DNA of 32,000 bases, taken from NCBI GenBank assembly GCA_963704755.1, contig OY969938.1:3390001-3422000 (forward strand), in the 5' to 3' direction. How positions within the stretch are numbered: the first letter of the stretch is position 1; each line of letters begins with the position of its first letter. The notes below the pieces were generated by a model. It made no database searches and was not told the origin of the DNA. It saw nothing but the letters and a program-made list of their open reading frames with translations. The DNA is from an uncultured Chloroflexia bacterium (GTDB lineage Bacteria; Chloroflexota; Anaerolineae; Anaerolineales; Anaerolineaceae). The position numbers and the translations under genes were made by a program. Positions 1 to 32,000 of the stretch are shown in pieces.

Positions 1-2
1 TG

Positions 3-164
3 CTGCCGGATGGCCAGATGAAAGTGGTCGATGAGGATGAATTTGCCGCGTTGACGCTGCCGGCGGAAGACCAGGCCCGTGCCCTGGCTGCCCTGGAAGA
101 ATTGAAGGGAATTTTCCTCGAACATCCCTACCTCTCGCTGGAGCGCTATTTCCGCAGCCTGTAG
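3..164 (+). CDS. 3' end of an unidentified protein-coding gene, truncated by the window edge
   Basis: Frame is open from the window edge to TAG at 162-164. Translates to LPDGQMKVVDEDEFAALTLPAEDQARALAALEELKGIFLEHPYLSLERYFRSL*, which has protein-like composition. No family is recognisable from 53 aa. Confidence 0.4.
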   Translation: MPDGQMKVVDEDEFAALTLPAEDQARALAALEELKGIFLEHPYLSLERYFRSL

Positions 165-327
165 ACTTGCGGCAGCCCATTGTAATGATGGTGCGCGAAG
201 GCGCACCCGGCCAGGCTGAGACCCACGCAGGTGGGTCTTTGTGTATTTGTGCCTGTGGCTTTGCAGGACTCCTGGTGAATAGCTCTCCTGGGTTTGAAAC
301 CTATGACGCCACTTTTATATTGAACGA

Positions 328-393
328 CCGGCATCTACCCTCATCCCCACCTTCTCCCTCCCAGGGAGAGGGCGTTAAGCTTCTGCTCGCCGG
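328..393. repeat. 66-bp hairpin-containing intergenic repeat, copy 1
   Basis: Sequence ccggcatctaccctcatccccaccttctccctcccagggagagggcg...ctcgccgg. Same length and orientation as 4573-4638, with most positions identical. Central stem is cttctccct/agggagag; termini are ccggc/gccgg. Confidence 0.7.
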
Positions 394-700
394 CAGGAAA
401 CGGATGAAGGGTTATGCGTCTGATCTGTTTTGTGTATTAGTTTGGCCAGTGCCCAATCCCTATTCCCGCCGGGGAGAGGCCAGGTGAGGGGCGCGGCCGG
501 CCGGCCAGGGTTTTGATATAAAGCAAGCGCATTCATTAACTGGCGTTGAAGAACGGCCTCGGTCTGGAGACCGGGCCGAACAAGGTGGCGTAGCCCGGCT
601 TTCTAAGCCGGGAGAACGCCGGGTGGGAAAAACCTCGGATTTGGAAGCTCGTTGTCTTTCTGATGGCCTTTTTAATCATTCGTGCTATCATTAATTAACA

Positions 701-2358
701 ATGGCCCCATCGCAAGACTGTGTCCTGTTAGTCGAAAGTGACCCTGCTGTCCAAGATTTCGTCGGACGGCAGACCTTGCAAGCTGCCGGTTACCAGGTTT
801 ACCCGCTGCAGGACGCCTCCAGCGGTATCGCTCAGGTGATGCAAATCAACCCGGACGTGATCATCGCTGACCTGGATTTACCCGGGTTGAGTGGAAAAGA
901 TCTGCTGGTGGCGCTCTCTTCGCAAGGGGTAACCACACCGGTCATTTTGCTGGCCAAGAAGGGCATGGAGAACGAGATTATCCAGGGTTTTCGCCTGGGC
1001 GCCGCCGATTATATCCTCTGGCCGGCGCGGGAAGGCGAGGTGCTGGCGGCCGTCGAGCGCAACATGAAACTGGTGCGCGAACGCCGCGACCGCGACCGCC
1101 TGGCCCGCCAGCTCGAGGCGACCAATCAGGAGCTGCAGCAGCGGGTGCGTGAGCTGACCACGATCTTCACCGTTGGCAAAGCGGTTACTTCGATCACCGA
1201 TCAGGCCACGTTGTTCGAGCGCATTCTAAAAAGCGTGGTCAAATCGACCGGCGCCGATATGGGCTGGTTCCTGCTGCGGGCAGAGAAGAGCAAGGCCTTT
1301 CTGCTGGCCGCCCGGCATGCGCTGCCCTCGGCCCTGCCGGTACGGATCAACCAGCCCTGGGACGACGGGATAAGTTCGCTGGTCGCCATGTCCGGCGAGT
1401 CACTCAGCTTGAGCGGTGAGCCGCTCAAGCGCTTTAAAATCGCCCCGTTGGGTCAGTCTATTTTGATCGTGCCGATCAAAGCGGGCCAGGAAGTCATCGG
1501 TTTGCTGGCGTTGTTGCGGAAAAATGCCCTGGCTTTTGAGGCTGACGAGCAGCGCCTGGTCGAGGCGATTGCCGATTTTGCCTCGATTTCGCTGGCCAAT
1601 GCGCGCCTGTTTCGGGCTATCGAGGAGCGGGCTCATTTTCAGCAGGGCCTGGCCGAGAACGCTCAGACCAGCCAGAAAGTGACCAACGAGATTTTGATGC
1701 GCACCCGCAAAGAGCTGGAAAAAGCCCTTGGCGCCCAAAAGCTGTCCCTGGAAAACCTGGTCGAAGATACCGGGCTGGAGTGGACACCCACCCGCCAGAG
1801 GGAGTTCGGTATTTTGCAGGAGAGCCTCAAATCTCTGGAAGCCATCGCAGCCGCAATTCAGCCGCTGCCGCCGGCCAGGCCGGTTCGCTCGAACCACCAC
1901 CTTAACCTGAATGAGCTTGTCCGCCGGGCCGTGAACCAGTTCGAGCCGTTGGTCGCGGGCAGTGATGTGGCCATCGTCCCCAACCTGCCGGCCAGCGATG
2001 TATTCGTTCGGGGAGACGAAAACCAGGTCAGCCAGGTTGTGAACGGTTTATTGAGCAACGCGATCAAGTACTGCAATCCCGGCGGAAAAGTTCAGGTCAC
2101 GCTGCAGCCGGTGATCGACCACAACGCCTTGCTGATCGTCGAAGACAGCGGGACCGGCATCCCGGCCCCGGCATTGAACAAGGTTTTTTCGGGTGAAATG
2201 CTCCTGGAAACCGCGACTCCACAGCAAGTTTCGGCGGTTTGGGCATCGGATTGAGCTTAATTAAAGAAATAATCACCCGCCATAATGGTAAAATTTGGGT
2301 AGAAAGTAAAGCTGGGCAGGGGGCGAAGTTTAGCATTACGCTTCCGGCAGACCGTTGA
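701..2358 (+). CDS. REC-GAF-HATPase sensor kinase-like protein, reading frame disrupted near 2197-2232
   Basis: ORF 701-2254 contains a receiver domain (DVIIADLDLPGLSG), a coiled coil, a GAF region, an ATPase N-box (LLSNAIKY) and a G1 box (DSGTGI). The G2 box and C-terminus (FGGLGIGLSLIKEIITRHNGKIWVESKAGQGAKFSITLPADR*) continue in another frame, open from 2197 to TGA at 2356-2358. Confidence 0.75.
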
Positions 2359-2405
2359 AATTAACACCCATCGGGTATTTGGGTAAATAGGGCAGACAAC
2401 GAGCG

Positions 2406-4335
2406 ATGAGCACACCTCAAAAAGACCAGACTATTCTCGTAATCATTCCCGATCAGCAGATAACCTATCTCCTCGAGCGCGTTCTTCAATCGGCGGGGTA
2501 CACGGTTAACGTTGTTCGGGAAACCACTGAGGCAATCGAAAACCTGGAAAAGAACCTTCCATCCATGGTGATCCTCAGTGATGCAGTCGGTGACCAGAGC
2601 GGACTGGAAATCTCCAAGGACTTGCTGCATCGCTTTCCGGCCATCCCGGTTCTGCTCCTGGTTCAGAATCGATTCTCCGGAATTGTTACGCTCGGCCATG
2701 CGCATGGGGATCAGCGATTACATGACCCTGCCGCTGCGCTCGGACGATATTCTCAATTCCGTGCAGAATGGCTTGAGCAAATCGAAAAAATCGAAGGATT
2801 GGGTGCTGCTGGAATCGCGCCGGGCGACCGACCGGCTGCGCCGGCGGGTGGACGAGCTGGAAACGTTGAGCCACCTGGGCCAGACGATCACGGCTTCGCT
2901 GGATTCGGACGCGGTGTTATCCGCGATTGTGGATGCTTCGGTGGAACTGACCGGCGCGGAAGAAGGCAGCCTGCTGCTGCTGGACAATCAAACCGGCGAT
3001 CTATACATGCGCGCGGCGAAAAACTTCCAGGAAGACTTTGTGCGTACATTCCGCTTACCCATTCAGGATACGCTAGCCGGATCGGTGCTGCGCACCGGCC
3101 AGGCGGTGGTTCTGGATGAAAGTACGCCTCAAAAGATCAAAACCTCGTACCTGGTGCACGCCTTGATTTACGTGCCCTTGAAATTCAAGGAGCAGGTAGT
3201 GGGTGTTTTAGGTGTGGATAACCGCCACACACGCATGCCCTTTCAGAAACGCGATATCAACCTGCTCTCGACCCTGGCCGAATACGCGGTGATTGCCCTG
3301 GAAAACGCTGAATTGTATAATGCTACCCAGGCAGAGCGAAACAAGCTGGAGACCGTGCTGAAGAAGATCCAGGACGGGGTGATCGTGATCGACCAGCAGT
3401 CGCAGATTATTATGATCAACCAGGCGGCCGAATCGGCGCTCAACCTGAATATTGGCAACGTGAATGGGAAGCCCTACCGCGAAGTGTTCAGCCAGCCCGA
3501 ATTGCTGGAGCTGATGGATACCAATACACGCAGCCTGTCGAACCGTACAGAGCTCACCGTCGAGGATGGGCGCGTGTTTGCCGCCCAGCGGACGCCTATT
3601 GCCGACGTGGGTATTGCCCTGACCTTGCACGATATTACTTACCTGAAAAAACTCGACCGGATCAAGAGCGAGTTCGTCAGCACGGTTTCGCACGATTTGC
3701 GCTCACCGCTGACGGCCATCCTAGGCTACGCCGAACTGATCGAGCGGGCCGGCCCGGTCAATGAATTGCAGCAAGAGTTTATCCGCCGGGTACAGACCAG
3801 CGTGCAGAATATCACCCACCTGGTGGACGACCTGGTCAACCTGGGCCGGATCGAGGCCGGGTTCGATACGCGCAAGGAGAGCTTTGACCTGCGCCAGGTC
3901 TTCGAGCTGGCAACCGACAGCTTCCGCAAGGCCATCAGCCGCAAGAACAACCAGCTCGAAGTGGAGCTGCCGGACAATTTGCCGCCCTTCTATGGGAACC
4001 CGGTGCAGTTACGCCAGATGTTCGAGCACTTGCTGGATAACGCGGTGAAATATTCATCGCCGGGAGGCAAGATCACCGTGTATGGCGAGATGGAGGGGGA
4101 CCAGGTGATCATCCAGGTGAAAGACGAGGGAATTGGCATCCCGTCGGTGGACCTGCCCTTCATTTTCGACAAGTTCTACCGGGCGAGCAACGTCAATAAC
4201 GATGTCAACGGTACCGGCCTGGGACTGGCCATCGTCAAGTCGATCGTCGAATTGCACGAGGGCCGCATCTGGGTCGAATCCAACGTTGGTCAGGGCACGA
4301 CCTTTACCATCGTGCTGCCGATTGTGGAACAGTAA
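2406..4335 (+). CDS. REC-GAF-PAS-HisKA-HATPase hybrid sensor histidine kinase, reading frame disrupted near 2667-2675
   Basis: The receiver N-terminus from ATG 2406 (MSTPQKDQTILVIIPDQQ...MVILSDAVGDQSG...PVLLLVQN) continues in the frame of ORF 2578-4335 (DSPELLRSAMRMGISDYMTLP). That frame then shows GAF, PAS, H-box FVSTVSHDLRSPL, N-box LLDNAVKY, G1 DEGIGI and G2 GTGLGLAIV. The Met at 2578 is an ORF-caller artefact; 2578-4335 is the intact downstream frame. Confidence 0.8.
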
Positions 4336-4572
4336 GAGTGTCACGGTGATGCAGTGAGAAAGTGTCACCGTGATTCAGCTTGTAGGGTGCGTTGGTAACG
4401 CACCATTTACCTGGTCTGCATTAATATCTGGCAGCAACCTATGTTTGGCTTATGTCATTCCTACCAGGCGTCAGCGATGACAAAAGCTTCTCATCACTCT
4501 TGCTCCCGCCCGCGGCGCTGATCGGCTAAGCTGTTTGGAGACCTTTATTGGGTCAAATTTCGTATTGTTTGG

Positions 4573-4638
4573 CCGGCATTTACCCTCATCCCTACCTTCT
4601 CCCTGCGGAGGGAGAAGGCGCGAAGTTCTACTCGCCGG
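4573..4638. repeat. 66-bp hairpin-containing intergenic repeat, copy 2
   Basis: Sequence ccggcatttaccctcatccctaccttctccctgcggagggagaaggcg...ctcgccgg. Perfect 10-bp stem ccttctccct/agggagaagg. Direct-orientation copy of 328-393. Confidence 0.7.
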
Positions 4639-5318
4639 TGGGTTTGAAATAGGCGCGGGACGTTTTATATCGTTTTGTTTTCATTCAAACTCTTTACCCG
4701 ATTTCCGCTGGCCTGTACGATGAGCGGTATTGGCGAATAATTTCGTGGCAACAAAACACAAAATCCGTCCTGCGCCGGATTGATTACCCCCTGACACGTC
4801 AACACCGAAGCACTGTAATACAGAAGCACTGCAATACCGAATCACCCCCTTAAAACAAGCCTCCGCTGGGGGCGGTGAAGAAACCCAGCGGAGGCTTTCG
4901 CCAAAGGAGGAGACAGTGATGAGCTTGATTGGAGGTGTCCAGTTTATGTGTCTCCAAGAACAACTATACTCAATTGTCAGGCATTTGAGTATGGTCGTTA
5001 ATCATCTATCCGGGCGATAATCCTCATATTCCATTTGCATAAAGTCATGCCATTCGTCCTGCCCGGCAGGTTTCTCGGGCGACAGGATCCGCAGCAATCC
5101 AAATGAGTGCAAAATGAAAGCGGTTTATTCGCGTAGGATAGCGCATCCAAAAGGACCCTGCGGTTGGAGATTTGCCCCAACAATTGCGTCGACTGGGCCG
5201 GTCGATTGGGCGGCCTGGCCGGCCCGAAAGGACCAGTTTTGCCTCGATCAGGCTGATTGGAGCGGTTCTGGCACGTTTATTGCACGTATCGGTTAAAAAA
5301 ACACCCTCCTGGGTTTGC

Positions 5319-5347
5319 TTGACGCGCTCAAATGGTTATGCTACTAT
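5319..5347 (+). promoter_or_regulatory. sigma-70-type promoter for the LysM lipoprotein gene
   Basis: TTGACG at 5319-5324, a 17-nt spacer, then TACTAT at 5342-5347, about 75 nt upstream of ATG 5424. A GAAGGAG Shine-Dalgarno precedes the start. Confidence 0.55.
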
Positions 5348-5423
5348 GTAGAATGAATGTTAAAATCCCAAGGGTAGAATATACGAAATTTAAGGATTCT
5401 CGCGCTTCAGAAGGAGATCTGCC

Positions 5424-6080
5424 ATGAATAGGAAAGCTTTCGCCCTGGTGCTGATCGCCGTTCTGGTCGGGATAAGCATGACTGCTTGTACCCGGTCGGC
5501 CACCAGCAAAAACCCAGCCGCTACATCCACATCTGAAATACCCTTCCCGGTTGGAACGCTGGATACGTCAGCCCGTGTGACGGAAATCATCGAGCAAACT
5601 AACGCTGTTCTGCCCACTGGTTTACCCACCGTTCAAACCGGCACAGGTGGTGAGGCAACTTCGATTGTCGTAGCGACCGTTGCGCCGACGGCTACGCCCA
5701 AACCGACCGCCACAGCGACTTTGCCGGCTATCCCGACCCTGGAACGCCCGTCTACGTACACGCTGCAAAAGGGCGAATGGCCGATTTGTATTGCCCGCCG
5801 CTACAACCTGGATGTCGGCAGTTTGCTGGCTGCCAATAACCTGTCCATGAATTCTCGGCCGTCAGCCGGTACCGTGTTATCTATCCCCAGCTCGGGCACC
5901 TGGTCTTCGGGCTCACAGCAATTGCTGGATCACCCGACCGATTACACCGTCCAGTCAGGTGACACCATCTATTCCATCGCCTGCGCCTTCGGTAACGTTT
6001 CGCCCGAGGGGATCATCGCCGCGAACAGCTTACAATCACCTTATACGGTGAGCGCCGGCAGCACGCTGCGCATCCCCTGA
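5424..6080 (+). CDS. LysM-domain lipoprotein (two LysM repeats)
   Basis: Signal peptide with a lipobox-like GISMTAC. Low-complexity T/P/A linker. Two LysM-type repeats: YTLQKGEWPICIARRYNLDVGSLLAANNL...GTVLSIP and YTVQSGDTIYSIACAFGNVSPEGIIAANSL...GSTLRIP. Confidence 0.85.
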   Translation: MNRKAFALVLIAVLVGISMTACTRSATSKNPAATSTSEIPFPVGTLDTSARVTEIIEQTNAVLPTGLPTVQTGTGGEATSIVVATVAPTATPKPTATATLPAIPTLERPSTYTLQKGEWPICIARRYNLDVGSLLAANNLSMNSRPSAGTVLSIPSSGTWSSGSQQLLDHPTDYTVQSGDTIYSIACAFGNVSPEGIIAANSLQSPYTVSAGSTLRIP

Positions 6081-6109
6081 TTTTCAGCGATTTATCTTTT
6101 AGAGCATCG

Positions 6110-6143
6110 ATAGTGGCGGAGAATTCTCTCCGCCACTATTTTT
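6110..6143 (+). terminator. Rho-independent terminator after the LysM gene
   Basis: Sequence atagtggcggaga-attc-tctccgccactat gives a 13-bp stem followed by a T run. Confidence 0.8.
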
Positions 6144-6238
6144 GGTTCGAGCAGGGTGGTGCTTTATAATAGTTGAAAGGCGTTCGAGGACCTATTTCCG
6201 CGGGCGTTGATCATGATCACTACCATTGGAGGCTTTGG

Positions 6239-6772
6239 ATGGGTTTTGAAAAGCTGAAGGCAGAAACGGTTTACAACGGACGTGCTTTTTCAGTGGAGAA
6301 GGTCGAGATGCGCTTGCCGGATGAACGGGTCCGCTCCTACGACCTGGTCCGCCATAACGATTCGGTGACGATTGTGCCTGTGGATGACCAGGGCAATTTG
6401 TTGTTCGTCAGCCAGTACCGGGTTGGCCTGGAACAAGAACTGCTGGAGTTGCCGGCCGGCGTGATGGAAGCGGGCGAAACGCCCGCACAAAGCGCCGAAC
6501 GCGAAGTACGCGAAGAGACGGGCATGGCTGCCAGAGTTATGGAACCGTTGGGAGGGTATTACCTCGCTCCGGGCTACACCTCGGAACAAACCCATGCTTT
6601 TCTGGCCCGCGGGCTTTACCCCGACCCCCTGGCGCAGGACGATGATGAGTTCTTGCAGGTGCGTTCGATCCCGATCAAAGAGGCCTACCGGCTGGCGCTG
6701 GATGGCGCAATCAAAGATTTTAAATCGCTGGCGGCGTTGTTGTTGGCCCGCCCGCGGTTGGAAGGCAAATAG
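6239..6772 (+). CDS. NUDIX hydrolase (ADP-ribose pyrophosphatase-like)
   Basis: Nudix box GVMEAGETPAQSAEREVREETG. ATG 6239 is preferred over the ORF-track start 6173 because GGAGG lies 6 nt upstream of it. Confidence 0.85.
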   Translation: MGFEKLKAETVYNGRAFSVEKVEMRLPDERVRSYDLVRHNDSVTIVPVDDQGNLLFVSQYRVGLEQELLELPAGVMEAGETPAQSAEREVREETGMAARVMEPLGGYYLAPGYTSEQTHAFLARGLYPDPLAQDDDEFLQVRSIPIKEAYRLALDGAIKDFKSLAALLLARPRLEGK

Positions 6773-7037
6773 GGATGCTGACCCGGCTTTCAAAGCCGTG
6801 TTTTTACCCAAAAAATGGCTTTTTCCTTAATTTATGGCTATTTTTGATCTGTCAGATCTAAATATGACAGGAAACATATAAATTAAATGACCTATATAAC
6901 TTACTGTTATGCTCCTTAAAAGTTAGACTTTGTAGAGCTGATGTCTGTACACGCTGGCCATATTTAAAATAACCGGACCGGTCTCAAGTTCAAAATACGG
7001 GTCCGATAACGGTTTAACCTTGAATGGAGAGACAGTT

Positions 7038-10000
7038 ATGACGAGAAAGATTATTACTACCGACGCCAACGAGGCGGTGGCGTATGTAGCCTACCGGCTC
7101 AATGAGGTCATCGCAATTTATCCTATTACCCCTTCATCGACGATGGGTGAGTTTGCGGATGCGTGGGCAGCCGTAAAAATACCGAACATTTGGGGAACCA
7201 TTCCCCTGGTGGCAGAGATGCAGTCGGAAGGCGGCGCTGCCGGGGCAGTCCATGGGGCACTTCAAACCGGTTCACTGACCACGACTTTCACCGCGTCGCA
7301 GGGTCTGTTGCTGATGATCCCCAATATGTACAAAATTGCCGGCGAACTGACGCCGACCGTATTCCACATTGCGGCACGCTCGGTCGCGACCCACGCTCTA
7401 TCGATTTTCGGCGACCATTCCGACGTGATGGCTACCCGCCAGACCGGTTGGGCCCTGTTGGCCTCCCGCTCCGGCCAGGAAGCCCACGACATGGCTCTGA
7501 TCTCTCAGGCGGCCACGCTCGAATCCCGCATTCCCTTCCTGCACTTCTTCGACGGTTTCCGCACCTCTTCCGAGGTCAGCAAGATCGAATACCTCAGCGA
7601 AGACGATATGCGCGCCATGATCGACTCCGATCTGGTTCGACAGCATCGTGAACGCGCCCTCAGCCCGGACCATCCGATCATTCGTGGCACGGCCCAGAAC
7701 CCGGACGTATTCTTCCAGGCGCGTGAGGCGGTCAACTCATATTATATGAAGTGCGCGGGCATCGTCGAAAAGACGATGGATAAATTCGCCAAAATGACCG
7801 GGCGCAGCTACCATTTGTTCGATTACTACGGCGCTCCCGATGCAGAGCGGGTTATTATTTTGATGGGCTCTGGCGCTGAGACGGCCGAAGAGACTGCCTT
7901 ATATTTGCAGGACAAAGGCGAAAAAGTCGGCACCATCACCGTACGGCTGTACCGGCCTTTCTCCGTGGAGCATTTGATGAAGGCCCTGCCGGCTACCGTC
8001 AAGACGATCGCCGTCCTCGACCGCACCAAAGAACCCGGTGCAACCGGTGAACCGCTGTACGAAGATGTGGTGACGGCCATTCAGGAAGGCATCTCTTCCG
8101 GGATCGCTCCTTTCAAGTCCACCCCGGTTGTGATCGGCGGGCGCTATGGCCTTTCCTCGAAAGAATTCACCCCGGCCATGGTCAAGGGTGTCTATGATGA
8201 AATGAAGTCGGCTACCCCGCGGATGCACTTCACTGTGGGTATCAACGACGACGTGACCCATACCAGCGTCGCTTACGACCCCAATTTCTCGATTGCCAAC
8301 CCGCAGACGGTCCGCTGTGTATTCTTCGGCCTGGGCTCGGACGGCACCGTTGGCGCCAACAAGAACTCCATCAAGATCATTGGTGAAGATACCGATAATT
8401 CTGCCCAGGGCTACTTCGTGTACGACTCAAAGAAGTCCGGCACGGTAACCACCTCGCATTTACGCTTCGGCCCCAAGCCTATCCACGCGCCTTACCTGAT
8501 CGGGCCCGGCGACGCGAATTTTGTGGCCTGCCACCAGTTCTCCTTCCTGGAGCGCCTGGACATGCTCAAATACGCCGCCCCCGGTGCGGTATTCCTGCTC
8601 AACAGCATCTACTCGGCCGATAAGGTCTGGGATGAATTACCCAAAGAGGTGCAGGAAGCGATCATCGCCAAGAAACTGCGCTTCTACACCATCGATGCTT
8701 ACCCCATTGCGCAGCAGACCGGCATGGGAAACCGCATCAACACGATCATGCAGACCTGCTTCTTCGCGATCAGCGGTGTGTTACCCCGCGAGCAGGCCAT
8801 CCAGGAAATCAAGAAATCCATCAAGAAGACTTACGGCAAACGTGGCGAAGCAGTGGTACAGAGCAACTACGCAGCCGTGGATAACGCCCTGGCCAACCTG
8901 TTCGAAGTCAAAGTCCCCGAGAAAGTTACCAGCAGCATTACCATGCGCAAGGTCGTAGCCGATGAGGCGCCCGAGTTTGTCAAAGATGTGCTTGGACCCA
9001 TGCTGAGTTACAATGGCGACGATCTGCCGGTCAGCAAAATGCCGGTGGATGGCACTTTCCCGACCGCGACCACGCAATGGGAAAAACGCAACATCGCCCT
9101 CGAAATTCCGGTGTGGGATCCGGACGTGTGTATCCAGTGCGGCAAGTGCGTGTTCGTCTGCCCGCATGCTGTGATCCGCGAGAAAGTTTACGACACCAAA
9201 TTCCTGGAAAATGCGCCGGCTACGTTCAAGTCCCTGCCGGCCAAGTTCCGCGAATTCCCGGACATGACTTATACCATTCAGGTCTCGCCGGAAGACTGCA
9301 CGGGCTGCGCGCTGTGCGTCGAAGCCTGCCCAGCCAAGAACAAGAGCCAGGCCGGTTTGAAAGCCATCAACATGGCTCCCCAGCCGGCTCTGCGTGAGCA
9401 GGAAGGCGCCAATTGGGACTACTTCAAGACTCTGCCGGAAGTGGACCGCACGGCCATTTCCCTCGGAACGGTAAAGAATTCACAGCTCTTGCAGCCCCTG
9501 TTCGAGTTCTCGGGCGCCTGCGCCGGCTGTGGTGAGACCCCCTACGTCAAACTGCTCTCCCAGTTGTTCGGCGATCGCAGCGTAATCGCCAACGCCACCG
9601 GCTGCTCTTCGATCTACGGCGGTAACCTGCCGACCGCTCCCTGGGCCGTCAATTCGGATGGCCGTGGCCCGGCCTGGTCGAACAGCCTGTTCGAAGACAA
9701 TGCCGAGTTCGGTATGGGTATGCGCCTGACTGTGGACAAACAATCCGAGTTTTCCCGCGAGCTGCTCGCCGGCCTCTCCGGCCAGATTGGCGAGGCTCTG
9801 GTGGGCGAACTGCTCAATGCCGACCAGACCAGCGAAGCCGGGATCAATGCCCAGCGCGTACGGGTGGTCGAGCTGAAGAAAGCCCTCCAATCCATTTCTG
9901 ACCCACGGGCACGGCTGCTGGAAAGCCTGGCCGATTTCCTGGTGCGGAAGAGTGTCTGGATCTTGGGCGGTGACGGTTGGGCCTACGATATCGGCTACGG

Positions 10001-10631
10001 CGGTTTGGACCACGTTCTGGCTTCTGGCCGCAATGTGAACGTTCTGGTCCTGGATACCGAAGTGTATTCCAACACCGGCGGCCAGTCCTCCAAGTCCACC
10101 CCGCGGGCGGCTGTGGCCAAATTTGCCGCTAAAGGCAAAGGCCTGCCCAAGAAGGACCTGGGCCTGATCGCCATGGCTTACGGTTATATTTACGTGGCCC
10201 GGGTTGCCATGGGCAGCAGCGACCAGCAGACTTTGAAAGCCTTCATGGAAGCCGACGCTTACGATGGCCCATCCCTGATCATTGCCTACAGTCACTGCAT
10301 CAACCACGGCATCGACATGCGCAAGGGCCTGGAACAACAGCGCCTGGCCGTCCAGTCCGGAGTATGGCCGTTGTACCGCTACAACCCGGTCCTGGCCGAA
10401 GAGGGCAAGAACCCGCTGCAAATCGACTCGAAAGCGCCCAGTATCCCGGTCGAAGATTACGCTTATAACGAGACCCGTTACCGGATGCTGCTGCAGAGCG
10501 ACGAGGCTCGCGCCGAAACCTTGATGAAAGAGGCGCGCGAAGACGTCTCCAGCAAGTGGAGCCTGTATCAGCAAATGGCCTCCATTCACTATGGCGGCGA
10601 CTCCAGCGAAGACGAGAAATCGGAAAAATAA
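7038..10631 (+). CDS. nifJ: Pyruvate:ferredoxin (flavodoxin) oxidoreductase, single-polypeptide PFOR
   Basis: About 1197 aa with the characteristic N-terminus TDANEAVAYVAYRLNEVIAIYPITPSS, two 4Fe-4S ferredoxin motifs (CIQCGKCVFVCPHA and CTGCALCVEACP), the GCGETPY motif and the TPP-binding GGDGWAYDIG. GGAGAG Shine-Dalgarno precedes ATG 7038. Confidence 0.95.
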   Translation: MTRKIITTDANEAVAYVAYRLNEVIAIYPITPSSTMGEFADAWAAVKIPNIWGTIPLVAEMQSEGGAAGAVHGALQTGSLTTTFTASQGLLLMIPNMYKIAGELTPTVFHIAARSVATHALSIFGDHSDVMATRQTGWALLASRSGQEAHDMALISQAATLESRIPFLHFFDGFRTSSEVSKIEYLSEDDMRAMIDSDLVRQHRERALSPDHPIIRGTAQNPDVFFQAREAVNSYYMKCAGIVEKTMDKFAKMTGRSYHLFDYYGAPDAERVIILMGSGAETAEETALYLQDKGEKVGTITVRLYRPFSVEHLMKALPATVKTIAVLDRTKEPGATGEPLYEDVVTAIQEGISSGIAPFKSTPVVIGGRYGLSSKEFTPAMVKGVYDEMKSATPRMHFTVGINDDVTHTSVAYDPNFSIANPQTVRCVFFGLGSDGTVGANKNSIKIIGEDTDNSAQGYFVYDSKKSGTVTTSHLRFGPKPIHAPYLIGPGDANFVACHQFSFLERLDMLKYAAPGAVFLLNSIYSADKVWDELPKEVQEAIIAKKLRFYTIDAYPIAQQTGMGNRINTIMQTCFFAISGVLPREQAIQEIKKSIKKTYGKRGEAVVQSNYAAVDNALANLFEVKVPEKVTSSITMRKVVADEAPEFVKDVLGPMLSYNGDDLPVSKMPVDGTFPTATTQWEKRNIALEIPVWDPDVCIQCGKCVFVCPHAVIREKVYDTKFLENAPATFKSLPAKFREFPDMTYTIQVSPEDCTGCALCVEACPAKNKSQAGLKAINMAPQPALREQEGANWDYFKTLPEVDRTAISLGTVKNSQLLQPLFEFSGACAGCGETPYVKLLSQLFGDRSVIANATGCSSIYGGNLPTAPWAVNSDGRGPAWSNSLFEDNAEFGMGMRLTVDKQSEFSRELLAGLSGQIGEALVGELLNADQTSEAGINAQRVRVVELKKALQSISDPRARLLESLADFLVRKSVWILGGDGWAYDIGYGGLDHVLASGRNVNVLVLDTEVYSNTGGQSSKSTPRAAVAKFAAKGKGLPKKDLGLIAMAYGYIYVARVAMGSSDQQTLKAFMEADAYDGPSLIIAYSHCINHGIDMRKGLEQQRLAVQSGVWPLYRYNPVLAEEGKNPLQIDSKAPSIPVEDYAYNETRYRMLLQSDEARAETLMKEAREDVSSKWSLYQQMASIHYGGDSSEDEKSEK

Positions 10632-10640
10632 GTTTTCTTA

Positions 10641-10676
10641 CCGTGCGGAAGGGTATCCTTCCGCACGGGTTTTATT
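10641..10676 (+). terminator. Intrinsic terminator-like hairpin after PFOR
   Basis: Sequence ccgtgcggaagg-gtat-ccttccgcacgg gives a 12-bp stem followed by gttttatt. Confidence 0.65.
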
Positions 10677-10699
10677 AAGCACGAAAGGAGCAAAACGGG

Positions 10700-11706
10700 A
10701 TGGTTGACCTGACCACGACTTACCTAGGATTAAACTCAAGAACCCACTGGTTGCCTCGGCTTCGCCGATTTCCAAGAAACTGGATGGAATTCGCCGGCTG
10801 GAAGATGCAGGGGTCAGCGCGGTGGTTATGTATTCGCTGTTCGAAGAGCAGATTGTTCACGAGAGCAGGGCGCTAGACCACTTCTTGAATGAGGGAACGG
10901 AATCTTACGTCGAAGCGCAAACTTATCTGCCCGATATGCCCCATTACAATATCGGTCCCGAAAAATACCTGGATCTGATCCAGGCTGCGAAACAGGCAGT
11001 GGAAATTCCTGTTATTGCCAGCTTGAATGGTATCAGCGGTGGCGGGTGGGTGGATTATGCCCGGCGGATGGAAGAGGCCGGTGCAGATGGGATCGAGCTG
11101 AATATTTACGATATTCCCACCGATCCGGATGTTTCATCTGCTGACCTGGAACAAAACTATATCGACCTGGTCAAATCGGTCCGCAAAGAGGTGCGCATCC
11201 CTCTAGCGGTCAAGCTTAGTCCCTTCTTTACTTCGCTGCCGCACCTGGCTGCCCAACTGGCCGCCGCGGGCGTGGATGGCCTGGCCCTGTTCAACCGTTT
11301 TTATCAGCCCGACCTGGATATCGAAACGTTGGAAGTCGTGCCCAACCTGGTATTGAGCACCTCGAATGACTTGCGCCTGCCCTTGCGCTGGATCGCCATC
11401 CTGTACGGGCGGATCAATGCGGACATGGCCCTGACCAGCGGCGTCCATTCGGCCGCCGATGTGCTCAAAGCGATGATGGCCGGCGCCAATGTAGCCATGA
11501 CCACCTCGGAACTGTTGGAAAACGGTGTTGGCCGGGTGGCAGAAATCCTGGAAGATATGAAGAGCTGGATGGAAGCCTTCGAATACAAGTCGATCCAGCA
11601 GATGCAAGGCAGCATGAGTCAAAAGGCCGTCGCGGACCCCTCATCGTTCGAGCGCGGCAATTACATGAAGGCCCTGACCAGCTTCGACAACCGCACTTTA
11701 TACTAG
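10700..11706 (+). CDS. Dihydroorotate dehydrogenase-like (class 1 TIM-barrel flavoprotein family) protein, frame disrupted at 10732-10734
   Basis: AAAGGAG Shine-Dalgarno then ATG 10700 gives [11 protein letters not shown]. The expected continuation [39 protein letters not shown] is in the frame of ORF 10822-11706. One extra A in the run at 10732-10734 would join the two frames. Confidence 0.8.
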
Positions 11707-11742
11707 CCAGAAATTATCTGGTAACTACTCGGACACTTTTAA

Positions 11743-11810
11743 AAGGTAAGGGTGTTTTATTATTTTTTGGGTGCGAAGCACCCAAAAAATAATAAAAACA
11801 CCCTTACCTT
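11743..11810. repeat. Very long AT-rich inverted repeat (32-bp stem with one bulge, 3-nt loop)
   Basis: Sequence aaggtaagggtgttttattattttttgggtgc-gaa-gcacccaaaaaataataaaaacacccttacctt, located between the convergent DHOD-like and infA genes. Confidence 0.9.
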
Positions 11811-11842
11811 CCGCGGTGGCTGCGGTAGTTTCATTATCTGAT

Positions 11843-11874
11843 AAAAAAAGCTCCGCGTACGCGGAGCTTTTTTT
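11843..11874. terminator. Bidirectional Rho-independent terminator
   Basis: Sequence aaaaaaa-gctccgc-gtac-gcggagc-ttttttt, with an A run before and a T run after. Lies between convergent genes, 14 nt from the infA stop. Confidence 0.85.
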
Positions 11875-11887
11875 ATTGCTAGAATTT

Positions 11888-12142
11888 TTATTCCTGGTGG
11901 GTGATCGTTGATTCACCAACCCGACGCTGGCGGTAAACAATCCGGCCGCGAGTCAGGTCATAGGGTGACATTTCAACCCGCACTTTATCTCCGAGCAGGA
12001 TCCGAATGTAATATTTGCGCATCCGGCCGGAAAGATAAGCCAGGACTTCGTGGCCGTTGTCCAGGCGCACCCGAAACTGCGTTCCAGGCAACGCTTCAAC
12101 AATCGTACCCTCAACCTGAATTTTATCCTCTTCTTTGGCCAT
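11888..12142 (-). CDS. infA: Translation initiation factor IF-1
   Basis: [71 protein letters not shown] is a canonical S1-like IF-1 sequence with a short C-terminal extension. AGGAGG Shine-Dalgarno is present. Confidence 0.95.
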
Positions 12143-12198
12143 CTATTCCTCCTGCAAGGGGTAACCAGATAAAGTCAACCCCGAACTTGTTTTGCTGA

Positions 12199-12399
12199 TT
12201 ATTCGCCATTACGGGTGTACTGGCGGCGTTTCAACCGCCGAATAGCCTTTTTCTTTTCCACACGGCGAAGTTCACTTTTGGAAATGAACCACCGTTTGCG
12301 ACGAACTGTGCTTAAAACCCCGCTCTTGACGATTTTCTTGCGAAACCGTTTTAGTAATTGATCTTGCGATTCATTGGGGCGTAAAACGACAACGGGCAC
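12199..12399 (-). CDS. rpsU: 30S ribosomal protein S21
   Basis: (M)PVVVLRPNESQDQLLKRFRKKIVKSGVLSTVRRKRWFISKSELRRVEKKKAIRRLKRRQ. GTG start at 12399 is preceded by GGGAGG 8 nt upstream. The longer ORF-track start at 12546 runs through the leader. Confidence 0.9.
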   Translation of the reverse strand: MPVVVLRPNESQDQLLKRFRKKIVKSGVLSTVRRKRWFISKSELRRVEKKKAIRRLKRRQYTRNGE

Positions 12400-12442
12400 A
12401 ACTATCACCTCCCTTCTTTGTAAGGGATATCCTGCTGCCAGG

Positions 12443-12475
12443 AAAAATAACGGCTGCATTTTTTGAATGCAGCCG
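12443..12475 (-). terminator. Intrinsic terminator / attenuator-like hairpin inside the rpsU leader
   Basis: The minus strand reads cggctgcat-tcaaaaa-atgcagccg followed by ttattttt, about 45 nt upstream of the rpsU start. Confidence 0.55.
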
Positions 12476-12592
12476 AAAGCAACAACACAATTTCCTGGTG
12501 AGAGCATTCGGAAGCATTCTGCGATACAACCTCCTAATTGGTACAAACGACGTACTTAAGAGAACAGGCGGGAATACCCGCTTACGAGCCGA

Positions 12593-12622
12593 ATTATACC
12601 GCAAATTTGGCTAAATTGTCAA
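12593..12622 (-). promoter_or_regulatory. Consensus sigma-70 promoter upstream of rpsU
   Basis: The minus strand reads TTGACA (12622-12617), an 18-nt spacer, then TATAAT (12598-12593). Both hexamers match consensus perfectly. Confidence 0.65.
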
Positions 12623-12781
12623 ATAATTTAACAGAGGGTGTTGAAAAACACCTCCGCTTGAAGAAATATGGTGCTCGCTTCATTGTTTTTCGCCCCCAAC
12701 ACAGGCTGGTATTTGGTTGTTTGCGTAAGCAACACCCCACTCAAAAAGCCAAAACTTTCCATAATTGTCCTAGGAAAAATG

Positions 12782-13867
12782 CTATTCGCTGGGCTGGGCG
12801 GATACGACTGCGTTGAGCGCGTTCACATCCAGATCCCAGTGCGAACCAATGCCGGCCTGTTGAAACAAGTCCTGGTTGCTGGTTTCATAAACGTAATCGC
12901 CTTTGTCGCTGCTGAACGTGATGTGGAAATCCTGGTTGAAATCTCCCAGGCGCTGGCCGGCGGTGAGGTTGGGCTGCGGGTTGCTCCAGTTGAGGTCTTC
13001 GCCGTGGCTGGTGGCCTGGTCAACGACGGTCCACTCGGTGACGCTGTAGGTGCAGTAATCCTCATAAACCTGGTATTCGCAGTCCTGCACTTCCTGGCCG
13101 TAGCCGTTGCCCTGGTCCACAGTGTAGGGGGTGCCGCATACTTCGGTGGAGTTGGCTGCCGGCTGGTCGGATGTGCGATAATAGCGCTGGTCACAGCTTT
13201 GGATCGTGCCGTCCGATGGCACGTTTTCTTTCCAGTCGTTGTGGCTGACCGGCTGGTAGAACTCGATCTGCACGCTGGTGTCCCAGGCCAGGTTGGTCAC
13301 GGTGGCCGCCACGGTGGTGCGCTTTCCTAATACAGCGATCAAGAAGACGGCGACGACCACGATCCCGGCAACGATGCCGATCACGACCCAACGGGACAGT
13401 GAAGACTTTTTCGGCGCGGCCGCGGCCGCAGGAGCAGCCGGTATGGGCTGGCCGGCCCCGGCCAGGGATGCACCGCAGTTGGCGCATTTCAGCGCGCCGG
13501 CGGGGTTCATTTGCCCGCAGGCCGGGCATTTCAACTCCCCGGCCGGCCCGGTCTGGCGCGTTCCCAGGACCTGGCCCGCGGTACGCCGGGCGTCTTCTTT
13601 GAGATCACCACCGCACTGGCTGCAAACAATGGCGTTGCCCGGGTTGCGTGTTCCGCAGAAGCCGCAAATGATGTCGGCGCCTTGTTTGGCAATCGCCGCG
13701 GCCTTTTCACCGGTGATCAGCTCCTGGCTTTGCCCTTGTTGGAAGGCAGTGTCTTGAGGCTGCGGTCCGCCGCAGGAAATGCAAGTCGTTTGGGTGCCGG
13801 GATTTTTTGCCCCGCAGCGCGGGCAAGTCCATTCCAGTTGGACATATCCGAGGGATTTCTTTGCCAT
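12782..13867 (-). CDS. Membrane protein with three N-terminal zinc-ribbon motifs, one TM helix and an uncharacterised extracytoplasmic domain
   Basis: Three CxxC-N-CxxC pairs: CPRC..CISC, CGFC..CSQC and CPAC..CANC. These are followed by an A/P linker, the TM helix WVVIGIVAGIVVVAVFLIAVL, and a ~180-aa Cys/Tyr/Asp-rich C-terminal domain. Confidence 0.75.
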   Translation of the reverse strand: MAKKSLGYVQLEWTCPRCGAKNPGTQTTCISCGGPQPQDTAFQQGQSQELITGEKAAAIAKQGADIICGFCGTRNPGNAIVCSQCGGDLKEDARRTAGQVLGTRQTGPAGELKCPACGQMNPAGALKCANCGASLAGAGQPIPAAPAAAAAPKKSSLSRWVVIGIVAGIVVVAVFLIAVLGKRTTVAATVTNLAWDTSVQIEFYQPVSHNDWKENVPSDGTIQSCDQRYYRTSDQPAANSTEVCGTPYTVDQGNGYGQEVQDCEYQVYEDYCTYSVTEWTVVDQATSHGEDLNWSNPQPNLTAGQRLGDFNQDFHITFSSDKGDYVYETSNQDLFQQAGIGSHWDLDVNALNAVVSAQPSE

Positions 13868-14048
13868 AGGTTAGACCTCAAAGTTTGGTTGGAATAGGCA
13901 AAGGATACCATACTTGGGTTGGTCGGGTGCCCATTAAGTCCGGTCATTTCAAATATGCAAAGGCCGGAGAATACTGCAAAGGGGGCGGGAAAGGCCTGCT
14001 TCTTCAAGGCAATCGCATCATGCCAATTTAGCCCCAATAGAGAGATAA

Positions 14049-14093
14049 TTTTGAGTGTTATTGTTGGGCGTAGTCCCACAATAACACTCAAAA
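14049..14093. repeat. Strong hairpin in the divergent intergenic region
   Basis: ttttgagtgttattgt pairs with acaataacactcaaaa (16 bp perfect), plus ggg/ccc after a 1-nt bulge. Confidence 0.8.
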
Positions 14094-14215
14094 ACCCATT
14101 CTTTGGGGAATTGCCCTCGAAAAACAGGCAGGCTGCAATCGCCCTGCCTGCTTCTTTGGCTGTTGCAACTTTCCGCCTTTTTTCGCGTAAATATTGCATA
14201 AGGAGATTGTAAAAT

Positions 14216-14413
14216 ATGAACGGCAAACGTTTATACCGAAGTAATTCGAATCGAATGATCGGTGGGGTCTGTGGAGGCCTGGCCGACTTTTTTGGCATGG
14301 ACGTCACCATCGTCCGGCTGATCTTTACCCTGATGTTTTTCCTGGCCGGGCATGGCCTGCTGGTCTATTTGATCCTGTGGGTCGTAACCCCGCCCGAGCC
14401 CGTTACCGCCTGA
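14216..14413 (+). CDS. PspC-domain membrane protein
   Basis: LYRSNSNRMIGGVCGGLADFFGMDVTIVRLIFTL is the typical PspC N-terminal motif, followed by a TM helix. AAGGAG Shine-Dalgarno is present. Confidence 0.85.
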   Translation: MNGKRLYRSNSNRMIGGVCGGLADFFGMDVTIVRLIFTLMFFLAGHGLLVYLILWVVTPPEPVTA

Positions 14414-14536
14414 TGGTTTTATCCCGCTGGCCGGCACTCCGCGGCGAGCGGGTAATCTGATTTTATGTGCTTGCCTGGCATAAATTTGGGAACTTTTGGA
14501 TCAAGCCTGAACAGTTACCTGCTTTGAGGATATTCA

Positions 14537-15508
14537 ATGGAAAGAAAACCCTATCGTTCATTTTTCTGGCCGGTCGTGTTGATCGGAGCCGGTGTTATCT
14601 GGCTGCTGGCGGTCATGGGGGTCATCCCCAGCCAAAATTTTGCATTTATCGGCTCGCTCTGGCCGCTGATCCTGATCGTCATCGGGTTGGATATCCTGGT
14701 CGGCAGGCGCTCGAGTGTGGCCGGCTTTTTGATCGGGCTGGGCGCCATCGCCGTGGTGGTGGCTGCGCTGGTGGCCGGGCCGGCATTGGGTTTGCCCAAG
14801 ACCGGGATGCTGCAAAATCGGATCCTGACGGAGCCGTTGAATGGGGCGACATCGGCGGACATAAGCCTGAACCTGGCCAGCCAGCCGGTATATATCAGTA
14901 CAGTGGCCGAACCGGCTAACCTGTTCGAGGGCAACCTCGACTATTATGGCAGCCTTCACTACAATGCCAGCGGAAATCCGCGCCGGCGGATCAGCCTGAG
15001 TAGCCAGTCCGATGGGTTGAATTTCAGCTTTGATTCGACCGCCCGTTGGGAGATAGGCCTTTCACCCCAGGTGCCGCTCGATCTGAGCATCGAGGGCGGG
15101 TCCGGCTCTTCGGAAGTGGACCTGGAGGGCATGCAGCTCACCTCGTTCGGCTTTGATATGGGCTCCGGATCCAGCGACATCCGCTTGCCGGCCGGGAAAG
15201 ACAGGTACACTGTGCGCCTGGATGGCGGCTCGGGTAGCCTGAACGTATCCATGCCTGTCCAGACCAACCTGACGATGAACATCAACAGCGGCAGCGGCAG
15301 TATCGACCTGAACGTGCCAACGGATGCAGCCGTGCGGCTGGAAGTCCGCGACAGCGGCTCGGGCAGTGTGAATGTTCCTGACCGGATTGGCCGGGTCAGC
15401 GGAAACAACAAGGAAGGCGTCTGGCAGACCGAAGGGTTCGACCAGGCGGTTCACCAGATTATCATTATCTGCGACCACCTGGGCTCGGGCAGTTTTAATA
15501 TCGATTGA
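14537..15508 (+). CDS. LiaF-like membrane protein (LiaI/LiaF-type TM region plus a toast-rack-type beta-repeat C-terminal domain)
   Basis: N-terminal TM pattern FFWPVVLIGAGVIWLL...LWPLILIVIGLDILVGRR. The C-terminus has repeated G(S)GS-x-(D/N)(L/V) strands: GGSGSSEVDL, GSGSSDIRL, GGSGSLNVSM, SGSGSIDLNV, SGSGSVNV. Confidence 0.75.
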   Translation: MERKPYRSFFWPVVLIGAGVIWLLAVMGVIPSQNFAFIGSLWPLILIVIGLDILVGRRSSVAGFLIGLGAIAVVVAALVAGPALGLPKTGMLQNRILTEPLNGATSADISLNLASQPVYISTVAEPANLFEGNLDYYGSLHYNASGNPRRRISLSSQSDGLNFSFDSTARWEIGLSPQVPLDLSIEGGSGSSEVDLEGMQLTSFGFDMGSGSSDIRLPAGKDRYTVRLDGGSGSLNVSMPVQTNLTMNINSGSGSIDLNVPTDAAVRLEVRDSGSGSVNVPDRIGRVSGNNKEGVWQTEGFDQAVHQIIIICDHLGSGSFNID

Positions 15509-15515
15509 GGAAGGG

Positions 15516-15545
15516 ATAAGGCAATAAGGCGACGAGGCAACGAGG
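15516..15545. repeat. Tandem octamer repeat (A/G)AGGC(A/G)A(C/T)
   Basis: Sequence ataaggcaataaggcgacgaggcaacgagg lies immediately after the LiaF-like stop. The same octamer family occurs at 15903-15968 (both arms) and, inverted, at 18261-18280. Confidence 0.7.
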
Positions 15546-15648
15546 ATGTAGAGTGGGTGAAGGGCTCGTAAAGGATGCTGGCGTATTACAAGCCGGCATG
15601 TTATATCGAACCTTGCCCGTAACCCACCATCCTGTCTGGAAAGCGCTG

Positions 15649-15706
15649 GCCCTCATCCTCCGGCTCCTTCTCCCGCAACTGGGGGAAGGAGTGCCTTGCT
15701 GCCGGA
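15649..15706. repeat. Diverged copy of the ccttctccc / gggaagg hairpin repeat family
   Basis: Sequence ccctcatcctccggctccttctcccgcaactgggggaaggagtgcc...gccgg resembles 328-393 and 4573-4638. A further relative is at about 15795-15840. Confidence 0.5.
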
Positions 15707-15902
15707 AGGTCATAATTGACCGGCTCGCTGGATTCACAAGCAAACAGGCGATTAACCAACGTCGATCTGTAAGCATAGGCATTTGTAGACCGGATTTCTT
15801 GCCCCTTCCCTCATTTTGGGGCAAGGCTGGGATGGGGGAATACGCCGGCAGGCAAAGGCATGTGTCGGCTAGCTGCGCTCCTCACCTGGCTGTAAAGTAA
15901 CA

Positions 15903-15968
15903 AGGCAACAAGGCAACGAGGCAATGAGGAAAGACGCTTTTCCTTATTGCCTCGTTGCCTTGTTGCCT
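15903..15968. repeat. 30-bp inverted repeat built from the octamer repeats; probable terminator of the HAD gene
   Basis: aggcaacaaggcaacgaggcaatGaggaaa, then a short loop (gacgc, or 6 nt depending on where the stem is drawn), then tttccttAttgcctcgttgccttgttgcct. There is a single G/T position in the stem. Lies 30 nt beyond the stop of the minus-strand HAD gene. Confidence 0.8.
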
Positions 15969-15997
15969 GATCCCCTCCTTACCAGGCCAACTGTCTC

Positions 15998-16810
15998 CTA
16001 TCCACCAACCTCCGCCATGGCATCCAGGATGGGCCGGAGCAGGCCATGGGCGCGCACGTCGATGATGCAGCCGGCGATTTGCAGCACTTTTTCGCGGCTG
16101 GTCAGGGGGGCAAAGGAGTAATCGGCGGCGGCGAACATGCCCAGGTCATTGTCGCCATCGCCGGCGACCACCAGGGGCAGGGTCTCCAGGCCCAGGGCGG
16201 GCAGCAGCCGCTGCAGGCCGAAGGTTTTGTTGACCCCCTGGGGAGTAATTTCATAGATATTGGTCAGGCTGAAGTTGCCCTCGACCGGCAGGCCGGCCAA
16301 ATCCTGAGCAACAGCCTTGCGCAGATCCAGGTCCAGCGACAGGCAGACCGCTTTGCCGAAAGGCAGGCTGACCAGTTCCTCCGGGCTGTGCTGGATAGGG
16401 TAATAGGCGTACATCTCGGCGCCTTTTTCGCCATCCGGGGTGCTGCCCAGTTGCCAGCACTCGCTGGCCCCCTGAAAGACGTAGGTGGCGTTAGGGTGGC
16501 GGGTGCAGACCGCGATAATCTCCCGGCGCACTTCGAGCGGGAAGGGTTCGTTGTGCAGCAGCTTTTCCTCGGGCAGCAGGCTCAAAGAGCCGTTGTTCAA
16601 TACCAGTGGGTAAGGGGTGGGTTGGCCGTCCAGCACGCCGCAGGCCTGTAAGGGCCGGCGGACGCCGGCCAGGGAGCGCCCGGTGGCCAGGATGAGCGGG
16701 CAGGGTAAGCCTTGCTTCAACAAGGCCACGTCTTCAGGATGAATTAATTCGTCTTTATATAATAAAGTCCCGTCCAGGTCAATCGCCAGGACGAATTTCG
16801 GTCTTGCCAT
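15998..16810 (-). CDS. HAD-superfamily hydrolase (Cof-type / HAD-IIB)
   Basis: Motif I FVLAIDLDGTLL, motif II ILATGRS, motif IV AGDGDNDLGMF. ATG 16810 (MARPKFVLAID) has GGAG upstream and is preferred over the ORF-track start 16894. Confidence 0.85.
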   Translation of the reverse strand: MARPKFVLAIDLDGTLLYKDELIHPEDVALLKQGLPCPLILATGRSLAGVRRPLQACGVLDGQPTPYPLVLNNGSLSLLPEEKLLHNEPFPLEVRREIIAVCTRHPNATYVFQGASECWQLGSTPDGEKGAEMYAYYPIQHSPEELVSLPFGKAVCLSLDLDLRKAVAQDLAGLPVEGNFSLTNIYEITPQGVNKTFGLQRLLPALGLETLPLVVAGDGDNDLGMFAAADYSFAPLTSREKVLQIAGCIIDVRAHGLLRPILDAMAEVGG

Positions 16811-16931
16811 GCGATGGCTCCATTTGGTTGCGACGCTGCCCCTGATGAGGCATCTGCGCGGGGATGGATTACTTTTTAAATCCGGATGGGCCAATTATGG
16901 CCCAGGCAGGCCAATTCAACAAGGTTGGGTT

Positions 16932-17759
16932 TCAGGGCTGGCTCGGGCAGCCGCCGAGCAGGCAGAATGGATCGATGGTCTGAAAGACCCCACTGACCCG
17001 CCACAGGCAGTACGTGCCCATCTCGTCCAGGCTGGCGGAGGGATCGTAATGGGCCATCGACGCGAAATTGGCTCCGGCCGGACCAACGCGGACTTCCAGG
17101 TGCAGGTGCGGGTCGAGGGCGTTGCCGGTCTGGCCTACCTGGCCAAGGCTCTGGCCGCAGGAGGCGTTATCGCCGCCGGTCAGGGAGGGGGTAGCGAGCA
17201 TGTGGCCGTACAAAACATACAGCGAGCGCGCTCCGCTGGCCGCGCTGGGAACGCTGTAGGCCGGGCAGGTCAGCGCGCCGCTGGGGAGCAGTTCGCTGAG
17301 CGGGGCCGGCAGGCCCAACGCGGATACCCAGGCTGGCGAGAGTCCGTCGAGTGGGGTTTCGACGATGACGGCGTTGCCATACGGGAAGCGATCCTGGATA
17401 ACGCCGGCGACCCGGCCGGACAGTATCGCCTGGACGGTCATGCCGCTCAGGGCGATGCGGTCGCTGGGGTTGAAGTCGGCCAGGTCCACGCCCTGGTGCG
17501 GGTCGTCGCTGCCCAGGGCCGGCGGGTGGTAGGGGTTGGCGACCTGGGTGGCGAGCTGGTCGATGCCGTAGCCGGCCAGGGCTGAACAGACCTGAGGCGC
17601 CGGCAGGCTGGTAGCGCTGGGCTCGGGTGTGGGGGTGGCGGCCGGCGCGGCCGTGGGGGTGCTGGTGGGGGTAGGGCTGGCAGGCTGGGCCGGCGCGGCA
17701 GTGCAGGCCGCCAAACTGGCCAGCAGGATCCATGCCGTGAGTATTTTGATGCGGCCCAT
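16932..17759 (-). CDS. M23-family metallopeptidase lipoprotein
   Basis: MGRIKILTAWILLASLAAC carries a lipobox. A P/T/A linker follows, then the M23 motifs HQGVDLA and PHLHLEVR. The ORF-track start at 17939 runs through a tandem repeat and is rejected. Confidence 0.85.
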   Translation of the reverse strand: MGRIKILTAWILLASLAACTAAPAQPASPTPTSTPTAAPAATPTPEPSATSLPAPQVCSALAGYGIDQLATQVANPYHPPALGSDDPHQGVDLADFNPSDRIALSGMTVQAILSGRVAGVIQDRFPYGNAVIVETPLDGLSPAWVSALGLPAPLSELLPSGALTCPAYSVPSAASGARSLYVLYGHMLATPSLTGGDNASCGQSLGQVGQTGNALDPHLHLEVRVGPAGANFASMAHYDPSASLDEMGTYCLWRVSGVFQTIDPFCLLGGCPSQP

Positions 17760-17804
17760 GGCATGGATTGTAACCCATCCCGTGGGGCGGAGGAAGAAGA
17801 TATT

Positions 17805-18040
17805 AACCACGGAGGCACGGAGGACACGGAGAAGAAAAAGATTTAAGTAGAGAAAGAAAAAACCACGGAGGCACGGAGGGCACGGAGAAGAAAAAGATTT
17901 AAGTAGAGAAAGAAAAAACCACGGAGACACGGAGGGCACGGAGAAGAAAAAGATTTAAGTAGAGAAAGAAAAAACCACGGAGGTACGGAGAAAAGAAAAA
18001 GTGACGGACGAAGAAAAACCACAGAGGACGGAGCATTCAC
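17805..18040. repeat. 56-bp tandem repeat: three near-identical units plus a degenerate tail
   Basis: Units start at 17805, 17861 and 17917: aaccacggaggcacggag(g/a)(g/a)cacggagaagaaaaagatttaagtagagaaagaaaa. A decayed fourth unit runs from 17973. Confidence 0.9.
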
Positions 18041-18343
18041 GGAGAGGATTTGTGGACAGTACGCCGGCGTTGGGTGCGTTTGAGGGCTGGTAGCCAGGGC
18101 GTTGGCAAATCATCGTCACGTTTTGCCGGCGCAGGCGTGCCTGGAACGCACCATTGCTGCGCTGGGATAATATTCCCGATGGGCGTTGAAGAACGACCGG
18201 TACCAACGGAGCGCATGAAGCCAATGGGCAGACCGGCCGGTGCTTTTTGCCTCCTCTTATCCTCGTTGCCTCGTTGCCTTCTTCACTACTCTCTACTCTC
18301 TAATCTCTCTTCTTTCCTCTTCCCCCGATAGGTTATAATTTTT

Positions 18344-19021
18344 ATGAGCAACAATAATTTTTCGAGGGATATGCATATGGCCGATATGGTATGGAACCAG
18401 ATCTTCAAGCGGGATGGGCGCGTCTTCGAGAAACCGCAAGAGGAGGTGGTCCGTTTTGCCGGGCGGCTGAAGGCAGCCGGGGCTAAGACCGTTTTCGACC
18501 TGGGCTGCGGGACCGGGCGGCACGTGGTTTACCTGGCCGGCCAGGGGTTCAGCGTCTTTGGCATGGATAACTCCGAGCAAGGCCTGGCCATGACCCGCGA
18601 GTGGCTGCGATCCGAACACTTGCAGGCGGACCTGCGCCTGGGCGATATGCACGCCCCCTTGCCTTACCCGAACGATTTTTTCGACGGGGCCATTTCGATC
18701 CAGGTAATCCATCACGGGCTGCTGGCCGAGGTGCAGGCCTCGATCGATGAGCTGAAGCGGGTAATTCGCCCGGGCGGGTTGGCGCTGGTCAGCGTGCCGG
18801 TCAACCGCCGGCCGGGCCGGAAAGACCAGGTCCTCGAGCCGGGCACTTTTTTGCCGCTGGAAGGATTGGAAACTGGCCTGCCCCACCACATCTTTTCGGA
18901 TGAAGAACTGGTTGAAGCCTTCCGGCCTTTCGATGTGCTGGATCTGCAACTGGATGAACCCGGCCGCCACAATTGCCTGACCGTGCGTAAACCGCCGGCC
19001 CAGGGAATCCGGCCAGAATAA
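18344..19021 (+). CDS. Class I SAM-dependent methyltransferase
   Basis: Motif I VFDLGCGTGRH, followed by LRPGGLALV-like post-motif regions. The start is uncertain; ATG 18377 has a GAGGG Shine-Dalgarno 8 nt upstream. Confidence 0.8.
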   Translation: MSNNNFSRDMHMADMVWNQIFKRDGRVFEKPQEEVVRFAGRLKAAGAKTVFDLGCGTGRHVVYLAGQGFSVFGMDNSEQGLAMTREWLRSEHLQADLRLGDMHAPLPYPNDFFDGAISIQVIHHGLLAEVQASIDELKRVIRPGGLALVSVPVNRRPGRKDQVLEPGTFLPLEGLETGLPHHIFSDEELVEAFRPFDVLDLQLDEPGRHNCLTVRKPPAQGIRPE

Positions 19022-19079
19022 ATTGAGCCGAACTGGCGGCTCGTGAATCCGTTTTGTTGATTTGTTGGAGGGAATGCCC

Positions 19080-19457
19080 ATGCCCGAAGAAATTTATCAG
19101 GACCAATCCACCAACCAGGCGATTTATGCCGTCGTACGCCAGATCCCGGAGGGGAAAGTCGCCAGTTACGGGCAGATTGCCCGCATTGTTGGCGGGGGAA
19201 TCGGGGCCCGCCAGGTTGGCTATGCCCTGGCGGGGCTGCGCTCTGGCTCGAACGACGTGCCCTGGCAGCGGGTGATCAATTCCAAAGGGATGGTCAGCCT
19301 GCCGGGGGTCGGCGGGGCGATGCAAAAACAGCTTTTACTGGAAGAGGGGATCGTTTTCAACGACAAAGACCGGGTGGATTTGAACCGCTTCGGCTGGCAG
19401 GGACCCGGCTTTGTGCAGGATGACGACCTGCCGCTCTTTAAATCCGTCGAAGATTAA
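19080..19457 (+). CDS. MGMT-family DNA-binding protein lacking the acceptor cysteine (alkyltransferase-like, ATL)
   Basis: IYAVVRQIPEGKVASYGQIA...VPWQRVINSKG. The PCHRV active-site motif reads PWQRV. GGAGGG Shine-Dalgarno lies 7 nt before ATG 19080. Confidence 0.75.
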   Translation: MPEEIYQDQSTNQAIYAVVRQIPEGKVASYGQIARIVGGGIGARQVGYALAGLRSGSNDVPWQRVINSKGMVSLPGVGGAMQKQLLLEEGIVFNDKDRVDLNRFGWQGPGFVQDDDLPLFKSVED

Positions 19458-19482
19458 ATCCCAAACCTTCTCGCTCTAAAAC

Positions 19483-20448
19483 TTGATTGGGCGATTTTCG
19501 CCGCTGGCCTTACACCAGAGGGCGGCCTTAGCTCAGAAAATGATGTTCATGCCAAGCCTCAAAGAGCTCGTATTGCCATATTACTTGAAGGCCAATCGCG
19601 CTTCACGCGGGGTATTGGAGATTTTGCGGGTATGCCTCAAACACTTCAACCGGGCACGCGGCACCGAGGCGGCCGCCAGCCTGTCGTATTATGCTTTGTT
19701 TTCGCTCTTCCCCCTGGTGCTGGTAATGATCTCGGTAGTCGGCTTTCTCATCCGCAGCCAGGACGCCTACCAGACCGTTTTTAGGTTCATCTACGAGGTG
19801 ATCCCGGTCTCGCAATCGCTCATCGAGCGTAACTTGAATATCATCCTCGCCCGGCGGGCTACCCTGGGGCTGATCGGGTTGGTAGGCGCCCTCTGGTCGG
19901 CATCGGGCTTTTTCACCACCCTGGTAAGGAACATCAACCGGGCCTGGCAGGGCATCAAGCCTCGCGACCTGATCCGTACGCGCCTGATGGCCCTGGCGAT
20001 GATCGGGGTTACCATCCTGCTGTTGGCGCTTTCTTTGGCGCCGGCGGCTATTTCGGATTTGGTCCGCTGGATCAATGAGCACCTGCCGGTGAACATTCGC
20101 CTGGAAGACACGGCGGTCTGGCCCTTGCTGACCGTATTGATGCCGGCCGGGTTTACTTATTTGCTCTTCATTGCGCTGTACCGCTGGATCCCCAATACCA
20201 ACGTCCACTGGAAGGCCTGCCTGTGGGGTGCCTTGTGGTCCTCGCTGGCCTGGGAATTAACCAAATACGGGTTTGGCATTTACATTTCCAATCGCATGGC
20301 CGATTATGAGCTGGTCTATGGCTCCCTGGCAACCGTGCTGGGCTTGATGCTGTACATCTTTTTGTGCAGCAATATTATCTTGCTGGGCGCTCACCTGACC
20401 GCGACGATCGACCAGCGTCTCGACTACCAGGAACAGAGCGCTCATTGA
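19483..20448 (+). CDS. YihY/BrkB-family (ribonuclease BN-like) inner membrane protein
   Basis: Signature AAASLSYYALFSLFPLVLV plus about 6 TM segments. The start is uncertain; ATG 19540 is possible. Confidence 0.75.
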   Translation: MIGRFSPLALHQRAALAQKMMFMPSLKELVLPYYLKANRASRGVLEILRVCLKHFNRARGTEAAASLSYYALFSLFPLVLVMISVVGFLIRSQDAYQTVFRFIYEVIPVSQSLIERNLNIILARRATLGLIGLVGALWSASGFFTTLVRNINRAWQGIKPRDLIRTRLMALAMIGVTILLLALSLAPAAISDLVRWINEHLPVNIRLEDTAVWPLLTVLMPAGFTYLLFIALYRWIPNTNVHWKACLWGALWSSLAWELTKYGFGIYISNRMADYELVYGSLATVLGLMLYIFLCSNIILLGAHLTATIDQRLDYQEQSAH

Positions 20449-20596
20449 ACGCAAGATAAAACTTAACTAACGTGAGTTCGGGATAAAAGAAAAAACACAC
20501 TCAAAACCTCTTATCCCGAACTGACGCTAACTACTCACGCTCCTGGGAAAATGCCCCCGAATTTGAGGTGTTGGCCAGTTGGGCTGGGTAAAAATT

Positions 20597-20633
20597 AAAA
20601 AACAACGGCCACCTTTAAGGTGGCCGTTGTTTT
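20597..20633. terminator. Bidirectional Rho-independent terminator between the YihY-family gene and sod
   Basis: aacaacggccacc-tttaa-ggtggccgttgtt, flanked by an A run and a T run. Confidence 0.85.
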
Positions 20634-20709
20634 ACCGATAATTATTTTGCCTTCAACCAATAAGCACTACCAATAAGAATCACCCGTAAGGAAAGGAGCG
20701 ACCGCCGGA

Positions 20710-21330
20710 TTAGTTAGCGGTCTGGAAGCGGTTTTCGACGAAATCCCAGTTGACCACGGACCAGAAGGCTTTGATGTAATCTGGCCGGCGGTTTTGGTAA
20801 TTCAGGTAATAGGCGTGTTCCCAAACGTCAAGTCCCAGCAGCGGAACGTAGCCCTCTGAATAGGGGCTGTCCTGGTTGGCGGTGGAGTACACCGAGAGTT
20901 TGCCGGCGCTGTCTTTGACCAGCCAGGCCCAACCGGAGCCGAAGCGGGTAGCCGCGGCCGAGCTAAATTTCTCGACGAAGCCGTCATAGGAACCAAATGT
21001 GTCGGTGATGGCCTTGGCAACACCACCCATGGGCGTCTTGCTTCCACCGGGCGTGAGCCATTCCCAGAACAGCGTGTGGTTGGAAACACCGCCGCCGTTA
21101 TTACGGACTGCGGTGCGAATTGATTCGGGTACGGCGTTGAGATTACGTAATATGTCTTCAACGGATTTTTCGAACAGAGCAGGCGCGCCGCTTTCAAGGG
21201 CTTTGTTGAGGTTGTTGACGTAGCCGGCATGATGTTTGTCGTGATGAATTTCCATGGTGCGGGCGTCAATGTAGGGTTCCAGTGCATTGAAAGCAAATTT
21301 GAGCGCGGGTAATTCGAATTGTTTAGCCAT
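20710..21330 (-). CDS. sod: Fe/Mn-family superoxide dismutase
   Basis: [28 protein letters not shown] ... [19 protein letters not shown]. These are canonical Fe/Mn SOD motifs. Confidence 0.95.
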
Positions 21331-21399
21331 TGTTTTCCTCTCTTGTCACTTTTTGTTGATCCTGGACTGGCCAGAAGTATTAATTAGATTATTAAGATA

Positions 21400-21428
21400 A
21401 TAATACTACGCAAAGAATCGCGAGTCAA
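21400..21428 (-). promoter_or_regulatory. Candidate sigma-70 promoter of sod
   Basis: The minus strand reads TTGACT (21428-21423), a 17-nt spacer, then TATTAT (21405-21400), followed by an AT-rich TAAT-repeat tract. Confidence 0.45.
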
Positions 21429-21567
21429 TTCAAACGGGACGGATTCATTTGCGTACCATCCGGGCGGATGATAGCCTCATCATCCGCTGTAATAGACGGC
21501 CTCACCCCTTTGGAATGTGGCGGCCTGACTCAGCCGGGCAATTGCAGGACGACGGATTTGTCTGCCC

Positions 21568-21621
21568 AAAAAAATTCTTCGGATATTATCGCGGGGTTTT
21601 ATCCCGCGATAATATCCGAAG
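21568..21621 (-). terminator. Rho-independent terminator of the PAS-GAF-HD-GYP gene
   Basis: A 19-bp perfect stem cttcggatattatcgcggg/cccgcgataatatccgaag. On the minus strand it is followed by aattttttt. Confidence 0.85.
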
Positions 21622-21679
21622 TGTTCTCCTTTACGTATCGCCTTGGGAGGGCAGAGCTAACAAAATAACACTGCCCGAC

Positions 21680-24103
21680 TCAGGCTTCTGGGCAGAGGAA
21701 AGGCGGTTCGCGGTTGGGGAGTGAAAGAAAGGCGTTGACAATTTCGGGGTCGAATTGTTTGCCGGCCAGGTTGTGCAGGTGCTCGTCCGCCAGGCGGACC
21801 GGGTCTCGAGCGGTATCGCCGCAAGCCAGGTCGGCCTGGATCCGCACCCATGCCTGGGTGACCGCGTATAATCGTGCCGGCAGTGGGATCAAATCACCGC
21901 TTAACCCCCGCGGATGACCACTGCCATCCCAGTATTCCTGGCTGTTGACAGGCACTTCCAGAGCCGGTTTGAGGTAATCGATACCGGCCAATAAATCGAG
22001 GACGTGCTTACGTTTGGACCAGAGGACTTCCCAATCGTGGGAGGACATGCGCGCCAGTTGGGCCCGGCTGGGATTGGGCACGCAGATCAAGGCCAGGCTG
22101 TTGAGGTAGATTCCCCGGCTCAAATGCGAAAGGCCCTTATTGTCCATCCCCAGGCTCATGGCTAAATCCTGGCTGAGATAGACTATCGCGCGGGTGTAAC
22201 CCTCCGGCTCGCCCAAAAAGAGGTCGATGGCCCGGGCGAAGCCGTCCAGGGTGGCATCGAAAGCCACATTGACGTCGATAATCTGTTTTTGCAGGCGCGA
22301 AAAGAGCAGCGCGTTTTCCACAGCAATGGCCGCCTGGTCCACCACCGCCTGGAGAAACTCGAACCATTCTTCGTTGGGATGGTAAGCCCGGCGGGTGAAG
22401 GCTTCCAGCACACCGTAAATTTTACCTTTGGATTTCAACGGAACGGCGGTGTAGAAAATTAATTTCTCGCTTTTCAGGCTGGGATTTTCCCAGAAGGAAT
22501 CCGGGTTGACACTGAGGTTATCGACGACGACCATATCGCGCTGGTAAAAGGCCCTGGCGGCGTAGCCATCCGGCAGGTGCGGGTTGTACATCTTGGGCAG
22601 GCGCGATTCGAAGCCCTCCTGGGCCAGGTAATCACAGCGGTCCATGTCGGGGTTATAGACCATCACCGCGGCTGCATCCAGGTTCAACTGGCTGATCACC
22701 TGGTCGAGCAGGACGCGCAGCACGAAAGGCAGGTTGACGCTTCCGGTGATGGCCTGGTCGATTTTTCGTAACGCCGCCAGTTGTTCCAATTGTTTACGGA
22801 TCAGAGCCAGTGACTTTTTCTGGTCGCTCACATCGCGGATGTAGGCGATCAGGGCCGGCTCGGGAGTGTCGCCCAGCAGGCGGGCGGAGATATTTGCGTC
22901 GAAAGTCGATCCGTCTTTACGCTGGAGCACCACCTCGACGTTATGGATTTCGCCGCTGGCGTAAAGGTCGTCCATGATGTGCTGGCGTTCCTGCGGGTTG
23001 GCCCACAGGTTCGTTTCCAGGGAGGTTTTACCGATCACTTCCTCGGGTTTGTAGCCGGTGAGCTGGCAAAAGCCGGGGTTGACTTGCAGGTACAGGCCGT
23101 CCTTCAGGCGCGAGAGGGTAGCCGAATCCGGCAGGATCTGGAAGGTGCGCGAAAACAAATCTTCGGAAGAGGCCAGGGCCTTGCGGGTTTCGACCCAGCG
23201 AGTGAGGTCTTCCACCATCGCAATGCCGCCGATGATCTGGTTGTCTTCGCGGTAAGGGATGGCTCGTAAAAGAATTTCACCCGCAAACGAGGTGGAGCGC
23301 GCATCAAAAAAGCCCTGGAACTGGCGTTCTTCTCCCAGGATGGAAGCCCGGAGGACTTCGGTTATTCTGGGGTTGTTGAGTTCCTTCAGGTTGGCGCCCA
23401 ACAGGGATTCTTGCTGCAGACAGAGGATTTCGGCCATCCGCTGGTTTGCGTCCACTATGGTCAAATTGGTGTCATAGCGGGCCAGCCCAACCGGTGAAAT
23501 TTGGAACCACATGCGCGAGCGATCTTCCATCCGGATCAAGGATTGGCGCGCCTGATAAAGCGGGGTCAGGTCTTTGAGGATGATCACCAGAACGGGCAGC
23601 GCCTTCCATTGCGATGGAACCGACTGGATTTGGATCCAATGGTGATCGCCGATGGCATTGAGCAGGCGCGCCTCGATGATATCTGTGCTGTTCGATTCGA
23701 GCGTGTTTTCCTGGAAGAAATGGTTTATTTTAGGCCGGTCGGGCTCGATGAAGAGCTCCGCAATGGGTCTATCGACGAAAGATTGGGAGGGATAGCCGGT
23801 CCACTGGACTACCTTGGGGTTGACCTGGATAATTTTTCCGGCGCGCAGAATGACCACGCCATCCTGCAGGCGTTCGACCAGATGGCGGTAATCCTGCTCG
23901 CCGTCGCGCTCGCTGGCCGCCCGCCGGCGGGCCTGTTCCAGCCGGGTGAAGACGTAAATGACGAGCGCCAGCAAAATAGCCAGGATAGAGAGCAGAATAT
24001 ACGGGAAGTAAGCGGGATCAAGGAGAGGCATAGAAGCGGTTGGGATGCTGGCAACTCGAACAATTCTTTTGGCCGGTTGGTCCTGGACGTAAATCCGTCG
24101 CAA
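21680..24103 (-). CDS. Membrane-anchored multi-PAS, GAF signalling protein with a degenerate HD-GYP C-terminal domain
   Basis: N-terminal TM helix FPYILLSILAILLALVIYVF. Several PAS/PAC-like blocks, then a GAF block. The C-terminus ends EYWDGSGHPRGLSGDLIPLPARLYAV...FDPEIVNAF, which is HD-GYP architecture. The start is uncertain: TTG 24103 or ATG 24031. Confidence 0.8.
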   Translation of the reverse strand: MRRIYVQDQPAKRIVRVASIPTASMPLLDPAYFPYILLSILAILLALVIYVFTRLEQARRRAASERDGEQDYRHLVERLQDGVVILRAGKIIQVNPKVVQWTGYPSQSFVDRPIAELFIEPDRPKINHFFQENTLESNSTDIIEARLLNAIGDHHWIQIQSVPSQWKALPVLVIILKDLTPLYQARQSLIRMEDRSRMWFQISPVGLARYDTNLTIVDANQRMAEILCLQQESLLGANLKELNNPRITEVLRASILGEERQFQGFFDARSTSFAGEILLRAIPYREDNQIIGGIAMVEDLTRWVETRKALASSEDLFSRTFQILPDSATLSRLKDGLYLQVNPGFCQLTGYKPEEVIGKTSLETNLWANPQERQHIMDDLYASGEIHNVEVVLQRKDGSTFDANISARLLGDTPEPALIAYIRDVSDQKKSLALIRKQLEQLAALRKIDQAITGSVNLPFVLRVLLDQVISQLNLDAAAVMVYNPDMDRCDYLAQEGFESRLPKMYNPHLPDGYAARAFYQRDMVVVDNLSVNPDSFWENPSLKSEKLIFYTAVPLKSKGKIYGVLEAFTRRAYHPNEEWFEFLQAVVDQAAIAVENALLFSRLQKQIIDVNVAFDATLDGFARAIDLFLGEPEGYTRAIVYLSQDLAMSLGMDNKGLSHLSRGIYLNSLALICVPNPSRAQLARMSSHDWEVLWSKRKHVLDLLAGIDYLKPALEVPVNSQEYWDGSGHPRGLSGDLIPLPARLYAVTQAWVRIQADLACGDTARDPVRLADEHLHNLAGKQFDPEIVNAFLSLPNREPPFLCPEA

Positions 24104-24311
24104 CGGCCTGGCAGAAAGTTGCCAATCTCAGCATATGGCATTAAGCGGAATTGATCGGTTCCCGGTAAAGGTGCGGTGTCGAAGGATAAAAAAAGCTGGT
24201 TTGAAGCCTTTGCGGGCGTTTGAATACCGATAAACACCTTGAATTAGGGATTTTTTTAAACGTATGCTACTGGATTAAACCATTATAGTGAGAATCAAAA
24301 CGTAAAAACAT

Positions 24312-24329
24312 AAAATTTGGCCAAATTTT
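24312..24329. promoter_or_regulatory. Perfect 18-bp palindrome in the AT-rich upstream region of the PAS-GAF-HD-GYP gene
   Basis: aaaatttgg|ccaaatttt. Related TTGG-N-AAATT half-sites follow at about 24331-24385. Confidence 0.4.
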
Positions 24330-24406
24330 CTTGGAAATTTTAATGAGTTTGGATCATTAAAGCCAAATTACCGGCTGTGGAAGCGTAATTTTTGCGAGGG
24401 ATTGCT

Positions 24407-25987
24407 TCAGGCCGTACGCTCGGCCGGGTTTTCCGGTTGGATATCCACCAGTGCACGGATCTCGTTATAGAGCGGTTTGAGCTGCTTGTACATCTTGGTG
24501 TACACCCGTTCGTATAGCTGGGTATACAACTGGTGGACCTTGGGGTTGGGTTCGAAGGTGTCCCCCGGGCGGGTCATGGCGTGCACGGCGCTGGGAAAGT
24601 CGGGGTGGAAGCCCAGCCCAACGGCGGCGTCGATGGCGGCGCCCAGGCCGGAAGCCTCGTACAGGTGGGGACGCGAGGCCGGCATACCGAATATATCGGC
24701 GGTGATTTGCATACTGTTCGGACTCTGGCTGCCGCCGCCGGCGACACGGATTTCCGTAATGGGGATACCGGTCCGGGCGGCGATCCGGTCGCGGCCCTCC
24801 AACAAAGCAAAGCCCAACCCTTCCAGGATAGCGCGGTATAAATGACCGCGGGTGTGTACATCCCCAAAGCCAATCACCGCCCCGCGGGCTTCCGGACCGG
24901 GCACCTTGAGGCCTGGCGACCAATAGGGCTGCAGCACCAGACCATTCGAGCCGGGCGGCACGTTTTCCAGCAGCTTGTCGAGCAATTCTTCCGGCTCGAC
25001 GTTGAGAATCTTGGCCTGCTCTTGCTCGTTCAGTCCGAACTCTTCCTTGAACCAGCTAACCATCCAGAAACCGCGGTAGATCTGGATTTCCAGGGTGTAG
25101 GCATGCGGAACGGCCGATGGGTAGGGCGGGATCAGCGGAATCGGCTCGACGTATTTCTTGTGGGTAATGTTGATGGTGGCGGTGGTGCCGTAGCTCAGGC
25201 AAGCCACGTTGGGATCCACACAGCCGGCGCCGATGACTTCGCAAGCCTTATCGGCGGCAGCGGCGATCAACGGCAGGCCGGCCGGGATGCCGGTGGCCTC
25301 GGATGCCTCGGGTGTAATTTCTCCCAGGACCGAGGCGGCCGGCGACAGGTCGGGCAGCAGGCCGGGATCCATGGGTACGGCCTGCCACTTCCAATCGGAT
25401 TTACTGGCCCAGTCCTGCTTTTTGTAATCGAAGGGGATGTAGCCCACCTGGCAACTGGTCGAATTGATGTATTTGCCGACCAGCCTGTGGGTCAGATAGC
25501 CTGAAAGCATCAGGTATTTATACGTTTTAGCCCAGATATCGGGTTGGTAGGTGCGGATCCAGTTGGCTTCCGCTTCGGCTTGCAGGTAAGCCACAGTCTC
25601 GCTCATGCCGGTGAGCGAAAAGGCCAGGCCCCAGAAGCCGCCGACCGGTTTTTGACCTTCGGTGCGGCGCTGGTCCAGCCAGACCATGGCCGGGCGCAAG
25701 GGGTTGCCGTCCCGGTCCAGGTTAATCACCGTGCTGCGTTGGGTGGTCAGCGCGACGCCGGCCAACCGCTCGCGGCTCTGGGGGCAAACCTGCCAGAGCC
25801 TTTGACAGGCCTGGCAAAGGCCGTCCCAGAAGACCTGGGGGTCTTGCTCGGCCAGGCCGGGCGCGGTGGAATAATACGGTTGGATAGGGATGCGGGTCTT
25901 GCCGATCAGGTTACCGGCGCCATCGAACAGTAGCGCTCGAATGCTTTGTGTGCCGTTATCAATCGCCAGGATCAAATCTTTGAGCAT
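24407..25987 (-). CDS. FGGY-family carbohydrate kinase
   Basis: N-terminal [18 protein letters not shown] is the FGGY phosphate-1 motif. C-terminal RVAGGGSQS. About 526 aa. Confidence 0.85.
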
Positions 25988-26070
25988 CCATGCCTCCCCG
26001 ATGATTTTAATCTACCCTCTCTTGTTATACCACAGCTGTAAGCGAATGGCTGTTAGCGGCTGGCGGTTAA

Positions 26071-27091
26071 CAGGTGTAGGTTGGGTTGCGGGCTCATTCA
26101 GAACATCGGCGATTTGTTGGATTGTGAAACATTCCAGGCTCTGCGGTGACCCAACATTGTGCTGGGTATTGCCGGTGTTGGGTTACGGGCAATACCTGGT
26201 GTGATAAACGCTCGACGAAAGAACCAACGCCAGAAAAGGGCCCGCAACCCAACCTACGAAAGCTAAACGCTAACAGGTGTAGGTTGGGTTGCGGGCTCAT
26301 TCAGAACATCGGCGATTTGTTGGATTGTGAAACATTCCAGGCTCTGCGGTAACCCAACATTGTGCCTGGGTATTGCCGGTGTTGGGTTACGGGCAATACC
26401 TGGTGTGATAAACGCTCGATGAAAGAACCAACGCCAGGAAAGGGCCCGCAACCCAACCTACGAAAGCTAAACGCTAACAGGTGTAGGTTGGGTTGCGGGC
26501 TCATTCAGAACATCGGCGATTTGTTGGATTGTGAAACATTCCAGGATCTGCGGTAACCCAACATTGTGTCTGGGTATTGCCGGTGTTGGGTTACGGGCAA
26601 TACCTGGTGTGATAAACGCTCGACGAAAGAACCAACGCCAGGAAAGGGCCCGCAACCCAACCTACGAAAGCTAAACGCTAACAGGTGTAGGTTGGGTTGC
26701 GGGCTCATTCAGAACATCGGCGATTTGTTGGATTGTGAAACATTCCAGGATCTGCCCGTAACCCAACATTGTGCCTGGGTATTGCCGGTGTTGGGTTACG
26801 GGCAATACCTGGTGTGATAAACGCTCGTCGAAAGAACCAATGCCAGGAAAGGGCCCGCAACCCAACCTACGAAAGCTAAAAGCTAACAGGTGTAGGTTGG
26901 GTTGCGGGCTCATTCAGAACGTCGGCGATTTGTTGGATCGTGAAACATTCCAGGATCTGCCCGTAACCCAACATTGTGCCTGGGTATTGCCGGTGTTGGG
27001 TTACGGGCAATACCTGGTGTGATAAACGCTCGTCGAAAGAACCAATGCCAGAACAGAGCCCGCAACCCAACCTACGAAAGCTAAACGCTAA
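26071..27091. repeat. Five-copy tandem array of a ~204-bp highly self-complementary unit
   Basis: Units start at 26071, 26274, 26478, 26682 and 26887, with lengths 203, 204, 204, 205 and 205 bp. They differ by a handful of substitutions and 1-nt indels. Each unit holds four copies (two forward, two inverted) of a GGGTT(G/A)CGGGC core. Confidence 0.95.
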
Positions 27092-27237
27092 AAGCCAATA
27101 GCTAATCGCGACCCGCAAACCGCAATCTTCTCCGCCATTGCCTGGGCGTTCCCACGCGGTTGCAGCGCCTGGGCAATGGCCTCGGCAATTTTGCGGGTAT
27201 TGCCGTAGCGGGAATAATAAACGACCAGCGTATTCAT
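27088..27237 (-). pseudogene. Flavodoxin gene remnant (N-terminal ~30-40 residues only)
   Basis: GGAG Shine-Dalgarno then ATG 27237 gives MNTLVVYYSRYGNTRKIAEAIAQAL. This fits the flavodoxin FMN-phosphate loop pattern (V-V-Y-x-S-x2-G-x-T-x3-A-x2-I). The frame then runs into repeat-derived sequence and stops after 49 aa at the edge of the tandem array. Confidence 0.65.
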
Positions 27238-27306
27238 TTTGAAGAACTCCTGTTTCTTTCTAATCGGTACGGATCGCCCAGGGGAAGGGAGATCCGTGGG
27301 GCGGGG

Positions 27307-27936
27307 TTATTCCTTTGACTGTTCTGCCAGGGAACTCGATAACATCAGCCCGTTGAGCGCCAGGTCCGCCACCTGAGCGGCGCTCAGCCAGGCCTTGCCT
27401 TCCGGGTCCAGGTTGGAGGCCGTACCCAGGTAAATGGTCATAATCAGCGCAGCCATGGCCTGCGGTTCGACCGGGCGGAAGACACCGGCCTGGATGCCGG
27501 GCTGTAAAATTTGCCCGGCAACGAATTGAAACATGGGCTGGTAAATCCCGAACAGGTAGGTTTTAAATTCCAGGTGCGGGCCATGGATGGTGGTAAACAT
27601 CACCTGGGCGAGCGGGAGGTGTTCGCGGACAAAGTCAAAGCCGGCCGCGAAAAAGGCTTCCAACCGGCGGGCGGGATTGTGTTCGCGCTCCACCCGGGTG
27701 GTGATGTACTCCAGGTGCAGGCCGGCGGTCGCATCGAGCAGGGCGAGCAAGAGATCGTGTTTGCTGGCGAAGTAGTTGTACACAGTGCCCTTGGCAAAAC
27801 CGGCCGAGGTCGATATGGTGTTGATGTTGGCGCCCAGGTAGCCGGCGCGGGCAAACTCAAGGGCGGCTGCGTCCAGCAGGCGTTGGCGCGATTGGTTCAG
27901 CGCCTGGTCGTGGTCTTCACTCTTTATGCGGGCCAA
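27307..27936 (-). CDS. TetR/AcrR-family transcriptional regulator
   Basis: N-terminal HTH LLDAAALEFARAGYLGANINTISTSAGFAKGTVYNYFASKHDLL. TTG start with an AAGGAGG Shine-Dalgarno. Confidence 0.9.
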   Translation of the reverse strand: MARIKSEDHDQALNQSRQRLLDAAALEFARAGYLGANINTISTSAGFAKGTVYNYFASKHDLLLALLDATAGLHLEYITTRVEREHNPARRLEAFFAAGFDFVREHLPLAQVMFTTIHGPHLEFKTYLFGIYQPMFQFVAGQILQPGIQAGVFRPVEPQAMAALIMTIYLGTASNLDPEGKAWLSAAQVADLALNGLMLSSSLAEQSKE

Positions 27937-27948
27937 GTTGCCTCCTTG

Positions 27949-27980
27949 AATAATATGGGTGGGTGGTCACCCATATTATT
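27949..27980. promoter_or_regulatory. Candidate TetR operator (13-bp perfect inverted repeat)
   Basis: aataatatgggtg-ggtggt-cacccatattatt lies between the divergent tetR and EamA genes. It overlaps a minus-strand promoter candidate: TTGACT (28003-27998), 16-nt spacer, TAATAA (27981-27976). Confidence 0.55.
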
Positions 27981-28069
27981 ACAAAAATCACTGCCCAAGT
28001 CAATAGGAAATTTGGGACCGGGCAAATCCGGTCCACTCCGGCGGGTTCCATGATAAGATTGCGCCTGCT

Positions 28070-28990
28070 ATGTCCACCTTTGCAGACTTCTTCACATCCT
28101 CTTTAGGAGGCGTCGCCGCAGCGCTTTTCGCTGCATTTTTGTGGGCGTTTGCCACCATGCTCTTTGCCCGTTTGAGCCAGTGTCTACGGGTATTGGAGAT
28201 CAATTTACTTAAGTGCATCCTGGCCGCGATCCTTTCGGCCGGGCTGCTTTACCTGACCGGTGGTACCCTGGCCGGGATCCCTTTCCGGGCGGTGTGGGTG
28301 CTGTCGTTGAGCGGTTTTCTGGGAATTACCCTGGGCGATACCACCTACCTGCAGGCGGTCAAATACATTGGGCCGCGGCGGGCGCTGCTCCTTTCTACCC
28401 TGGCGCCGCCCATGACCGGGCTGATTGCCTGGGGCTTCCTGGGTGAAGCCTTGCCCTGGCAGGCCTGGGCCGGTATCGCCGTCACCGTGGCCGGGGTGGG
28501 CTGGGTGATTACCGAAGGCAACGGCACGCGCCAGCCGGTTCGTGATTTGCGCTGGGGAGTGCTGTTCGGGGCATTGGCCGCGTTGTGCCAATCCCTGGCC
28601 GTGGTGCTCTCGCGGGCAATTTTGACCGAGACCAATGTAGGCGCCCTGGAAAGCTCGGCTGTGCGCCTGTTCGCGGGCGTGTTTACCCTGCTGATCTGGC
28701 TGCTGGCCATGCGCCAGCCGTTGATATCGCTGGATACTTTCCGCCAGACCAAAGACCTGTGGAAAATCCTGCTCGTCTCGACCGTGCTCGGCACCTTCCT
28801 GGCCATGTGGATGCAGCAGGTGGCCGTATCGCTGGCGCCGGCCGGTATCACCCAGACGCTGCTCTCCACCAGCCCGATCTTTATCCTGCCGATGGCGGCC
28901 ATTTCGGGCGAAAAGCTGACCTGGCGGGCGATCCTGGGGGCGTTGGTCGCAATGGGCGGGGTGTGGATGTTGATCACCGTCACCGGCTGA
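28070..28990 (+). CDS. EamA/DMT-family transporter
   Basis: About 10 predicted TM segments in two EamA-like halves, with a typical Gly/Ala/Leu-rich composition. Divergent from the TetR gene. Confidence 0.75.
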   Translation: MSTFADFFTSSLGGVAAALFAAFLWAFATMLFARLSQCLRVLEINLLKCILAAILSAGLLYLTGGTLAGIPFRAVWVLSLSGFLGITLGDTTYLQAVKYIGPRRALLLSTLAPPMTGLIAWGFLGEALPWQAWAGIAVTVAGVGWVITEGNGTRQPVRDLRWGVLFGALAALCQSLAVVLSRAILTETNVGALESSAVRLFAGVFTLLIWLLAMRQPLISLDTFRQTKDLWKILLVSTVLGTFLAMWMQQVAVSLAPAGITQTLLSTSPIFILPMAAISGEKLTWRAILGALVAMGGVWMLITVTG

Positions 28991-29233
28991 GCACCATCGC
29001 TTCTTGCCTGCTTTTGAAAGCCGGGAATTACTCAGGCGTATTATAAGAAGGTCCCAAAATTGAGGTATTAGCGGGAACGAAGCTTACGCTAACACATCAA
29101 TTTCGCGGTTCTACCCCGTTGGGCGGAGCAGTCACAAAAATAGTTTTGTTGACGTTGCCGCTTTTTCTGAAAATGCCTATACTTTGAGGGGGATGATCAG
29201 GCTTTTTGAACACTACCGGCGGAGGGGTTGGAC

Positions 29234-30709
29234 ATGGAAGAGCGCAAAGTAAGCTGGTTCGAGCATATCGTTATCAATTCGTACTGGTTGGGCATCAATA
29301 TTGGTTCAGGCATCTTAACGCCTTTGCTGGTGCCTTACCTGGTGCTGCTGTTTATGCCGGAGGCGCAGAAGAACACATCCCTGGCCAACCTGCGGGTGAT
29401 TGGCCTGGCGGTAGCCATGCTGGTCCAGCCGCTGATCGGCTTGCTCTCCGACCGCAGCACCTCTCCGATGGGCCGGCGGCGGCCGTTCATTATCGCCGGC
29501 GCGCTTGGCAATGTGGTTTTTCTGGCGTTTATCGGCGCGACGCCGCTGTTCGTCGACTCGCCCTGGAACGGCTTCTTTCAGGCCGCCTTTGGCGTTTCAG
29601 CCGCCTACGCCATTCTATTGATCGCCAGCGTGTTCATGCAACTTACTTCGAACTTCGGGCAGGCCGGGGTGCAGGCCCTCATGCCGGATGTGGTGCCCGA
29701 AAACCAGCGCGGCCGCTCTTCAGGCGTAAAGTCGGTGATGGAACTCCTGCCGGTTTTCCTGGTGCTGTTCGTCGGCCCGCTGGTGGATAAGGGCCGGGTC
29801 GGCCTGGTGGTGGGAATCATTGCCGCCGGTTTCATCCTGACCATGCTGCTGACTGTGATTTTTGTTCATGAAACCCCGCTCAAACAGAAGCCGGGCGGCA
29901 GCATTACCGAACCGGTGCTGCGACTGGTCGGCTTGACGGTCATCTTTGTGGCGGTCACCCGCCTGGCGGTCTGGCTGGTGGCCTTCGTCGGCAGCAGCCT
30001 CAGCCAGCAAAACGTGGATCCGGCCCTGCAAATCCTGGCAGTGGGGGCGACCGGGCTGGTCGGCATGGCCGGGTCGATTTTCCTGGGCGTGTACTTCGGC
30101 GCGCGGGTCGGCATTGGCAAAGAGGCCGGGCAGCAAAAGTCCTTCATCTGGTGGGTGATCAACCGTCTGATGTTCCTGGCCGCGGTGGGCTCGATCCAGG
30201 CCTTTGCCCTGTATTACCTGCGCGATGTTTTGCACATCCCCAACGCGGCTTTCATGACGACCGTTTTGCTGGCGGCCGTGGCGGTCTTCCTGATCCCTTC
30301 GGCGATCTTCGGGGGTAACCTGGCCGATCGAATCGGGCGCAAACGGCTGATTTATTATTCCGGCTTTATCGCTGCCGGCGGAACGCTGCTGCTGCTATTC
30401 TCGCAAGGCATCGCTATGGTGGTTGTGGCGGGCTGCATCATCGGCCTGGCAACGGGCACGTTTTTCGCTACCAATTGGGCCCTGGGCACCGATTTGGTGC
30501 CGGCAAAAGAAGCCGGGCGCTACCTGGGTATTTCCAACCTGGCCGGGGCCGGGGCGGGCATTGTCGGCGCCGGCATTGGCGGCCCCATGGCGGACTTTTT
30601 CAACGCCGTCCAGCCCGGCCTGGGTTACCTGGTCATCTTTGCCATTTACGGGGCGCTGTTCCTGCTCTCCACCCTGGCGCTGACGCAGGTGCGGACGGCG
30701 AGGGAGTGA
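29234..30709 (+). CDS. MFS-type transporter
   Basis: About 12 hydrophobic segments. MFS-like loop motifs LSDRSTSPMGRRRPF and GGNLADRIGRKR. GGAGGGG Shine-Dalgarno lies 6 nt before ATG 29234. Confidence 0.75.
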   Translation: MEERKVSWFEHIVINSYWLGINIGSGILTPLLVPYLVLLFMPEAQKNTSLANLRVIGLAVAMLVQPLIGLLSDRSTSPMGRRRPFIIAGALGNVVFLAFIGATPLFVDSPWNGFFQAAFGVSAAYAILLIASVFMQLTSNFGQAGVQALMPDVVPENQRGRSSGVKSVMELLPVFLVLFVGPLVDKGRVGLVVGIIAAGFILTMLLTVIFVHETPLKQKPGGSITEPVLRLVGLTVIFVAVTRLAVWLVAFVGSSLSQQNVDPALQILAVGATGLVGMAGSIFLGVYFGARVGIGKEAGQQKSFIWWVINRLMFLAAVGSIQAFALYYLRDVLHIPNAAFMTTVLLAAVAVFLIPSAIFGGNLADRIGRKRLIYYSGFIAAGGTLLLLFSQGIAMVVVAGCIIGLATGTFFATNWALGTDLVPAKEAGRYLGISNLAGAGAGIVGAGIGGPMADFFNAVQPGLGYLVIFAIYGALFLLSTLALTQVRTARE

Positions 30710-30866
30710 TTCGGTGTTGCGGTTTTTCAGTGAATCGGTGAGGGGAAGCGTCAGGTGTCAAGATGTGTGCATGATCGACCAATTCCTGGTTCCTATGGCT
30801 GATCGATGCGTTTATTGATTACAATGAGAGACATCCTATCTGATTGCAAACACAAGGCAGCCTATT

Positions 30867-31628
30867 ATGCTTTTTTCTCCATCCCTTCCTGAAACCCGTT
30901 TTGACTTACACTTCTCCCTGGCCAGGGTTCCCATCCGCGTACACCCGTTGTTTTGGGTGATGACGGTTTTGTTTGGCGCAGCTTCGGGGAACATCTGGCA
31001 GTTATTGATTTGGGTGGTGGCGGTATTTGTCTCGATCGTCATTCATGAGCTGGGGCATGCCTTTGTGATGAAGATGTTCGGCCAGCCTTCGCGGATCTTG
31101 CTTTACCTGGGCGGCGGGTTGACCATCCCGGAGCCGGTCCATTGGGGCAATCGCTGGATCAACGTGTCGCTCAAGCCGGCCCAAGAAATCTTGATCGCCC
31201 TGGCCGGGCCGGTTGCGGGCTTCCTCTTCGCCCTGTTGATCATTTTGGGTGGAGCAGCCGCCGGCGGGCTGGTCATGATGACGCCTTTGTTTGGGATCAT
31301 CCCCTTCCCGACGGTCTATTTGCTCTCGAGCGGGACGCTGGTGAACAGCATCATTTCGACCTTCATCTGGGTCAATATCTTTTGGGGCTTCATCAACCTC
31401 ATGCCGGTCTACCCCCTGGACGGAGGCAACGTGGCCCGCTCGCTGTTTATCCAGTTCGACCCGCGGGATGGGTTACAAAAATCGCTGTGGGTCTCGTTCA
31501 TTGCCGGCTGTGTGGTCGGGGTGGTCGGGATCTTCCTGTTCCATAATGCTTACCTGACCTTATTATTCGGGCTGCTCGCTTTTCAAAGTTACATGACACT
31601 GAAAGGCCGGACGAGTAATTTGTTTTGA
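30867..31628 (+). CDS. M50-family (site-2 protease-like) membrane metalloprotease
   Basis: HExxH motif IHELGHAF within a TM helix, plus NLMPVYPLDGG (NxxPxxxLDG). Confidence 0.85.
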   Translation: MLFSPSLPETRFDLHFSLARVPIRVHPLFWVMTVLFGAASGNIWQLLIWVVAVFVSIVIHELGHAFVMKMFGQPSRILLYLGGGLTIPEPVHWGNRWINVSLKPAQEILIALAGPVAGFLFALLIILGGAAAGGLVMMTPLFGIIPFPTVYLLSSGTLVNSIISTFIWVNIFWGFINLMPVYPLDGGNVARSLFIQFDPRDGLQKSLWVSFIAGCVVGVVGIFLFHNAYLTLLFGLLAFQSYMTLKGRTSNLF

Positions 31629-31656
31629 TTTCCGACCTGAAATGGGTGCACGCAAA

Positions 31657-31723
31657 ATAAATTATGGGGTGTTTGGAAACGTGCTTAGCACGTTTCCAAA
31701 CACCCCATAATTTATAACTTTTT
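31657..31723 (+). terminator. Terminator with an unusually long stem (28 bp perfect, 3-nt loop) plus a T run
   Basis: ataaattatggggtgtttggaaacgtgc-tta-gcacgtttccaaacaccccataatttat, followed by aac ttttt. Confidence 0.8.
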
Positions 31724-31783
31724 AGGGGGCTCTCTGAAAAGTAGATAGTGTTCTAAATACACAAATCAGTTATAATCCTGGTT

Positions 31784-32000
31784 GTGAACCTGTATTCGTT
31801 TTTTATCGGCCTGGGCGCTTCGTTAGGGCTGCTGCTGGTCGCACACCGCTCGCCGGAACGGGAGCAGCTCTCCTGGACGGGCGCCGGTTTGATCGTGCTG
31901 GCGGCCGGGCTGGCCGGTTCACGCCTGAACTTCATTATGCTGCACCCGGGGCTGTTCGCCGGTGGGCATTGGGCTGATGCGCTGGCGTTCTGGCAGGGCG
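31784..32000 (+). CDS. lgt: Probable prolipoprotein diacylglyceryl transferase, N-terminal part, truncated by the window edge
   Basis: (V)NLYSFFIGLGASLGLLLV...GSRLNFIMLHPGLFAGGHWADALAFWQG resembles the Lgt N-terminal TM region and the W-x-GG motif. GTG start, no Shine-Dalgarno. Confidence 0.5.
   Translation, partial: MNLYSFFIGLGASLGLLLVAHRSPEREQLSWTGAGLIVLAAGLAGSRLNFIMLHPGLFAGGHWADALAFWQG

Follow-up and report, generated by a model that had tools for sequence, protein, structure and literature searches.

A tandem cluster of oversized, probably REP-like palindromic modules beside a truncated flavodoxin gene in an uncultured Anaerolineae bacterium

What kind of element forms the near-identical units of about 204 bp that lie head to tail between a carbohydrate kinase gene and the remains of a flavodoxin gene in the genome of an uncultured Anaerolineae bacterium? 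In the window analysed here, a stretch of 32,000 nt, a first-pass annotation had described five such units built of nested inverted repeats, and both parts of this description hold. Tandem Repeats Finder delimits the array at 26068-27091 (period 204, 5.0 copies, 97% matches, score 1897), with unit lengths of 203-205 nt in the assembly, and the 18-mer arm GTAGGTTGGGTTGCGGGC occurs ten times without mismatch, five times per strand, against 0.07 occurrences expected by chance; the inner arm is TGTTGGGTTACGGGC, as described. Each unit carries four arms in the order F1, R1, F2 and R2, F1 and R1 being separated by 49 nt and not by the reported ~60 nt. The G+C content of the array is 51.7%, compared with 60-61% for the flanking genes. 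The array and its units are the following:

26068-27091, no strand: whole array, five tandem units, i.e., ten modules of alternating orientation
26069-26271, 203 nt: unit U1, R1 arm in the derived state (GCGGTGACCC)
26272-26475, 204 nt: unit U2
26476-26679, 204 nt: unit U3
26680-26884, 205 nt: unit U4, R1 arm in the ancestral state (GCCCGTAACCC), predicted to fold as a single hairpin of ~90 bp
26885-27089, 205 nt: unit U5

Each 204-bp unit is itself an inverted doublet of one 82-nt module, in which a GTAG tag precedes a 14-nt arm, 49 nt of interior sequence and the complementary arm (5'-GTAG + GTTGGGTTGCGGGC, 49 nt, GCCCGTAACCCAAC + A-3'). The two 82-nt halves of a unit (A and A') are inverted copies of each other over their full length (71% complementary), including the loops, which match at 25 of 49 positions when one of them is inverted, a value attained by 5 of 20,000 shuffles, and at 11 of 49 in direct orientation; the array therefore consists of ten alternating modules. 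With their untagged ends facing each other, two modules make a REPIN-like 182-bp inverted doublet bounded by perfect 18-bp inverted repeats, and this doublet, together with ~22 nt of its own flanks, is reiterated five times in tandem. The modules and the segments between them are:

26687-26768, + strand: module A of U4, representative (alignment A1), GTAG on the + strand
26076-26156, 26279-26359, 26483-26563 and 26892-26973, + strand: the other + modules
26789-26870, - strand: module A' of U4, representative (alignment A1), GTAG on the - strand
26176-26257, 26380-26461, 26584-26665 and 26994-27075, - strand: the other - modules
26769-26788: central segment of a unit, bordered by the untagged ends of both its modules, 20 nt (19 nt in U1)
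26871-26891: linker between the GTAG ends of adjacent units, 21 nt, right flank GAAAGCTAAACGC + left flank TAACAGGT

The three mutually exclusive pairings proposed for each unit all exist (F1:R2, perfect over 18-20 bp; R1:F2, 11 or 15 bp; R2 of one unit with F1 of the next, 23 nt at 91%), because a single module is arrayed in alternating orientation. GTAG and CTAC, which had been assigned to all F and R arms, indeed tag the outer arms, and only these. In predicted folds, the module as single-stranded DNA forms a 14-bp stem with one G.T pair and leaves GTAG unpaired 5' of the stem, the opposite strand having a C/A mismatch where the GTAG strand has G.T, and the doublet, as single-stranded DNA or as RNA, forms an imperfect hairpin of ~90 bp. 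The hairpin between ggtattgcc and ggcaatacc is also present and competes with R1:F2, since it overlaps F2; the 1-3/2-4 pseudoknot drawn from it lacks support, its partner segment reading AEP instead of AIP in the translation of a second locus (see below), where no compensating change is visible.

Fourteen sites vary among the units, and their nested pattern separates U1-U3 from U4-U5; two of the differences between units are 1-nt indels. The tight group is U1-U3 (3-4 differences); U4 and U5 (6 differences), earlier named as a most similar pair, are no closer than U3 and U4 (6). The 1-nt insertion assigned to U4 and U5 does lengthen R1:F2 from 11 bp in U1-U3 to 15 bp, and it is accompanied by a substitution (GCGGT versus GCCCGT). 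GCCCGT, kept in U4 and U5, is ancestral, as it is also present in the partner module and in a solo copy elsewhere in the window. Arm mutations thus persist in U1-U3, as they do in the second copy of the other array described below, so single copies are not strongly constrained.

Judged by sequence similarity, related copies are present at two other sites of the same genome, with conserved arms and diverged interiors. The first lies within the window:

15548-15629, + strand: decayed solo module in the intergenic region 15509-15997 (GTAG + AGTGGGTGAAGGGC, ~49 nt, GCCCGTAACCCACCA)

With an HMM derived from no sequence but the five units, nhmmer retrieves it at E = 0.0021 over 15546-15648, and its tail arm has one mismatch in 15. 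Of the two dispersed motifs noted earlier, the one at 15615 is part of this module, and the relatedness of the one at 18068 is not borne out. The second site emerged when a composite six-frame translation of the array was used as protein query, the sole match being P0121, a spurious 206-aa ORF on the same 4,871,623-bp contig as the FGGY kinase gene. This ORF runs across a second tandem array, in which the four arms recur at the same arm spacings, F1/R1/F2/R2 being translated as RRLGCGL / LPVTQ / NVGLRA / PATQPT; the loops of this array have diverged (≤30% amino-acid identity), its linker measures ~153 nt and its period ~318 nt. At this locus, seen through the protein, the codons would be compatible with GTAG. 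As a protein query, P0121 matches only itself.

No related copy was found among species genomes, JGI metagenomes, or viral, phage and plasmid collections, the scanned genome and metagenome collections being ones that do not contain the source genome. The exact pattern TGGGTTRCGGGC-N35-65-GCCCGYAACCCA gave four matches in 185,579 species genomes and three in the JGI metagenomes, all of them unrelated palindromes from other phyla with no similarity outside the arms; the module HMM adds nothing to what this pattern had picked out. The 15-mer arm had 59 single chance matches in IMG/VR viral contigs, the best of which, a 20-mer in contig L066, is within a coding region. With two units as blastn query, no match came up in PLSDB plasmids or GenBank phages; nhmmer and a generic scan for GTAG palindromes yielded nothing in ~84 kb of sequence belonging to the nearest relatives (contigs L009-L011 and L071-L074), and the arm sequence did not occur in a full-text literature search.

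The surroundings of the array indicate how it arose:

24407-25987, - strand: FGGY carbohydrate kinase gene, start codon 81 nt past the left edge of the array
27088-27237, - strand: N-terminal remnant of a flavodoxin gene, 49 codons, stop codon at the array edge
27307-27936, - strand: TetR-family regulator gene, co-oriented with the flavodoxin remnant and upstream of it

Pfam Flavodoxin_5, _1 and _3 cover only profile positions 1 to ~30-34 of 143-160 in the remnant. An independent short-read assembly (Logan contig L008, 99.94% identical) also contains this flavodoxin-remnant ORF and the junction, and ends 30 nt within the array. In relatives, gene order upstream of the FGGY kinase gene is not conserved, and no empty site could be reconstructed. 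In the linker between units, the right flank of the array is fused with the left one across a TAA microhomology, which points to tandem duplication and not to repeated insertion. This linker, which shows that one doublet was duplicated in tandem with its short flanks, together with the solo module and the P0121 array, bears out the earlier suggestion of a local amplification of a dispersed, GTAG-tagged palindromic element. As had also been stated, a RAYT gene is missing; the 28 ORFs of the window that were scanned with Pfam include neither this nor an integrase, a reverse transcriptase or any other transposase, and the window contains no IS.

REPs are defined as palindromes preceded by GTAG, and in BIMEs a REP and an inverted REP alternate with linkers, often in tandem (PMC8266576; PMC3733652); REPs measure 20-50 nt overall, with stems of 5-13 bp and loops of 2-20 nt (PMC8266576; PMC3733652, Table 1). 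The array shares with the REP/BIME sequences of enterobacteria such as E. coli and of pseudomonads the GTAG directly 5' of a palindrome (G1, T2, A3 and G4 are invariant in 11 of 11 aligned modules, the decayed solo copy included), a stem imperfection that renders the two strands unequal, the strict REP/iREP alternation of its ten modules with two kinds of short linker (20 and 21 nt), the reiteration of dimers in tandem along with flanking DNA, as in the BIME-2 type, an intergenic, non-coding nature, and the occurrence of singlets, doublets and clusters side by side. It differs in size, since the module, with its 82 nt, 14-bp stem and 49-nt loop, falls outside the published REP range; in number, three loci being known here from the 32-kb window and the protein search (the array, the solo module and the P0121 array) against tens to thousands there; in having no RAYT/REPtron in the 32-kb window; and in its host, an Anaerolineae bacterium. 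REPINs form large dispersed populations, mostly of single doublets, maintained by a single-copy RAYT (PMC3116915). Like them (Bertels and Rainey 2011), the doublet described here consists of inverted palindromic modules with a short spacer, can form one long hairpin and is the unit conserved between loci, whereas both doublet loci known here are tandem arrays. The TIR repeats linked to RAYT-like TIRYT transposases, defined by a flanking TIRYT gene (PMC3733652), are likewise longer inverted repeats and not classical REPs, moderately abundant as singles, dimers or clusters, some partly self-complementary; in contrast with them, the arms of our modules carry GTAG and the window contains no TIRYT gene.

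We consider it probable that the array consists of non-coding repeat DNA in which a REP-like palindromic module, oversized and specific to its lineage, forms a BIME-like cluster. Local tandem duplication beside the truncated flavodoxin gene appears to have enlarged the array, which makes it part of a lineage-specific repeat family and not a new kind of system. The modules would spread, or would once have spread, through a trans-acting enzyme recognizing the GTAG-tagged hairpin arms, most naturally a RAYT-like HUH/Y1 single-strand transposase; if propagation depended on the arms, these would stay identical while the loops drift to ~50% identity. The array itself was probably not built by repeated transposition. 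A first duplication may have occurred at the microhomology TAA(c/a)AG, followed presumably by unequal crossing-over and gene conversion between the 204-bp repeats, and the loss of most of the flavodoxin gene would have accompanied or preceded the growth of the array. If transcription reads through from the TetR/flavodoxin promoter, the hairpins could serve as barriers in the RNA, or as targets of RNase III, between that operon and the FGGY kinase gene; a neutral cluster is just as conceivable.

The GTAG on which this reading leans could instead be read as G + TA (target duplication) + GG, in the style of a classical MITE mobilized by a DDE transposase. Here the 182-bp doublet would have 15-bp TIRs (GGTTGGGTTGCGGGC) and a TA target-site duplication, with later tandem duplication; this parsing renders GTAG/CTAC as G-TA-GG / CC-TA-C. 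Correia- and ERIC-type MITEs are small, non-coding, long imperfect palindromes, and palindromic MITEs in general (Correia/NEMIS, ERIC/IRU, RUP) are dispersed single insertions with target duplications that, when transcribed, can influence mRNA processing. The doublet resembles them in being non-coding, 100-200 bp long and potentially a long imperfect hairpin, in its perfect 18-bp terminal inverted repeats, in the TA directly flanking the 15-bp repeat on both sides and in being the unit conserved in both arrays. That TA lies within GTAG/CTAC, and the copies of the array have a single duplicated flank in common, inseparable from the tandem duplication, so that it is a putative target-site duplication. 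We nevertheless regard a MITE as unlikely. The solo copy is one 82-nt module retaining GTAG and not a doublet; both modules align colinearly from a tagged to an untagged end, a head/tail structure that, like the tandem organization, a simple TIR element does not predict; and no IS with such ends was found in the window, nor any match in plasmids, phages or viral contigs. A further reading, quite unlikely in our view, extends the REP-like one: the 82-nt modules would be substrates of an undescribed Chloroflexota RAYT-like transposase that tolerates or even requires the 49-nt interior, with clusters kept as operon insulators. The module would then be a "giant-loop REP" able to carry short cargo, and the ~90-bp RNA or DNA hairpins of doublet clusters would shield neighbouring operons. 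That the array encodes five structured RNA genes, or one multi-domain RNA working by a switch between alternative helices, is very unlikely. The RNA folds of U4 are highly stable on either strand (-102.1 kcal/mol, z = -8.5 on the + strand; -96.8 kcal/mol, z = -9.3 on the - strand), changes on the + strand are compatible with G.U pairs and the second locus keeps the arm identities (outer G/C, inner A/T). Such similar stability of both strands is, however, expected from any DNA palindrome, and as single-stranded DNA U4 also folds stably (-55 kcal/mol, z = -8.0). The multi-domain RNA put forward earlier gained nothing from Rfam, which had no match at gathering scores in the whole window and, at E ≤ 10, only hairpin noise resembling miRNA precursors (15-25 bits against thresholds of 42-107), or from covariation, which showed no compensatory pair among 69 predicted pairs and five broken cells, in an analysis of the five units that is uninformative. 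The units have neither promoter-like nor terminator-like excess of their own, in agreement with the first-pass annotation, their arms decay in U1-U3 and in the second P0121 copy, and no relative occurs in the searched collections or in the ~84 kb from nearest relatives (FGGY identity 76-77%).

It is highly improbable that the array serves as a DNA-level protein-binding array (centromere-like, nucleoid-organizing or operator) with the 14-nt core, present 20 times, as its site. Twenty near-identical core sites in 1 kb, a core conserved while the interiors diverge and an adjoining TetR-family gene would fit this role, but there is no linked partition, replication or dedicated DNA-binding gene except the ordinary TetR, and the region where its operator would be expected (27937-28069) lacks the core even when ≤3 mismatches are allowed; moreover, the array is located in a decayed gene and the spacing differs in the second array. 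Still less credible is an assembly artefact in which the long-read assembler turned one doublet into five. Five copies are what the assembly shows, two unit differences are 1-nt indels and the short-read Logan contig ends at the array; against this, random errors would not give 14 differing sites nested as U1-U3 versus U4-U5, the fusion of right and left flank in the linker requires two copies or more, a short-read break 30 nt into the array is the behaviour of a real repeat, and the same genome has a second tandem array.

Several other classes were considered and rejected. Although 204 is divisible by 3, the array is not a protein-coding repeat, as its units measure 203-205 nt and contain stops in all frames, no frame being open across the array, in line with the stop in every unit reported earlier; its ORFs have no Pfam match, nor does the HTH-like peptide FTIQQIADVL. 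Type I toxins or tandem small-protein repeats were discarded because the arm encodes a hydrophobic stretch that lacks a start codon and the 203-205-nt units shift the frames. An array of TetR operators does not agree with a tetR promoter region devoid of the core motif, a viroid-like or ribozyme satellite with the lack of any ribozyme model match in Rfam, or a retron or DRT non-coding RNA with the lack of a reverse transcriptase among the 28 window ORFs scanned. CRISPR arrays have direct repeats in one orientation and unique spacers, usually with cas genes nearby. Here the repeats alternate in orientation, the "spacers" are themselves repeated (at 97%) and the window contains no cas-like domain, which upholds the earlier view that the array is not CRISPR-like. 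In the attC sites of integrons, RYYYAAC ... GTTRRRY boxes lie on a hairpin that has extrahelical bases and, at its centre, an unpaired spacer; cassette ORFs separate the sites, and IntI may or may not be encoded nearby. The array, like a CALIN, would have to fit this scheme, and it has perfect helices of 14-18 bp without bulges, sites 49 nt apart, no ORF or cassette and no integrase. ACCCAAC and GTTGGGT fit both attC box consensuses.

On its own, the array opens no new biological question. If the REP-like reading holds, an organization that combines a GTAG tag with inverted doublets and with tandem clusters dragging flanking DNA is not restricted to the 20-50-nt palindromes of Proteobacteria, and its version with 82-nt modules in an uncultured Anaerolineae would offer a concrete substrate for seeking the cognate Chloroflexota Y1 transposase; were the giant-loop variant true, the REP/RAYT paradigm would gain both a size class and a lineage at the phylum level. 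In practical terms, the array breaks short-read assemblies, as in the Logan contig, the repeat family yields spurious ORFs (the 206-aa P0121 and ORFs of 80-86 aa in this array), and the array marks a site of gene decay and rearrangement.

The array belongs to a lineage-specific family of non-coding palindromic modules that are arranged as inverted doublets, have been amplified locally in tandem and have strong hairpin potential on both strands. Tandem Repeats Finder delimits it at 26068-27091 (period 204, 5.0 copies, 97% matches, score 1897), and the 18-mer GTAGGTTGGGTTGCGGGC has five exact copies per strand with 0.07 expected in shuffles; the repeat array is genuine and well above chance. The first-pass annotation had described it correctly as a feature and interpreted it largely correctly: TGTTGGGTTACGGGC and its complement lie where it had placed the inner arms, and inverted-repeat search recovered every helix that it had listed. 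The five units are:

U1, start 26069, 203 nt
U2, start 26272, 204 nt
U3, start 26476, 204 nt
U4, start 26680, 205 nt
U5, start 26885, 205 nt

This search also revealed 82-nt stretches that are 71% complementary over their full length, such as 26687-26768 and 26789-26870, and complementarity crosses the unit junction as well (26584-26665 versus 26687-26768, 71% over 82 nt). Alignment A1 combined the five F1..R1 stretches (bounded by the arms of the first module of each unit) with the five F2..R2 stretches in reverse complement; all ten proved to be colinear copies of a single module, 5'-GTAG / GTTGGGTTGCGGGC / 49 nt / GCCCGTAACCCAAC / A-3'. Since these copies are colinear in both orientations, the array consists of ten strictly alternating modules, with a 20-nt centre between facing untagged ends and a 21-nt linker between facing GTAG ends; this layout accounts for the three pairings that had been named as mutually exclusive. 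The arms are nearly identical between the two module types, whereas the interiors match at only 25/49 positions in the inverted orientation, a value reached by 5/20000 shuffles, versus 11/49 in the direct one. As single-stranded DNA, one module is predicted to form a 14-bp stem with GTAG unpaired; the GTAG-strand stem holds one G.T, and the opposite strand has a C/A mismatch at that position. The doublet is predicted to form an imperfect hairpin of ~90 bp on either strand, at -55 kcal/mol as DNA (z -8.0) and at -102 and -97 kcal/mol as RNA on the two strands (z -8.5 and -9.3).

The inter-unit linker (GAAAGCTAAACGC/TAACAGGT) is the right flank of the array (GAAAGCTAAACGCTAAAAGCC...) fused exactly to its left flank (...GGCGGTTAACAGGT), with a TAA(c/a)AG microhomology at the fusion point. 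Therefore, one doublet was duplicated in tandem together with ~22 nt of its own flanks and then expanded, a scenario preferred over repeated insertion because insertion would not bring the flanks along. That the array is a non-coding palindromic repeat cluster produced by tandem duplication appears very probable.

The element is also present elsewhere in the source genome. A composite query of all long stop-free array translations had a single match among 5.8 billion proteins, P0121, a 206-aa protein from the source genome that is not encoded within the window. It carries all four arm translations (RRLGCGL, LPVTQ, NVGLRA, and PATQPT) twice in the same order, spaced by ~45, 14, and 48 nt; the residues between arms differ from those of the array, ~51 residues lie between successive doublets, and the second copy has arm substitutions (LTVTQ, NVRLRA) that are not mutually compensating. 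Its position outside the window and its duplicated arms thus show that the genome has a second tandem array, with a period of ~318 nt. There the doublet is repeated together with ~153 nt of flank, so this array arose in a separate event of the same type. P0121, without homologues but itself, is a spurious ORF reading through at least two copies of this four-arm doublet. Within the window, an HMM trained on the five units alone detected a decayed solo module at ~15546-15648 (E = 0.0021), in the intergenic region 15509-15997; the motif that the first-pass annotation had noticed near 15615 lies inside it and is part of the family. When aligned, it keeps GTAG, with a degenerate head arm (adjoining GTAG) and the tail arm GCCCGTAACCCACCA; its arms both read GTGGGT/ACCCAC and those of the array TTGGGT/ACCCAA. 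Fourteen variable sites separate U1-U3 (3-4 differences) from U4-U5, and U1-U3 have in common a derived tail-arm lesion, GCCCGT to GCGGT, polarized with the partner modules and the solo copy, so that damaged arms have spread by unequal exchange and been tolerated. The element was not found in the other collections searched: GTDB species genomes and JGI metagenomes, scanned by pattern, yielded unrelated palindromes only, IMG/VR, PLSDB, and GenBank phages held no related element, ~84 kb from the nearest relatives, around their kinase orthologues, contained no modules, and a literature search for the element found nothing.

All neighbours of the array are minus-strand genes, listed here in order, with the array between the last two:

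27307-27936, minus strand, TetR-family gene
27088-27237, minus strand, flavodoxin remnant, a 49-codon ORF downstream of the TetR gene, matching three flavodoxin profiles over their first 30-34 positions only
24407-25987, minus strand, FGGY carbohydrate kinase, 81 nt beyond the array

The match being confined to the profile start, the second ORF is a truncated flavodoxin gene; its stop codon lies at the array edge and, as the gap between array and kinase start measures only ~80 nt, the remainder of the gene has been lost. The G+C content of the array is 51.7%, versus 60-61% in the flanking genes. An extended -10-like motif ahead of the kinase, TGgTATAAC (complement of 26024-32), seen by eye and absent from the promoter-scan list, may be a kinase promoter element. 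Along 4.9 kb, locus L008 of an independent Logan assembly (ERR11571143) shows 99.94% identity and has the identical flavodoxin-remnant/array junction, with the same truncated ORF called, its contig stopping 30 nt into the array; that the array is an assembly artefact is barely conceivable. A protein on an NCBI/ENA contig is 100% identical to the kinase; the closest other kinase relatives (≤77% identity) are annotated as Anaerolineae/Chloroflexota. In the nearest relatives (loci L009, L010, L071, and L072-L074), synteny with window positions 24407-27300 breaks upstream of the kinase, whose neighbours on that side are MgsA-type AAA or WD40/NB-ARC genes and never TetR-flavodoxin; the PAS-GAF-HD gene downstream of the kinase is common to the window and L071.

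Unit lengths vary by single nucleotides, stops occur in every frame, as the first-pass annotation had noted for every unit, the longest open stretches reach ~86 codons, and array ORFs have no Pfam match. An array of RNA genes would agree with the strong predicted folding. RNAalifold on the five units, which are too alike to test structure, predicted 69 pairs, none with a compensatory change (covariation term +0.12); a few inter-unit changes break pairs. The Rfam scan proposed earlier, run on the whole window, returned no family at gathering thresholds, only miRNA-precursor-like hairpins far under threshold at E <= 10, and the window has no tRNAs. Promoter-like or terminator-like sites show no excess, in line with the earlier reading. 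We consider an RNA gene array very unlikely, and neither the structured RNA nor the pseudoknot suggested at first found support; if transcribed, the array would be no more than a passive hairpin barrier. An array of protein-binding sites, for which the constant arms might serve, is more improbable still. CRISPR arrays, attC/CALIN, Rfam RNA families, and small-ORF repeats were rejected, each for want of a defining feature; the array had already been called not CRISPR-like, and the 28 ORFs scanned in the window include no Cas protein, transposase, integrase, or reverse transcriptase, which also bears out the reported lack of a RAYT gene there.

REPs are palindromes with GTAG in front; head-to-head dimers predominate and GTAG repeats have been reported from Chloroflexi (PMC3733652). 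The array resembles REP/BIME clusters in its GTAG tag, alternating orientation, and clustering, but its 82-nt module, with a 14-bp stem and a 49-nt interior, exceeds published REPs (stems 5-13 bp, loops 2-20 nt, total length 20-50 nt). For these reasons it works like a REP/BIME cluster and is not filed as a canonical REP; the organization is already described in the literature, and the oversized module sets the array apart. As a whole, a BIME-like cluster of a REP/REPIN-like element is the best explanation, and a reasonably probable one. Such an element would be mobilized in trans by a Y1 transposase encoded outside the window, and its propagation would depend on recognition of the ends, the arms being constant and the interiors having drifted to ~50% identity. 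RAYT/TnpA-REP enzymes read GTAG beside a stem with one strand-specific imperfection (PMC8266576). Because the invariant unpaired GTAG and the imperfect stem match these features, RAYT-like mobilization is favoured, if tentatively. A DDE-type MITE with TA duplications seems unlikely.

Two small intergenic hairpins lie directly 3' of GTAG at 590-612 (+) (GTAG-CCCGGCTT-tct-AAGCCGGG) and 4382-4404 (+) (GTAG-GGTGCGTT-ggt-AACGCACC). They are of canonical REP size, and with ~0.5 such matches expected by chance they carry no significance by themselves; the second is similar to the beginning of the module arm (GTAGGGTGCGTT versus GTAGGTTGGGTT). Another dispersed intergenic family consists of the octamers AAGGCAAC / GAGGCAAT / AAGGCGAC at 15518-15540, 15894-15969, and 18258-18280 (10 matches versus 1.3 expected); two inverted runs at 15897-15965 could form a ~26-bp hairpin, and one run directly adjoins the solo module at 15548. 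A 16-nt tandem repeat (4807-4845, 2.4 copies, 86%) sits in the 1.1-kb intergenic gap between a histidine kinase (2578-4335) and a LysM protein (5424-6080). Finally, a 56-bp tandem repeat at 17805-17990 (3.3 copies, 96% identity), in which CACGGAG(G) heptamers precede an A-rich tail, overlaps the 5' end predicted for the long ORF 16932-17939 (-). The M23 peptidase domain of this ORF is situated far downstream, and the annotated start of the ORF is probably over-extended.
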